From: a virus
Reading direction: 5' to 3' (one strand)
Length of the DNA: 64,000 nucleotides
Virus record (IMG/VR): IMGVR_UViG_3300002231_000336
Shown here: positions 1 to 64,000 of the stretch, piece by piece
How positions within the stretch are numbered: the first letter of the stretch is position 1
How the letters are laid out: the number at the start of each line of letters is the position of its first letter
Position numbers and translations under genes: made by a program
The notes under the pieces: generated by a model
Told to the model about the DNA's origin: nothing
The model's input: only the letters and a program-made list of their open reading frames with translations
The model's database searches: none

Positions 1-1287
1 CGGTAGACCGGATAGGGTTACATTAGATGAGACTGCTAAGTCTCCAGATACATCAAGGGTTGCTGATGGACTCACCGTCCCGATGCCGACGTTGCCGCTT
101 CTATCTATGACCATTCGTGCTGTTCCTCCAAGAGTTGCGACATTAGAAGCAGTATAAAATTTCAAATCCGTAGCAGAATTTATGTCTCCTCTTCCACCAC
201 CAATATAAACAATATTATCAGCAACATTTGTATCAATTCCCAACAAAGTACATCCTTCTGATTCGGCGCTTGTATCATACTGAGAAGAAATAATAGCTCC
301 CCATTTGTTTGTGTCATCTGTCTCACTACTTGAAATTCTTATATTTGGATAACCAACGACGTGTAATTTATTACCTGGACTCGTCGTCCCGATGCCTACG
401 TTGCCAGTATTATCAATGACTAATTTTTCATTAGCTGTAACACCACTACTCGTAGAAAAGACGAAGTTATCTGATGCCCCTCGCACACCTAGAGCCCAAT
501 CTTGTCCACTTGCTTCATTGAAATGTATCCTTGATTGCTTGCCAGAGTCAAAATCAAGTTGAATAAGTTGGTCATCGCCAGCAGGTGCATCAATATTTAA
601 TTGAGACGCAGGAGTATCCGTCCCAATCCCTACATTACCATTCTCCAGCACAGTAACCACCCCCGTCGTAGTCATACTATTAACCTGCAACAAGTTCCCA
701 CTATATCCATCGTTATCAGGGCTAATGAGCAGACCGTCTGTGCTTCCTGATGGAGAGAGGTCTAGGAGGGCTTGGGGGGAGGTTGTGTTGATGCCGACGT
801 TTTGGCTTGAATCAATATAAATAGCACTGGTATCATCTGTTTGAATATCTAATGGTGCCACTCCTCTGGTTCGGATTGTTAAAGGAGTATTATCGTCTGC
901 TGAAATCCATGCCGGATTAGAACCACCTGGGCCAAATTCTAAATGTGCCCCACTTGCTTGTTTTATTCTTATCCTTCCACCATCAACTTCTAAGGCAGAG
1001 GTTACCTCAAACGTATTAGTCCCAATCCCCACCCTATCATTCCCACTATCCACATACAACACATCCGTATCAATTGCCAGTGTCTTCCCTACGGTGAGAT
1101 GTTCACCAATAGACATACTATTACCAACAACCTGATTTCCACTAAACGACACACTCATCGGATTAGATGCTGTCCCAATCTCTTTCTCATCACTATCAAT
1201 TAAAAATGCCCTCATTGGTGCAGCAAAAAGAGGAGAACAAAATAATATTGTTATCGCTAAAACACTTATTACTAAATACTTTTTCAT
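1..1287 (-). CDS. Tail-fibre-like protein with GNVGIGT repeats (truncated by window start; intact copy 38798-40168)
   Basis: Identical to 38882-40168. Confidence 0.8.
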   Translation of the reverse strand, partial: MKKYLVISVLAITILFCSPLFAAPMRAFLIDSDEKEIGTASNPMSVSFSGNQVVGNSMSIGEHLTVGKTLAIDTDVLYVDSGNDRVGIGTNTFEVTSALEVDGGRIRIKQASGAHLEFGPGGSNPAWISADDNTPLTIRTRGVAPLDIQTDDTSAIYIDSSQNVGINTTSPQALLDLSPSGSTDGLLISPDNDGYSGNLLQVNSMTTTGVVTVLENGNVGIGTDTPASQLNIDAPAGDDQLIQLDFDSGKQSRIHFNEASGQDWALGVRGASDNFVFSTSSGVTANEKLVIDNTGNVGIGTTSPGNKLHVVGYPNIRISSSETDDTNKWGAIISSQYDTSAESEGCTLLGIDTNVADNIVYIGGGRGDINSATDLKFYTASNVATLGGTARMVIDRSGNVGIGTVSPSATLDVSGDLAVSSNVTLSGLP

Positions 1288-1288
1288 G

Positions 1289-1438
1289 CTACACTCCTTG
1301 TACATATAGAGGGTTAGTGGCTGATATAGCCATTTCATCACTGCTTATAAGTAAAATCCTCTGCATAGAGGCATATGCTATACTAGCCGTAACAATAACT
1401 ATTGATATTGCTAGGATTATCCACGAAGCCCTATTCAT
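1289..1438 (-). CDS. 49-aa exported mini-protein (not in ORF track)
   Basis: AAGGAGG RBS; MNRASWIILAISIVIVTASIAYA-SMQRILLISSDEMAISATNPLYVQGV. Confidence 0.7.
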   Translation of the reverse strand: MNRASWIILAISIVIVTASIAYASMQRILLISSDEMAISATNPLYVQGV

Positions 1439-1449
1439 AATTCCTCCTT

Positions 1450-1704
1450 CTATTTATAACCATTAATACGTCCGAGTATCTTCATCATCTCATCGTGTTG
1501 GGACATCAATCCCCTGTGTTGTTCTTGAGATGCCCTGTGTTCCTCCTTGACACGAGTAGTAAATTCTATGAATGACAGCCGAAGTTCTTCCATTGTACTA
1601 CACAAGTCCTTGACTATCTTAATCGTTATCCATGCGCATAGAGCAAACACTCCTAGTCCTAATCCCAGTTCCTTTGCTGCTTTAAGTATCATGTCGTATG
1701 CCAT
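1450..1704 (-). CDS. Small membrane protein (one TM segment plus coiled coil), holin-like
   Basis: LGLGLGVFALCAWITIKIV hydrophobic segment followed by a helical tail; GGAGG-like RBS. Confidence 0.55.
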   Translation of the reverse strand: MAYDMILKAAKELGLGLGVFALCAWITIKIVKDLCSTMEELRLSFIEFTTRVKEEHRASQEQHRGLMSQHDEMMKILGRINGYK

Positions 1705-1733
1705 ACTGTTTCCTCCTATAGTTAATTTACTTA

Positions 1734-3571
1734 TCAGCTTATCGTTATAGTATCAGTGCCACTCATAGTTACTGTACCAGAGCCAGACATAGTTTTGTCT
1801 CCTTCAGGCGTAGGAACGGGTGGATCTGGGTTGCCTAAGTCTGTTATTGTTATATCATCGAAACTTGCTTGGTCATTATAGCCACCGATACCGACATATC
1901 CAGACTGTGTTAAGTCGATAGATGAGCTAGTAAATATTGGCGTGATGCCACTGCCATATTCATCGTGGTAGACGTTCAAGACTGAGTTCTCATATTCTAT
2001 GGTTACATCATGCCAGTCGTTATCGTTAATGACCACGCCAGAACGGGTGACTTCCTCAATACGATATTCATCCCCCGCTGTTATCTGATAGACTCCGTTA
2101 GATTCGCTATCTGAATTGAACATACAGAAGAAATAGTTATCGTCATCTTCATAACCAAAGATGAAATCATAGTCTAGCGTAAGCACTCTCTGATACATCA
2201 GCTTCATTAGATTTTACCTGTGCCTCCAACCTGAACTCTGAATATGCTGCACCATTGTAATAGGCATACTCACCAAGACCGCCCCTTGCCAGTAGGACTA
2301 TAGACCGTGTTGTCTATCCTGTAACAGGCATCAGCATCATTAACTATTTCCCATGAGGCAGAGCGTTCAGTATAGTTTGCTGAGTCATTAGTAGCCCCTG
2401 TGCCGAATGATGTACCGCCTGATGGCGTGACTTCTGTACTAATGTTGTACGTAACCTGTGCCATCGAATTAGTGGCAAGGTCATCAGCATCTATTGTTAT
2501 TGCATATGTCTCACCATAATCTATTGATTCATTTACATTACTATTAGAGAGATAAAAGTTCATCTGTGATGTGTTGCCAGACCACGACAAGTCGCTTGAC
2601 TCATCATTGCCTGCGACTGTCAGAACAACTGATTCGCTGTCTACTCCATCACCTGCATCTGATATGGTAAATGAAACAAATGGGTCTTTGGTTAGGCTAA
2701 CGCCTGTCGCACCTTGTGCTGGATCAAATGAACTAGCCGATGGTGCAGTCGTGTCACTACCGCCCCCGATATAATCATCATAGCTCTTTTCATTAGACAC
2801 ATAAACTTCATCTATTAATGCTGTCTGCGTTATGTCTGGTGTTTGGTTCCAGTATGACCAGATGTAACAGAAGTCTAGAACACGACCATTAACCCATGTG
2901 TTGCTTGCGCCAGTGCCAATTGTTATCCATGAGTTTTCCTGCTTAATTAAGACATCATCAAAATACCATGAGACGATACCGTTACTTGAACCAGACGTAT
3001 TCGCTTTCCAATAATAATCTATCTTATGCCACACATCATCAGTCCATGTTGAAGCCTTGTCGCTCCACTTACCTATGTTCCCGTAACCGCTTGGCACGTA
3101 CTCATTGTTTATATATGCCCTACCATATACGGTATCACCATCATTTACACCGAATATACTATTATAGCCATTATTGTTTCCAGAATCAGACTCCTTCTTA
3201 TGGGCACGGAATATCTTTATATCAACGTTACTATGCTCGTTATCATTCCATGACCACGAGGACACTGTTTTAATATATATTGTCATCCAGAATTCATCGC
3301 CAGCCTGGATAGTGTGATTAATATTATCTATCTTTGCTTTCGGTCCATTAGAAAATACATCTAAACCTTCAGTAAATTCACATCGCCCACACTGAGAACC
3401 AACTTTTGCATCAGAGTTTTCAAAATAAATGGCTTTCGTACCATCGCTGAAAATTGCGCCATTTGAACCTGTAGCAAGAGCATCATCTGAACCGCTCTCA
3501 AAGCCCTCATGATATGTCCACCCACAAAACATAAAAACACAGCATATAAGCATCAGTAATTTATTAATCAT
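1734..3571 (-). pseudogene. Frameshifted copy of the 611-aa lectin/Ig-like exported protein (probable sequence error)
   Basis: Extra T at 2175 and extra C at about 2282-2285 relative to 40615-42450. Confidence 0.85.
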
Positions 3572-4141
3572 CTATCCTCCAATTAATATTACTTGTGAAG
3601 CCCTTTTGTTTGGTGTTGTCGCCGGGCTACTAACAGCACCAGTAACATATGCATTTAATATCCCGTAACTCCAACTACCCGATGTTCCCCACGGGTCAGG
3701 CATGTTACCACTTGAATATGTAAAGCTGTCATAATCAGATGAACCAACATTATCGTTTCTCAGTTTTTTTGATGCACTGTTAGCAACACCGATACGATAT
3801 GTTTGCCCAGAAGTTATAGCATCTCCATCATCAAAAGTATATTCAGTATACGACCCATCAGTAATACCAGTTATTTCGTTCGAAATATCCATAAGGTTAT
3901 TGCTTGAATCCCATACACCCATTTGTGATGTACAGCTAGCATCAGTAGAACCCCATTGCACATAACCATTTTCTAGTGTGCCACTTGCAATAGCAGTAAA
4001 CTGGTCTGAATACACGCGATTCACATCAAGATAATCTTCGTCAACTGAAGATGTGCTATTACCAGCCAACGTATCAGCATAAACAGGTACAGCTAAAAGT
4101 AATGCACATAACGTGCTTATGATTAATTTGTAGTTTTCCAT
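3572..4141 (-). CDS. Exported beta-rich protein, 189 aa
   Basis: Signal peptide MENYKLIISTLCALLLAVPVYA-D; Ser/Thr/Gly rich. Confidence 0.7.
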   Translation of the reverse strand: MENYKLIISTLCALLLAVPVYADTLAGNSTSSVDEDYLDVNRVYSDQFTAIASGTLENGYVQWGSTDASCTSQMGVWDSSNNLMDISNEITGITDGSYTEYTFDDGDAITSGQTYRIGVANSASKKLRNDNVGSSDYDSFTYSSGNMPDPWGTSGSWSYGILNAYVTGAVSSPATTPNKRASQVILIGG

Positions 4142-4996
4142 TTTATTTTCACTGTCAACCTTGTTGGGGCATCTGTGGTATCGAGGTCAAGCAAGACTAC
4201 ATGCCCCGTCTTCTATAGTGTTATTATCAATGTCTGCTTTTGCTACTGTGTCATGATATGGGTCAGCACCAGTCGTGGTATTACACGCCTCAATTGTTGT
4301 GCTATTAGACGTACCATCAGCATCAACCTCAGTGAGCGTGAATGCGGTGTCGTCTTGCCCCCAAGCCCATGATTCGATATCATGGATATATACAGTAACG
4401 CCAGTATCATTCACCCACATTGGAAATGGCTCAAGACTAAAATCAACCACATCAGATGGACTAAGAACCGTAGCCATTGCAGAATCACCTGCAAGCAATA
4501 CACCGTCAGTTGTAATTGGGTCGCTAAAGGTAATATCCCCTGCCCAAGTATTACCAGTAATCTCAGCACCACCTTCAAAATATGCTTTGCCTAATACAGT
4601 TAGATTACTATTAGCCGACAAATCCCCTTTGGTTAATACATCATCTGAGACCAAACCAGTGGTATAATTGACGTGTTCTCCTGCCACGAAGCCAGTAAGG
4701 TCATCATGGTCTATAGCAGTTTCTAGGGTAGTTTCTGTGGTAGCATCAATACTATCAAGTCCTTCAAGTAGCCCATCTCCTGTCAAGGAAACTGTCTGTG
4801 CATAGACCGTACTAGTTGACAATGTCTGCGATATGCTCACGTCACCATCAATATATGCACCGTCAGCAGTTTCAGTAAATGCACTACCAGATTCATAATA
4901 ATCTTGCTTACCAGTATATGGATTGAATCGATAATCAGCAGAAGCAACACTAACAAATAACAAAACACCAAGAATAGTTAATACTACCTTCTTCAT
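4123..4996 (-). pseudogene. Frameshifted copy of the exported fibre-like protein (intact 43002-43874)
   Basis: Extra C at about 4204-4207 versus copy 2. Start reassigned to MKKVV behind an AAGGAGG RBS. Confidence 0.8.
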
Positions 4997-5006
4997 AATT
5001 GCCTCC

Positions 5007-5315
5007 TTAAGCATAACTTGCCGATGCTCTGTTATCCCAACTATCATATGCCGTTTGACGTAATGTAACGAAATCACTTCCATCATACGTAAACTTATAT
5101 ATAATCCAACCATCATCACTAGATGCAAGGCTTCTAGCACCATAGCCCATATATAATGGTTGCCCAGTTGGAGTTCCGGTATAATCTAGTCTCATCTGTA
5201 GATTATGTGGTATATCCATAACCCTTTTTGCATACATCGCATCATCATGTTCACGTGCTTGGGTGGCCGTATCACTAACAGCACCAGCAGGTTGAAAAGA
5301 ATCACCTATTGTCAT
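5007..5315 (-). CDS. Hypothetical tail-region protein
   Basis: YxGxxxxxLASSDDGWxIxKFTY...WDNRAS pattern, which I recall from small phage tail-associated proteins. Confidence 0.6.
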   Translation of the reverse strand: MTIGDSFQPAGAVSDTATQAREHDDAMYAKRVMDIPHNLQMRLDYTGTPTGQPLYMGYGARSLASSDDGWIIYKFTYDGSDFVTLRQTAYDSWDNRASASYA

Positions 5316-5328
5316 TATTCTACTCCTT

Positions 5329-5691
5329 TTATCGTCTATTTTTTAGTAAATCTTGTTGCGCCTTAAGTTCTTCACGTTGCTTTTGTATGATAATCCATCT
5401 ATGCATACGATTATAACGAGTCTCACCTATAGATGGTGTGCCGAGTTTCATTTCGAGATTCTTTATCTTACGAAGTGCATCACTTGCTCTCTCTGTATTT
5501 TCATATGCCCAATCACTAATATCCTTCATCATGTCCATATCAACAGCGCCTTGGGATACCCCAAAATATGAGATAACTGATTGGGGGACATGGTCTTCTG
5601 GTCTGTTTACATTAAGTGTCTCTACCGCCTCTTTGTTCGGTTTATTCACCAATGGCGATGGTGTTGGTTGTACGTTCTTTACAATTCCCAT
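5329..5691 (-). CDS. Hypothetical protein
   Basis: 120-aa ORF with AAGGAG RBS, in operon order. Confidence 0.7.
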   Translation of the reverse strand: MGIVKNVQPTPSPLVNKPNKEAVETLNVNRPEDHVPQSVISYFGVSQGAVDMDMMKDISDWAYENTERASDALRKIKNLEMKLGTPSIGETRYNRMHRWIIIQKQREELKAQQDLLKNRR

Positions 5692-5705
5692 GGGGTCTCC
5701 TTATG

Positions 5706-7029
5706 TTAATTAGTTTTATTAGCTATGTTTTTGCCTAGTAATTTTGCTGTCAAAAATGCATGACCAGCATACCCTACTGCCCCAGCAGCATACTTACCAA
5801 TCTTATGCCATGTAGCATATTTCTGCATATCTTGTATCACATGTTTCATAGAACCTTCTAGCTGTGCTACCCTACCTAAATATTCTTTTGGCATCTTGTT
5901 CTCCCCCATAAAAGCATTACGCATAGTATCGATATCGCCATATGTACCTTCTTGGTCTAGTAACTATTTTTTTAACTATCTCTTGCCTTTTAAGAGCTAT
6001 GGACGCTTTTTTATTCATTCCACCGTATATTGCTTTATTTTTAGCACCATCTATAGATCCTTTAACAACATTATCTATTGAGTCGTATGCATTAAGCAAT
6101 GCTTCGTCAGCTGGCGTAAGACCTCTACCAGATTTTTGTTTTGCCCATATTGTGCGTAATCCTTTATTAACAGTGCTTTTCATTTTCCAAGCATCTTTTA
6201 ACGAAGAGACTTTTCCTTTAATGTGTTTAGTTATTCTTGAAGGCAACACATCGATTACTTTTTGTATTGAGGCAACGCCATCATTTGATAGTGGAACATC
6301 ATGCTTTGTGTAAAAATCATCTAACATTGCATATGTTTTTTTGCCAAGCAAATCAACCGCTTTGCCAGCTTCTTTTACTTGTTTCTTAACATAACCAGTG
6401 CCACGAAACTTTTGCGCATTCTTGCCTAATCCACCGAATAGTTTAGCTCCTATTCCAACTGATGTTAATAACCCAAATGTCCCTGCCATAAATTCATTAG
6501 TTTTTGTAGGATCTTTATATCTTGTTCTTATAAGGTCACCATACTCTCCAACTTCAGTATCAAGAACACCTTTAATAAATGCTCCAGGCATCCCTTGGAA
6601 ATTACCTGCTTGCGCTTCTACGGCTGCTAATGCTATTGGTGATTCCACAGCTTTATAAGGAACTGCCATCAACTCTGCACCCGCCATAATAGTTTTCCCT
6701 ACATCAGCGCCAATTTCAATACCTTTAGTTGGTGTTATCCCTTTATCTATAAAATATTCATCTGGCTTAACATTAATTAAACTATGTGGTAATGAACCGT
6801 CTTTCACACCTTCCCAAGCTTCTTTGATTGGCCGGAATACCCCAGGTCTATTTTGCTGTAATTCCTTAACTCTATTATACCCAGGGGTAAATTGAGGGTT
6901 TTCATTCTGTGTTGTATCAGCAACTGGTCCACCAACCATGCTTCTAAAACCTTCTAGTGCTGCTTCACGCGTATCGGCTTCTATTTCGTATACCTCACCA
7001 CCACTCTCTATCTCGTATATATCAGCCAT
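5706..7029 (-). pseudogene. Frameshifted copy of a putative ejection protein (intact 44584-45906)
   Basis: Extra T at 5965 versus copy 2. Confidence 0.8.
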
Positions 7030-7030
7030 A

Positions 7031-8134
7031 TTATACCTTCTTCCTTATCTTAACACCACCATATTCGACCCACTCATTGCCAACATCTTTAAGTTCTTTT
7101 TTGGACGCTGCTATTTTCTTTGCAGTATTCTTTTTTAATAATTCTGGTGCTTCTTCTTGCACTCTTTGCAAATATTTAATCCTTGTCTCTTTTTCAAACT
7201 TCTTAGCAAAACGATTAATAGCTTCGTTTCTTTCAAAGAAATCATTTATACTACCTATAACTTTCCCAGTTTTCGGGTCTTTTACAATTTGTAGAATTGG
7301 CTTGTAAGTCCCGTCCTCCATAGCTAATCTAATATTATTATGTAATGCTGTGCCTACTGCATTCCTTGATGTTTCAGCAATATTGTTCGCACTTGTTTCT
7401 AAAGTATTGCCAACCTTAGCTGTAGCAGATGCAAATATTTCAGTAATCATTGCACCCCTAACACCTGGTATAAGAGTTCTACCAACCAATGCCGCTGCTT
7501 CATTTTTAGCACTATTAAAAGCACTTTTATACTCGTTAGCTTGGTCTGGTGTCAACTTATCTATAAGCCCAAACAAATCACCCGGTTTAACGCCTAGGTT
7601 TTTATATTGCTCTTTGGCAAACTTTAGATGTTGGTCAAATGATGTTTCGCCAACAGTGAGTAGCTGACCAGTAGTTGCAGCTAATTCAGCACCTTTTTTC
7701 TCTTGTTGTGATGCCACTTCTTTGTCTTTTTGTATATCAGCTGTAGCAGCAGATTTTTGAACTTCTCTTTGAGCTATAGTATTTGGATCTTCTTTTAACC
7801 CAAGACTCGCCTCTGGGCTATAATTAGTTGGCACATTAACACCTATTGGCGATTGCCCACGTGAGATTTGCTCTTTTATAGCTACATTAGCTGGTCTCGC
7901 TGCACCAACAGCACTTGTACCACCGCCAGCTGGCATCTGTTGTTGCAAACTATTTTGCTGCGCTATCATCTGCATAATCATCATGTCTTTAATGCTTTTA
8001 GAGTTACTAGCCTGTTGTGTCTGCGCAGCCTTAGCCCTCGCATCTATAACCTTCTGAGCGTCAAGATAACCTTTCATAAAATTATCGAATTTAGCTCCTG
8101 CCGACTCTCTTTTTATTTTTGTATATGCTGGCAT
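7031..8134 (-). CDS. Putative internal virion / DNA ejection protein
   Basis: Ala/Gln/Lys-rich and helical; sits downstream of the nozzle as in podophages. Confidence 0.55.
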   Translation of the reverse strand: MPAYTKIKRESAGAKFDNFMKGYLDAQKVIDARAKAAQTQQASNSKSIKDMMIMQMIAQQNSLQQQMPAGGGTSAVGAARPANVAIKEQISRGQSPIGVNVPTNYSPEASLGLKEDPNTIAQREVQKSAATADIQKDKEVASQQEKKGAELAATTGQLLTVGETSFDQHLKFAKEQYKNLGVKPGDLFGLIDKLTPDQANEYKSAFNSAKNEAAALVGRTLIPGVRGAMITEIFASATAKVGNTLETSANNIAETSRNAVGTALHNNIRLAMEDGTYKPILQIVKDPKTGKVIGSINDFFERNEAINRFAKKFEKETRIKYLQRVQEEAPELLKKNTAKKIAASKKELKDVGNEWVEYGGVKIRKKV

Positions 8135-8142
8135 AAATCCCC

Positions 8143-9120
8143 CTATTGTCTAATTAATCCGTAATTGCTATTATAATTGCTCGTAGCATTAAGTATTTGG
8201 TTCATATTCGCATAATTTGAGCCAGCTGTTGCGCTAGGAATATAATTAGAATATAACTGACTATTATTTACAACTCCACTTGTGTTATTTCCGCCTCCAC
8301 TATTTAATAATCCACCAAGTAAATTACCTATCTGACCACCTAAAACACCACTACCATATCCGCCACCAGTTTGGTCTAATGCTGGAGTGTTAGCATAACC
8401 TCCGAGAGTATATTGCGCTGCTAGACTAGGGGTAAACCCACCATGTATATTAGTATATTCTGGGATAATCGGCTCATAAAGCGGAACACGACTGGTAAGC
8501 TGATAGCCTAAGTTACGAAAGTAATCCTGATATTGTTTCTGCATTCCAAGCAACCCAATAGATTGAACATCAGCACCGATAGGGGAAGCGGCCTGTTGCC
8601 CAAGCGTCGCACGTGTGTCAGAGAGATATTTCTTTCTCATCCAATCAGGAATATCATCGTTTATACCCTGAGATGCTTGTTGTGCGAGTTGTTCCTGTAA
8701 GCCAGTGCTATATGGATATAACTCTTCCATCCCGGCTTTTTGCGCAGCAGCTATTTGTGTGCCATAATTGCGGAGTAAGTCTAACTGCAACTGTGCTTCC
8801 TTGGGAGCATATTTCTGTGTCATACCAAAATATGTTGGGTATGCCGCTTTATATTCATCGGCTAGTTCTGTTAACGATGGGAGTCTTGGTGCCTCATCAT
8901 CCCCAGAACCACCACCTAATATTTTCCCACCACTGAAATAATCAGCAGTATTTGACAAACCACCTCCAGGGTCTACTACATTAAAAAAAGCTCTTTTCCC
9001 CTTATCTTTAACGCCTCTGTTAAAAAGATTACTTGCTACAGTATTTATGTAGCTACCTCTATTAGGCTGTAAAGTATTCTGTGAATTAGCCATACTCGCT
9101 ACTGCACCTGCAATCGCCAT
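8143..9120 (-). CDS. Putative DNA pilot / ejection protein
   Basis: Gly/Gln/Asn-rich with GGxxGxxxG stretches; position in the late operon. Confidence 0.55.
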   Translation of the reverse strand: MAIAGAVASMANSQNTLQPNRGSYINTVASNLFNRGVKDKGKRAFFNVVDPGGGLSNTADYFSGGKILGGGSGDDEAPRLPSLTELADEYKAAYPTYFGMTQKYAPKEAQLQLDLLRNYGTQIAAAQKAGMEELYPYSTGLQEQLAQQASQGINDDIPDWMRKKYLSDTRATLGQQAASPIGADVQSIGLLGMQKQYQDYFRNLGYQLTSRVPLYEPIIPEYTNIHGGFTPSLAAQYTLGGYANTPALDQTGGGYGSGVLGGQIGNLLGGLLNSGGGNNTSGVVNNSQLYSNYIPSATAGSNYANMNQILNATSNYNSNYGLIRQ

Positions 9121-9121
9121 A

Positions 9122-9325
9122 TCAACCCCCTACTTTCTTTATATCTTCTAATATCTTTTCTTTGATTTTACGCAAATCATCAATGCTATATTGTATAGAA
9201 TCATATTGTTTTTTTACATGCTCATAACGTGTTTTTATAATAGACATTTCTGAGCGTAATTTATCAAGATTCACATTTATATCGTTTACCTTGTTCTTAA
9301 GATACTTCCTGGTTTCTTTATTCAT
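9122..9325 (-). CDS. Small coiled-coil protein
   Basis: 67 aa with heptad pattern; tightly packed in the operon. Confidence 0.6.
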   Translation of the reverse strand: MNKETRKYLKNKVNDINVNLDKLRSEMSIIKTRYEHVKKQYDSIQYSIDDLRKIKEKILEDIKKVGG

Positions 9326-9342
9326 AGCAACTCCTAGACCGA

Positions 9343-10050
9343 TTATTCGGCTGCATATTCTGTTATAGTGAGAGATGATGTAAGCGCACCGCCATAAAAA
9401 CTACTTCCGCCAACTCCATTAATGGTAGTAGTCCCAGCATTTTCAGAGCCAGCCCGAATCTTAAATGTAGTTTCACTTGTAGTGCCAGCCAACATTTTAT
9501 ATCTTAATACTATCTGGTAACATCTACCAGCGTCTTCTTGACCCATAGCACAAGCTAAAGCATCAGCTGTAGAATCTTGAAATAATGCCATACATATTTT
9601 TGACCCAGCAGTTGTATGAGCGACATGTAGTATAGCTTCTACAACAAGTATATTTGTTGTAGCTAATGGAGTAATCGCTTGAGTTATATATTCGTCACCT
9701 TCTGTATTTTGTGGTTTTGATGTATCACCAGGGATTACAGTTGTACCTGTAGTGGATGTAACATAATTATTTTGCACAACTTGCACCACTGGATTCCCTA
9801 TCGCTGAACCAGACACAGTCAAAGAACCAGTAATATCAACATCACCTGAAGCGGTCACATCACCACAGACAACATTTTGTGCTCCGAAATTGGGTGCAAT
9901 CTTTGACCCAGCTATAGCAGCAGATGAACTAATATCTGCATTTACAATATTAGATATTGACCCACTAGCTAAATCTATTAGGTCGTGTAAATCTGCCTTT
10001 ACTCCACTATCTGGAAGGGTTTTACCCCTCGTAATCGTCACAGTTGCCAC
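9343..10050 (-). CDS. Tail fibre / spike protein (no signal peptide)
   Basis: Fibre-like N-terminus (IVNADISSSAAIAGSKIA) and beta-sandwich-like C-terminus; follows the nozzle. Confidence 0.6.
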   Translation of the reverse strand: MATVTITRGKTLPDSGVKADLHDLIDLASGSISNIVNADISSSAAIAGSKIAPNFGAQNVVCGDVTASGDVDITGSLTVSGSAIGNPVVQVVQNNYVTSTTGTTVIPGDTSKPQNTEGDEYITQAITPLATTNILVVEAILHVAHTTAGSKICMALFQDSTADALACAMGQEDAGRCYQIVLRYKMLAGTTSETTFKIRAGSENAGTTTINGVGGSSFYGGALTSSLTITEYAAE

Positions 10051-10052
10051 GG

Positions 10053-11627
10053 TTAATCCTCCTCGTTATAATATTTATCTTCATGAGTAATTATACTTCT
10101 TTGCAATATCGTTATATCACCACCACCGGTACCGTCGTGCCCGATCTTTATTTGCATTTGATACCACGGACCATAACGGTCAAGGTGAAACTTCTTGGTA
10201 TATATACCAGCGTCTTGAAATATCATCGGAAATGTCCATGATGCGAAATTAGTTTCTCTATCGGCTGTGTACACCTCTCCTAATTGCGTAAAATCACTTT
10301 CATCAAAACTACCGTATACTTTTATGTGATATTCACCAGATGCTTTAGCCCGCACAATAACCTCACCACCACGTTTTTCCGTAAATGGTTTTAATACGTC
10401 ATCCTTACGACCCACTTCACTATAATTAATATCTGCGCCGTCATTATCACTTCCGAACCAAGCACGATACACATTACCATCGGTGGGGTTGACTGCATAA
10501 AGTCGTTCTTCACCATTATAGGTGAGCACATCCCAATCCGCTACGTTCCAACCATCTATTACCATCCAACCGTTAGTCGCAGGGTAATACACCCACACTG
10601 AATTATTAGTGGTTGAACTACTGATAGGCAATGCGAGGAAATATTTGTTATCGAAATAAATAGCAGCCGCTAAATGTATATATGCCCAGTTAATAGTTTC
10701 AAATTCATCTTTTAAGGGATAACTAAGTGGAAGAGATGTTTTATACTGTAGTGTATCGTATTGCGTTTTGAACACACCACGAACACCATCACGAGCCATA
10801 TAGAGAATGTCATCGCCCACAATCATTGCGGAACGATTTGCGACACAACCATCTTTTACGAGTATTCCAGTTTCATCTGTAGCAGCTGGAGTATTACTTG
10901 GGATAATATAGCTAATATTGTCCTTACCACCACATATAAGTCCTTTGCCTCTGATGCCTATAAGAAAACGTGCTGTACCTACTGGCATATTAAATATATC
11001 TGTCGCACGATTAAACGCCCCAGCATAATCTGAAGGGAACGCATCTGAGAAATAAAGTTGGTTACCAACCAATACCCAAAATCTACCATTATAAAAAGTA
11101 GCCTACGTTACTTTGTGGTGGGTCATCAGAATCATCTGTTAAGTCGGTTACAGAACCTGCTTGGTCTATCTCATGCCAGTTCGTTGTTTTTGAGCCAGTA
11201 AGCATAACATGTCCATCACCACCAGTCTTAAATACTTTTACAGCAGTTGGCAAATCACTATCTACTATATCTGTAGATGAAGATATTGCGCTAAATGAAC
11301 TACCAGACCATTTGAGGAATGATGTGTTTGAGCCGCTAAGGGACTACAGTACGTAACTCATGCGTACCGCCGTCTGGCTCAAAGGCATATAAGCCTAAGC
11401 AAGCATCTTTATTCAAATCCTCTAATGACGTAAGACCAGGTATCTTCTTTGTTTGACCAGACACGCCTATATCAACATTAGTTAAGGGTTACCGCTTGTT
11501 GTTCTCCGATGTCCTGCCCGTCTAATCTACTATTAGCACCAGCGGATAAATCACGCCTATTCATAGTGAGAGACTTATCATCAGCTGTCGGCATACTTAC
11601 TAACTGTATCCTCTCTTTGGTGCTCAT
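10053..11627 (-). pseudogene. Frameshifted copy of the tail nozzle / tubular protein B (intact 48930-50501)
   Basis: Extra A at 11100, G at about 11341 and G at 11481 versus copy 2. Confidence 0.8.
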
Positions 11628-12274
11628 ACTAAGCTCTCCCTATCATATGGTACTGCTGAAAATACCGCACTACTATTTGGTTGATGTTCCATATCAAACA
11701 TGTAAGAGTCTAATTCTTTCGAGAATAGTAATTCAAAATATTGTGCTTTTGTGAATTGCCGTTTATACCGCCAAGCGTCCGCTTTAGCTCCAATTTCAAT
11801 CAAATCATCAAAGGTGCCTATGGGTGAGTCATTGTCATCATCAGTCATTTTTGCTGGACGTACAGTATATGGGAATAACACACTTATAATGCTATCTGGC
11901 ACGTTAAAGAATCTAACTTTCATATTATCATCTTCATCACGATATACAGCATAGGCAGTTAGAGTCCCTTGCTGGTCATATTGGGATGGATTATCCTCAA
12001 TCAATGCCTGTAAAGACATTCTTTTAAGTTTAGTATCATTGGTTGAATCTATAGCGTATAACTCTTTACCAAAATCACTTGGTAATGTATATGTTGCCGT
12101 GTCAACTACAGTTGTGATACTATAATCATCATCGTATACTTCCCAATTAGTTGCCCGTAATATCTGGTGGTATCGATTGTTAATGTATACCCCGACTATC
12201 TCTTTCATCTCCGCATCCGTATCACCAATCTCATTACAGACATTTGTTTTAAGAGTACCAAAAGTTTTTGACAT
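11624..12274 (-). CDS. Head-to-tail adaptor (tubular protein A-like)
   Basis: N-terminal TFGTLKTNVCNEIGD helix, TYTLPSDF motif, directly upstream of the nozzle. Confidence 0.7.
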   Translation of the reverse strand: MSKTFGTLKTNVCNEIGDTDAEMKEIVGVYINNRYHQILRATNWEVYDDDYSITTVVDTATYTLPSDFGKELYAIDSTNDTKLKRMSLQALIEDNPSQYDQQGTLTAYAVYRDEDDNMKVRFFNVPDSIISVLFPYTVRPAKMTDDDNDSPIGTFDDLIEIGAKADAWRYKRQFTKAQYFELLFSKELDSYMFDMEHQPNSSAVFSAVPYDRESLV

Positions 12275-12282
12275 TATTACAC

Positions 12283-12946
12283 CTACCTTAATTGAGTGAA
12301 TAGTGGTAGTTTACAACCCCTATACTTATCATTTAAATCTTTTTCTATTAGCTAAAAAATTATCATTATGTTCTGGCATATGTTTCCATGTTTGGCCACA
12401 AAGATGGGTAATACAGTATCTCATATTTTTGTATATACGATACCCAGCCATGTAGGTTCTTAACCAATAATCTGAATCTTCAAATGAATTTATAAATCCT
12501 TCATCCCACCAACCAACCTTCTCGATGAGTCTTCGTTTCATCATAAATATCCCACCGAACCAGTCTTCTCTTATTTGGTCACAATATGGGATATTAAATT
12601 CAGTGCTATTCATAGTTGCTATCCCACACATTGGTTCTTTCTCAAATACTTCTACTAAACCTTCCAACCAATTAGGAGGGCAGAACAGGTCATTCCCCAA
12701 CGATACAACATAATCAGAATCAGTTGCAGCCCCAATACATATATTTGCATTTTCTGCGTAACTCTTTTTGTCTTTTGTATAAATGTATTTATCAGTGCTA
12801 TCTATAAAATGTTTCTCACCATTCTCTATAAGTATTAATTCAAACGGCAGTGAGGTACATGTTTTTACATGAGCAATACACTTCTTAGTCATCGGGATAA
12901 TTTCAGGTGCTACATGAACTATAGGTATAAAAACACTGACTTTCAC
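12283..12946 (-). pseudogene. GT2 glycosyltransferase, C-terminus truncated by an inserted base (intact 51157-51819)
   Basis: Extra T at about 12332-12334 creates RKRFK* instead of RKRFNDK...; motifs KVSVFIP, FELILIEN, FEDSDYWLR. Confidence 0.8.
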
Positions 12947-12949
12947 TTC

Positions 12950-13570
12950 TCACTCCTTATAAAGAACAGTACATAACCAAGACATATAATCGTACTTTTC
13001 GCCTTCAGCATCGTTAGTAAGATAAGTCTCCACGACACCATCATTTCGTAAACCAGTATGTTCAACGAGTTTGCGAAAAGAATCATAAGTGAAATATCTT
13101 ATATGCTCACCATGTGTAAACGGCGCCATACTCGGTGACCAGCTGAACTCATATGGTGCTGAAATAAGTATTTTATCTCTACTAATGCGTATTGCTTCTG
13201 ATAAACTGAATACTGGGTCTTCTATATGTTCGAGAACTTCGGTCATCACTACTGCGTCAAACTCATTATCACTGAATGGTAGTCTCTTCTCTAGATCAGC
13301 CAATATAAAATTCGGCACATCCTGTTTGACAAAATCAACACTGATAATATTTTGACGTTTAACACTACAGAATGTCGCTCCATTGTCACAGCCTAAGTCA
13401 ATAATACGTTTATCCCAGTAACCATGAGTCATTGGGATATTGCGAAATATCCATGTCTTATAATGCATCTCTAGTTGTTGGTCTGGACGACTCTTAGAAT
13501 TATCAATTCTACATACGGTCTTGTGTAGTTCTTTAGCACGAGCCTCGTGATGTGGCTTAGAAGACATCAA
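12950..13570 (-). CDS. Class I SAM-dependent methyltransferase (small-molecule or glycan type)
   Basis: IIDLGCDNG motif I, LPFSDNEFDAVVMTEVLEHI, ILISAP. Confidence 0.85.
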   Translation of the reverse strand: MMSSKPHHEARAKELHKTVCRIDNSKSRPDQQLEMHYKTWIFRNIPMTHGYWDKRIIDLGCDNGATFCSVKRQNIISVDFVKQDVPNFILADLEKRLPFSDNEFDAVVMTEVLEHIEDPVFSLSEAIRISRDKILISAPYEFSWSPSMAPFTHGEHIRYFTYDSFRKLVEHTGLRNDGVVETYLTNDAEGEKYDYMSWLCTVLYKE

Positions 13571-15819
13571 AGCACCTCACTAACCCATTGCTTCGCAACA
13601 TTAGCCCAGCTCATAGTATCAATATACTCATTGTTAATTTTACCAAGTGGGGCATCTAATACTTTGTTAAGCTCCTCAATGAACAACATACTTGATACAG
13701 CGTTAGGACTGCGTTCTGGCAATACCGCAAAGTCATTAGTTACGATATTACATCCAGTCGCTATTGCCTTTGTAAGAGCAATACAGTTTATTTCGCCTGT
13801 ATAATTGCTGGGATACGCGAAAACTGAACTTTTGGCATATTCGTGAAGTAGTTCTTTATGACCAATCCGTCCATGTTCATATATGCCTGGCTGTCGCAAT
13901 AATGGCAACATACGCTCTTTAAACTCATTAGACATTAATCCTTTCGCAACATATGTGTCATATGTATTCCAACCATAATATATGTGTAGTTCTGCTTCTG
14001 GGTGAACCTTCTGGACATCTGCCCATTTAGTAACGAGTAACTCTAATCCCCTATCATAACTACTAGCATATATAATGCGTTTAGGTTGCTTCTTAATGCT
14101 TTCTAGCCCGATAAAATCCTCAGGCACTAATCCATTAGTAGAGACTACAATCTTGTTACTATCCTGCAAATGCTCAGGCAATAACCCCTTATGATATTGT
14201 GAAAGAACAACGATTTTATCAAGTAGCATTGTTTTATCTGGTGTCAACATAGCATGTTGTGGGATATCATGAATCCACATCACATGAGTACAAGCTTTGA
14301 TGTTTGAGTATGATACATTACACCGCCAACCAATTAATGTTTGGAATGTATCGCTTACATTAAATTGGCATATAGGCTTGTATGTTACACCTCTATCAAC
14401 AACTTCCTCAACACAATTATTGTACACCGTTACTTCACGGCCAAGAGCGGCTAGCTCGCGTCCCAGCCAAATCATAGCCTCTTCACTGCCACCAATGCCC
14501 TTGGCAAGTGATTCAGGCCCCCACATATGAGGCGTATTCCCACAAAAGAAAACAACGCTGTTCGCTCCCCACTTCTTACCAGGTAAATAGAAATGACGTA
14601 AATCTTCTATCATCTCATTACCATGTAACTCCATCGGGATTGATTCAACAAGAGCTTTAACATTCCCTTTCATCTCTTTTGTGAAATTGAGCATCTTAAG
14701 AAAACATTTCATGTAATCATAATGCTCGGCTGTTTTTTCGAACAATTGTTCGAAGTTTAGAACGTCTTCGCTGTTGGGTGCTGCTTTCTTAGCTATAGCG
14801 AAATACTTAACGGCGTTTACCGCATCGTTAACACTAAGATAATTTATTGCAACGAATAGTGGCACTTTCCAATTAAGCAATGATGGGTCAAATCCCATAT
14901 TTGTTTGGGGGTGCCCTTTGCTTAAAGCCATTAACCCATACTCTATAGCTTTCTTATATCCGTCACGGTCATGATAGAACTCACATAACTGTGCATACGC
15001 CTGTGGCCATTCAGGTATTTCTTTTATTGCCTCATATAACGCATCAACTACGAGTTGTTCCTTACCGAGTTTTTCTAGGCATTTAGCTAAATAAAGATAT
15101 GATATGTAACGGTCTTCGTCCCAACCACTTACATTAATATGTTTATCTAGTAATGGTATCGCCTCACCATACTGACCGATTTCTGTGTATGCTCTGCCAA
15201 GTAACGCTAGTGTCCGTGGGTCTGGATTATCGCCCTCGTCTTCTACCATTTTTCTAAGGATACGGATATTTCGTTTTCTTGATTCCAGCCCATGGTCTTC
15301 TTCGGCAACATGAACCCTGACAAGCTTGTATTGCTCGTCTTTATAAAACTTAATCCCATTCTTATCATCACATACTATTGATTCATGAAGACGACCCTTC
15401 CAATATAGCTCTGAACATTTCTTTACTATTGCTTCTTTGTAATGGCCTAGTATACAATTGCCATCTTTATCCCGTGAATAATCATACCAACACAGCACTA
15501 CATTAGTCCCATGCTTCTTCATTTGCTCTATCATCCATGGGATATTCTCTGCACCAACCAACTCATCATCAGTGTCCATAACCATATAATAATCAGTTGT
15601 TATCCGCTCAGCTAACCAATTACGCTTATGGGCGAAATCATCACGCCATTCATATTTATGCATGGTTGCGTTTAGTTCAGTGTTATACGAACCACAATCA
15701 TATGCAATATGTATAACATCAAAGTAATCGCCATATTTCTCTATGATGTTATCGAGTTTGACCCACTCATCTTTGGCTATTATCGCAAGGGAAATGGTTG
15801 GGCGTTTAGTGTCTCCCAT
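13567..15819 (-). CDS. Bifunctional glycosyltransferase: GT2 + TPR + GT4-like
   Basis: TISLAIIAKDE, WRDDFAHKRN, DTDDEL, WKGRLHE; TPR helices; GIGGSEEA, YASSYDRGLELL, IALTKAIATGC. Confidence 0.88.
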   Translation of the reverse strand: MGDTKRPTISLAIIAKDEWVKLDNIIEKYGDYFDVIHIAYDCGSYNTELNATMHKYEWRDDFAHKRNWLAERITTDYYMVMDTDDELVGAENIPWMIEQMKKHGTNVVLCWYDYSRDKDGNCILGHYKEAIVKKCSELYWKGRLHESIVCDDKNGIKFYKDEQYKLVRVHVAEEDHGLESRKRNIRILRKMVEDEGDNPDPRTLALLGRAYTEIGQYGEAIPLLDKHINVSGWDEDRYISYLYLAKCLEKLGKEQLVVDALYEAIKEIPEWPQAYAQLCEFYHDRDGYKKAIEYGLMALSKGHPQTNMGFDPSLLNWKVPLFVAINYLSVNDAVNAVKYFAIAKKAAPNSEDVLNFEQLFEKTAEHYDYMKCFLKMLNFTKEMKGNVKALVESIPMELHGNEMIEDLRHFYLPGKKWGANSVVFFCGNTPHMWGPESLAKGIGGSEEAMIWLGRELAALGREVTVYNNCVEEVVDRGVTYKPICQFNVSDTFQTLIGWRCNVSYSNIKACTHVMWIHDIPQHAMLTPDKTMLLDKIVVLSQYHKGLLPEHLQDSNKIVVSTNGLVPEDFIGLESIKKQPKRIIYASSYDRGLELLVTKWADVQKVHPEAELHIYYGWNTYDTYVAKGLMSNEFKERMLPLLRQPGIYEHGRIGHKELLHEYAKSSVFAYPSNYTGEINCIALTKAIATGCNIVTNDFAVLPERSPNAVSSMLFIEELNKVLDAPLGKINNEYIDTMSWANVAKQWVSEVL

Positions 15820-16208
15820 TACACCCTCCTTGCTATACAGAACTGTGGGAACTCACGCATAAATGCTCGAAGTTCTGTGGTATTTTCAAAGAGCTTTTCA
15901 TCGTACTGTGATTTAAAATATGCCTCTAAATCATGTAATAACGATGGTAATAATGATAAACCTAACCTTAAACTTTTATCATTAGTCGAAGAAAATTCAT
16001 CTCTCGCATCTTCCTGCCGATATTTATTCTGCCGTATCAATCCACGTATATGGTCTTTATTAGTGCCGAGTTGTGGATTCTCACAACAAGTAACTTTTTC
16101 TCTATAAATTTGCCCACACCAATTACAATATATAGTCGGGTCTTTTAACCAAGTATTAATAAAAGCACGTGCTGCTACCATTTTGTTCGAGGTCTTTTTA
16201 AATGCCAT
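15819..16208 (-). CDS. Hypothetical protein with CxxC...CC motif
   Basis: Start reassigned to MAFKK behind an AAGGAG RBS. The longer track ORF would overlap the capsid gene and its terminator. Confidence 0.65.
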   Translation of the reverse strand: MAFKKTSNKMVAARAFINTWLKDPTIYCNWCGQIYREKVTCCENPQLGTNKDHIRGLIRQNKYRQEDARDEFSSTNDKSLRLGLSLLPSLLHDLEAYFKSQYDEKLFENTTELRAFMREFPQFCIARRV

Positions 16209-16234
16209 TTGGGGTCTACTCCTTATAAGGGGAA

Positions 16235-16260
16235 AGGTGGCTACTCGCCGGTAACCACCT
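16235..16260 (-). terminator. Hairpin after the major capsid gene (leaky terminator or stabiliser)
   Basis: AGGTGGTTAC-CGGCGA-GTAGCCACCT 10-bp stem followed by a short U/C tract. Confidence 0.6.
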
Positions 16261-16278
16261 ATACCCAGTTTTCGTTGT

Positions 16279-17190
16279 TTATAGATACATCTTAGCTGCA
16301 AATCCACCAAGTGGGTTCAAACATTCAAGAGTATATTCAACAACATATTCTGCTGTATCAGCATCACCAGTCTTCGCAATTTCGAGAAGTTCTGGTTTAC
16401 GCAAATAAGCAATGCGGAAAGATTCTGCATTAATACCAACTAGGTCATGCCCAGTCACCGCAGAACCAGTTGCATCAAGATTTACATAACGATGAGCAAA
16501 AAGTTTAACAACTTTCGCTGCATCACTTTCATAAACATCAACAGCGTTAATTAATCTTTTGTCCTCAACTTTAGTAAATTTCGTAGAACCAGCTGTCCAT
16601 GAGCTGATTTTACGTTTCATGTACATATCACCATAGACCTCGTCTACTTGAACAGTACCATTATCCCAAACATCTTGGAGGTAGTTGTTAAAAATAGTTT
16701 CAGTCATAGAGATCGAAGAAGCTGCCGTTGAAACATTAGAGACGGAAGCCTTAACACCACGAAGCGTACGGGCATCATTTGTTGATACAACTGATTGTGT
16801 CAGAGTACCACACATAATAGCCAATTCCATATCAGCTTTGAGAATCTTAAGAGCCTTCTCTGCTTCATAAGCATAACGGTCATTAAAATTAGCTGTGTTT
16901 ACCGCACGTTCCGTACCAGTCACAGAAAAATCCTGTGCACTGATTTGGGTTACGTTCGTTAAACGGGTGGGATTGGTCAACGTACGACCAGGAGCATCCG
17001 CACCTTCAGCTGCCGCATTTGCCTTTACGGAAGTCAATGTATCAACAAGCCACTCATGCAATGTGGACTTTGCTTCACTCACACCAAGACCAGTTACAAG
17101 CTGAGTCTCTGTGGGAGTAAGATTTGTGAGCACGCCTAATAGATCTTCGCGTACCGCACGATCATCATAACTGTAGCCAATTGTAGCCAT
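16279..17190 (-). CDS. Major capsid protein (HK97 fold, DUF5309-like)
   Basis: REDLLGVLTNLTPTETQL, HEWLVDTL, NVTQI, LKADMELAI motifs; follows the scaffold gene. Confidence 0.85.
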   Translation of the reverse strand: MATIGYSYDDRAVREDLLGVLTNLTPTETQLVTGLGVSEAKSTLHEWLVDTLTSVKANAAAEGADAPGRTLTNPTRLTNVTQISAQDFSVTGTERAVNTANFNDRYAYEAEKALKILKADMELAIMCGTLTQSVVSTNDARTLRGVKASVSNVSTAASSISMTETIFNNYLQDVWDNGTVQVDEVYGDMYMKRKISSWTAGSTKFTKVEDKRLINAVDVYESDAAKVVKLFAHRYVNLDATGSAVTGHDLVGINAESFRIAYLRKPELLEIAKTGDADTAEYVVEYTLECLNPLGGFAAKMYL

Positions 17191-17214
17191 TTCTTTATTC
17201 CTTTCTAATTACTT

Positions 17215-18087
17215 CTAGCCACGCAATGTCCCTTTGTCAATAAACATTTGGCGAAGAGCCTCACGGGCATCTTTACTATCACCTGTTTGTACAGCCCTTG
17301 CTACTGCCGAGGAACGACTACCACCTTCACTGTATTGGACACTTGAACCTTCTACGGCTGTCTTGCGCTGCATATTCCCTAGCTCTGCTTGTTTGCGTTG
17401 TAGAGCTTGTTGTGTTTTGGCTGTTTGACCTTGACCTAAATCAAATGCTGCGAGTTTAGCCGCAGTCAATAAACCATCTGGGGCGTTCTTATGCCCACTC
17501 TCCATGTAATGTATGATACGTTGAGTTAGTGGGCTGTTCATATCCCAATCAACAAGCCTGCCACTAGCATCTTGTGCAAATGCTTGAGGGAAGTTCTGCG
17601 CTACAGCAGATAATGCCTGCTGTTTAATAACCGTTTCTTGTTGAGCGCGTTGTTGAGCAGCAAAGCGTTCTTGCAACCTCTTATCAACACCCTCTTCAAT
17701 AAGACGTGCTTTTTCCTGTTCACACCATGCAGCATGTTCAGGATGTTGCTGTTTGTAAGTTTCCAAATCAGCTATGGTGTATTGTGGTTCCTCTGGTTTC
17801 ACCGATTGCTGTATGTTTTTTAACACATCAGACATTTCAGTGATTTTTGTTTCGAGCTTTTCGGTTTTCCGTAGTTGTTCACGATAACGGTTCTCGTATG
17901 GAACACCTTTCTCGTCTACTTCTCCTACTGGCAAATTACCCTCGCCAGAAGAGGGAGGAGTTGCAGGTAAATCTTCACTGATATTAACTTGCTCTTCTGT
18001 GCTTCCTTCTTGTTGAGGGACGTTCTCAACTTTTACGTCCTGGTTTTCAGGAGACGAATCCTGATTTACGTCGTTTTGAGTATCCAT
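17215..18087 (-). CDS. Capsid scaffolding protein
   Basis: Acidic disordered N-terminus, coiled coils, between portal and capsid genes. Confidence 0.7.
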   Translation of the reverse strand: MDTQNDVNQDSSPENQDVKVENVPQQEGSTEEQVNISEDLPATPPSSGEGNLPVGEVDEKGVPYENRYREQLRKTEKLETKITEMSDVLKNIQQSVKPEEPQYTIADLETYKQQHPEHAAWCEQEKARLIEEGVDKRLQERFAAQQRAQQETVIKQQALSAVAQNFPQAFAQDASGRLVDWDMNSPLTQRIIHYMESGHKNAPDGLLTAAKLAAFDLGQGQTAKTQQALQRKQAELGNMQRKTAVEGSSVQYSEGGSRSSAVARAVQTGDSKDAREALRQMFIDKGTLRG

Positions 18088-18109
18088 TGTTTCTCCTTAT
18101 TACTAGTTA

Positions 18110-18427
18110 TTATTCATTATCAAAATCGCCAGCCTGTACGGTTGACGGGTTCTGGAGTGCATGAAGTTGTTCACGCAATTCTTCCAACTCAGCCTCCCAT
18201 TGTTCTTTTAAGTTTGCGACACTTAATAACGCAAGTTTTGTAACCCTAGCTTCACGGAAAGTCTCTTCCGTACAGTTCTGCCAATTCTCATCTAAATCAG
18301 TTATCAAAGAGCGTATTTCTTCTTGCGCTATCTTCCACGCATGTGTTGTTCCTATTTCCTTTGTTAACACTTCTAACTTTGCAATACGTGCTATTATCTC
18401 ATCTTGAGCTGGGGTCTCTTCTTGCAT
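18110..18427 (-). CDS. Hypothetical helical protein
   Basis: 105 aa with AAGGAG RBS; follows the portal gene. Confidence 0.7.
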   Translation of the reverse strand: MQEETPAQDEIIARIAKLEVLTKEIGTTHAWKIAQEEIRSLITDLDENWQNCTEETFREARVTKLALLSVANLKEQWEAELEELREQLHALQNPSTVQAGDFDNE

Positions 18428-18443
18428 TGGGGTCTACTCCTTC

Positions 18444-20510
18444 CTACTTCATTTGTTTAAGTAATTCGATATTATTGTCCATTTGTTGTTGTTCAAGCTC
18501 CTGCTTCTTAGCCAACATTTGTCCTTGTACATCTGGATTAATGCCAAGAGATTTGAGCACCTGTGCACGTTCACCTGGTGTCAAATCCTCTAGCTGTATA
18601 GTTATTGGTTGCACTGGTGGCTTTTGTGGCGATGGTTGAAACGCAACAAATTCTTCCCAGTTCTCAACACCGAGTTCCTGTAGGGCTTGCTTACGAGCCG
18701 CAATAACATTCTCTGGCCCAGCAACACCTAACTGTAACGCCTGATATGCATCTTGTAATACTAACGCAGCCTTTTGCTGTTTCTGTTGTGGATTAGTATT
18801 CTGGTCATTAGCTCGTACATTAATCGTATATTTATTCTGTATCTCTTCCTTAGATAACTTAATGGACTCTTGCCCATTTTCTCCAAAATATATGAATTCG
18901 TATTCATCGTCCCCATACTGACACCATAAGTCCCATATCCAATTAAACAATTCACTAAATTGCTCACGGTACATATCGGCATCTAGTGAAAAAGAATCAC
19001 GATTTTCTTGCACGTGCATCTTTACTTCACCTTCTGTGCGAGGCTGGCGCTTGTTTATTTGTGACTGAAGGTTAAAATCTACCACACCTATAAGTTCCGC
19101 AATTTTACCTTCAAGGATTTGCTGTTCATCTTTGTAAGAATATTCAGCGTTAGTGTCAGTTGCGCGGAATGGGGCGATGACGTCCTTTAGTTGTTGCATA
19201 CCAGAAACAGGTATACCACGACCAAATGAGAACTGTTTGCTTTTGCCTTTAAGTTGCCCGGGTCTATATAGAAACATTGGTGTGTTCCGCATGGTCTGCG
19301 AATCAATACGTTGCATATGTTGGGTATCAATCTCCTTTACAATATCTTCTATAAGCTCAGCTAGAGACCGATGCGAGAACCATCTATCATCTATCAGTTC
19401 ATAAAAGAGTTTAACGAATGGAAACTTGCTAGAATAAAATGGTAGTTCGATTCTGCGAAGTATCGCATCAAAGTCAGGAGAGAGTGTAATAACACATTTC
19501 TCTTCTTTTCCATCTCCATTAATATCATAATAACAATACACTTCCCATATTTTAATGAGACCCTTTTCTTTGAATCTCTGGATACCTTCCCGTTTATCTT
19601 TCGTCATGTCGGTCTTATTATAATCTGAGTCCTTTGATAGCTCTATCGTATCAAATGCTTCCCTGCTCCAGTCTTTGTTGTCCACGTTACTCTCGATGTC
19701 TCTTAATGGCATGAAGAATTCATGGATAATGTATTGACAATCTTGTGGATCTACCTTACTGGTGCTTGGCACATAAAGACGTTCTGGGTCGACTAGCGCT
19801 ACATCAGGGTTATTCTTTATGACATCACGAAATTTGAACTCTACTATCTCTTCTCCTGCAAGTATCTTATCAATGCCTTTAGTCAACTCCTCAGCGTTAT
19901 CAGCTATAACCAGTCTACTAGTGTCAGGGTCCAATCTCATAGCAAAGAATCGGTCTATGACTTCACGGGGCGTATTGGGGTCATAAAGCGTCTGTATGTC
20001 TTGTTCGTCTAATTCCTTAACATCTAAATTAACTGTTCGTTTTTTAATTTTTATATTCCAATATGGCTTAAGTAGATAAAATCCCTTTTCCAATGACTGG
20101 TCTATCGCAATAATAGCTTTCTTCTTAATACCTATAACATTCATCACTAGATGGTCAATGAACTTTTCAATCTTAATTGCGGTCTCTCGTGAACCACCAG
20201 GGGACGGCAACACTGATACTATCGGCCTTACCCCAAATACCCCATTCATTAATGCGGCTTTTAGTTTACGAATCTTAGTGTCAATTATCGGCATACGGAT
20301 ATTAGAGCACCCAACGAATGGCTTGGTCTTTTGTTTCTTGATACGCATTCGCATCCGCTGCCATTTATCTTGCTTATTGCGCCATTTCGAGTTGTCTTCT
20401 TTACAATCAGTATACCAATCCTTTATGGTCGTTACGAGGTCATCACCAGATGGCGAAGACGCTTTCCCACTATAACCAGCCCTATTATCGCTATTAGTCC
20501 TATATTCCAT
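18444..20510 (-). CDS. Portal protein
   Basis: 688 aa after TerL; FPFVKLFYE..DRWFSHRSLAELIEDI, Gln-rich C-terminal barrel as in P22-like portals. Confidence 0.85.
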   Translation of the reverse strand: MEYRTNSDNRAGYSGKASSPSGDDLVTTIKDWYTDCKEDNSKWRNKQDKWQRMRMRIKKQKTKPFVGCSNIRMPIIDTKIRKLKAALMNGVFGVRPIVSVLPSPGGSRETAIKIEKFIDHLVMNVIGIKKKAIIAIDQSLEKGFYLLKPYWNIKIKKRTVNLDVKELDEQDIQTLYDPNTPREVIDRFFAMRLDPDTSRLVIADNAEELTKGIDKILAGEEIVEFKFRDVIKNNPDVALVDPERLYVPSTSKVDPQDCQYIIHEFFMPLRDIESNVDNKDWSREAFDTIELSKDSDYNKTDMTKDKREGIQRFKEKGLIKIWEVYCYYDINGDGKEEKCVITLSPDFDAILRRIELPFYSSKFPFVKLFYELIDDRWFSHRSLAELIEDIVKEIDTQHMQRIDSQTMRNTPMFLYRPGQLKGKSKQFSFGRGIPVSGMQQLKDVIAPFRATDTNAEYSYKDEQQILEGKIAELIGVVDFNLQSQINKRQPRTEGEVKMHVQENRDSFSLDADMYREQFSELFNWIWDLWCQYGDDEYEFIYFGENGQESIKLSKEEIQNKYTINVRANDQNTNPQQKQQKAALVLQDAYQALQLGVAGPENVIAARKQALQELGVENWEEFVAFQPSPQKPPVQPITIQLEDLTPGERAQVLKSLGINPDVQGQMLAKKQELEQQQMDNNIELLKQMK

Positions 20511-20523
20511 ATTTATCTCCTAA

Positions 20524-22008
20524 TTAGTAACCATATCCAAAATCGCCCCAGTCTTCATCTCCTGTATCACGGTCAACTGGTTGCCCGTATCTGTCCACTT
20601 CTTCAACAACCATATCTTCTAGGTCGGGTTGTAATAACTGTTCCGCATATGCCATACAATCTACAATATCATCATGACGGCTTGAGCCAATAGATAGTAA
20701 CTCATCTCTTGCAATGCCATGGTGGCTACCTATGATGTATCGTCCCTGCTCAAATAATGGCTGTAATGCCGCAATCACACGCCTTGTCTTGTTTCGCAAC
20801 ATAGCGCCACTGCCACTAGTAAATACATTTGTCAATTCCGCAACTGGTGGATGAACATTCAATCTTTCACATTCATTTATAAAAGAGTTAAAAAAGCCCT
20901 TCTCAACTCCTTTGTTAGGTATCCCAAGAGAAGTTATCCGATTTTTATTCTTCCCCCATAGATTCAACACCTGATGCATGTAAGTATTAATTGTCTCCCG
21001 TGTATGCACTACATCAAGCAACCAACGACGATTCTGCGCATCTATCCCTATAAGACATGCGACCTTCGCATCTGCCTTCTCATCTTCACTATATGCTGGG
21101 TCTAACGTAATTACACATGAAAGATTCTCTGGTAGCTCGTCTACGGTCTTCCATGTACGAATCATCTCTTGTTTTATCGGCGCACGCTCATTAGCCGTTG
21201 GGTCATTCATATATTCAGTTGAGAAGAAATATGAGCCAATATCGTGTTTCTGCTCCTGTAACCTATTATGCGACCATAATTCAGGCCATAATTCCTCACC
21301 AGCCTTTTCAACCCCAAACCTATAAGCCTTATACTTTTTCTTCTTCCAACCGTTATCTTTCTCAAAATACTCGTTAATTAAGCAAAGATGGGTAAGAATC
21401 GTCCCAATCCATATAAATTGGCCATTAGGGGTAAGTGAGTTAAAACAGGCTTTGAATATCCAGGTTTCTAACTTTCTTCGTCTATCAGGTGTTGCAACGC
21501 TCTCTTCAGTCTCAATATCGTCCAGCACTATTAAATCCGGCCTATAACCACGAATCTGCCCTTCAGCGCCCCTAGCCTTTATCTCAGCACCGTTCTTTAA
21601 TATAATATTACTTTCAGTCCACTTACCTTTCCCGACCTGATTACCAAATATCAACTTTAACAGCTTATTATTCTCAATCTCAAACTTTATCGTGCGTAAA
21701 AACTCAATGGCTTTATCCTCAGATGCACTAATAATCAACACTTTCTTCTTCTCAAGCATCAAAACACTGTAGAGCGGGTAAAATACACTGCAAATGTAAC
21801 TTTTAGCGAACCCCCTTGGCGCTGCAACGAGCATTTTCCGCTCTGAGAGCAACATTTCATAGATTTCACAGTGAAATTCCGGCATTTTGCATGTCAGATG
21901 ATGCTCAAGCGTGTCAGTGACGAACCGGATCATCCCTAACTTCTTATCACTCCAGGCTCGTATAACATTAAAACGCTTCTCACGCTCCTCATTGCTTATA
22001 AAGGTCAT
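20524..22008 (-). CDS. terL: Terminase large subunit
   Basis: APRGFAKS Walker A, RGYRPDLIVLDDIE Walker B, TLDPA and HDDIVDCMAY nuclease motifs. Confidence 0.95.
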   Translation of the reverse strand: MTFISNEEREKRFNVIRAWSDKKLGMIRFVTDTLEHHLTCKMPEFHCEIYEMLLSERKMLVAAPRGFAKSYICSVFYPLYSVLMLEKKKVLIISASEDKAIEFLRTIKFEIENNKLLKLIFGNQVGKGKWTESNIILKNGAEIKARGAEGQIRGYRPDLIVLDDIETEESVATPDRRRKLETWIFKACFNSLTPNGQFIWIGTILTHLCLINEYFEKDNGWKKKKYKAYRFGVEKAGEELWPELWSHNRLQEQKHDIGSYFFSTEYMNDPTANERAPIKQEMIRTWKTVDELPENLSCVITLDPAYSEDEKADAKVACLIGIDAQNRRWLLDVVHTRETINTYMHQVLNLWGKNKNRITSLGIPNKGVEKGFFNSFINECERLNVHPPVAELTNVFTSGSGAMLRNKTRRVIAALQPLFEQGRYIIGSHHGIARDELLSIGSSRHDDIVDCMAYAEQLLQPDLEDMVVEEVDRYGQPVDRDTGDEDWGDFGYGY

Positions 22009-22370
22009 TTTGTCACCACTTTCGAGGCGATCTTAGCCTTTGCGTCCCTCTTAACCCTCGGTTTCTTTATAACGCTCTGCAACGCAGCATAAATATCCAT
22101 GCAGGCTCGGTTCAACTGCTCATGGTCAAATACAAATATATACCCATCCCCATCATAAATATCACTATAGCGCAATGCACGCTCCGTAAGCACTCCTTCG
22201 ATGACCTCATGGAACAGGGTCTGCAACACATCCTCATCATCCAGGGCCTCATTTATCGTCAACACCTTGTTCGCCATGTCAAACTGTCCGGCATCTTCGA
22301 TAAGCGCCCTCACGACCTTATACGTTCTTCCCGCAATCGGTAGGGTTTTCGGTAACTTCAACGAACACAT
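22005..22370 (-). CDS. Small zincin-like phage protein
   Basis: IAGRTYKV...LTINEAL...QTLFHEVIEGV (HExxH-like motif). Confidence 0.6.
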   Translation of the reverse strand: MCSLKLPKTLPIAGRTYKVVRALIEDAGQFDMANKVLTINEALDDEDVLQTLFHEVIEGVLTERALRYSDIYDGDGYIFVFDHEQLNRACMDIYAALQSVIKKPRVKRDAKAKIASKVVTK

Positions 22371-22374
22371 GGGG

Positions 22375-22935
22375 TTATGTGTACTCTTTCTCGTTCAACT
22401 CATTATTAATAATATCAATAACTTCTTGTTTTGTATCTCGCTCATATTGCTTTCTTTTGCGCCCCGCAACACCATGGTAAATATAATGGCAATTAGCGCA
22501 AAGAGTTACATAACCAATCTTTTTAGTTCTATTAATATGATGTAAATGTAATGCGTGTTTGTTGCCAAAACCACAACACTCACATGACTTATTTCTTAGA
22601 TGTTTTGAAAACTTGTATGCAGCCCTTAAACACTTATAACTACAATATTTGCTTCTATTACCTTTAGTCGTGAACTTAACTCCACAACAAGCACATATAA
22701 TTTCACGAGATTTCGCAGTTAAGCTCTTGCCAGTACATTCTTTACAGCAAAACCTCTGCCTAGATCTACTGGTCTTGTATTTTCTCCCACAATACTCACA
22801 TTCTTTTTCTATTCTTCGTGCGAGACGTTGCCTTTTCTTACATTGCTCGACTTTGTGACTTCTACTACAATACTTTTTGGTACTATGTTTAGTTTCAAAA
22901 ATATTACCACAATATAAACAAGTAACTTTACGCAT
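22375..22935 (-). CDS. HNH endonuclease with multiple zinc-ribbon repeats (homing-type)
   Basis: Repeated CxxC...YCSxxC units; CECC...HLHHI...LCANCHYIYH HNH core. Confidence 0.8.
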   Translation of the reverse strand: MRKVTCLYCGNIFETKHSTKKYCSRSHKVEQCKKRQRLARRIEKECEYCGRKYKTSRSRQRFCCKECTGKSLTAKSREIICACCGVKFTTKGNRSKYCSYKCLRAAYKFSKHLRNKSCECCGFGNKHALHLHHINRTKKIGYVTLCANCHYIYHGVAGRKRKQYERDTKQEVIDIINNELNEKEYT

Positions 22936-23183
22936 CTTCAACCTCCTACTAGGTTTACGGACTAGGCCATCAGTAGGGATGACCAGGGGGGCTACCCTTT
23001 TCGTCCTGTTTCAAATTTTTACAGCGACATAACTTGTTGCCTTACATATATTTAAGACACCCAGTGGGGGTTTTCACTTCCCAACTTACCCCCGCCATAC
23101 ATCTTTTAAAAACCTTTTATAAAGAGGGTAAGAGTAGACCCAGTAAAGGCTTATGCTGCAGCAGCAAACGATACCAGTCTATA

Positions 23184-23199
23184 TGTTTCACGTGAAACA
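23184..23199. promoter_or_regulatory. parS: parS site (ParB/Spo0J centromere), perfect consensus
   Basis: TGTTTCACGTGAAACA, extending to an 18-bp palindrome at 23183-23200. Confidence 0.85.
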
Positions 23200-23204
23200 T
23201 TGGC

Positions 23205-23606
23205 TTAGGCAATCTTGGTAACCTTGGTGTCCTTGTATGACTCGAGCAACTGCTTCTCTTTGTCGTCGTATTTGACATTGACTGTGGTGTTATTGACTTG
23301 CGAGACAAGGCCTTCAATCTTGGCTAGACTGTCTAAAGCATGCAATTGATCCTTGTCGGATACATTGTTATTGTCGACGAACTTTTTATATAACCTCTTT
23401 ATTTCTGCGGGTGTAAGTAATACTTCTTGGAACTTCTTGGATAGTTCATCTTTAATAAGTTTATCTTTAAGTAAATTACAAGCTGTAGATGCAGCGTTCT
23501 TGGGTGTAAATCCGGCTTTTATTGCTGATTGTGTAGCATTCACACTCTGGACATACTCATTTATAAATAACTTGTGTTTGCGTCCTAGCTTTTTGAGTGG
23601 TTTCAC
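23205..23606 (-). CDS. terS: Terminase small subunit
   Basis: KHKLFINEYV..NATQSAIKAGFTPKNAASTACNLLK, the TerS HTH signature. Confidence 0.9.
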   Translation of the reverse strand: MKPLKKLGRKHKLFINEYVQSVNATQSAIKAGFTPKNAASTACNLLKDKLIKDELSKKFQEVLLTPAEIKRLYKKFVDNNNVSDKDQLHALDSLAKIEGLVSQVNNTTVNVKYDDKEKQLLESYKDTKVTKIA

Positions 23607-23797
23607 TGTGTTGTCCTTTGTATTTCATGTAGCAGATGCCTACATGCGATTATGTCTTGGCGTAAGTGCGTATCCACAATATCTTGTATCAATACGTTAT
23701 TGTCGTAAATGTATATGTCTTGGTTATTGTGTCTATGTGATAGTTTGACCCGTGGTATCGTCTCTGGTTTGCACATCAGCGCGTCTTTGATTAACAT
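23603..23797 (-). CDS. Hypothetical protein, first gene of the leftward operon
   Basis: 64 aa, overlaps the terS start by 4 nt. Confidence 0.5.
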   Translation of the reverse strand: MLIKDALMCKPETIPRVKLSHRHNNQDIYIYDNNVLIQDIVDTHLRQDIIACRHLLHEIQRTTQ

Positions 23798-23830
23798 AAT
23801 ATGATTTTTTCTCTTAAAGATTATATATAT

Positions 23831-23858
23831 ATTATAACATATATTTGATAAATGTCAA
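23831..23858 (-). promoter_or_regulatory. Sigma70-type leftward promoter
   Basis: TTGACA-16 nt-TATAAT on the minus strand. Confidence 0.75.
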
Positions 23859-23984
23859 GCTGTAGAGCTAAAATAGTTATAAATAGTCGTTAAAATGCTT
23901 TATTAATTGTTTTAATAAGTGTTTAGATAGTTATGGTTTTATTATGTTTCTGCATATTTTTTATGATATCTGTGCAACAAAGTT

Positions 23985-24061
23985 AGTAACAGTAACACAG
24001 TAACACACCCACTTATATATATCCAAAAACAAAGAGTGTTACTGAAGAATTTTTGTTACTG
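23985..24061. repeat. AGTAAC / GTTACT direct and inverted repeat cluster
   Basis: AGTAAC at 23985, 23991 and 23999; GTGTTACTG at 24036 and TGTTACTG at 24054, in AT-rich intergenic DNA. Confidence 0.7.
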
Positions 24062-24342
24062 AGTTTTTCTGTTTGTTGGAGATGTTGTTTTTTTTAGACA
24101 CGTTTTTAAATGTTTTTTCCCTATAAGCCAGTGAGCTTGCTCACCCCGCTATATATCATACATTGTATGTAATATTGGTACTACATTGTTAATTGCTCTG
24201 TATTTGCGCCGTAACGCCCCTCTAAGGCATTTTATGTTGTTCTGTGTCGGTTATGCTTAATGCCTTTAAAACGGCAATATATGGTTAAAGTTTCTTAGTT
24301 TATCGGGCGATAAAATAAATGTGGAATAGTTGAAAAAAAATA

Positions 24343-24371
24343 TTGACAAACGATTTTGCGTCGGTTATATT
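24343..24371 (+). promoter_or_regulatory. Strong sigma70-type early promoter
   Basis: A-tract, then TTGACA-17 nt-TATATT. Confidence 0.8.
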
Positions 24372-24416
24372 TAGGTATCTTTGAAATAGGTTATTAACTT
24401 TTACAGAGGGGGAAAA

Positions 24417-24596
24417 ATGAAAACATTAAGATATAAACTGACACTAAAACACAAGGGCAAAGCATACGGTGAAATAATGCGCACAGTATCTAATCGCAAA
24501 GCTTGTCGTGATTGGGTGGTTACAATGTCCAGTAATGATATTATCGCTGAAGCGATAGACATAAAAACTGGCAAAGTTATTTATACGTCAAATTGA
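24417..24596 (+). CDS. Early protein 1 (59 aa)
   Basis: GAGGGGG RBS; MKTLRYKLTLKHKGK...IYTSN*. Confidence 0.7.
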   Translation: MKTLRYKLTLKHKGKAYGEIMRTVSNRKACRDWVVTMSSNDIIAEAIDIKTGKVIYTSN

Positions 24597-24598
24597 CA

Positions 24599-24650
24599 AA
24601 CCGAAACCGCCTTCAGGCGGTCTACACGTCATACGTGTACTGATGAGGTT
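24599..24650 (+). ncRNA. Type II hammerhead ribozyme
   Basis: AACC GAAA CCGCC-TTCA-GGCGG TC^ TACACG-TCATA-CGTGTA CTGATGA GGTT. All core nucleotides and three stems are present; GUC cleavage after 24622. Confidence 0.9.
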
Positions 24651-24684
24651 AACAGATTAATAATGATTTACAGAGGGGGATCCA

Positions 24685-24852
24685 ATGAACAATTACAGAG
24701 TAGAAAAAGAACAGGACCATATCAGGGTATCAAAAGACACTAGTTTTTACATTGAAGCTGATACCGTTGAAGAAGTGAAGGAATATCTAACAAGTAAAGG
24801 TATGGAATTCTCACGTTATGGAAAATTTACTAACACGGTATATTACAAGTAA
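24685..24852 (+). CDS. Early protein 2 (55 aa)
   Basis: Same TTTACAGAGGGGGA RBS block as early gene 1. Confidence 0.7.
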   Translation: MNNYRVEKEQDHIRVSKDTSFYIEADTVEEVKEYLTSKGMEFSRYGKFTNTVYYK

Positions 24853-24862
24853 GGGATATAGC

Positions 24863-24961
24863 ATGAGAAAAGTATTAATGTTGTTAGTAGTGATAACTTT
24901 GGTCGTAACGTTTCCGGCGTGGTTACCGGTAATGCTGGCGGTCGTGTTTAATGTAGGGTAA
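24863..24961 (+). CDS. 32-aa hydrophobic membrane peptide
   Basis: MRKVLMLLVVITLVVTFPAWLPVMLAVVFNVG*; AAGGGA RBS. Confidence 0.5.
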   Translation: MRKVLMLLVVITLVVTFPAWLPVMLAVVFNVG

Positions 24962-24978
24962 ACTGAAAGGGGTAAGAG

Positions 24979-25413
24979 ATGAACACACAAACAGTAAAAC
25001 TCAATGATTTAGCGCAATACTTCACAACAGGCAAGAGAGACAATGACGAAATATACTATTTTCTTAACGATGAAGCACCGCAAGTATTACATGACGCAAT
25101 ACATGAAGCACACGGGGATATGCTACCGGATGATTTTATTTATAGCTTGTGTTATGATATTTGTTGTGCATTTGAAGAGCATGAAGAAGTAACAAGCGAG
25201 ACCGCATATGATGTGATGGAGAGTTTGGAGCCAAGTATTTATACAGCAGACCTTACAAAATGGTTAGCAAGTAATAATATGCGCATAGATTATTTAAACG
25301 AAGCCATCGAGATTTACAATATCACAGATGGGTTCCAATTACTCGCAACGGCTCAAATGTGCGAGATTAACGAAAGAGGGAATTTGTTTATTAACTATTT
25401 GCAGAATAACTAA
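24979..25413 (+). CDS. Acidic Ocr-like (DNA-mimic anti-restriction) protein
   Basis: LHDAIH is shared with T7 Ocr; PSIYTADL resembles Ocr PHYYADI; Asp/Glu-rich; early position. Confidence 0.55.
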   Translation: MNTQTVKLNDLAQYFTTGKRDNDEIYYFLNDEAPQVLHDAIHEAHGDMLPDDFIYSLCYDICCAFEEHEEVTSETAYDVMESLEPSIYTADLTKWLASNNMRIDYLNEAIEIYNITDGFQLLATAQMCEINERGNLFINYLQNN

Positions 25414-26317
25414 TAATAAAGGGGTATATCATGGACGATAAAACCTTATGTATTGCGTATGTGTTAATGATCGTATTGATAATAGTGGTACTCTGAAAGG
25501 TTAATATATGAACACTAAAGAAGTACTTTACCCAAACGAACTGCTAACATATGAGTATTTATTCGTAATATGGGAGTTCATGCGGTTGGAGCAGGTTATT
25601 AACGAACTATAGGTAGAAAGATATGACATAATGAAACGGGAATATGAAGAAGCGAATAGGCTTTGCGCTGCATGTAAGCATGAGTGTAAGCAACGCAAAG
25701 GGACAAAGGTTATTTATTGCAGGGATTATAAACGAAAAGAGCCATCAACGAAAGGGGGGGCAAAATGATGGGTGAACCATATGATATTGAGCTAGAGAAG
25801 TTCTTTGAGACAAATGAGCATTGTCTTATGAGAGAATTCGTAGAACTGCCACAGATACAGGAACTGTTTAATGAATACGTAACAGAATGTTATGATGAAC
25901 ATTGTGAACGATATAAGAAGGGGGGACGATATGAACTGGACCCAGGACGGAATATATAGGAAAGAGAACAACAATAATCAATATGCTAATAAGGTGTTAA
26001 TGGATATAAGTGGTACGGTACGTGGAATCGAACAAGCAAAGCAATTGGAAGAGGATTTAATAGAAAAGAATAACCGCGACTCACTAATAAAGGAGGGGTG
26101 AAATGACTAGTAGAGAGAGATTAAATAAGTTCCGGCAATTAGCACATCATATCGCAATGGCTTCGAGCGTACTAGCTTATGATGATATAAGCCGGGAAGA
26201 AATAGACGTGCTGTGTGATGAGCTAAGGGAAAAGCTTTATTATCAGAATGATGTTAAGGTTGGTTTACCGCGACACCGGATTATTAACGGATGTGCATGC
26301 AGAGAGGACATATAGCT

Positions 26318-26791
26318 ATGAGTATAATTGATCATGTTGTTTGGGTGATGAATAGCGTATTAAGCTGGGTAGTTATTGCGCTGTTTATGTTGTTAGTGTT
26401 TTTATTAAGTTGCCGGAAGGCATTGGCTTATAATGAGAAGAAGGTGCTGGAGACGATTATATATGAAGCTGGTGGGGAATCCTTAGAGGGACAAACCTTA
26501 GTGGCCTCTTGTATTGAGAATAGAGCCAGAGAGCGTGAACTTGCACCAGTTGAAGTGGTAACAGAACCATGGCAGTTCAGTTGTTGGAATAAAGGGGCTG
26601 TACATTGGAGATATACAGACGATGAAATGGGAATAGCTAAGAAGGCGTGGGACAATAGAGACAAATACACAGAGCTAGGTATCAATATGTATTGTAGGTA
26701 TGATTGCGAACCATATTGGGCTGATGCTAAAGGAATGCATTTTGTGTGTAGGTTAGGGAACCATAAGTTCTATAGAGAGGAGAGACCATGA
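26318..26791 (+). CDS. Cell-wall hydrolase (SleB / Hydrolase_2 family) with N-terminal membrane anchor
   Basis: TIIYEAGGESLEGQTLVA..IENRA, PWQFSCWN, LGNHKFY. Confidence 0.85.
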   Translation: MSIIDHVVWVMNSVLSWVVIALFMLLVFLLSCRKALAYNEKKVLETIIYEAGGESLEGQTLVASCIENRARERELAPVEVVTEPWQFSCWNKGAVHWRYTDDEMGIAKKAWDNRDKYTELGINMYCRYDCEPYWADAKGMHFVCRLGNHKFYREERP

Positions 26792-27536
26792 GAAAAGGGA
26801 CAAATACACCAGGTGACGCTGAAATGTATGAGGCATGGTTGGCTGATAAGCAGGTACAGGAGGAATTTCTTGAATGGTTAAAGGCTGTACATGAACAAAT
26901 GGAACAAGAGGAGGTGATATGAAGAAGAAAAGGGGAAAAAGTGACAGCGAGGCGATGGTCAATATGATGGAAATATTAGTACGTATATTGGTTAAGCAAC
27001 GTAAAACAATTGAGGTGCTTAATAGGTATATGATAGCACTTAAAAGCCATGTACTGGAGATTGATCAGGAATTTGTAAAACATATGGAGCGTGAACACAA
27101 TATGGTACGGAAGAGCGAGGGTGAACACAACGCTGATATGACGTTTGAAAGAATGATGCGAAAGATGATGGGGGATGGTTATGAATAGTCGAGAGATTGC
27201 AGCGCTAAGTGATGTACAGTTAAAAGAAGTGTATGGTGTGGTATATGAGAAGTTGTTTAACTGGTATGAAAAAAGAGATAATGGGTATGAGTTGACTAAG
27301 AAAGATGAAAAATGTTTAGTAGACTTGTTTAATCTTGAGAGACGATTAGAGCGTGAAGATAAGATAAGAAAGGAGGGTGTAAATAAAGGGCGTATAAACA
27401 CATGTAAAAAGGTATTACCAATTAATACACTAAGGAAACATAGGTTAGGTAAACAAGCCAGAAAAAGAGAATCATTAATCCAACAGGGATTTGTAAACTC
27501 TTATCTGTTAAGAAAAAGGGCTACAACTTTTTTGAC

Positions 27537-27564
27537 TTGACTTGTTTAAGATTTTCTGTATAAT
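27537..27564 (+). promoter_or_regulatory. Sigma70-type promoter for the replication/recombination operon
   Basis: TTGACT-16 nt-TATAAT in an intergenic gap. Confidence 0.6.
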
Positions 27565-27726
27565 GGTTGTTAATTGATAAATTAAATTATTTTCCTAGAG
27601 AGAGATAGAATCCACAAAAATAATATGTTGCATCGAACGTGCCTCGGCCACTAGGGTTTCCAAACCCTTTCTTCTCTCTCTTATTTGGTTTGCCCTAGTG
27701 GTCATTTTAAAAGAAAGGGAGAGGAT

Positions 27727-28335
27727 ATGAGAGAAAAAATTCGCAATATAATTTATGATTGGTGCCTGACGCGGGGCGAACAAGTTTTAGCGCTAGAAGA
27801 ATTTCTTGCTGATAAAGGATATTATGAGGCACCGGCGGCAGCGAAGAACCATAACAACTTTGAAGGTGGGCTAGCCCTACACAGCTGGAATGTGTACAAG
27901 ACGGCAATAGCCATAAAGCATAGTATTTGTAATGGGCTTAGCGGAGAAAGCGTGGTCATTTGTTCCCTGTTCCACGATGCACACAAGGTCTGTGATGTAT
28001 GGGGCAATAAGACATATCTGCCGAACGTACTTAAGAGTGGAGAAACAAGCGAGAAGAAGCCATATGTGGTGAACAAAGAGAAGGTCGCTTCCCTACCGGC
28101 CTATATGAGTGGATTGATTGTTATGAGATTTGTAGAGCTGGCTGATGATGAATACCAGGCTATTATAGGCCATGATGGACAGTATGTAGTAGAGAACAGA
28201 GCGCTAGTGCATAAAGAAGAGCCATTGACGCTGATTCTCCACTGGGCTGATATGTGGAGTGCTAGCCAAATTGAAAGAGCGGACAGTGGCTTTCATAAGT
28301 TGCAGACGGAGGTTCGCCATGGGAAAAGAACATGA
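27727..28335 (+). CDS. HD-domain phosphohydrolase (YhaM-like HD motif, no OB fold)
   Basis: APAAAKNHNNFEGGLALHSWNV, FHDAHK, IIGHDG, HWADM. Confidence 0.85.
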   Translation: MREKIRNIIYDWCLTRGEQVLALEEFLADKGYYEAPAAAKNHNNFEGGLALHSWNVYKTAIAIKHSICNGLSGESVVICSLFHDAHKVCDVWGNKTYLPNVLKSGETSEKKPYVVNKEKVASLPAYMSGLIVMRFVELADDEYQAIIGHDGQYVVENRALVHKEEPLTLILHWADMWSASQIERADSGFHKLQTEVRHGKRT

Positions 28336-28508
28336 AGATACGAATTCAAGAATTGCACTTAACTATATTAACAATATAATGTGTGAAGCGAAAGAAGGAC
28401 GAATGGATGTTGTAAAAGCGTTCACTGAGATTACTTGCCATTGTAATGAAGCGATGGGTAAAATGATGGATATGGATGGTGTCAACTGGAGGGAGGATTT
28501 ATATAACT

Positions 28509-29237
28509 ATGCCGATAATAAAACTAGATAAACCAAAGGAGGTGATGGAAATGTTACCTAAAGAGAAAAGTAAGATTGATAATAGATTGAGCTCGCAGAC
28601 ATTCCTAATATATGGGGAGAATAGGATAGGAAAGAGTACGTTAGCTTCTCGCTTTCCTAATGCAATATTCGCAGCGTGTGAACCAGGACATAAACAATTA
28701 GAGATTTATAAGCAGGATATTCGTAGTTGGGAAGAGTTTATTAAATTCTGTGGTGCGCTTGTAAAGGAAGAACACAATTTCGAGACTATTGTTATTGACC
28801 CGATTAAACGGCTGATGACATTCTGTAGCGCTTATGTATGCGCCCAGAGAAATATTGAGTATCCGGGCGATATGCCAATGGGTAAGGGTTGGTATTTCTT
28901 AGCTCAGGAATTTGACCGGGTGATAGAGAAGTTGCGCAATCTAGGCTACTGCATAGTGTTTATAGGGCATAGTAAACTAATAGAGATAAATCATGGGAGG
29001 AATGTTAAACCGTATAACAGGACAATATTCAATATGTCTGGGCAAACACGAGATATTGTTGTGAATGCGACCGACCACACATTGTTTCTGGATAAGGAGG
29101 TGAGAGGGGACGAGGAGATTAGAATTATAAGAACGAGGAACAGTAAGTTCTGGGAAGCTGGCTGTAGAAATGAGAAGTTAGAAGCTGCTACAGCTATCCC
29201 ACTTAACTATGATGAATTAGCTAAGTATTTTAACTAA
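28509..29237 (+). CDS. AAA_24 family ATPase (Sak4-like recombination protein)
   Basis: LIYGENRIGKST Walker A, TIVIDPI Walker B, IVFIGHS. Confidence 0.85.
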   Translation: MPIIKLDKPKEVMEMLPKEKSKIDNRLSSQTFLIYGENRIGKSTLASRFPNAIFAACEPGHKQLEIYKQDIRSWEEFIKFCGALVKEEHNFETIVIDPIKRLMTFCSAYVCAQRNIEYPGDMPMGKGWYFLAQEFDRVIEKLRNLGYCIVFIGHSKLIEINHGRNVKPYNRTIFNMSGQTRDIVVNATDHTLFLDKEVRGDEEIRIIRTRNSKFWEAGCRNEKLEAATAIPLNYDELAKYFN

Positions 29238-29248
29238 AGGGGGATTAG

Positions 29249-29839
29249 ATGGAAGATGTTACGGTAAATGATGTTAAGGAAACATTTGGAGCGGAGGTCA
29301 CAGAGCCTGTTGATGTTGTGCAAAATAACAGAGTGTTTGACGGGCTAAGTGGGTATACACCAGAGTTAATTGATGATAGTGATAACGAGATCACGGCGCT
29401 TAATGGGAATTACATAGTTGATATTGTGTCCCTTGTTAGGCGTACCGGTATTGGAAAGAATTCTGGTAAACCATATGATTTTTACAGTATGAAGCTACGG
29501 GTAAACGAAACTGTTAGTGGTGTAGAAGGTGCAGGGCGGTATTTAGACAAGATGTATAGTTTGTTGGATAGTGAATGGGCTACTGGCGAAGAGAACCTTA
29601 AAAAACTCGCTAATGATCTATTCACAGCGAATATTAATATTGATACAAGTAGTCCAGATACTTTTGATGAAAGTTGTGCAAAAGCTGAGGGGTGTAACGC
29701 CAAAGTTCGTGCATATGGGAGAAAGAAGAATGGCGCCATTGTCAGGGATGATTCTGGTTGGCCAAAACACACAGTAAAGTTCGTGCATGAATTTAAGGAG
29801 AAAGGTGGTGGCGCAAAAAGCGTAACCGATATTTTTTAG
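29249..29839 (+). CDS. Probable ssDNA-binding protein (DUF669-like)
   Basis: Follows AAA_24; GNYIVDIVS...SMKLRVNE pattern; acidic; ends in DIF. Confidence 0.55.
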   Translation: MEDVTVNDVKETFGAEVTEPVDVVQNNRVFDGLSGYTPELIDDSDNEITALNGNYIVDIVSLVRRTGIGKNSGKPYDFYSMKLRVNETVSGVEGAGRYLDKMYSLLDSEWATGEENLKKLANDLFTANINIDTSSPDTFDESCAKAEGCNAKVRAYGRKKNGAIVRDDSGWPKHTVKFVHEFKEKGGGAKSVTDIF

Positions 29840-29892
29840 CAAAGGATGTGATTTCTTAATTCTAAGTGCAAGATTATTACTAATAATGAAGT

Positions 29893-30351
29893 TTGGCGAA
29901 GGGGGTCGTTATCATAACTATTATCCAGGACACCAGAGAACAAACACCGTTAGAGTTCACACATAAAGATGTGAGGGTTCTTGTAGAGAAACTTGACTAT
30001 GGTGATTATGGGTGTAGATGTGATGATGGCTCCCTTTTTCCTGTTGTGTTTGAAAGAAAAAGTTTAGGCGATTTATTTGGAACATTGGGTAAGGGTTATA
30101 AAAGATTTAAGAAAGAATATAATGGTGCAATTATTAATGGTGTTAGATTGGTATTGGCGATTGAATGCCCGCTGTTAAAAGTGCTTAATGGGTATAAGTG
30201 GAGTAAAAGAAAACCAGATAGTTTAGTCAAGCAAGTATTCACATTACAGAGTAAACACGGGTTAGAGGCGAGATTTTTTTGGAATAGAGAAGAAATGGCA
30301 GAGTATATTACCTGGTTTTTCTTAGACGCTGTTAAGGGGGAGAAGAAATGA
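29893..30351 (+). CDS. ERCC4-domain nuclease
   Basis: IQDTREQTP, LDYGDY, ERKSLGDL, LAIE. Confidence 0.85.
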   Translation: MAKGVVIITIIQDTREQTPLEFTHKDVRVLVEKLDYGDYGCRCDDGSLFPVVFERKSLGDLFGTLGKGYKRFKKEYNGAIINGVRLVLAIECPLLKVLNGYKWSKRKPDSLVKQVFTLQSKHGLEARFFWNREEMAEYITWFFLDAVKGEKK

Positions 30352-31446
30352 AAAGTGTTACAGTAGCGTTACTCGCGAGTTTAATGGTGGTAAATATGAC
30401 AACAGAACTGTTTGTAGACAGAGCGATGAATACCCGGCATGGGTTGCAGCAAGAGGCAGTTATGGTGGTAGATAATCATTTTAATGACAAGCAGATAGAT
30501 AAAACTTATGTCGATATGCTTAAGGTTGAGTATGATAAAAGGGGTATTGAGTTGCCTGTTGATAGTGATGCTGGGTTTGATGCGTTTATATGGCAAGCAT
30601 TAAGTGAGTGTGAGGTTAGTGTTTGGGAGAGTGCGTAACTAAAAGAGAGATTATGGAAAAGCAATGTAAGAAATGTGACGAGATGGTAGAGGGAGAAGAC
30701 TTGGGCGATAATCCTTGTTGGTTGACATTTGTGTGTGAATGTGGTCATTACTGGGGTGAGAATTGTTTAGATGATTATGTTGAGATGGTTGAGAATAGGT
30801 ATGGGGATAAATAACCGTTTATTGACGAGGAGATGAAGAATGAATGAGTTTGAAACCTTATTAGAGAAATTGTGTGATGAAGAATATTGTGGACGTGAAA
30901 GATATATTAATGACCTACAATTCCAATACAGAATAAGACAGGAAGCAATAGGTCTAATTTACAGCAGGGATAGATGCAATAGACTTCTGAAACCAACCAC
31001 ACAGGATACTAAAGGAGGTGGAGAATGATTTGTAATACATGCAAGCACTGTGACCAAGACTTTATGCCACTCTGTGATAAGAAACATAGTATTGCTACAA
31101 TTATGTGGGAAAACATTAATGAGTGTGTTGATTTTGAACCAACCACACAGGAGCATGAATAATGGAATTTATGCTTGGGTTGCTTACTGGGACAATCATT
31201 GAATGGTACGCCTGTTATTACTTTAGTGAATGGAAGAAGTTGAGAGAGGAGCATGAGAGCCAATGGAGGATGTTATGAAAACTTGTGAGATATGTGATAA
31301 GCAAAGCGACTATGTAAAATCAACAGTTGTTAGCAATAAGCCATTTAAGACGGTAATGGAATGTGATGATTGTTATGCTAAAAGATGCAAGAGAGATTGC
31401 AGGGGGTTAAATAATTGTTAATTAATGGAGAATGCTCTCGATAGAA

Positions 31447-31520
31447 GGGTACTTAGCTTAGTTGGTTAAAGCACCTCGCTCATAACGAGGAAATCATTGG
31501 TTCAAGTCCAGTAGTACCCA
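31447..31520 (+). tRNA. tRNA with CAT anticodon (elongator Met or Ile2); CCA not encoded
   Basis: GGGTACT/AGTACCC acceptor stem, CCTCG-CTCATAA-CGAGG anticodon arm, TTCAAGT T loop. Confidence 0.92.
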
Positions 31521-31528
31521 TTGATAAC

Positions 31529-31653
31529 ACTCTCGGTTGCATCTGTGGTGTAGGAGCCATGTATAGGACATTTGTTCACTGCTTATGCGGGGAATAACTA
31601 GACCTGAAATACGGAATGCGTACAGCAGACCAACTGCCAGATGCACCGAGAGT
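31529..31653 (+). ncRNA. tRNA-like structured RNA cassette A
   Basis: ACTCTCGG(T)TGCATCTG pairs with CAGATGCACCGAGAGT; D-like arm, long hairpin, reduced T-like arm GCAG-ACCAA-CTGC. Confidence 0.65.
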
Positions 31654-31660
31654 CATTAAC

Positions 31661-31817
31661 ACTCTCGGCTGCGCTTAGTGGCGAAAGATAGACGTTAAAA
31701 GAATACGTTCGTGAGAGGATAACGTGGGAACAGCGAATAATGCGTGTCGATTCGGCTATAGACGATAGACATTACCTCGTGCAGGTATCGAATCCTGCCT
31801 AAGCGTATGCTGAGAGT
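31661..31817 (+). ncRNA. tRNA-like structured RNA cassette B (Leu-like ends)
   Basis: ACTCTCGGCTGCGCTTAG pairs with CTAAGCGTA(T)GCTGAGAGT; TGGCGAAAGATAGACG D arm; CGT-GCAGG-TATCGAAT-CCTGC T arm. Confidence 0.72.
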
Positions 31818-32607
31818 ATAGAAAGGAGAAAGACATGAGAAAGAATAATAGCGTATTTGAACCATTAGCAAACATTATTAAAGAAACATATAGCAAGGCT
31901 TACACCTGTGGTAAATGTCATCAAAGACCAGAAGCGACATATGATGGTGTTTTCACTTGCAATTTATGTGGAGAGGTTGTTACTGATGACCAGCAAGCCT
32001 GTGAGGATTTTATTTCTGAAGTTGAAGCGGTATAGAAAGGATTGTTATGAGTAGGATTGAGGCGTTGAAGGTGAAATATTTTAAGATAATAGAAGACAAG
32101 CAAGGGTATGACTTTGATGTTGGCGAACTCATTGACGAAGCAGCACGTATAGCGGTTGAGGAAGAGAAGGAAAGATTGTTCGATGCATTACCAAAAACAT
32201 TTTACCTTATAGACGATGCAATGAAGAAGCTACTCTCAATTATAATCAACGAGAGGTAAATTATGGATTTTTTTGTTAGCTCAATAACACTAGTCTTAAA
32301 AATAGTGTGCGGAACATTAACTATTTTGGTTATAGTGTATATCGGTGAAATGATTATTAAGTTATGTTTGCTTCCAATCATGCTAGCGATACAGTTTATT
32401 TGGCACAAGAAGGTAACGAGTAAAATAAACAACGAGAGGTGAGATATGAAGAGGTGTAAGGATTGTAAGCATTCTTTTAGAAGGAGTGTTTATGGATACA
32501 ATGATAGGGTCTTTACATGTAAGAAAACATGGCAATATCATTATTATAAAGTCACCAAAGTGTGCGAGCATTATAAACGAATCTGGTGGAAGATATGGAG
32601 GTAAAAT

Positions 32608-33066
32608 ATGGAAAGAGATAAGTTGAAGTCGTGTCCGTTCTGCGATGAAACAGTTGAATTATGGGTGAAAGACCATTATTGTTCATCAGTATGGGCTGTT
32701 CAGTGCGGAGTATGTGGTGCTGAGGTTACTCGATACAATAGAAGAAAAGATGCTATTAAGGCATGGAACACAAGAGCAGAGCAAGACACACGAGAGGTTA
32801 GTGAGGAGAATAGGCGACTACGTGAGCAGTTGCGTAGCAGTCATCATTTGCATTGCAATTATCCGAATAGAACGGTTGGTGAATGTAACTGTCAGCCTGT
32901 TATGAAAGTGGACTACAAGCGACTGCATGAGCAGATAGATAAGTTGCCTGGTGAGGATGTAATATTAAGAGAAATAACAAGACACACTATTCCAGCACAA
33001 TACAACAAACACATTGTTGATGTAGCAAAAGCAATATATGATAGAATAAAGAAAGTGAAATGCTAG
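32608..33066 (+). CDS. Lar-like restriction-alleviation zinc-finger protein with C-terminal extension
   Basis: LKSCPFC...VQCGVCGA...AIKAWNTRA. Confidence 0.75.
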   Translation: MERDKLKSCPFCDETVELWVKDHYCSSVWAVQCGVCGAEVTRYNRRKDAIKAWNTRAEQDTREVSEENRRLREQLRSSHHLHCNYPNRTVGECNCQPVMKVDYKRLHEQIDKLPGEDVILREITRHTIPAQYNKHIVDVAKAIYDRIKKVKC

Positions 33067-33488
33067 AAGCAGCTATAACTTACTATAACTTACTAGAACT
33101 TATAGGAGAAATAATGGATAGTGAAGAATACGTCGAGGTATTAAAAAGAATGCTTGAACTGAGAAGAGAGCCGGATGCTATTAAATACCATACGGTGTTG
33201 GAGGAACAGCAGGCTCTTGATTATGCCATTAGATGTATTGAGGAGAATGGACGACTGCGTGAGCAGATTAACCAGACTACACAAAACAGAGAAGAAGTAA
33301 ACCAGAAAGAAGGGACTATGAGAGACATTAAACGAATTAAACGGATATGCAGACTATTAGAGGACAAATGGAGTAAAGTGCCAGACCAGAGACTAGGACA
33401 GTTCCTAGCTAACTATGTGTTCGGGCATCATACAGACCCGTTCTATCTTGAGGATGGTAAAACAGAGAAACGATTGGAGGAAATATGA
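33060..33488 (+). CDS. Modular hypothetical protein (C-terminal PDQRLGQ domain, possible internal start)
   Basis: WSKVPDQRLGQFLAN motif, which I recall from small phage proteins; GAAGGG RBS before the internal Met. Confidence 0.55.
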   Translation: MLEAAITYYNLLELIGEIMDSEEYVEVLKRMLELRREPDAIKYHTVLEEQQALDYAIRCIEENGRLREQINQTTQNREEVNQKEGTMRDIKRIKRICRLLEDKWSKVPDQRLGQFLANYVFGHHTDPFYLEDGKTEKRLEEI

Positions 33489-34898
33489 GTGAAGAAAAAG
33501 TTTTATGGATGGTAAATTCAGACCCAGAAGTAGGATATGATAAGGTAGCTTATTACAGATGCCCTGATATCCAAGAGTTTGTCGAAAAGATTGGTGTTGA
33601 TAACATTGTGGGAGTCATAGTAGATGACAATAATATAGGATTTATTACAAAGGATTAATAATGAAATGTCCTAAATGTGGTCAAGAAGAGTTTGTAGAGA
33701 AACTAGGCGGATATGTGTGTAAGAATTGTAGGTATTTTATCACGAAGGAGAACGAATGAAATATCATATTAACATCGTTGAATATGGCATAATGAATAAC
33801 GACTGGGAAGGCTGGTCAATGGCGAGGATTGAGCTACATAAAGAAGGAGAGCACTATCAAGTCTATGAGGGATTTGTGAGACTGCCGACACCGGTATTCG
33901 AAACGTTCCGTGAATCATTCGATTTCATGGATCTAGATAAACTACCATACATGAGGTTTGATTATGAAGAACCACAAAGGAGGAAAGATGAAAGTATGGA
34001 TTGATAGAGATGTGACTAGTATTGGTTGTGCGGAGTATTATTTTACCGGCAAGGTTGACGGGACGGTAGGGGTAGACATACCAGAAGCAACATATGTAGC
34101 AATACAGAAATCAATCGCTGTATACTGCGCATGGCAAGAGATTATGGAGGGATTGTATAAAAATGGTCAAGAATTTGTACGGGATGAACGGGAGGACTAG
34201 ATGCAAACGAAATGTGCTAATTGTGGCAAGATATTTAGTATACCAACAATAACGCAGCTCGTTAATCTTTGTGATGAGTGTAAAAGAGAGCGGGCTTTCG
34301 CAAACTATGATTTACCAGAAGGATTCGATACTTTATTCAATAAAGGAGGACTAAATGCAAATAGGAAAGATTGAATTTGGGTTACCAGAAGAACGAGATA
34401 GTTTCTATATCTCAGTACATGCAGTGGACACTATGATTGCAATACATGATGCGCTTAATGAAATGAGACAGATAATTAAATATGGTGTTGACAGCACAGA
34501 AGATTTAAAACGTGGTGTTGAAGTAGCAAGAGAAATATTATTGAGCAATTTAAACACACAAGGGATTGATATAGAATGGCTCAAATGAGTTGGTTTGAAC
34601 ATTTAATGGCGGTAATCTGTATACCATTAATATGGATATTGGATAAATTATTAAGAGAAGGAGACAAATGAATAAACAAGGTAATGCAGTAATACTCGGC
34701 ATCGTATGGTTGTTGTTGTCCATATTATTATTTAGCTTAGCATATGATAATTATTGTTATAGGAGAAAGATTGAGGCGATGAACACCAAATACTATGAAA
34801 TAATAGCTGGTCTTACAGATAATGATTTACGAAGCATAGCGGTAAATGCAACTGATATCGACATGATAGACACAACACATACAGCATAAGGAGTTATT

Positions 34899-35039
34899 AT
34901 GGGAAAAGGAGATTGTTATAGGCCCGTAAAACGAGTGAGTTACGAAAGTAATTGGGATAAGATATTTAGTAAAAAAAACAAGAACGACAACAAGGACGGG
35001 AGAAAAAATGGGGCTAAGAGACCTAGAAACAAACGGTAG
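34899..35039 (+). CDS. Small basic phage protein (MGKG...RP...NWDKIF type)
   Basis: MGKGDCYRPVKRVSYESNWDKIFSKK...; AAGGAG RBS; below the track size cut-off. Confidence 0.55.
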   Translation: MGKGDCYRPVKRVSYESNWDKIFSKKNKNDNKDGRKNGAKRPRNKR

Positions 35040-36057
35040 AGGTGAGTTTGGTATCTTCTGGGGTGATGGATTGTTTAATTGTGATGTAGTGTTGCAACCG
35101 CTCATAGAACATTTCTTTTTTACTGGTGATTCGATGTTGATAAAAGCAAAGAGCAAAAAAGGAAAAAGCGTTATCGTCCAACAGATAGTGTTTAATTTAA
35201 CCTCGGGTACACCCTTCCTTGATTCATTTAGAACAACCAAGAAATGTAAAGTAGCGTATATAAGTGGGGAGGGGTTTCGGGGCGATTGGATAAAACGTTT
35301 CCGTGATATGCAAAAGGCTGTGCCATTTAATCCAGACAATTTCTATCACATAAATGTCAGGGGCTTGGGGTTGCATAGAGAAGAAGATCGCATAGAACTT
35401 ATACGAATACTTGACCGCCCAGGAGTAAAATATGATGTGATTGTATTCGACCCAATATATAAACTGATTAATGGTGGGGATTTAAACAAACAAGAGCACA
35501 TAAGTGTGTTCACTAATAACATTGATATTATTAAAGGACGGTATGGGGCATCTGTAATACTTGTACACCACGATAGCGAAAAGTCATATAAAGATAACAA
35601 AGGGCGCTCACATGAAGCTTCACATACTACAGCTCTTGGTTCGTCATTCCTTATGGGCTATATAACCCATGCGTATACACTCAAGAAAGAGGGTGATATG
35701 CATAAGTTAGTTCTTAGTATAGAGCGTTCTGGGGATATGGCAGAAGAATTACCGATGTATATGATCGTACCACAGAAAGATAAATTAGGTAGATTGTTCT
35801 ATACTGTTGATAGCACTAAGAAAAGTGCGAACATCTTTACCGTTAGAGAACGAATAAAGGAACAAGGTATGTGTTTGTACCCAGACGTATATAAAGACCT
35901 CGATATGATTAAAATGACATTCCACCGCTGTGTTAATAAGCTCATAGATGAAAGGCTGGTTGAGCGGATAGAAGATGAAAATGGAAAACGCTGGTATAAA
36001 TGGATAGGTGCTAAAGAGATTGGGGGTTTAGATGGAGAAAATATTACTACTATTTGA
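35008..36057 (+). CDS. AAA_25 / RepA-like SF4 helicase with C-terminal winged-helix-like domain
   Basis: LIKAKSKKGKS Walker A, VIVFDPI Walker B, VILVHH, LGSS motifs. Confidence 0.8.
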   Translation: MGLRDLETNGRGEFGIFWGDGLFNCDVVLQPLIEHFFFTGDSMLIKAKSKKGKSVIVQQIVFNLTSGTPFLDSFRTTKKCKVAYISGEGFRGDWIKRFRDMQKAVPFNPDNFYHINVRGLGLHREEDRIELIRILDRPGVKYDVIVFDPIYKLINGGDLNKQEHISVFTNNIDIIKGRYGASVILVHHDSEKSYKDNKGRSHEASHTTALGSSFLMGYITHAYTLKKEGDMHKLVLSIERSGDMAEELPMYMIVPQKDKLGRLFYTVDSTKKSANIFTVRERIKEQGMCLYPDVYKDLDMIKMTFHRCVNKLIDERLVERIEDENGKRWYKWIGAKEIGGLDGENITTI

Positions 36058-36763
36058 TTGCCATTTAACAACTAAAGCGACTAAACAATATAGATTGGTC
36101 GTTAATAAATTTTTACCATGGTATAAGCCAGATGAAGTTATCCTGGGTGGTGATTTCATGGACTGCGCGTCGCTATCTCATTGGATTTGTAATATGGGGC
36201 TTAGACTTGAGGGAAAACGTTACAAGAAAGAGCTTGAATTCGCAAAAAAAGAAATAGTCAAGATATTTAAGCATACTAAACGAATCACATGGCTAGAGGG
36301 TAATCATGAAAATTGGGTGGCTCAATATGTAGAACGCAACCCACAATTAGAAGGAATGATGGCAATAAGTAACCATATAGATTTTAACAAATACCATATC
36401 AATTGGATTCCAATGAATCATCTCTATCACAGAGGAAAACGCGGTAAGATATACTTCACACATGGCTTATATACCGGTAAGTATCACGCTAGACAACATG
36501 TTGAGAGCTTGGGGTGTAATATAGTCTATGGGCATAAGCATAGCGCACAGACCTATCAGGTTAATATGAAAATGCAGAAACCATATATGGGATATAGTAT
36601 TGGTTGCCTTTGCGGTTTCGCTCCGGAATATCTTAAGAATCGTCCATCCGGCTGGATAAATCAATTCGCTATATGCGAGTTAAATGACAGTATTTTTAAT
36701 CTAACTCCAGTAAATATCATTAATAACCAATTTATATATGGAGGAAAATTATGGAGAGTTTAG
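36032..36763 (+). CDS. Calcineurin-like metallophosphoesterase
   Basis: FDCH, GGDFMD, EGNHE, FTHG, YGHKH. Confidence 0.88.
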   Translation: MEKILLLFDCHLTTKATKQYRLVVNKFLPWYKPDEVILGGDFMDCASLSHWICNMGLRLEGKRYKKELEFAKKEIVKIFKHTKRITWLEGNHENWVAQYVERNPQLEGMMAISNHIDFNKYHINWIPMNHLYHRGKRGKIYFTHGLYTGKYHARQHVESLGCNIVYGHKHSAQTYQVNMKMQKPYMGYSIGCLCGFAPEYLKNRPSGWINQFAICELNDSIFNLTPVNIINNQFIYGGKLWRV

Positions 36764-37161
36764 GAGTTAATAAGCCGGGAATTGGGGATTATCATAAAAT
36801 GGGCAGTGGGTTACGAGACTCAGTCACTATTGCCGAACAATGCGGATGTGGAAAAGTGTATGTTACTATTATAGAAGAAGATGGAGAAATATCAAGGGTT
36901 CATGCTACGGCTGGTAAATGGGGTACTTGCCTTATGTTAATGCTTACTACGGCATCTACCATGTTCAATGAGTTATTAGAAAGAGGTATGCCGATAAGAG
37001 AGGCATTACTTTATATAAACAATAAACATTGTCATAGGGGTAGACCATATGATTCCGGCTGGACATATAGTTGTCTTGATGCTATAAGTAAAGCCGTGCG
37101 TAAAAGATTGGCTGAACTAGCCAACAATAAACGGATACATCATGAGACCGAGATTGAGTAA
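36751..37161 (+). CDS. Stand-alone NrdJ C-terminal (TSCPD / NrdJb-like) domain protein
   Basis: CGCGKVYVTI..., AGKWGTC, ELLERGMPI...HC...YSCLDAISKAV match the pattern of class II RNR C-terminal domains. Confidence 0.65.
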   Translation: MESLGVNKPGIGDYHKMGSGLRDSVTIAEQCGCGKVYVTIIEEDGEISRVHATAGKWGTCLMLMLTTASTMFNELLERGMPIREALLYINNKHCHRGRPYDSGWTYSCLDAISKAVRKRLAELANNKRIHHETEIE

Positions 37162-37593
37162 TGCACAAACAAATGTTTCTTCAGCAGCAGCCTGGATGGG
37201 ATTTCGTATACCTAAGTATATCGACCATGCACCGACCCCAAGATGCAATGGAAGAACCATCCAGGCATTACTACCGTATGTAAAGCAGAACACAAGTCCT
37301 GCGGAACAAACACCTAAACAAAACAGAGAACGTCTTATCCATTTACGTAATAGCGTATCCCCACCATAACCCATACAAAAACCAGCTGCTAGAGGCCCAT
37401 ACACTAATGGTAACGACCATACCCACTTGCCCATCATTAATGCTGCAACATTCACTCCTGTAGCGATAACAAGTGAACCAATAAATCTACGGATCCATTT
37501 GTTAGAACGACCGCCCTCCATATAGAGAGCACAACCGACCACAAGAAACAATAACGATATTACAGCACTATAGCCAATTAGTCGCTCAGTCAT
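37117..37593 (-). CDS. Polytopic membrane protein
   Basis: Four to five hydrophobic segments; last gene of the late operon, overlapping the early operon end by 45 nt. Confidence 0.65.
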   Translation of the reverse strand: MTERLIGYSAVISLLFLVVGCALYMEGGRSNKWIRRFIGSLVIATGVNVAALMMGKWVWSLPLVYGPLAAGFCMGYGGDTLLRKWIRRSLFCLGVCSAGLVFCFTYGSNAWMVLPLHLGVGAWSIYLGIRNPIQAAAEETFVCALLNLGLMMYPFIVG

Positions 37594-37849
37594 ATTTGTT
37601 GAAATCCTCTTTAGTGTTTTTGTATTTCTTCACAAGTTTATCCCAGCCCTTAGTACCTTGTTTGACTTTAATCATATCATCCACTATTAGCATTATCTTC
37701 TCGGCTTTATTTACAGCTCTACCAAGATTCTTCATACGTTTAACACGATTAAGTGCTTCTTGATTTTCCGGTGATATAAGGTCACGCACTAAAGCTAATG
37801 CTTCTTTTACGGCTAAAGCAATCGGGCCTATACCGGTGACACTAGCCAT
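37586..37849 (-). CDS. Hypothetical protein (possible lysis accessory)
   Basis: Amphipathic N-terminus, basic C-terminus; tightly coupled to neighbours. Confidence 0.55.
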   Translation of the reverse strand: MASVTGIGPIALAVKEALALVRDLISPENQEALNRVKRMKNLGRAVNKAEKIMLIVDDMIKVKQGTKGWDKLVKKYKNTKEDFNKYD

Positions 37850-38042
37850 TGTTGTTGTCCTTTGTTAAACCAGCCAAATGAATAATCTTTAATAATGTGT
37901 CAATGACTTTATCATCTGCTTTAGTTGGCGTCATTTTAGCTATAATTGATGCACCACCAAGAATCATAAGTATTGCTTGGATTATTGATGCCCAATCAAA
38001 TGCCATGAGCTGTGAGAGAATTGATACACTTTCATTTTCCAT
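37842..38042 (-). CDS. Small membrane protein, holin-like
   Basis: WASIIQAILMILGGASIIAKMTPTKADDKVI pattern. Confidence 0.55.
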   Translation of the reverse strand: MENESVSILSQLMAFDWASIIQAILMILGGASIIAKMTPTKADDKVIDTLLKIIHLAGLTKDNNNG

Positions 38043-38238
38043 TAGAGTCTCCTTTTGATTTGTTATTGACTGAATTAACGCTTCTTATAATATGATTGAT
38101 GTGGCTATCTATAATGTTTCGTGCGTGATGAAGCATTAACACGGTTATTTGTTTTTCTGGCAAGTTATCATATAGTTTTTGCTTAACTGTATCTATAAAA
38201 TGCTCAATGAATTGGTCTCGTTTCCTCAATTCCATCAT
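38032..38238 (-). CDS. Hypothetical protein
   Basis: 68 aa, overlaps its neighbours in operon fashion. Confidence 0.45.
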   Translation of the reverse strand: MMELRKRDQFIEHFIDTVKQKLYDNLPEKQITVLMLHHARNIIDSHINHIIRSVNSVNNKSKGDSNGK

Positions 38239-38446
38239 AATAATAACCTGCTTTCTCTGAACTATGGTGAACCCAATCGCTGTTATTAAGACCTATAGTG
38301 AAATAATCCCTATTACCATCTGTTTCAACTAAATACCAATCAACGTCTCTACGCTTATAAGCCAATACTTTGTAATTAGTACAGCTACTAAGCAGTATAA
38401 GAGATAGACTTATTATAAAAAGTATATTTACTTCCGACATTCTCAT
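38204..38446 (-). CDS. Putative lipoprotein
   Basis: ILFIISLSLILLSS-C lipobox. Confidence 0.55.
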   Translation of the reverse strand: MRMSEVNILFIISLSLILLSSCTNYKVLAYKRRDVDWYLVETDGNRDYFTIGLNNSDWVHHSSEKAGYYYDGIEETRPIH

Positions 38447-38456
38447 TTCTTTACGA

Positions 38457-38783
38457 TTATACTACAGGTACTTCCTTTATCTCTTTTGGTTTTGGTTTCA
38501 CTACGATCAAGTTATTAGCAGTTGTCATTTTGGCTATGTCTGCGTTAATAGCGTCCAGTCGTTGCTGTGCTTCTGTCTTCTGACGCTCAAGACGGGCCAG
38601 TTCGTTTGCTATCTGTCCCTTTGTGAAGTCAGCTTTTGTAATCTTCGTTGGGACAGTGGTTACCTGCTCGACCGTGTAGTCGTCTTTTTTTACGTACGAT
38701 GTTGCTGCCTCAGCATCTTTAACGCATGAGATAAGATTTAATGCTAAAATAATGCTTAGTGTTATTGTGATTAGGTATTTCAT
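38457..38783 (-). CDS. Exported coiled-coil protein / lipoprotein (spanin-like candidate)
   Basis: MKYLITITLSIILALNLIS-C; heptad C-terminal half; AGGAGG RBS. Confidence 0.55.
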   Translation of the reverse strand: MKYLITITLSIILALNLISCVKDAEAATSYVKKDDYTVEQVTTVPTKITKADFTKGQIANELARLERQKTEAQQRLDAINADIAKMTTANNLIVVKPKPKEIKEVPVV

Positions 38784-38797
38784 GTTATCCTCCTATT

Positions 38798-40168
38798 TTA
38801 AGTTGCTACCATTAGTGTTTGGTCATCAGTATCAACCCATAATTGACCTGCCGTCATTCCTGCTGGTTGGGTTGCTCCACTCGGTAGACCGGATAGGGTT
38901 ACATTAGATGAGACTGCTAAGTCTCCAGATACATCAAGGGTTGCTGATGGACTCACCGTCCCGATGCCGACGTTGCCGCTTCTATCTATGACCATTCGTG
39001 CTGTTCCTCCAAGAGTTGCGACATTAGAAGCAGTATAAAATTTCAAATCCGTAGCAGAATTTATGTCTCCTCTTCCACCACCAATATAAACAATATTATC
39101 AGCAACATTTGTATCAATTCCCAACAAAGTACATCCTTCTGATTCGGCGCTTGTATCATACTGAGAAGAAATAATAGCTCCCCATTTGTTTGTGTCATCT
39201 GTCTCACTACTTGAAATTCTTATATTTGGATAACCAACGACGTGTAATTTATTACCTGGACTCGTCGTCCCGATGCCTACGTTGCCAGTATTATCAATGA
39301 CTAATTTTTCATTAGCTGTAACACCACTACTCGTAGAAAAGACGAAGTTATCTGATGCCCCTCGCACACCTAGAGCCCAATCTTGTCCACTTGCTTCATT
39401 GAAATGTATCCTTGATTGCTTGCCAGAGTCAAAATCAAGTTGAATAAGTTGGTCATCGCCAGCAGGTGCATCAATATTTAATTGAGACGCAGGAGTATCC
39501 GTCCCAATCCCTACATTACCATTCTCCAGCACAGTAACCACCCCCGTCGTAGTCATACTATTAACCTGCAACAAGTTCCCACTATATCCATCGTTATCAG
39601 GGCTAATGAGCAGACCGTCTGTGCTTCCTGATGGAGAGAGGTCTAGGAGGGCTTGGGGGGAGGTTGTGTTGATGCCGACGTTTTGGCTTGAATCAATATA
39701 AATAGCACTGGTATCATCTGTTTGAATATCTAATGGTGCCACTCCTCTGGTTCGGATTGTTAAAGGAGTATTATCGTCTGCTGAAATCCATGCCGGATTA
39801 GAACCACCTGGGCCAAATTCTAAATGTGCCCCACTTGCTTGTTTTATTCTTATCCTTCCACCATCAACTTCTAAGGCAGAGGTTACCTCAAACGTATTAG
39901 TCCCAATCCCCACCCTATCATTCCCACTATCCACATACAACACATCCGTATCAATTGCCAGTGTCTTCCCTACGGTGAGATGTTCACCAATAGACATACT
40001 ATTACCAACAACCTGATTTCCACTAAACGACACACTCATCGGATTAGATGCTGTCCCAATCTCTTTCTCATCACTATCAATTAAAAATGCCCTCATTGGT
40101 GCAGCAAAAAGAGGAGAACAAAATAATATTGTTATCGCTAAAACACTTATTACTAAATACTTTTTCAT
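38798..40168 (-). CDS. Exported tail-fibre-like protein with five (G)NVGIGTxxP-type repeats, 456 aa
   Basis: Signal peptide MKKYLVISVLAITILFCSPLFA-A; repeats DRVGIGTNT, NVGINTTSP, NVGIGTDTP, NVGIGTTSP, NVGIGTVSP; C-terminal GQLWVD. Confidence 0.8.
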   Translation of the reverse strand: MKKYLVISVLAITILFCSPLFAAPMRAFLIDSDEKEIGTASNPMSVSFSGNQVVGNSMSIGEHLTVGKTLAIDTDVLYVDSGNDRVGIGTNTFEVTSALEVDGGRIRIKQASGAHLEFGPGGSNPAWISADDNTPLTIRTRGVAPLDIQTDDTSAIYIDSSQNVGINTTSPQALLDLSPSGSTDGLLISPDNDGYSGNLLQVNSMTTTGVVTVLENGNVGIGTDTPASQLNIDAPAGDDQLIQLDFDSGKQSRIHFNEASGQDWALGVRGASDNFVFSTSSGVTANEKLVIDNTGNVGIGTTSPGNKLHVVGYPNIRISSSETDDTNKWGAIISSQYDTSAESEGCTLLGIDTNVADNIVYIGGGRGDINSATDLKFYTASNVATLGGTARMVIDRSGNVGIGTVSPSATLDVSGDLAVSSNVTLSGLPSGATQPAGMTAGQLWVDTDDQTLMVAT

Positions 40169-40169
40169 G

Positions 40170-40319
40170 CTACACTCCTTGTACATATAGAGGGTTAGTG
40201 GCTGATATAGCCATTTCATCACTGCTTATAAGTAAAATCCTCTGCATAGAGGCATATGCTATACTAGCCGTAACAATAACTATTGATATTGCTAGGATTA
40301 TCCACGAAGCCCTATTCAT
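40170..40319 (-). CDS. 49-aa exported mini-protein (copy 2)
   Basis: Same as 1289-1438. Confidence 0.7.
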   Translation of the reverse strand: MNRASWIILAISIVIVTASIAYASMQRILLISSDEMAISATNPLYVQGV

Positions 40320-40330
40320 AATTCCTCCTT

Positions 40331-40585
40331 CTATTTATAACCATTAATACGTCCGAGTATCTTCATCATCTCATCGTGTTGGGACATCAATCCCCTGTGT
40401 TGTTCTTGAGATGCCCTGTGTTCCTCCTTGACACGAGTAGTAAATTCTATGAATGACAGCCGAAGTTCTTCCATTGTACTACACAAGTCCTTGACTATCT
40501 TAATCGTTATCCATGCGCATAGAGCAAACACTCCTAGTCCTAATCCCAGTTCCTTTGCTGCTTTAAGTATCATGTCGTATGCCAT
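40331..40585 (-). CDS. Holin-like small membrane protein (copy 2)
   Basis: Same as 1450-1704. Confidence 0.55.
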   Translation of the reverse strand: MAYDMILKAAKELGLGLGVFALCAWITIKIVKDLCSTMEELRLSFIEFTTRVKEEHRASQEQHRGLMSQHDEMMKILGRINGYK

Positions 40586-40614
40586 ACTGTTTCCTCCTAT
40601 AGTTAATTTACTTA

Positions 40615-42450
40615 TCAGCTTATCGTTATAGTATCAGTGCCACTCATAGTTACTGTACCAGAGCCAGACATAGTTTTGTCTCCTTCAGGCGTAGGAACGG
40701 GTGGATCTGGGTTGCCTAAGTCTGTTATTGTTATATCATCGAAACTTGCTTGGTCATTATAGCCACCGATACCGACATATCCAGACTGTGTTAAGTCGAT
40801 AGATGAGCTAGTAAATATTGGCGTGATGCCACTGCCATATTCATCGTGGTAGACGTTCAAGACTGAGTTCTCATATTCTATGGTTACATCATGCCAGTCG
40901 TTATCGTTAATGACCACGCCAGAACGGGTGACTTCCTCAATACGATATTCATCCCCCGCTGTTATCTGATAGACTCCGTTAGATTCGCTATCTGAATTGA
41001 ACATACAGAAGAAATAGTTATCGTCATCTTCATAACCAAAGATGAAATCATAGTCAGCGTAAGCACTCTCTGATACATCAGCTTCATTAGATTTTACCTG
41101 TGCCTCCAACCTGAACTCTGAATATGCTGCACCATTGTAATAGGCATACTCACCAAGACCGCCCTTGCCAGTAGGACTATAGACCGTGTTGTCTATCCTG
41201 TAACAGGCATCAGCATCATTAACTATTTCCCATGAGGCAGAGCGTTCAGTATAGTTTGCTGAGTCATTAGTAGCCCCTGTGCCGAATGATGTACCGCCTG
41301 ATGGCGTGACTTCTGTACTAATGTTGTACGTAACCTGTGCCATCGAATTAGTGGCAAGGTCATCAGCATCTATTGTTATTGCATATGTCTCACCATAATC
41401 TATTGATTCATTTACATTACTATTAGAGAGATAAAAGTTCATCTGTGATGTGTTGCCAGACCACGACAAGTCGCTTGACTCATCATTGCCTGCGACTGTC
41501 AGAACAACTGATTCGCTGTCTACTCCATCACCTGCATCTGATATGGTAAATGAAACAAATGGGTCTTTGGTTAGGCTAACGCCTGTCGCACCTTGTGCTG
41601 GATCAAATGAACTAGCCGATGGTGCAGTCGTGTCACTACCGCCCCCGATATAATCATCATAGCTCTTTTCATTAGACACATAAACTTCATCTATTAATGC
41701 TGTCTGCGTTATGTCTGGTGTTTGGTTCCAGTATGACCAGATGTAACAGAAGTCTAGAACACGACCATTAACCCATGTGTTGCTTGCGCCAGTGCCAATT
41801 GTTATCCATGAGTTTTCCTGCTTAATTAAGACATCATCAAAATACCATGAGACGATACCGTTACTTGAACCAGACGTATTCGCTTTCCAATAATAATCTA
41901 TCTTATGCCACACATCATCAGTCCATGTTGAAGCCTTGTCGCTCCACTTACCTATGTTCCCGTAACCGCTTGGCACGTACTCATTGTTTATATATGCCCT
42001 ACCATATACGGTATCACCATCATTTACACCGAATATACTATTATAGCCATTATTGTTTCCAGAATCAGACTCCTTCTTATGGGCACGGAATATCTTTATA
42101 TCAACGTTACTATGCTCGTTATCATTCCATGACCACGAGGACACTGTTTTAATATATATTGTCATCCAGAATTCATCGCCAGCCTGGATAGTGTGATTAA
42201 TATTATCTATCTTTGCTTTCGGTCCATTAGAAAATACATCTAAACCTTCAGTAAATTCACATCGCCCACACTGAGAACCAACTTTTGCATCAGAGTTTTC
42301 AAAATAAATGGCTTTCGTACCATCGCTGAAAATTGCGCCATTTGAACCTGTAGCAAGAGCATCATCTGAACCGCTCTCAAAGCCCTCATGATATGTCCAC
42401 CCACAAAACATAAAAACACAGCATATAAGCATCAGTAATTTATTAATCAT
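40615..42450 (-). CDS. Exported multidomain protein: ConA/lyase-like beta-sandwich + Ig-like (Big_5 type) + DUF1080-like sandwich
   Basis: Hydrophobic leader; YHEGFESG...WHKIDYYWK; DTTAPSASSFDPAQGATGVS; FRLEAQVK...FIFGYEDDDNY. Confidence 0.7.
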   Translation of the reverse strand: MINKLLMLICCVFMFCGWTYHEGFESGSDDALATGSNGAIFSDGTKAIYFENSDAKVGSQCGRCEFTEGLDVFSNGPKAKIDNINHTIQAGDEFWMTIYIKTVSSWSWNDNEHSNVDIKIFRAHKKESDSGNNNGYNSIFGVNDGDTVYGRAYINNEYVPSGYGNIGKWSDKASTWTDDVWHKIDYYWKANTSGSSNGIVSWYFDDVLIKQENSWITIGTGASNTWVNGRVLDFCYIWSYWNQTPDITQTALIDEVYVSNEKSYDDYIGGGSDTTAPSASSFDPAQGATGVSLTKDPFVSFTISDAGDGVDSESVVLTVAGNDESSDLSWSGNTSQMNFYLSNSNVNESIDYGETYAITIDADDLATNSMAQVTYNISTEVTPSGGTSFGTGATNDSANYTERSASWEIVNDADACYRIDNTVYSPTGKGGLGEYAYYNGAAYSEFRLEAQVKSNEADVSESAYADYDFIFGYEDDDNYFFCMFNSDSESNGVYQITAGDEYRIEEVTRSGVVINDNDWHDVTIEYENSVLNVYHDEYGSGITPIFTSSSIDLTQSGYVGIGGYNDQASFDDITITDLGNPDPPVPTPEGDKTMSGSGTVTMSGTDTITIS

Positions 42451-43020
42451 CTATCCTCCAATTAATATTACTTGTGAAGCCCTTTTGTTTGGTGTTGTCG
42501 CCGGGCTACTAACAGCACCAGTAACATATGCATTTAATATCCCGTAACTCCAACTACCCGATGTTCCCCACGGGTCAGGCATGTTACCACTTGAATATGT
42601 AAAGCTGTCATAATCAGATGAACCAACATTATCGTTTCTCAGTTTTTTTGATGCACTGTTAGCAACACCGATACGATATGTTTGCCCAGAAGTTATAGCA
42701 TCTCCATCATCAAAAGTATATTCAGTATACGACCCATCAGTAATACCAGTTATTTCGTTCGAAATATCCATAAGGTTATTGCTTGAATCCCATACACCCA
42801 TTTGTGATGTACAGCTAGCATCAGTAGAACCCCATTGCACATAACCATTTTCTAGTGTGCCACTTGCAATAGCAGTAAACTGGTCTGAATACACGCGATT
42901 CACATCAAGATAATCTTCGTCAACTGAAGATGTGCTATTACCAGCCAACGTATCAGCATAAACAGGTACAGCTAAAAGTAATGCACATAACGTGCTTATG
43001 ATTAATTTGTAGTTTTCCAT
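42451..43020 (-). CDS. Exported beta-rich protein (copy 2)
   Basis: Same as 3572-4141. Confidence 0.7.
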   Translation of the reverse strand: MENYKLIISTLCALLLAVPVYADTLAGNSTSSVDEDYLDVNRVYSDQFTAIASGTLENGYVQWGSTDASCTSQMGVWDSSNNLMDISNEITGITDGSYTEYTFDDGDAITSGQTYRIGVANSASKKLRNDNVGSSDYDSFTYSSGNMPDPWGTSGSWSYGILNAYVTGAVSSPATTPNKRASQVILIGG

Positions 43021-43874
43021 TTTATTTTCACTGTCAACCTTGTTGGGGCATCTGTGGTATCGAGGTCAAGCAAGACTACATGCCCGTCTTCTATAGTGTT
43101 ATTATCAATGTCTGCTTTTGCTACTGTGTCATGATATGGGTCAGCACCAGTCGTGGTATTACACGCCTCAATTGTTGTGCTATTAGACGTACCATCAGCA
43201 TCAACCTCAGTGAGCGTGAATGCGGTGTCGTCTTGCCCCCAAGCCCATGATTCGATATCATGGATATATACAGTAACGCCAGTATCATTCACCCACATTG
43301 GAAATGGCTCAAGACTAAAATCAACCACATCAGATGGACTAAGAACCGTAGCCATTGCAGAATCACCTGCAAGCAATACACCGTCAGTTGTAATTGGGTC
43401 GCTAAAGGTAATATCCCCTGCCCAAGTATTACCAGTAATCTCAGCACCACCTTCAAAATATGCTTTGCCTAATACAGTTAGATTACTATTAGCCGACAAA
43501 TCCCCTTTGGTTAATACATCATCTGAGACCAAACCAGTGGTATAATTGACGTGTTCTCCTGCCACGAAGCCAGTAAGGTCATCATGGTCTATAGCAGTTT
43601 CTAGGGTAGTTTCTGTGGTAGCATCAATACTATCAAGTCCTTCAAGTAGCCCATCTCCTGTCAAGGAAACTGTCTGTGCATAGACCGTACTAGTTGACAA
43701 TGTCTGCGATATGCTCACGTCACCATCAATATATGCACCGTCAGCAGTTTCAGTAAATGCACTACCAGATTCATAATAATCTTGCTTACCAGTATATGGA
43801 TTGAATCGATAATCAGCAGAAGCAACACTAACAAATAACAAAACACCAAGAATAGTTAATACTACCTTCTTCAT
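43002..43874 (-). CDS. Exported acidic fibre-like protein, 290 aa (intact)
   Basis: Signal peptide MKKVVLTILGVLLFVSVASA-D; YRFNPYTGKQDY N-terminal motif; IDHDDLTGFVAGEH. Confidence 0.72.
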   Translation of the reverse strand: MKKVVLTILGVLLFVSVASADYRFNPYTGKQDYYESGSAFTETADGAYIDGDVSISQTLSTSTVYAQTVSLTGDGLLEGLDSIDATTETTLETAIDHDDLTGFVAGEHVNYTTGLVSDDVLTKGDLSANSNLTVLGKAYFEGGAEITGNTWAGDITFSDPITTDGVLLAGDSAMATVLSPSDVVDFSLEPFPMWVNDTGVTVYIHDIESWAWGQDDTAFTLTEVDADGTSNSTTIEACNTTTGADPYHDTVAKADIDNNTIEDGHVVLLDLDTTDAPTRLTVKIKWKTTN

Positions 43875-43884
43875 AATTGCCTCC

Positions 43885-44193
43885 TTAAGCATAACTTGCC
43901 GATGCTCTGTTATCCCAACTATCATATGCCGTTTGACGTAATGTAACGAAATCACTTCCATCATACGTAAACTTATATATAATCCAACCATCATCACTAG
44001 ATGCAAGGCTTCTAGCACCATAGCCCATATATAATGGTTGCCCAGTTGGAGTTCCGGTATAATCTAGTCTCATCTGTAGATTATGTGGTATATCCATAAC
44101 CCTTTTTGCATACATCGCATCATCATGTTCACGTGCTTGGGTGGCCGTATCACTAACAGCACCAGCAGGTTGAAAAGAATCACCTATTGTCAT
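43885..44193 (-). CDS. Hypothetical tail-region protein (copy 2)
   Basis: Same as 5007-5315. Confidence 0.6.
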   Translation of the reverse strand: MTIGDSFQPAGAVSDTATQAREHDDAMYAKRVMDIPHNLQMRLDYTGTPTGQPLYMGYGARSLASSDDGWIIYKFTYDGSDFVTLRQTAYDSWDNRASASYA

Positions 44194-44206
44194 TATTCTA
44201 CTCCTT

Positions 44207-44569
44207 TTATCGTCTATTTTTTAGTAAATCTTGTTGCGCCTTAAGTTCTTCACGTTGCTTTTGTATGATAATCCATCTATGCATACGATTATAACGAGTC
44301 TCACCTATAGATGGTGTGCCGAGTTTCATTTCGAGATTCTTTATCTTACGAAGTGCATCACTTGCTCTCTCTGTATTTTCATATGCCCAATCACTAATAT
44401 CCTTCATCATGTCCATATCAACAGCGCCTTGGGATACCCCAAAATATGAGATAACTGATTGGGGGACATGGTCTTCTGGTCTGTTTACATTAAGTGTCTC
44501 TACCGCCTCTTTGTTCGGTTTATTCACCAATGGCGATGGTGTTGGTTGTACGTTCTTTACAATTCCCAT
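44207..44569 (-). CDS. Hypothetical protein (copy 2)
   Basis: Same as 5329-5691. Confidence 0.7.
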   Translation of the reverse strand: MGIVKNVQPTPSPLVNKPNKEAVETLNVNRPEDHVPQSVISYFGVSQGAVDMDMMKDISDWAYENTERASDALRKIKNLEMKLGTPSIGETRYNRMHRWIIIQKQREELKAQQDLLKNRR

Positions 44570-44583
44570 GGGGTCTCCTTATG

Positions 44584-45906
44584 TTAATTAGTTTTATTAG
44601 CTATGTTTTTGCCTAGTAATTTTGCTGTCAAAAATGCATGACCAGCATACCCTACTGCCCCAGCAGCATACTTACCAATCTTATGCCATGTAGCATATTT
44701 CTGCATATCTTGTATCACATGTTTCATAGAACCTTCTAGCTGTGCTACCCTACCTAAATATTCTTTTGGCATCTTGTTCTCCCCCATAAAAGCATTACGC
44801 ATAGTATCGATATCGCCATATGTACCTTCTTGGTCTAGTAACATTTTTTTAACTATCTCTTGCCTTTTAAGAGCTATGGACGCTTTTTTATTCATTCCAC
44901 CGTATATTGCTTTATTTTTAGCACCATCTATAGATCCTTTAACAACATTATCTATTGAGTCGTATGCATTAAGCAATGCTTCGTCAGCTGGCGTAAGACC
45001 TCTACCAGATTTTTGTTTTGCCCATATTGTGCGTAATCCTTTATTAACAGTGCTTTTCATTTTCCAAGCATCTTTTAACGAAGAGACTTTTCCTTTAATG
45101 TGTTTAGTTATTCTTGAAGGCAACACATCGATTACTTTTTGTATTGAGGCAACGCCATCATTTGATAGTGGAACATCATGCTTTGTGTAAAAATCATCTA
45201 ACATTGCATATGTTTTTTTGCCAAGCAAATCAACCGCTTTGCCAGCTTCTTTTACTTGTTTCTTAACATAACCAGTGCCACGAAACTTTTGCGCATTCTT
45301 GCCTAATCCACCGAATAGTTTAGCTCCTATTCCAACTGATGTTAATAACCCAAATGTCCCTGCCATAAATTCATTAGTTTTTGTAGGATCTTTATATCTT
45401 GTTCTTATAAGGTCACCATACTCTCCAACTTCAGTATCAAGAACACCTTTAATAAATGCTCCAGGCATCCCTTGGAAATTACCTGCTTGCGCTTCTACGG
45501 CTGCTAATGCTATTGGTGATTCCACAGCTTTATAAGGAACTGCCATCAACTCTGCACCCGCCATAATAGTTTTCCCTACATCAGCGCCAATTTCAATACC
45601 TTTAGTTGGTGTTATCCCTTTATCTATAAAATATTCATCTGGCTTAACATTAATTAAACTATGTGGTAATGAACCGTCTTTCACACCTTCCCAAGCTTCT
45701 TTGATTGGCCGGAATACCCCAGGTCTATTTTGCTGTAATTCCTTAACTCTATTATACCCAGGGGTAAATTGAGGGTTTTCATTCTGTGTTGTATCAGCAA
45801 CTGGTCCACCAACCATGCTTCTAAAACCTTCTAGTGCTGCTTCACGCGTATCGGCTTCTATTTCGTATACCTCACCACCACTCTCTATCTCGTATATATC
45901 AGCCAT
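44584..45906 (-). CDS. Putative ejection protein, 440 aa (intact)
   Basis: IYEIESGGEVYEIEA N-terminal motif; Gly/Ala/Lys rich. Confidence 0.6.
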   Translation of the reverse strand: MADIYEIESGGEVYEIEADTREAALEGFRSMVGGPVADTTQNENPQFTPGYNRVKELQQNRPGVFRPIKEAWEGVKDGSLPHSLINVKPDEYFIDKGITPTKGIEIGADVGKTIMAGAELMAVPYKAVESPIALAAVEAQAGNFQGMPGAFIKGVLDTEVGEYGDLIRTRYKDPTKTNEFMAGTFGLLTSVGIGAKLFGGLGKNAQKFRGTGYVKKQVKEAGKAVDLLGKKTYAMLDDFYTKHDVPLSNDGVASIQKVIDVLPSRITKHIKGKVSSLKDAWKMKSTVNKGLRTIWAKQKSGRGLTPADEALLNAYDSIDNVVKGSIDGAKNKAIYGGMNKKASIALKRQEIVKKMLLDQEGTYGDIDTMRNAFMGENKMPKEYLGRVAQLEGSMKHVIQDMQKYATWHKIGKYAAGAVGYAGHAFLTAKLLGKNIANKTN

Positions 45907-45907
45907 A

Positions 45908-47011
45908 TTATACCTTCTTCCTTATCTTAACACCACCATATTCGACCCACTCATTGCCAACATCTTTAAGTTCTTTTTTGGACGCTGCTATTTTCTTTGC
46001 AGTATTCTTTTTTAATAATTCTGGTGCTTCTTCTTGCACTCTTTGCAAATATTTAATCCTTGTCTCTTTTTCAAACTTCTTAGCAAAACGATTAATAGCT
46101 TCGTTTCTTTCAAAGAAATCATTTATACTACCTATAACTTTCCCAGTTTTCGGGTCTTTTACAATTTGTAGAATTGGCTTGTAAGTCCCGTCCTCCATAG
46201 CTAATCTAATATTATTATGTAATGCTGTGCCTACTGCATTCCTTGATGTTTCAGCAATATTGTTCGCACTTGTTTCTAAAGTATTGCCAACCTTAGCTGT
46301 AGCAGATGCAAATATTTCAGTAATCATTGCACCCCTAACACCTGGTATAAGAGTTCTACCAACCAATGCCGCTGCTTCATTTTTAGCACTATTAAAAGCA
46401 CTTTTATACTCGTTAGCTTGGTCTGGTGTCAACTTATCTATAAGCCCAAACAAATCACCCGGTTTAACGCCTAGGTTTTTATATTGCTCTTTGGCAAACT
46501 TTAGATGTTGGTCAAATGATGTTTCGCCAACAGTGAGTAGCTGACCAGTAGTTGCAGCTAATTCAGCACCTTTTTTCTCTTGTTGTGATGCCACTTCTTT
46601 GTCTTTTTGTATATCAGCTGTAGCAGCAGATTTTTGAACTTCTCTTTGAGCTATAGTATTTGGATCTTCTTTTAACCCAAGACTCGCCTCTGGGCTATAA
46701 TTAGTTGGCACATTAACACCTATTGGCGATTGCCCACGTGAGATTTGCTCTTTTATAGCTACATTAGCTGGTCTCGCTGCACCAACAGCACTTGTACCAC
46801 CGCCAGCTGGCATCTGTTGTTGCAAACTATTTTGCTGCGCTATCATCTGCATAATCATCATGTCTTTAATGCTTTTAGAGTTACTAGCCTGTTGTGTCTG
46901 CGCAGCCTTAGCCCTCGCATCTATAACCTTCTGAGCGTCAAGATAACCTTTCATAAAATTATCGAATTTAGCTCCTGCCGACTCTCTTTTTATTTTTGTA
47001 TATGCTGGCAT
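45908..47011 (-). CDS. Putative ejection protein (copy 2)
   Basis: Same as 7031-8134. Confidence 0.55.
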   Translation of the reverse strand: MPAYTKIKRESAGAKFDNFMKGYLDAQKVIDARAKAAQTQQASNSKSIKDMMIMQMIAQQNSLQQQMPAGGGTSAVGAARPANVAIKEQISRGQSPIGVNVPTNYSPEASLGLKEDPNTIAQREVQKSAATADIQKDKEVASQQEKKGAELAATTGQLLTVGETSFDQHLKFAKEQYKNLGVKPGDLFGLIDKLTPDQANEYKSAFNSAKNEAAALVGRTLIPGVRGAMITEIFASATAKVGNTLETSANNIAETSRNAVGTALHNNIRLAMEDGTYKPILQIVKDPKTGKVIGSINDFFERNEAINRFAKKFEKETRIKYLQRVQEEAPELLKKNTAKKIAASKKELKDVGNEWVEYGGVKIRKKV

Positions 47012-47019
47012 AAATCCCC

Positions 47020-47997
47020 CTATTGTCTAATTAATCCGTAATTGCTATTATAATTGCTCGTAGCATTAAGTATTTGGTTCATATTCGCATAATTTGAGCC
47101 AGCTGTTGCGCTAGGAATATAATTAGAATATAACTGACTATTATTTACAACTCCACTTGTGTTATTTCCGCCTCCACTATTTAATAATCCACCAAGTAAA
47201 TTACCTATCTGACCACCTAAAACACCACTACCATATCCGCCACCAGTTTGGTCTAATGCTGGAGTGTTAGCATAACCTCCGAGAGTATATTGCGCTGCTA
47301 GACTAGGGGTAAACCCACCATGTATATTAGTATATTCTGGGATAATCGGCTCATAAAGCGGAACACGACTGGTAAGCTGATAGCCTAAGTTACGAAAGTA
47401 ATCCTGATATTGTTTCTGCATTCCAAGCAACCCAATAGATTGAACATCAGCACCGATAGGGGAAGCGGCCTGTTGCCCAAGCGTCGCACGTGTGTCAGAG
47501 AGATATTTCTTTCTCATCCAATCAGGAATATCATCGTTTATACCCTGAGATGCTTGTTGTGCGAGTTGTTCCTGTAAGCCAGTGCTATATGGATATAACT
47601 CTTCCATCCCGGCTTTTTGCGCAGCAGCTATTTGTGTGCCATAATTGCGGAGTAAGTCTAACTGCAACTGTGCTTCCTTGGGAGCATATTTCTGTGTCAT
47701 ACCAAAATATGTTGGGTATGCCGCTTTATATTCATCGGCTAGTTCTGTTAACGATGGGAGTCTTGGTGCCTCATCATCCCCAGAACCACCACCTAATATT
47801 TTCCCACCACTGAAATAATCAGCAGTATTTGACAAACCACCTCCAGGGTCTACTACATTAAAAAAAGCTCTTTTCCCCTTATCTTTAACGCCTCTGTTAA
47901 AAAGATTACTTGCTACAGTATTTATGTAGCTACCTCTATTAGGCTGTAAAGTATTCTGTGAATTAGCCATACTCGCTACTGCACCTGCAATCGCCAT
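47020..47997 (-). CDS. Putative pilot / ejection protein (copy 2)
   Basis: Same as 8143-9120. Confidence 0.55.
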   Translation of the reverse strand: MAIAGAVASMANSQNTLQPNRGSYINTVASNLFNRGVKDKGKRAFFNVVDPGGGLSNTADYFSGGKILGGGSGDDEAPRLPSLTELADEYKAAYPTYFGMTQKYAPKEAQLQLDLLRNYGTQIAAAQKAGMEELYPYSTGLQEQLAQQASQGINDDIPDWMRKKYLSDTRATLGQQAASPIGADVQSIGLLGMQKQYQDYFRNLGYQLTSRVPLYEPIIPEYTNIHGGFTPSLAAQYTLGGYANTPALDQTGGGYGSGVLGGQIGNLLGGLLNSGGGNNTSGVVNNSQLYSNYIPSATAGSNYANMNQILNATSNYNSNYGLIRQ

Positions 47998-47998
47998 A

Positions 47999-48202
47999 TC
48001 AACCCCCTACTTTCTTTATATCTTCTAATATCTTTTCTTTGATTTTACGCAAATCATCAATGCTATATTGTATAGAATCATATTGTTTTTTTACATGCTC
48101 ATAACGTGTTTTTATAATAGACATTTCTGAGCGTAATTTATCAAGATTCACATTTATATCGTTTACCTTGTTCTTAAGATACTTCCTGGTTTCTTTATTC
48201 AT
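47999..48202 (-). CDS. Small coiled-coil protein (copy 2)
   Basis: Same as 9122-9325. Confidence 0.6.
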   Translation of the reverse strand: MNKETRKYLKNKVNDINVNLDKLRSEMSIIKTRYEHVKKQYDSIQYSIDDLRKIKEKILEDIKKVGG

Positions 48203-48219
48203 AGCAACTCCTAGACCGA

Positions 48220-48927
48220 TTATTCGGCTGCATATTCTGTTATAGTGAGAGATGATGTAAGCGCACCGCCATAAAAACTACTTCCGCCAACTCCATTAAT
48301 GGTAGTAGTCCCAGCATTTTCAGAGCCAGCCCGAATCTTAAATGTAGTTTCACTTGTAGTGCCAGCCAACATTTTATATCTTAATACTATCTGGTAACAT
48401 CTACCAGCGTCTTCTTGACCCATAGCACAAGCTAAAGCATCAGCTGTAGAATCTTGAAATAATGCCATACATATTTTTGACCCAGCAGTTGTATGAGCGA
48501 CATGTAGTATAGCTTCTACAACAAGTATATTTGTTGTAGCTAATGGAGTAATCGCTTGAGTTATATATTCGTCACCTTCTGTATTTTGTGGTTTTGATGT
48601 ATCACCAGGGATTACAGTTGTACCTGTAGTGGATGTAACATAATTATTTTGCACAACTTGCACCACTGGATTCCCTATCGCTGAACCAGACACAGTCAAA
48701 GAACCAGTAATATCAACATCACCTGAAGCGGTCACATCACCACAGACAACATTTTGTGCTCCGAAATTGGGTGCAATCTTTGACCCAGCTATAGCAGCAG
48801 ATGAACTAATATCTGCATTTACAATATTAGATATTGACCCACTAGCTAAATCTATTAGGTCGTGTAAATCTGCCTTTACTCCACTATCTGGAAGGGTTTT
48901 ACCCCTCGTAATCGTCACAGTTGCCAC
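48220..48927 (-). CDS. Tail fibre / spike protein (copy 2)
   Basis: Same as 9343-10050. Confidence 0.6.
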   Translation of the reverse strand: MATVTITRGKTLPDSGVKADLHDLIDLASGSISNIVNADISSSAAIAGSKIAPNFGAQNVVCGDVTASGDVDITGSLTVSGSAIGNPVVQVVQNNYVTSTTGTTVIPGDTSKPQNTEGDEYITQAITPLATTNILVVEAILHVAHTTAGSKICMALFQDSTADALACAMGQEDAGRCYQIVLRYKMLAGTTSETTFKIRAGSENAGTTTINGVGGSSFYGGALTSSLTITEYAAE

Positions 48928-48929
48928 GG

Positions 48930-50501
48930 TTAATCCTCCTCGTTATAATATTTATCTTCATGAGTAATTATACTTCTTTGCAATATCGTTATATCACCAC
49001 CACCGGTACCGTCGTGCCCGATCTTTATTTGCATTTGATACCACGGACCATAACGGTCAAGGTGAAACTTCTTGGTATATATACCAGCGTCTTGAAATAT
49101 CATCGGAAATGTCCATGATGCGAAATTAGTTTCTCTATCGGCTGTGTACACCTCTCCTAATTGCGTAAAATCACTTTCATCAAAACTACCGTATACTTTT
49201 ATGTGATATTCACCAGATGCTTTAGCCCGCACAATAACCTCACCACCACGTTTTTCCGTAAATGGTTTTAATACGTCATCCTTACGACCCACTTCACTAT
49301 AATTAATATCTGCGCCGTCATTATCACTTCCGAACCAAGCACGATACACATTACCATCGGTGGGGTTGACTGCATAAAGTCGTTCTTCACCATTATAGGT
49401 GAGCACATCCCAATCCGCTACGTTCCAACCATCTATTACCATCCAACCGTTAGTCGCAGGGTAATACACCCACACTGAATTATTAGTGGTTGAACTACTG
49501 ATAGGCAATGCGAGGAAATATTTGTTATCGAAATAAATAGCAGCCGCTAAATGTATATATGCCCAGTTAATAGTTTCAAATTCATCTTTTAAGGGATAAC
49601 TAAGTGGAAGAGATGTTTTATACTGTAGTGTATCGTATTGCGTTTTGAACACACCACGAACACCATCACGAGCCATATAGAGAATGTCATCGCCCACAAT
49701 CATTGCGGAACGATTTGCGACACAACCATCTTTTACGAGTATTCCAGTTTCATCTGTAGCAGCTGGAGTATTACTTGGGATAATATAGCTAATATTGTCC
49801 TTACCACCACATATAAGTCCTTTGCCTCTGATGCCTATAAGAAAACGTGCTGTACCTACTGGCATATTAAATATATCTGTCGCACGATTAAACGCCCCAG
49901 CATAATCTGAAGGGAACGCATCTGAGAAATAAAGTTGGTTACCAACCAATACCCAAAATCTACCATTATAAAAAGTGCCTACGTTACTTTGTGGTGGGTC
50001 ATCAGAATCATCTGTTAAGTCGGTTACAGAACCTGCTTGGTCTATCTCATGCCAGTTCGTTGTTTTTGAGCCAGTAAGCATAACATGTCCATCACCACCA
50101 GTCTTAAATACTTTTACAGCAGTTGGCAAATCACTATCTACTATATCTGTAGATGAAGATATTGCGCTAAATGAACTACCAGACCATTTGAGGAATGATG
50201 TGTTTGAGCCGCTAAGGACTACAGTACGTAACTCATGCGTACCGCCGTCTGGCTCAAAGGCATATAAGCCTAAGCAAGCATCTTTATTCAAATCCTCTAA
50301 TGACGTAAGACCAGGTATCTTCTTTGTTTGACCAGACACGCCTATATCAACATTATTAAGGGTTACCGCTTGTTGTTCTCCGATGTCCTGCCCGTCTAAT
50401 CTACTATTAGCACCAGCGGATAAATCACGCCTATTCATAGTGAGAGACTTATCATCAGCTGTCGGCATACTTACTAACTGTATCCTCTCTTTGGTGCTCA
50501 T
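48930..50501 (-). CDS. Tail nozzle / tubular protein B (beta-propeller), 523 aa (intact)
   Basis: RRDLSAGANSRL start, FYNGRFWV..NQLYFSD, GCVANRS, follows the adaptor. Confidence 0.75.
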   Translation of the reverse strand: MSTKERIQLVSMPTADDKSLTMNRRDLSAGANSRLDGQDIGEQQAVTLNNVDIGVSGQTKKIPGLTSLEDLNKDACLGLYAFEPDGGTHELRTVVLSGSNTSFLKWSGSSFSAISSSTDIVDSDLPTAVKVFKTGGDGHVMLTGSKTTNWHEIDQAGSVTDLTDDSDDPPQSNVGTFYNGRFWVLVGNQLYFSDAFPSDYAGAFNRATDIFNMPVGTARFLIGIRGKGLICGGKDNISYIIPSNTPAATDETGILVKDGCVANRSAMIVGDDILYMARDGVRGVFKTQYDTLQYKTSLPLSYPLKDEFETINWAYIHLAAAIYFDNKYFLALPISSSTTNNSVWVYYPATNGWMVIDGWNVADWDVLTYNGEERLYAVNPTDGNVYRAWFGSDNDGADINYSEVGRKDDVLKPFTEKRGGEVIVRAKASGEYHIKVYGSFDESDFTQLGEVYTADRETNFASWTFPMIFQDAGIYTKKFHLDRYGPWYQMQIKIGHDGTGGGDITILQRSIITHEDKYYNEED

Positions 50502-51148
50502 ACTAAGCTCTCCCTATCATATGGTACTGCTGAAAATACCGCACTACTATTTGGTTGATGTTCCATATCAAACATGTAAGAGTCTAATTCTTTCGAGAAT
50601 AGTAATTCAAAATATTGTGCTTTTGTGAATTGCCGTTTATACCGCCAAGCGTCCGCTTTAGCTCCAATTTCAATCAAATCATCAAAGGTGCCTATGGGTG
50701 AGTCATTGTCATCATCAGTCATTTTTGCTGGACGTACAGTATATGGGAATAACACACTTATAATGCTATCTGGCACGTTAAAGAATCTAACTTTCATATT
50801 ATCATCTTCATCACGATATACAGCATAGGCAGTTAGAGTCCCTTGCTGGTCATATTGGGATGGATTATCCTCAATCAATGCCTGTAAAGACATTCTTTTA
50901 AGTTTAGTATCATTGGTTGAATCTATAGCGTATAACTCTTTACCAAAATCACTTGGTAATGTATATGTTGCCGTGTCAACTACAGTTGTGATACTATAAT
51001 CATCATCGTATACTTCCCAATTAGTTGCCCGTAATATCTGGTGGTATCGATTGTTAATGTATACCCCGACTATCTCTTTCATCTCCGCATCCGTATCACC
51101 AATCTCATTACAGACATTTGTTTTAAGAGTACCAAAAGTTTTTGACAT
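50498..51148 (-). CDS. Head-to-tail adaptor (copy 2)
   Basis: Same as 11624-12274. Confidence 0.7.
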   Translation of the reverse strand: MSKTFGTLKTNVCNEIGDTDAEMKEIVGVYINNRYHQILRATNWEVYDDDYSITTVVDTATYTLPSDFGKELYAIDSTNDTKLKRMSLQALIEDNPSQYDQQGTLTAYAVYRDEDDNMKVRFFNVPDSIISVLFPYTVRPAKMTDDDNDSPIGTFDDLIEIGAKADAWRYKRQFTKAQYFELLFSKELDSYMFDMEHQPNSSAVFSAVPYDRESLV

Positions 51149-51156
51149 TATTACAC

Positions 51157-51819
51157 CTACCTTAATTGAGTGAATAGTGGTAGTTTACAACCCCTATACT
51201 TATCATTAAATCTTTTTCTATTAGCTAAAAAATTATCATTATGTTCTGGCATATGTTTCCATGTTTGGCCACAAAGATGGGTAATACAGTATCTCATATT
51301 TTTGTATATACGATACCCAGCCATGTAGGTTCTTAACCAATAATCTGAATCTTCAAATGAATTTATAAATCCTTCATCCCACCAACCAACCTTCTCGATG
51401 AGTCTTCGTTTCATCATAAATATCCCACCGAACCAGTCTTCTCTTATTTGGTCACAATATGGGATATTAAATTCAGTGCTATTCATAGTTGCTATCCCAC
51501 ACATTGGTTCTTTCTCAAATACTTCTACTAAACCTTCCAACCAATTAGGAGGGCAGAACAGGTCATTCCCCAACGATACAACATAATCAGAATCAGTTGC
51601 AGCCCCAATACATATATTTGCATTTTCTGCGTAACTCTTTTTGTCTTTTGTATAAATGTATTTATCAGTGCTATCTATAAAATGTTTCTCACCATTCTCT
51701 ATAAGTATTAATTCAAACGGCAGTGAGGTACATGTTTTTACATGAGCAATACACTTCTTAGTCATCGGGATAATTTCAGGTGCTACATGAACTATAGGTA
51801 TAAAAACACTGACTTTCAC
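51157..51819 (-). CDS. GT2 glycosyltransferase, 220 aa (intact)
   Basis: KVSVFIP, LGNDL, VGWWDEGF, FEDSDYWLR. Confidence 0.85.
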   Translation of the reverse strand: MKVSVFIPIVHVAPEIIPMTKKCIAHVKTCTSLPFELILIENGEKHFIDSTDKYIYTKDKKSYAENANICIGAATDSDYVVSLGNDLFCPPNWLEGLVEVFEKEPMCGIATMNSTEFNIPYCDQIREDWFGGIFMMKRRLIEKVGWWDEGFINSFEDSDYWLRTYMAGYRIYKNMRYCITHLCGQTWKHMPEHNDNFLANRKRFNDKYRGCKLPLFTQLR

Positions 51820-51822
51820 TTC

Positions 51823-52443
51823 TCACTCCTTATAAAGAACAGTACATAACCAAGACATATAATCGTACTTTTCGCCTTCAGCATCGTTAGTAAGATAAGT
51901 CTCCACGACACCATCATTTCGTAAACCAGTATGTTCAACGAGTTTGCGAAAAGAATCATAAGTGAAATATCTTATATGCTCACCATGTGTAAACGGCGCC
52001 ATACTCGGTGACCAGCTGAACTCATATGGTGCTGAAATAAGTATTTTATCTCTACTAATGCGTATTGCTTCTGATAAACTGAATACTGGGTCTTCTATAT
52101 GTTCGAGAACTTCGGTCATCACTACTGCGTCAAACTCATTATCACTGAATGGTAGTCTCTTCTCTAGATCAGCCAATATAAAATTCGGCACATCCTGTTT
52201 GACAAAATCAACACTGATAATATTTTGACGTTTAACACTACAGAATGTCGCTCCATTGTCACAGCCTAAGTCAATAATACGTTTATCCCAGTAACCATGA
52301 GTCATTGGGATATTGCGAAATATCCATGTCTTATAATGCATCTCTAGTTGTTGGTCTGGACGACTCTTAGAATTATCAATTCTACATACGGTCTTGTGTA
52401 GTTCTTTAGCACGAGCCTCGTGATGTGGCTTAGAAGACATCAA
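51823..52443 (-). CDS. SAM-dependent methyltransferase (copy 2)
   Basis: Same as 12950-13570. Confidence 0.85.
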   Translation of the reverse strand: MMSSKPHHEARAKELHKTVCRIDNSKSRPDQQLEMHYKTWIFRNIPMTHGYWDKRIIDLGCDNGATFCSVKRQNIISVDFVKQDVPNFILADLEKRLPFSDNEFDAVVMTEVLEHIEDPVFSLSEAIRISRDKILISAPYEFSWSPSMAPFTHGEHIRYFTYDSFRKLVEHTGLRNDGVVETYLTNDAEGEKYDYMSWLCTVLYKE

Positions 52444-54692
52444 AGCACCTCACTAACCCATTGCTTCGCAACATTAGCCCAGCTCATAGTATCAATATAC
52501 TCATTGTTAATTTTACCAAGTGGGGCATCTAATACTTTGTTAAGCTCCTCAATGAACAACATACTTGATACAGCGTTAGGACTGCGTTCTGGCAATACCG
52601 CAAAGTCATTAGTTACGATATTACATCCAGTCGCTATTGCCTTTGTAAGAGCAATACAGTTTATTTCGCCTGTATAATTGCTGGGATACGCGAAAACTGA
52701 ACTTTTGGCATATTCGTGAAGTAGTTCTTTATGACCAATCCGTCCATGTTCATATATGCCTGGCTGTCGCAATAATGGCAACATACGCTCTTTAAACTCA
52801 TTAGACATTAATCCTTTCGCAACATATGTGTCATATGTATTCCAACCATAATATATGTGTAGTTCTGCTTCTGGGTGAACCTTCTGGACATCTGCCCATT
52901 TAGTAACGAGTAACTCTAATCCCCTATCATAACTACTAGCATATATAATGCGTTTAGGTTGCTTCTTAATGCTTTCTAGCCCGATAAAATCCTCAGGCAC
53001 TAATCCATTAGTAGAGACTACAATCTTGTTACTATCCTGCAAATGCTCAGGCAATAACCCCTTATGATATTGTGAAAGAACAACGATTTTATCAAGTAGC
53101 ATTGTTTTATCTGGTGTCAACATAGCATGTTGTGGGATATCATGAATCCACATCACATGAGTACAAGCTTTGATGTTTGAGTATGATACATTACACCGCC
53201 AACCAATTAATGTTTGGAATGTATCGCTTACATTAAATTGGCATATAGGCTTGTATGTTACACCTCTATCAACAACTTCCTCAACACAATTATTGTACAC
53301 CGTTACTTCACGGCCAAGAGCGGCTAGCTCGCGTCCCAGCCAAATCATAGCCTCTTCACTGCCACCAATGCCCTTGGCAAGTGATTCAGGCCCCCACATA
53401 TGAGGCGTATTCCCACAAAAGAAAACAACGCTGTTCGCTCCCCACTTCTTACCAGGTAAATAGAAATGACGTAAATCTTCTATCATCTCATTACCATGTA
53501 ACTCCATCGGGATTGATTCAACAAGAGCTTTAACATTCCCTTTCATCTCTTTTGTGAAATTGAGCATCTTAAGAAAACATTTCATGTAATCATAATGCTC
53601 GGCTGTTTTTTCGAACAATTGTTCGAAGTTTAGAACGTCTTCGCTGTTGGGTGCTGCTTTCTTAGCTATAGCGAAATACTTAACGGCGTTTACCGCATCG
53701 TTAACACTAAGATAATTTATTGCAACGAATAGTGGCACTTTCCAATTAAGCAATGATGGGTCAAATCCCATATTTGTTTGGGGGTGCCCTTTGCTTAAAG
53801 CCATTAACCCATACTCTATAGCTTTCTTATATCCGTCACGGTCATGATAGAACTCACATAACTGTGCATACGCCTGTGGCCATTCAGGTATTTCTTTTAT
53901 TGCCTCATATAACGCATCAACTACGAGTTGTTCCTTACCGAGTTTTTCTAGGCATTTAGCTAAATAAAGATATGATATGTAACGGTCTTCGTCCCAACCA
54001 CTTACATTAATATGTTTATCTAGTAATGGTATCGCCTCACCATACTGACCGATTTCTGTGTATGCTCTGCCAAGTAACGCTAGTGTCCGTGGGTCTGGAT
54101 TATCGCCCTCGTCTTCTACCATTTTTCTAAGGATACGGATATTTCGTTTTCTTGATTCCAGCCCATGGTCTTCTTCGGCAACATGAACCCTGACAAGCTT
54201 GTATTGCTCGTCTTTATAAAACTTAATCCCATTCTTATCATCACATACTATTGATTCATGAAGACGACCCTTCCAATATAGCTCTGAACATTTCTTTACT
54301 ATTGCTTCTTTGTAATGGCCTAGTATACAATTGCCATCTTTATCCCGTGAATAATCATACCAACACAGCACTACATTAGTCCCATGCTTCTTCATTTGCT
54401 CTATCATCCATGGGATATTCTCTGCACCAACCAACTCATCATCAGTGTCCATAACCATATAATAATCAGTTGTTATCCGCTCAGCTAACCAATTACGCTT
54501 ATGGGCGAAATCATCACGCCATTCATATTTATGCATGGTTGCGTTTAGTTCAGTGTTATACGAACCACAATCATATGCAATATGTATAACATCAAAGTAA
54601 TCGCCATATTTCTCTATGATGTTATCGAGTTTGACCCACTCATCTTTGGCTATTATCGCAAGGGAAATGGTTGGGCGTTTAGTGTCTCCCAT
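52440..54692 (-). CDS. GT2-TPR-GT4 glycosyltransferase (copy 2)
   Basis: Same as 13567-15819. Confidence 0.88.
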   Translation of the reverse strand: MGDTKRPTISLAIIAKDEWVKLDNIIEKYGDYFDVIHIAYDCGSYNTELNATMHKYEWRDDFAHKRNWLAERITTDYYMVMDTDDELVGAENIPWMIEQMKKHGTNVVLCWYDYSRDKDGNCILGHYKEAIVKKCSELYWKGRLHESIVCDDKNGIKFYKDEQYKLVRVHVAEEDHGLESRKRNIRILRKMVEDEGDNPDPRTLALLGRAYTEIGQYGEAIPLLDKHINVSGWDEDRYISYLYLAKCLEKLGKEQLVVDALYEAIKEIPEWPQAYAQLCEFYHDRDGYKKAIEYGLMALSKGHPQTNMGFDPSLLNWKVPLFVAINYLSVNDAVNAVKYFAIAKKAAPNSEDVLNFEQLFEKTAEHYDYMKCFLKMLNFTKEMKGNVKALVESIPMELHGNEMIEDLRHFYLPGKKWGANSVVFFCGNTPHMWGPESLAKGIGGSEEAMIWLGRELAALGREVTVYNNCVEEVVDRGVTYKPICQFNVSDTFQTLIGWRCNVSYSNIKACTHVMWIHDIPQHAMLTPDKTMLLDKIVVLSQYHKGLLPEHLQDSNKIVVSTNGLVPEDFIGLESIKKQPKRIIYASSYDRGLELLVTKWADVQKVHPEAELHIYYGWNTYDTYVAKGLMSNEFKERMLPLLRQPGIYEHGRIGHKELLHEYAKSSVFAYPSNYTGEINCIALTKAIATGCNIVTNDFAVLPERSPNAVSSMLFIEELNKVLDAPLGKINNEYIDTMSWANVAKQWVSEVL

Positions 54693-55081
54693 TACACCCT
54701 CCTTGCTATACAGAACTGTGGGAACTCACGCATAAATGCTCGAAGTTCTGTGGTATTTTCAAAGAGCTTTTCATCGTACTGTGATTTAAAATATGCCTCT
54801 AAATCATGTAATAACGATGGTAATAATGATAAACCTAACCTTAAACTTTTATCATTAGTCGAAGAAAATTCATCTCTCGCATCTTCCTGCCGATATTTAT
54901 TCTGCCGTATCAATCCACGTATATGGTCTTTATTAGTGCCGAGTTGTGGATTCTCACAACAAGTAACTTTTTCTCTATAAATTTGCCCACACCAATTACA
55001 ATATATAGTCGGGTCTTTTAACCAAGTATTAATAAAAGCACGTGCTGCTACCATTTTGTTCGAGGTCTTTTTAAATGCCAT
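54692..55081 (-). CDS. Hypothetical protein (copy 2)
   Basis: Same as 15819-16208. Confidence 0.65.
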   Translation of the reverse strand: MAFKKTSNKMVAARAFINTWLKDPTIYCNWCGQIYREKVTCCENPQLGTNKDHIRGLIRQNKYRQEDARDEFSSTNDKSLRLGLSLLPSLLHDLEAYFKSQYDEKLFENTTELRAFMREFPQFCIARRV

Positions 55082-55107
55082 TTGGGGTCTACTCCTTATA
55101 AGGGGAA

Positions 55108-55133
55108 AGGTGGCTACTCGCCGGTAACCACCT
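55108..55133 (-). terminator. Hairpin after the capsid gene (copy 2)
   Basis: Same as 16235-16260. Confidence 0.6.
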
Positions 55134-55151
55134 ATACCCAGTTTTCGTTGT

Positions 55152-56063
55152 TTATAGATACATCTTAGCTGCAAATCCACCAAGTGGGTTCAAACATTCA
55201 AGAGTATATTCAACAACATATTCTGCTGTATCAGCATCACCAGTCTTCGCAATTTCGAGAAGTTCTGGTTTACGCAAATAAGCAATGCGGAAAGATTCTG
55301 CATTAATACCAACTAGGTCATGCCCAGTCACCGCAGAACCAGTTGCATCAAGATTTACATAACGATGAGCAAAAAGTTTAACAACTTTCGCTGCATCACT
55401 TTCATAAACATCAACAGCGTTAATTAATCTTTTGTCCTCAACTTTAGTAAATTTCGTAGAACCAGCTGTCCATGAGCTGATTTTACGTTTCATGTACATA
55501 TCACCATAGACCTCGTCTACTTGAACAGTACCATTATCCCAAACATCTTGGAGGTAGTTGTTAAAAATAGTTTCAGTCATAGAGATCGAAGAAGCTGCCG
55601 TTGAAACATTAGAGACGGAAGCCTTAACACCACGAAGCGTACGGGCATCATTTGTTGATACAACTGATTGTGTCAGAGTACCACACATAATAGCCAATTC
55701 CATATCAGCTTTGAGAATCTTAAGAGCCTTCTCTGCTTCATAAGCATAACGGTCATTAAAATTAGCTGTGTTTACCGCACGTTCCGTACCAGTCACAGAA
55801 AAATCCTGTGCACTGATTTGGGTTACGTTCGTTAAACGGGTGGGATTGGTCAACGTACGACCAGGAGCATCCGCACCTTCAGCTGCCGCATTTGCCTTTA
55901 CGGAAGTCAATGTATCAACAAGCCACTCATGCAATGTGGACTTTGCTTCACTCACACCAAGACCAGTTACAAGCTGAGTCTCTGTGGGAGTAAGATTTGT
56001 GAGCACGCCTAATAGATCTTCGCGTACCGCACGATCATCATAACTGTAGCCAATTGTAGCCAT
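55152..56063 (-). CDS. Major capsid protein (copy 2)
   Basis: Same as 16279-17190. Confidence 0.85.
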   Translation of the reverse strand: MATIGYSYDDRAVREDLLGVLTNLTPTETQLVTGLGVSEAKSTLHEWLVDTLTSVKANAAAEGADAPGRTLTNPTRLTNVTQISAQDFSVTGTERAVNTANFNDRYAYEAEKALKILKADMELAIMCGTLTQSVVSTNDARTLRGVKASVSNVSTAASSISMTETIFNNYLQDVWDNGTVQVDEVYGDMYMKRKISSWTAGSTKFTKVEDKRLINAVDVYESDAAKVVKLFAHRYVNLDATGSAVTGHDLVGINAESFRIAYLRKPELLEIAKTGDADTAEYVVEYTLECLNPLGGFAAKMYL

Positions 56064-56087
56064 TTCTTTATTCCTTTCTAATTACTT

Positions 56088-56960
56088 CTAGCCACGCAAT
56101 GTCCCTTTGTCAATAAACATTTGGCGAAGAGCCTCACGGGCATCTTTACTATCACCTGTTTGTACAGCCCTTGCTACTGCCGAGGAACGACTACCACCTT
56201 CACTGTATTGGACACTTGAACCTTCTACGGCTGTCTTGCGCTGCATATTCCCTAGCTCTGCTTGTTTGCGTTGTAGAGCTTGTTGTGTTTTGGCTGTTTG
56301 ACCTTGACCTAAATCAAATGCTGCGAGTTTAGCCGCAGTCAATAAACCATCTGGGGCGTTCTTATGCCCACTCTCCATGTAATGTATGATACGTTGAGTT
56401 AGTGGGCTGTTCATATCCCAATCAACAAGCCTGCCACTAGCATCTTGTGCAAATGCTTGAGGGAAGTTCTGCGCTACAGCAGATAATGCCTGCTGTTTAA
56501 TAACCGTTTCTTGTTGAGCGCGTTGTTGAGCAGCAAAGCGTTCTTGCAACCTCTTATCAACACCCTCTTCAATAAGACGTGCTTTTTCCTGTTCACACCA
56601 TGCAGCATGTTCAGGATGTTGCTGTTTGTAAGTTTCCAAATCAGCTATGGTGTATTGTGGTTCCTCTGGTTTCACCGATTGCTGTATGTTTTTTAACACA
56701 TCAGACATTTCAGTGATTTTTGTTTCGAGCTTTTCGGTTTTCCGTAGTTGTTCACGATAACGGTTCTCGTATGGAACACCTTTCTCGTCTACTTCTCCTA
56801 CTGGCAAATTACCCTCGCCAGAAGAGGGAGGAGTTGCAGGTAAATCTTCACTGATATTAACTTGCTCTTCTGTGCTTCCTTCTTGTTGAGGGACGTTCTC
56901 AACTTTTACGTCCTGGTTTTCAGGAGACGAATCCTGATTTACGTCGTTTTGAGTATCCAT
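56088..56960 (-). CDS. Scaffolding protein (copy 2)
   Basis: Same as 17215-18087. Confidence 0.7.
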   Translation of the reverse strand: MDTQNDVNQDSSPENQDVKVENVPQQEGSTEEQVNISEDLPATPPSSGEGNLPVGEVDEKGVPYENRYREQLRKTEKLETKITEMSDVLKNIQQSVKPEEPQYTIADLETYKQQHPEHAAWCEQEKARLIEEGVDKRLQERFAAQQRAQQETVIKQQALSAVAQNFPQAFAQDASGRLVDWDMNSPLTQRIIHYMESGHKNAPDGLLTAAKLAAFDLGQGQTAKTQQALQRKQAELGNMQRKTAVEGSSVQYSEGGSRSSAVARAVQTGDSKDAREALRQMFIDKGTLRG

Positions 56961-56982
56961 TGTTTCTCCTTATTACTAGTTA

Positions 56983-57300
56983 TTATTCATTATCAAAATC
57001 GCCAGCCTGTACGGTTGACGGGTTCTGGAGTGCATGAAGTTGTTCACGCAATTCTTCCAACTCAGCCTCCCATTGTTCTTTTAAGTTTGCGACACTTAAT
57101 AACGCAAGTTTTGTAACCCTAGCTTCACGGAAAGTCTCTTCCGTACAGTTCTGCCAATTCTCATCTAAATCAGTTATCAAAGAGCGTATTTCTTCTTGCG
57201 CTATCTTCCACGCATGTGTTGTTCCTATTTCCTTTGTTAACACTTCTAACTTTGCAATACGTGCTATTATCTCATCTTGAGCTGGGGTCTCTTCTTGCAT
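56983..57300 (-). CDS. Hypothetical protein (copy 2)
   Basis: Same as 18110-18427. Confidence 0.7.
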   Translation of the reverse strand: MQEETPAQDEIIARIAKLEVLTKEIGTTHAWKIAQEEIRSLITDLDENWQNCTEETFREARVTKLALLSVANLKEQWEAELEELREQLHALQNPSTVQAGDFDNE

Positions 57301-57316
57301 TGGGGTCTACTCCTTC

Positions 57317-59383
57317 CTACTTCATTTGTTTAAGTAATTCGATATTATTGTCCATTTGTTGTTGTTCAAGCTCCTGCTTCTTAGCCAACATTTGTCCTTG
57401 TACATCTGGATTAATGCCAAGAGATTTGAGCACCTGTGCACGTTCACCTGGTGTCAAATCCTCTAGCTGTATAGTTATTGGTTGCACTGGTGGCTTTTGT
57501 GGCGATGGTTGAAACGCAACAAATTCTTCCCAGTTCTCAACACCGAGTTCCTGTAGGGCTTGCTTACGAGCCGCAATAACATTCTCTGGCCCAGCAACAC
57601 CTAACTGTAACGCCTGATATGCATCTTGTAATACTAACGCAGCCTTTTGCTGTTTCTGTTGTGGATTAGTATTCTGGTCATTAGCTCGTACATTAATCGT
57701 ATATTTATTCTGTATCTCTTCCTTAGATAACTTAATGGACTCTTGCCCATTTTCTCCAAAATATATGAATTCGTATTCATCGTCCCCATACTGACACCAT
57801 AAGTCCCATATCCAATTAAACAATTCACTAAATTGCTCACGGTACATATCGGCATCTAGTGAAAAAGAATCACGATTTTCTTGCACGTGCATCTTTACTT
57901 CACCTTCTGTGCGAGGCTGGCGCTTGTTTATTTGTGACTGAAGGTTAAAATCTACCACACCTATAAGTTCCGCAATTTTACCTTCAAGGATTTGCTGTTC
58001 ATCTTTGTAAGAATATTCAGCGTTAGTGTCAGTTGCGCGGAATGGGGCGATGACGTCCTTTAGTTGTTGCATACCAGAAACAGGTATACCACGACCAAAT
58101 GAGAACTGTTTGCTTTTGCCTTTAAGTTGCCCGGGTCTATATAGAAACATTGGTGTGTTCCGCATGGTCTGCGAATCAATACGTTGCATATGTTGGGTAT
58201 CAATCTCCTTTACAATATCTTCTATAAGCTCAGCTAGAGACCGATGCGAGAACCATCTATCATCTATCAGTTCATAAAAGAGTTTAACGAATGGAAACTT
58301 GCTAGAATAAAATGGTAGTTCGATTCTGCGAAGTATCGCATCAAAGTCAGGAGAGAGTGTAATAACACATTTCTCTTCTTTTCCATCTCCATTAATATCA
58401 TAATAACAATACACTTCCCATATTTTAATGAGACCCTTTTCTTTGAATCTCTGGATACCTTCCCGTTTATCTTTCGTCATGTCGGTCTTATTATAATCTG
58501 AGTCCTTTGATAGCTCTATCGTATCAAATGCTTCCCTGCTCCAGTCTTTGTTGTCCACGTTACTCTCGATGTCTCTTAATGGCATGAAGAATTCATGGAT
58601 AATGTATTGACAATCTTGTGGATCTACCTTACTGGTGCTTGGCACATAAAGACGTTCTGGGTCGACTAGCGCTACATCAGGGTTATTCTTTATGACATCA
58701 CGAAATTTGAACTCTACTATCTCTTCTCCTGCAAGTATCTTATCAATGCCTTTAGTCAACTCCTCAGCGTTATCAGCTATAACCAGTCTACTAGTGTCAG
58801 GGTCCAATCTCATAGCAAAGAATCGGTCTATGACTTCACGGGGCGTATTGGGGTCATAAAGCGTCTGTATGTCTTGTTCGTCTAATTCCTTAACATCTAA
58901 ATTAACTGTTCGTTTTTTAATTTTTATATTCCAATATGGCTTAAGTAGATAAAATCCCTTTTCCAATGACTGGTCTATCGCAATAATAGCTTTCTTCTTA
59001 ATACCTATAACATTCATCACTAGATGGTCAATGAACTTTTCAATCTTAATTGCGGTCTCTCGTGAACCACCAGGGGACGGCAACACTGATACTATCGGCC
59101 TTACCCCAAATACCCCATTCATTAATGCGGCTTTTAGTTTACGAATCTTAGTGTCAATTATCGGCATACGGATATTAGAGCACCCAACGAATGGCTTGGT
59201 CTTTTGTTTCTTGATACGCATTCGCATCCGCTGCCATTTATCTTGCTTATTGCGCCATTTCGAGTTGTCTTCTTTACAATCAGTATACCAATCCTTTATG
59301 GTCGTTACGAGGTCATCACCAGATGGCGAAGACGCTTTCCCACTATAACCAGCCCTATTATCGCTATTAGTCCTATATTCCAT
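57317..59383 (-). CDS. Portal protein (copy 2)
   Basis: Same as 18444-20510. Confidence 0.85.
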   Translation of the reverse strand: MEYRTNSDNRAGYSGKASSPSGDDLVTTIKDWYTDCKEDNSKWRNKQDKWQRMRMRIKKQKTKPFVGCSNIRMPIIDTKIRKLKAALMNGVFGVRPIVSVLPSPGGSRETAIKIEKFIDHLVMNVIGIKKKAIIAIDQSLEKGFYLLKPYWNIKIKKRTVNLDVKELDEQDIQTLYDPNTPREVIDRFFAMRLDPDTSRLVIADNAEELTKGIDKILAGEEIVEFKFRDVIKNNPDVALVDPERLYVPSTSKVDPQDCQYIIHEFFMPLRDIESNVDNKDWSREAFDTIELSKDSDYNKTDMTKDKREGIQRFKEKGLIKIWEVYCYYDINGDGKEEKCVITLSPDFDAILRRIELPFYSSKFPFVKLFYELIDDRWFSHRSLAELIEDIVKEIDTQHMQRIDSQTMRNTPMFLYRPGQLKGKSKQFSFGRGIPVSGMQQLKDVIAPFRATDTNAEYSYKDEQQILEGKIAELIGVVDFNLQSQINKRQPRTEGEVKMHVQENRDSFSLDADMYREQFSELFNWIWDLWCQYGDDEYEFIYFGENGQESIKLSKEEIQNKYTINVRANDQNTNPQQKQQKAALVLQDAYQALQLGVAGPENVIAARKQALQELGVENWEEFVAFQPSPQKPPVQPITIQLEDLTPGERAQVLKSLGINPDVQGQMLAKKQELEQQQMDNNIELLKQMK

Positions 59384-59396
59384 ATTTATCTCCTAA

Positions 59397-60881
59397 TTAG
59401 TAACCATATCCAAAATCGCCCCAGTCTTCATCTCCTGTATCACGGTCAACTGGTTGCCCGTATCTGTCCACTTCTTCAACAACCATATCTTCTAGGTCGG
59501 GTTGTAATAACTGTTCCGCATATGCCATACAATCTACAATATCATCATGACGGCTTGAGCCAATAGATAGTAACTCATCTCTTGCAATGCCATGGTGGCT
59601 ACCTATGATGTATCGTCCCTGCTCAAATAATGGCTGTAATGCCGCAATCACACGCCTTGTCTTGTTTCGCAACATAGCGCCACTGCCACTAGTAAATACA
59701 TTTGTCAATTCCGCAACTGGTGGATGAACATTCAATCTTTCACATTCATTTATAAAAGAGTTAAAAAAGCCCTTCTCAACTCCTTTGTTAGGTATCCCAA
59801 GAGAAGTTATCCGATTTTTATTCTTCCCCCATAGATTCAACACCTGATGCATGTAAGTATTAATTGTCTCCCGTGTATGCACTACATCAAGCAACCAACG
59901 ACGATTCTGCGCATCTATCCCTATAAGACATGCGACCTTCGCATCTGCCTTCTCATCTTCACTATATGCTGGGTCTAACGTAATTACACATGAAAGATTC
60001 TCTGGTAGCTCGTCTACGGTCTTCCATGTACGAATCATCTCTTGTTTTATCGGCGCACGCTCATTAGCCGTTGGGTCATTCATATATTCAGTTGAGAAGA
60101 AATATGAGCCAATATCGTGTTTCTGCTCCTGTAACCTATTATGCGACCATAATTCAGGCCATAATTCCTCACCAGCCTTTTCAACCCCAAACCTATAAGC
60201 CTTATACTTTTTCTTCTTCCAACCGTTATCTTTCTCAAAATACTCGTTAATTAAGCAAAGATGGGTAAGAATCGTCCCAATCCATATAAATTGGCCATTA
60301 GGGGTAAGTGAGTTAAAACAGGCTTTGAATATCCAGGTTTCTAACTTTCTTCGTCTATCAGGTGTTGCAACGCTCTCTTCAGTCTCAATATCGTCCAGCA
60401 CTATTAAATCCGGCCTATAACCACGAATCTGCCCTTCAGCGCCCCTAGCCTTTATCTCAGCACCGTTCTTTAATATAATATTACTTTCAGTCCACTTACC
60501 TTTCCCGACCTGATTACCAAATATCAACTTTAACAGCTTATTATTCTCAATCTCAAACTTTATCGTGCGTAAAAACTCAATGGCTTTATCCTCAGATGCA
60601 CTAATAATCAACACTTTCTTCTTCTCAAGCATCAAAACACTGTAGAGCGGGTAAAATACACTGCAAATGTAACTTTTAGCGAACCCCCTTGGCGCTGCAA
60701 CGAGCATTTTCCGCTCTGAGAGCAACATTTCATAGATTTCACAGTGAAATTCCGGCATTTTGCATGTCAGATGATGCTCAAGCGTGTCAGTGACGAACCG
60801 GATCATCCCTAACTTCTTATCACTCCAGGCTCGTATAACATTAAAACGCTTCTCACGCTCCTCATTGCTTATAAAGGTCAT
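59397..60881 (-). CDS. terL: Terminase large subunit (copy 2)
   Basis: Same as 20524-22008. Confidence 0.95.
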   Translation of the reverse strand: MTFISNEEREKRFNVIRAWSDKKLGMIRFVTDTLEHHLTCKMPEFHCEIYEMLLSERKMLVAAPRGFAKSYICSVFYPLYSVLMLEKKKVLIISASEDKAIEFLRTIKFEIENNKLLKLIFGNQVGKGKWTESNIILKNGAEIKARGAEGQIRGYRPDLIVLDDIETEESVATPDRRRKLETWIFKACFNSLTPNGQFIWIGTILTHLCLINEYFEKDNGWKKKKYKAYRFGVEKAGEELWPELWSHNRLQEQKHDIGSYFFSTEYMNDPTANERAPIKQEMIRTWKTVDELPENLSCVITLDPAYSEDEKADAKVACLIGIDAQNRRWLLDVVHTRETINTYMHQVLNLWGKNKNRITSLGIPNKGVEKGFFNSFINECERLNVHPPVAELTNVFTSGSGAMLRNKTRRVIAALQPLFEQGRYIIGSHHGIARDELLSIGSSRHDDIVDCMAYAEQLLQPDLEDMVVEEVDRYGQPVDRDTGDEDWGDFGYGY

Positions 60882-61243
60882 TTTGTCACCACTTTCGAGG
60901 CGATCTTAGCCTTTGCGTCCCTCTTAACCCTCGGTTTCTTTATAACGCTCTGCAACGCAGCATAAATATCCATGCAGGCTCGGTTCAACTGCTCATGGTC
61001 AAATACAAATATATACCCATCCCCATCATAAATATCACTATAGCGCAATGCACGCTCCGTAAGCACTCCTTCGATGACCTCATGGAACAGGGTCTGCAAC
61101 ACATCCTCATCATCCAGGGCCTCATTTATCGTCAACACCTTGTTCGCCATGTCAAACTGTCCGGCATCTTCGATAAGCGCCCTCACGACCTTATACGTTC
61201 TTCCCGCAATCGGTAGGGTTTTCGGTAACTTCAACGAACACAT
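60878..61243 (-). CDS. Small zincin-like protein (copy 2)
   Basis: Same as 22005-22370. Confidence 0.6.
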   Translation of the reverse strand: MCSLKLPKTLPIAGRTYKVVRALIEDAGQFDMANKVLTINEALDDEDVLQTLFHEVIEGVLTERALRYSDIYDGDGYIFVFDHEQLNRACMDIYAALQSVIKKPRVKRDAKAKIASKVVTK

Positions 61244-61247
61244 GGGG

Positions 61248-61808
61248 TTATGTGTACTCTTTCTCGTTCAACTCATTATTAATAATATCAATAACTTCTT
61301 GTTTTGTATCTCGCTCATATTGCTTTCTTTTGCGCCCCGCAACACCATGGTAAATATAATGGCAATTAGCGCAAAGAGTTACATAACCAATCTTTTTAGT
61401 TCTATTAATATGATGTAAATGTAATGCGTGTTTGTTGCCAAAACCACAACACTCACATGACTTATTTCTTAGATGTTTTGAAAACTTGTATGCAGCCCTT
61501 AAACACTTATAACTACAATATTTGCTTCTATTACCTTTAGTCGTGAACTTAACTCCACAACAAGCACATATAATTTCACGAGATTTCGCAGTTAAGCTCT
61601 TGCCAGTACATTCTTTACAGCAAAACCTCTGCCTAGATCTACTGGTCTTGTATTTTCTCCCACAATACTCACATTCTTTTTCTATTCTTCGTGCGAGACG
61701 TTGCCTTTTCTTACATTGCTCGACTTTGTGACTTCTACTACAATACTTTTTGGTACTATGTTTAGTTTCAAAAATATTACCACAATATAAACAAGTAACT
61801 TTACGCAT
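61248..61808 (-). CDS. HNH endonuclease (copy 2)
   Basis: Same as 22375-22935. Confidence 0.8.
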   Translation of the reverse strand: MRKVTCLYCGNIFETKHSTKKYCSRSHKVEQCKKRQRLARRIEKECEYCGRKYKTSRSRQRFCCKECTGKSLTAKSREIICACCGVKFTTKGNRSKYCSYKCLRAAYKFSKHLRNKSCECCGFGNKHALHLHHINRTKKIGYVTLCANCHYIYHGVAGRKRKQYERDTKQEVIDIINNELNEKEYT

Positions 61809-62056
61809 CTTCAACCTCCTACTAGGTTTACGGACTAGGCCATCAGTAGGGATGACCAGGGGGGCTACCCTTTTCGTCCTGTTTCAAATTTTTACAGCGA
61901 CATAACTTGTTGCCTTACATATATTTAAGACACCCAGTGGGGGTTTTCACTTCCCAACTTACCCCCGCCATACATCTTTTAAAAACCTTTTATAAAGAGG
62001 GTAAGAGTAGACCCAGTAAAGGCTTATGCTGCAGCAGCAAACGATACCAGTCTATA

Positions 62057-62072
62057 TGTTTCACGTGAAACA
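62057..62072. promoter_or_regulatory. parS: parS site (copy 2)
   Basis: TGTTTCACGTGAAACA. Confidence 0.85.
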
Positions 62073-62077
62073 TTGGC

Positions 62078-62479
62078 TTAGGCAATCTTGGTAACCTTGG
62101 TGTCCTTGTATGACTCGAGCAACTGCTTCTCTTTGTCGTCGTATTTGACATTGACTGTGGTGTTATTGACTTGCGAGACAAGGCCTTCAATCTTGGCTAG
62201 ACTGTCTAAAGCATGCAATTGATCCTTGTCGGATACATTGTTATTGTCGACGAACTTTTTATATAACCTCTTTATTTCTGCGGGTGTAAGTAATACTTCT
62301 TGGAACTTCTTGGATAGTTCATCTTTAATAAGTTTATCTTTAAGTAAATTACAAGCTGTAGATGCAGCGTTCTTGGGTGTAAATCCGGCTTTTATTGCTG
62401 ATTGTGTAGCATTCACACTCTGGACATACTCATTTATAAATAACTTGTGTTTGCGTCCTAGCTTTTTGAGTGGTTTCAC
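62078..62479 (-). CDS. terS: Terminase small subunit (copy 2)
   Basis: Same as 23205-23606. Confidence 0.9.
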   Translation of the reverse strand: MKPLKKLGRKHKLFINEYVQSVNATQSAIKAGFTPKNAASTACNLLKDKLIKDELSKKFQEVLLTPAEIKRLYKKFVDNNNVSDKDQLHALDSLAKIEGLVSQVNNTTVNVKYDDKEKQLLESYKDTKVTKIA

Positions 62480-62703
62480 TGTGTTGTCCTTTGTATTTCA
62501 TGTAGCAGATGCCTACATGCGATTATGTCTTGGCGTAAGTGCGTATCCACAATATCTTGTATCAATACGTTATTGTCGTAAATGTATATGTCTTGGTTAT
62601 TGTGTCTATGTGATAGTTTGACCCGTGGTATCGTCTCTGGTTTGCACATCAGCGCGTCTTTGATTAACATAATATGATTTTTTCTCTTAAAGATTATATA
62701 TAT

Positions 62704-62731
62704 ATTATAACATATATTTGATAAATGTCAA
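62704..62731 (-). promoter_or_regulatory. Leftward sigma70 promoter (copy 2)
   Basis: TTGACA-16-TATAAT. Confidence 0.75.
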
Positions 62732-63215
62732 GCTGTAGAGCTAAAATAGTTATAAATAGTCGTTAAAATGCTTTATTAATTGTTTTAATAAGTGTTTAGA
62801 TAGTTATGGTTTTATTATGTTTCTGCATATTTTTTATGATATCTGTGCAACAAAGTTAGTAACAGTAACACAGTAACACACCCACTTATATATATCCAAA
62901 AACAAAGAGTGTTACTGAAGAATTTTTGTTACTGAGTTTTTCTGTTTGTTGGAGATGTTGTTTTTTTTAGACACGTTTTTAAATGTTTTTTCCCTATAAG
63001 CCAGTGAGCTTGCTCACCCCGCTATATATCATACATTGTATGTAATATTGGTACTACATTGTTAATTGCTCTGTATTTGCGCCGTAACGCCCCTCTAAGG
63101 CATTTTATGTTGTTCTGTGTCGGTTATGCTTAATGCCTTTAAAACGGCAATATATGGTTAAAGTTTCTTAGTTTATCGGGCGATAAAATAAATGTGGAAT
63201 AGTTGAAAAAAAATA

Positions 63216-63244
63216 TTGACAAACGATTTTGCGTCGGTTATATT
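63216..63244 (+). promoter_or_regulatory. Early sigma70 promoter (copy 2)
   Basis: TTGACA-17-TATATT. Confidence 0.8.
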
Positions 63245-63289
63245 TAGGTATCTTTGAAATAGGTTATTAACTTTTACAGAGGGGGAAAA

Positions 63290-63469
63290 ATGAAAACATT
63301 AAGATATAAACTGACACTAAAACACAAGGGCAAAGCATACGGTGAAATAATGCGCACAGTATCTAATCGCAAAGCTTGTCGTGATTGGGTGGTTACAATG
63401 TCCAGTAATGATATTATCGCTGAAGCGATAGACATAAAAACTGGCAAAGTTATTTATACGTCAAATTGA
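63290..63469 (+). CDS. Early protein 1 (copy 2)
   Basis: Same as 24417-24596. Confidence 0.7.
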   Translation: MKTLRYKLTLKHKGKAYGEIMRTVSNRKACRDWVVTMSSNDIIAEAIDIKTGKVIYTSN

Positions 63470-63471
63470 CA

Positions 63472-63523
63472 AACCGAAACCGCCTTCAGGCGGTCTACAC
63501 GTCATACGTGTACTGATGAGGTT
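63472..63523 (+). ncRNA. Type II hammerhead ribozyme (copy 2)
   Basis: Same as 24599-24650. Confidence 0.9.
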
Positions 63524-63557
63524 AACAGATTAATAATGATTTACAGAGGGGGATCCA

Positions 63558-63725
63558 ATGAACAATTACAGAGTAGAAAAAGAACAGGACCATATCAGGG
63601 TATCAAAAGACACTAGTTTTTACATTGAAGCTGATACCGTTGAAGAAGTGAAGGAATATCTAACAAGTAAAGGTATGGAATTCTCACGTTATGGAAAATT
63701 TACTAACACGGTATATTACAAGTAA
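63558..63725 (+). CDS. Early protein 2 (copy 2)
   Basis: Same as 24685-24852. Confidence 0.7.
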   Translation: MNNYRVEKEQDHIRVSKDTSFYIEADTVEEVKEYLTSKGMEFSRYGKFTNTVYYK

Positions 63726-63851
63726 GGGATATAGCATGAGAAAAGTATTAATGTTGTTAGTAGTGATAACTTTGGTCGTAACGTTTCCGGCGTGGTTACC
63801 GGTAATGCTGGCGGTCGTGTTTAATGTAGGGTAAACTGAAAGGGGTAAGAG

Positions 63852-64000
63852 ATGAACACACAAACAGTAAAACTCAATGATTTAGCGCAATACTTCACAA
63901 CAGGCAAGAGAGACAATGACGAAATATACTATTTTCTTAACGATGAAGCACCGCAAGTATTACATGACGCAATACATGAAGCACACGGGGATATGCTACC
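63852..64000 (+). CDS. Ocr-like protein (copy 2, truncated by window end)
   Basis: Same as the start of 24979-25413. Confidence 0.55.
   Translation, partial: MNTQTVKLNDLAQYFTTGKRDNDEIYYFLNDEAPQVLHDAIHEAHGDML

Follow-up and report, generated by a model that had tools for sequence, protein, structure and literature searches.

An exact chromosomal-type parS site at the terS-terL junction of an uncultured SU10-like phage, and its recurrence in unrelated phages

Results

Organization of the terS-terL locus

The window, i.e. the whole stretch of 64,000 nt that was analysed, carries terS, terL and the portal gene of an uncultured phage in one leftward operon. The features around its terminase genes are the following.

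23831-23858, minus strand: sigma-70-type promoter (TTGACA, 16-nt spacer, TG, TATAAT), a consensus match only
23603-23797, minus strand: orf64, first gene of the leftward operon, no family hit
23205-23606, minus strand: terS, small terminase subunit, 133 aa (phrog_51, E=6.8e-14; Pfam Terminase_2, E=3.4e-14)
23045-23098, minus strand: G-run/C-run block ending in TAAATATATG, ~90 nt downstream of parS, delimited by alignment of the spacers
22375-22941, minus strand: HNH-endonuclease-like gene, 188 aa, between parS and terL (phrog_1271, E=1.5e-12)
22005-22370, minus strand: orf121, weak phrog_1233 match only
20524-22008, minus strand: terL, large terminase subunit, 494 aa (phrog_38, E=7.4e-87)
18444-20510, minus strand: SU10-type portal protein (phrog_1216; Pfam SU10_portal, E=1.1e-32)
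62057-62072, no strand assigned: repeat of parS in the second genome unit, not independent of the site at 23184-23199

Along the minus strand the order is promoter, orf64, terS, parS, ~240 nt of non-coding DNA, the HNH-like gene, orf121, terL and portal, and the SU10-type capsid and adaptor genes come after the portal gene. The parS site lies 1.2 kb upstream of terL and ~640 nt downstream of the perfect match to a sigma-70-type promoter, inside the operon. Judged from its sequence, this putative promoter would drive orf64 and terS and read through parS. A homologue of the HNH-like gene also follows terS in L129, one of the relatives described below.

Between the two operons of the region lies a divergent non-coding stretch of ~600 nt, which is the switch point of the GC skew. 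At 23984-24065 it contains three direct GTAACA repeats and two inverted TGTTAC copies. This repeat region, ~0.8 kb from parS, could act as an operator or as an origin of replication.

A single consensus parS site per genome unit

The exact parS 16-mer TGTTTCACGTGAAACA occupies 23184-23199 and forms the core of an 18-bp palindrome (23183-23200) that starts 4-5 nt past the terS stop codon (23207-23205), in the ~260-nt non-coding gap between terS and the HNH-like gene (22941->22375). As a 16-bp palindrome, it fits the chromosomal-type consensus TGTTNCACGTGAAACA at every position. The scan for further parS-like sites with up to 3 mismatches returned none in the window. The initial annotation had described an exact 16-mer within an 18-bp palindrome, just past the terS stop, in non-coding DNA and once per genome unit, and had equated it with the chromosomal parS consensus; the coordinates, the exact match at 23184-23199 and the mismatch scan agree with this description.

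The site reappears at 62057 because the window is a 2.3-unit concatemer of a genome of ~38.88 kb; the phage contig to which it belongs measures 88,956 bp. Positions 1-25127 correspond to 38882-64000 with 99.97% identity, eight single-base deletions apart, and the copy number of parS is one per ~38.88-kb (38.9-kb) unit. The eight deletions (first-copy positions 2175, 2282, 4204, 5965, 11100, 11340, 11481 and 12332) lie mostly outside long homopolymers. They are probably consensus errors, and they may frameshift structural genes in one copy.

From the base composition (GC 0.39), an exact match is expected ~3.8e-10 times per position and ~1.5e-5 times per genome. The occurrence of parS is far beyond chance, and the earlier judgement that a random match would be very unlikely is borne out by these figures. 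The site was also found in short reads: in a microbial-mat metagenome run, a contig of 456 nt assembled from such reads spans 22889-23344 with zero differences. Since this contig agrees at every base, parS is not an error of long-read assembly. The microbial-mat run is the only one found to contain the window phage, and it may be the source sample.

A perfect palindrome right after a stop codon might also be a structural nucleic-acid element at the end of terS, such as a terminator, an RNase site or a DNA cruciform. However, the RNA fold at the palindrome is indistinguishable from that of shuffled sequence (z=-0.27), its stem is AT-rich, a T-tract is absent and no terminator was called. The missing T-tract and the fold score indicate that the palindrome is not a terminator, and a structure of any of these kinds would not need this exact sequence in the unrelated phages described below. 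We consider a structural role very improbable.

Gene content of the window phage

The window phage had been described as encoding no ParA, ParB or integrase, and at the level of HMMs this holds: none of the three was detected in the 68 ORFs scanned with Pfam and PHROG models, ParB_N and CbiA included, with all unlisted Pfam matches at E>3e-4. The Pfam and PHROG searches likewise detected no lysogeny genes among the window ORFs. Elsewhere in the genome there are genes for a Sak4-like annealing protein, an ERCC4 nuclease, an AAA_25 primase/helicase-like protein and Lar, together with a metallophosphoesterase, a cell-wall hydrolase and glycosyltransferases. The phage, which has a genome of 38.9 kb, is lytic-looking and uncultured.

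Neither DnaA boxes (21 vs 23 expected) nor Spo0A boxes (TGTCGAA; 1 vs 5.65 expected) are enriched in the window. The parS site is an orphan, with no parAB on the same replicon and no enrichment of DnaA boxes. In positions 1-40000, the sole Rfam match at the gathering threshold is a tRNA-Met (CAT) at 31447-31520, and at this threshold no hammerhead ribozyme family was reported there.

parS in relatives of the SU10-like terL family

No DNA match to positions 18000-28000 was found among GenBank phages by megablast. The nearest cultured terL is less than 30% identical at the protein level, and the best terL relative overall is 66% identical. IMG/VR, JGI metagenomes and assemblies yielded 135 unique SU10-like terL loci. 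Those with the terL nearest to that of the window, L122 and L123, break off at this gene or close to it and are of limited use. The labels of MAG bins that contain relatives were considered as a guide to the host, and were rejected as unreliable because they contradict each other (Clostridia, Paceibacterota and Planctomycetia).

With up to 2 mismatches allowed, a parS-like site was found in only one locus of the family besides the window, L124, and this site is the exact 16-mer. It lies at 5397-5412 of L124, at the same terS-terL junction as in the window; 82 nt separate it from the terS stop and 208 nt from terL. The two phages are considerably diverged, with identities of 72% for the major capsid protein (MCP), 60% for the portal, 54% for terL and 38% for terS, and they fall in one clade of seven rows in the terL tree (SH-aLRT 99). 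When the two spacers are aligned, the 16-mer matches at every base, the bases on either side of it differ (window A/T, L124 G/G), and the remainder is scrambled except for one block. The chance of an exact 16-mer in a ~305-nt spacer is ~1e-7. In its early region (698-1717), L124 has genes for a Gad1-family (anti-Gabija) protein and for a radical-SAM protein.

In the same clade, L123, L128 and L129 lack parS even when 4 mismatches are allowed, and their sequences show no palindrome at this position. The terS of L128 and L129 is 36% identical to that of the window, so that the terS of L124 (38%) is no closer to it than theirs. All other unique loci of the family, ~96 of which have at least 500 nt upstream of terL, also lack parS at up to 2 mismatches. 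The placement in the tree and these absences imply either one gain and one loss of parS or two gains. Given its absence from the sisters in the clade and from all remaining loci of the family, parS is an accessory that these phages can do without and not a core element. The expectation that related phages carry parS at the same locus is thus answered in two ways, as the site is exact in L124 and absent from L123, L128, L129 and the rest of the family.

That the 16-mer alone has been kept at the same position in the diverged L124 argues for selection by a conserved reader, e.g. host ParB. Comparison of the sequences indicates that parS is maintained by selection, not by chance.

Exact parS sites across IMG/VR

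The exact parS 16-mer occurs in at least 119 IMG/VR contigs, whereas 2 contain the reversed palindrome and 39 a centre-swapped palindrome. Among the matches listed, 26 of the 119 parS contigs have multiple copies (2-5), whereas the centre-swapped control is single-site in 39/39.

When the ORFs around parS were clustered and annotated, the largest cluster of neighbouring genes was that of phi29-like phages (protein-primed PolB, the ATPase Gp16 and Phi29_MCP), so that the scan recovers known biology. Many of the phi29-like parS contigs have 2-4 exact sites, and these phages have no terS. Examples with 2-4 parS each are L008, L022, L107, L072, L066, L048, L071, L095, L083 and L076, and some of the phi29-like sites lie inside the polymerase gene. 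These uncultured contigs extend the precedent of phi29 and Spo0J. In four further contigs (L010, L036, L099 and L108) a rolling-circle Rep (REP_ORF2-G2P) lies within ~250 nt of parS; such Rep-bearing contigs may represent another type of element that uses host parS.

An orphan parS upstream of terL in a marine clade

The second largest group of parS neighbours is a terL family in which the median distance between parS and the gene is 136 nt. It belongs to a marine clade of at least 600 IMG/VR contigs (here loci L288-L367), whose terL is 54-62% identical to those of the pelagiphages HTVC023P and HTVC027P. Seventy marine loci have at least 200 nt upstream of terL. In 55 of them the exact 16-mer precedes the gene by 107-152 nt, as in L288 (763-778), L306 and L296, and two have single-mismatch variants. 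In at least three further loci parS is at -1058 from terL, with an inserted gene between. Across 44 distinct marine sequences, the 16 parS positions are ~100% conserved, as compared with ~72% in the flanks. Judged by eye, the marine parS lies directly upstream of sigma-70-like hexamers that precede terL.

Five near-complete marine genomes have one parS each, and no ParB_N, CbiA or integrase was found in these five. Some members of the clade cleanly lack exactly the parS module, and no parS was found at up to 3 mismatches in stretches of ~6.4 kb around terL of the cultured pelagiphages HTVC027P and HTVC023P and of 023Pt_psg01 and DSL-LC04. A second conserved palindrome, TGCCTAAT-ATTAGGCA, follows directly after the marine parS (779-796 in L288, and equivalent positions in other members).

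The same orphan arrangement of parS recurs in unrelated phages. We found no description of a host-type parS in these phage groups in the literature that could be searched, which was limited.

These data also bear on the possibility that parS is a chance match or a neutral remnant of captured host DNA. The genome has a single copy, parS is absent from most relatives, and very many stretches of DNA were scanned, so that a few chance 16-mers are expected overall. However, the identical 16-mer recurs at the syntenic site of L124 between scrambled flanks, no host-like sequence flanks parS, and the site is enriched over two control palindromes and almost invariant in the marine sequences. An origin of this kind seems extremely unlikely to us.

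The G/C-run block and the contig ends upstream of terL

The one block of the spacer that is shared by the window and L124 is the G-run/C-run block (5508-5562 in L124). Together with a TATATG-like motif, it is found downstream of terS in all five clade members that have sequence there, with or without parS, and these include L123, L128 and L129. Judged from this conservation, the G/C-run block is a better candidate than parS for a packaging, terminus or late-promoter signal of the family. The parS site is an add-on between terS and the block, distinct from that conserved signal.

In both terL families (loci L128-L287 and L288-L367), contig ends accumulate just upstream of terL, within ~0.7-1.4 kb of the gene. 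In the nearest 700-nt bin, ends upstream outnumber those downstream of terL by 40 to 17 in the SU10-like family and by 28 to 8 in the marine clade. This excess suggests a physical genome end or a terminal repeat close to parS.

Such a location raises the question of whether the palindrome could be bound by a phage protein, i.e. TerS at a pac-type site or an HTH protein that has escaped recognition, in which case the identity with parS would be incidental or a form of mimicry. The site is situated 4-5 nt past terS in the terS-terL spacer, the usual place of pac and cos signals; the marine parS is likewise just upstream of terL, and in both families the contig ends gather there. HMM searches may also miss an unrecognised DNA-binding protein of the phage. 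HNH genes beside terminases, as in the window, are described as typical of cos-type packaging (PMC3592412). Against binding by a phage protein, relatives with a homologous terS (36-38% identical) do without the palindrome yet possess the G/C-run block, the conservation ends exactly at the borders of the 16-bp parS, and the same exact 16-mer is present with unrelated packaging systems, including the phi29-like phages that have no terS. Convergence on all 16 bases of the bacterial consensus would also be improbable for a protein of the phage. Recognition by a phage protein therefore seems quite unlikely.

Discussion

Host ParB as the probable reader of the phage parS

The constraint acts on the exact 16 bases that ParB reads, in phages whose packaging systems are unrelated, and the simplest reader is therefore host ParB. 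We regard this as probable on the grounds of sequence. In the proposed mechanism, which assumes a host with a canonical ParB, dimers of the Spo0J type would recognise the phage parS during infection. Having bound CTP at the site, ParB is predicted to form closed clamps that spread along the adjoining phage DNA. The loaded ParB would then engage its chromosomal partners, ParA and/or SMC.

Borrowing of the host partition machinery had been proposed for this locus at the outset, with segregation, titration of ParB or SMC mimicry among the functions that it might serve. The proposal gains from the fact that the parS is real, present in a single copy, selected and of consensus sequence, in a phage with no par genes of its own; it has to be qualified in that the site is optional and that such borrowing is not new in kind.

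Possible benefits of ParB loading

The likeliest benefit would be that unintegrated phage genomes are retained and partitioned in slow-growing, dividing or dormant hosts, in a carrier or pseudolysogenic state. Retention or partition of unintegrated genomes has a direct precedent in phi29 and its use of Spo0J, and by this analogy it is the benefit that we would favour. Provided that host ParB is the reader, segregation or persistence would be the leading purpose, although short of an even chance; control or organisation of the late and packaging region would be a somewhat lesser possibility, on a par with diversion of ParB and SMC or takeover of the host.

The second of these purposes deserves separate consideration as an explanation of its own. 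Host ParB would load on parS for a local purpose, either as a roadblock or silencer of late transcription that is relieved when ParB is titrated on replicated phage DNA, or for an SMC-aided organisation of packaging. The placement of parS at the start of the packaging and structural operon is convergent between two unrelated families. In the window, parS is located inside the operon, past the sigma-70 promoter match, and ~90 nt upstream of a conserved promoter- or terminus-like block, and the marine site directly precedes the sigma-70-like hexamers. The excess of contig ends upstream of terL points in the same direction. The repeated placement beside terminase genes could reflect a role linked to packaging, since for partition alone the position of parS should not matter. 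However, parS is dispensable in sister lineages, and the shared location may only mark where insertions are tolerated. Long intergenic regions are scarce in phages. We know of no experimental precedent for a chromosomal ParB that controls a late operon of a phage. A purely local role thus appears unlikely, and retention of unintegrated genomes through host ParB remains our preferred reading.

A broader proposition can be put forward tentatively. A single orphan parS at the head of the packaging or late operon, near a genome end, is possibly a device that has become widespread, by convergence, among lytic phages of aquatic bacteria that do not sporulate. Host ParB-CTP clamps, possibly with SMC, would be loaded through it, either to set the timing or arrangement of late expression and packaging or to retain unintegrated genomes in hosts that divide slowly. 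It would be distinct from the spore entrapment of phi29. The arrangement is seen in the SU10-like pair of the window mat phage and L124, and in the abundant marine clade related to HTVC023P.

ParB-parS is a near-universal bacterial system for chromosome segregation and SMC loading. To our knowledge, its hijacking through an orphan parS has been documented for phi29 and its relatives only, for spore entrapment. If the present reading is correct, a selected parS in an unrelated lytic phage would make the borrowing of host ParB a general phage strategy, and the arrangement in the marine clade and the enrichment of parS in viral contigs point the same way. Outside sporulating hosts, the candidate purposes are persistence without lysogeny, timing of late genes, organisation of packaging and sabotage of host segregation. 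The site also offers a clue to the host, which should have a canonical ParB. The parS of the window appears to belong to a wider phenomenon that has so far been little described.

Comparison with known systems

In most bacteria the chromosomal parS sites lie near oriC, and one site can nucleate a ParB complex. The window site is the same 16-bp palindrome, but it resides on a phage, beside neither parAB nor an identified origin, and has no cognate ParB in cis.

The plasmid prophages P1 and N15 bring ParA and ParB of their own and use centromere sequences other than parS. As in these phages, a centromere is present on the genome of the window phage and could serve episomal inheritance. Unlike them, the window phage has no parA-parB operon beside parS and no partition or lysogeny genes.

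With pac and cos sites the window parS shares its position beside terS and terL and near a probable genome end. It differs from them in that relatives sharing the terS family have no equivalent of it, and the separate G/C-run block fits such a signal better.

The closest parallel is phi29, a virulent phage of Bacillus with five parS sites that are bound by host Spo0J and by which its genome is segregated into the prespore (PMC2731898, citing Meijer et al. 2005). Like phi29, the window phage has a chromosomal-type parS and no partition or integration genes of its own. In contrast to the five sites of phi29, it has one per 38.9-kb unit; instead of protein-primed replication and Gp16, it has an SU10-like capsid and portal and terS/terL packaging; and its parS is located at the terS-terL junction. 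Moreover, Spo0A boxes, which in the phi29 type of exploitation suppress the lytic cycle, are not enriched, and its host is not known to sporulate. With one site, no enrichment of Spo0A boxes and an unrelated type of phage, a sporulation link of the phi29 type is not supported here. The principle is known from phi29, and the window presents a variant of it: a single site next to terS in an SU10-like mat phage with no signature of sporulation.
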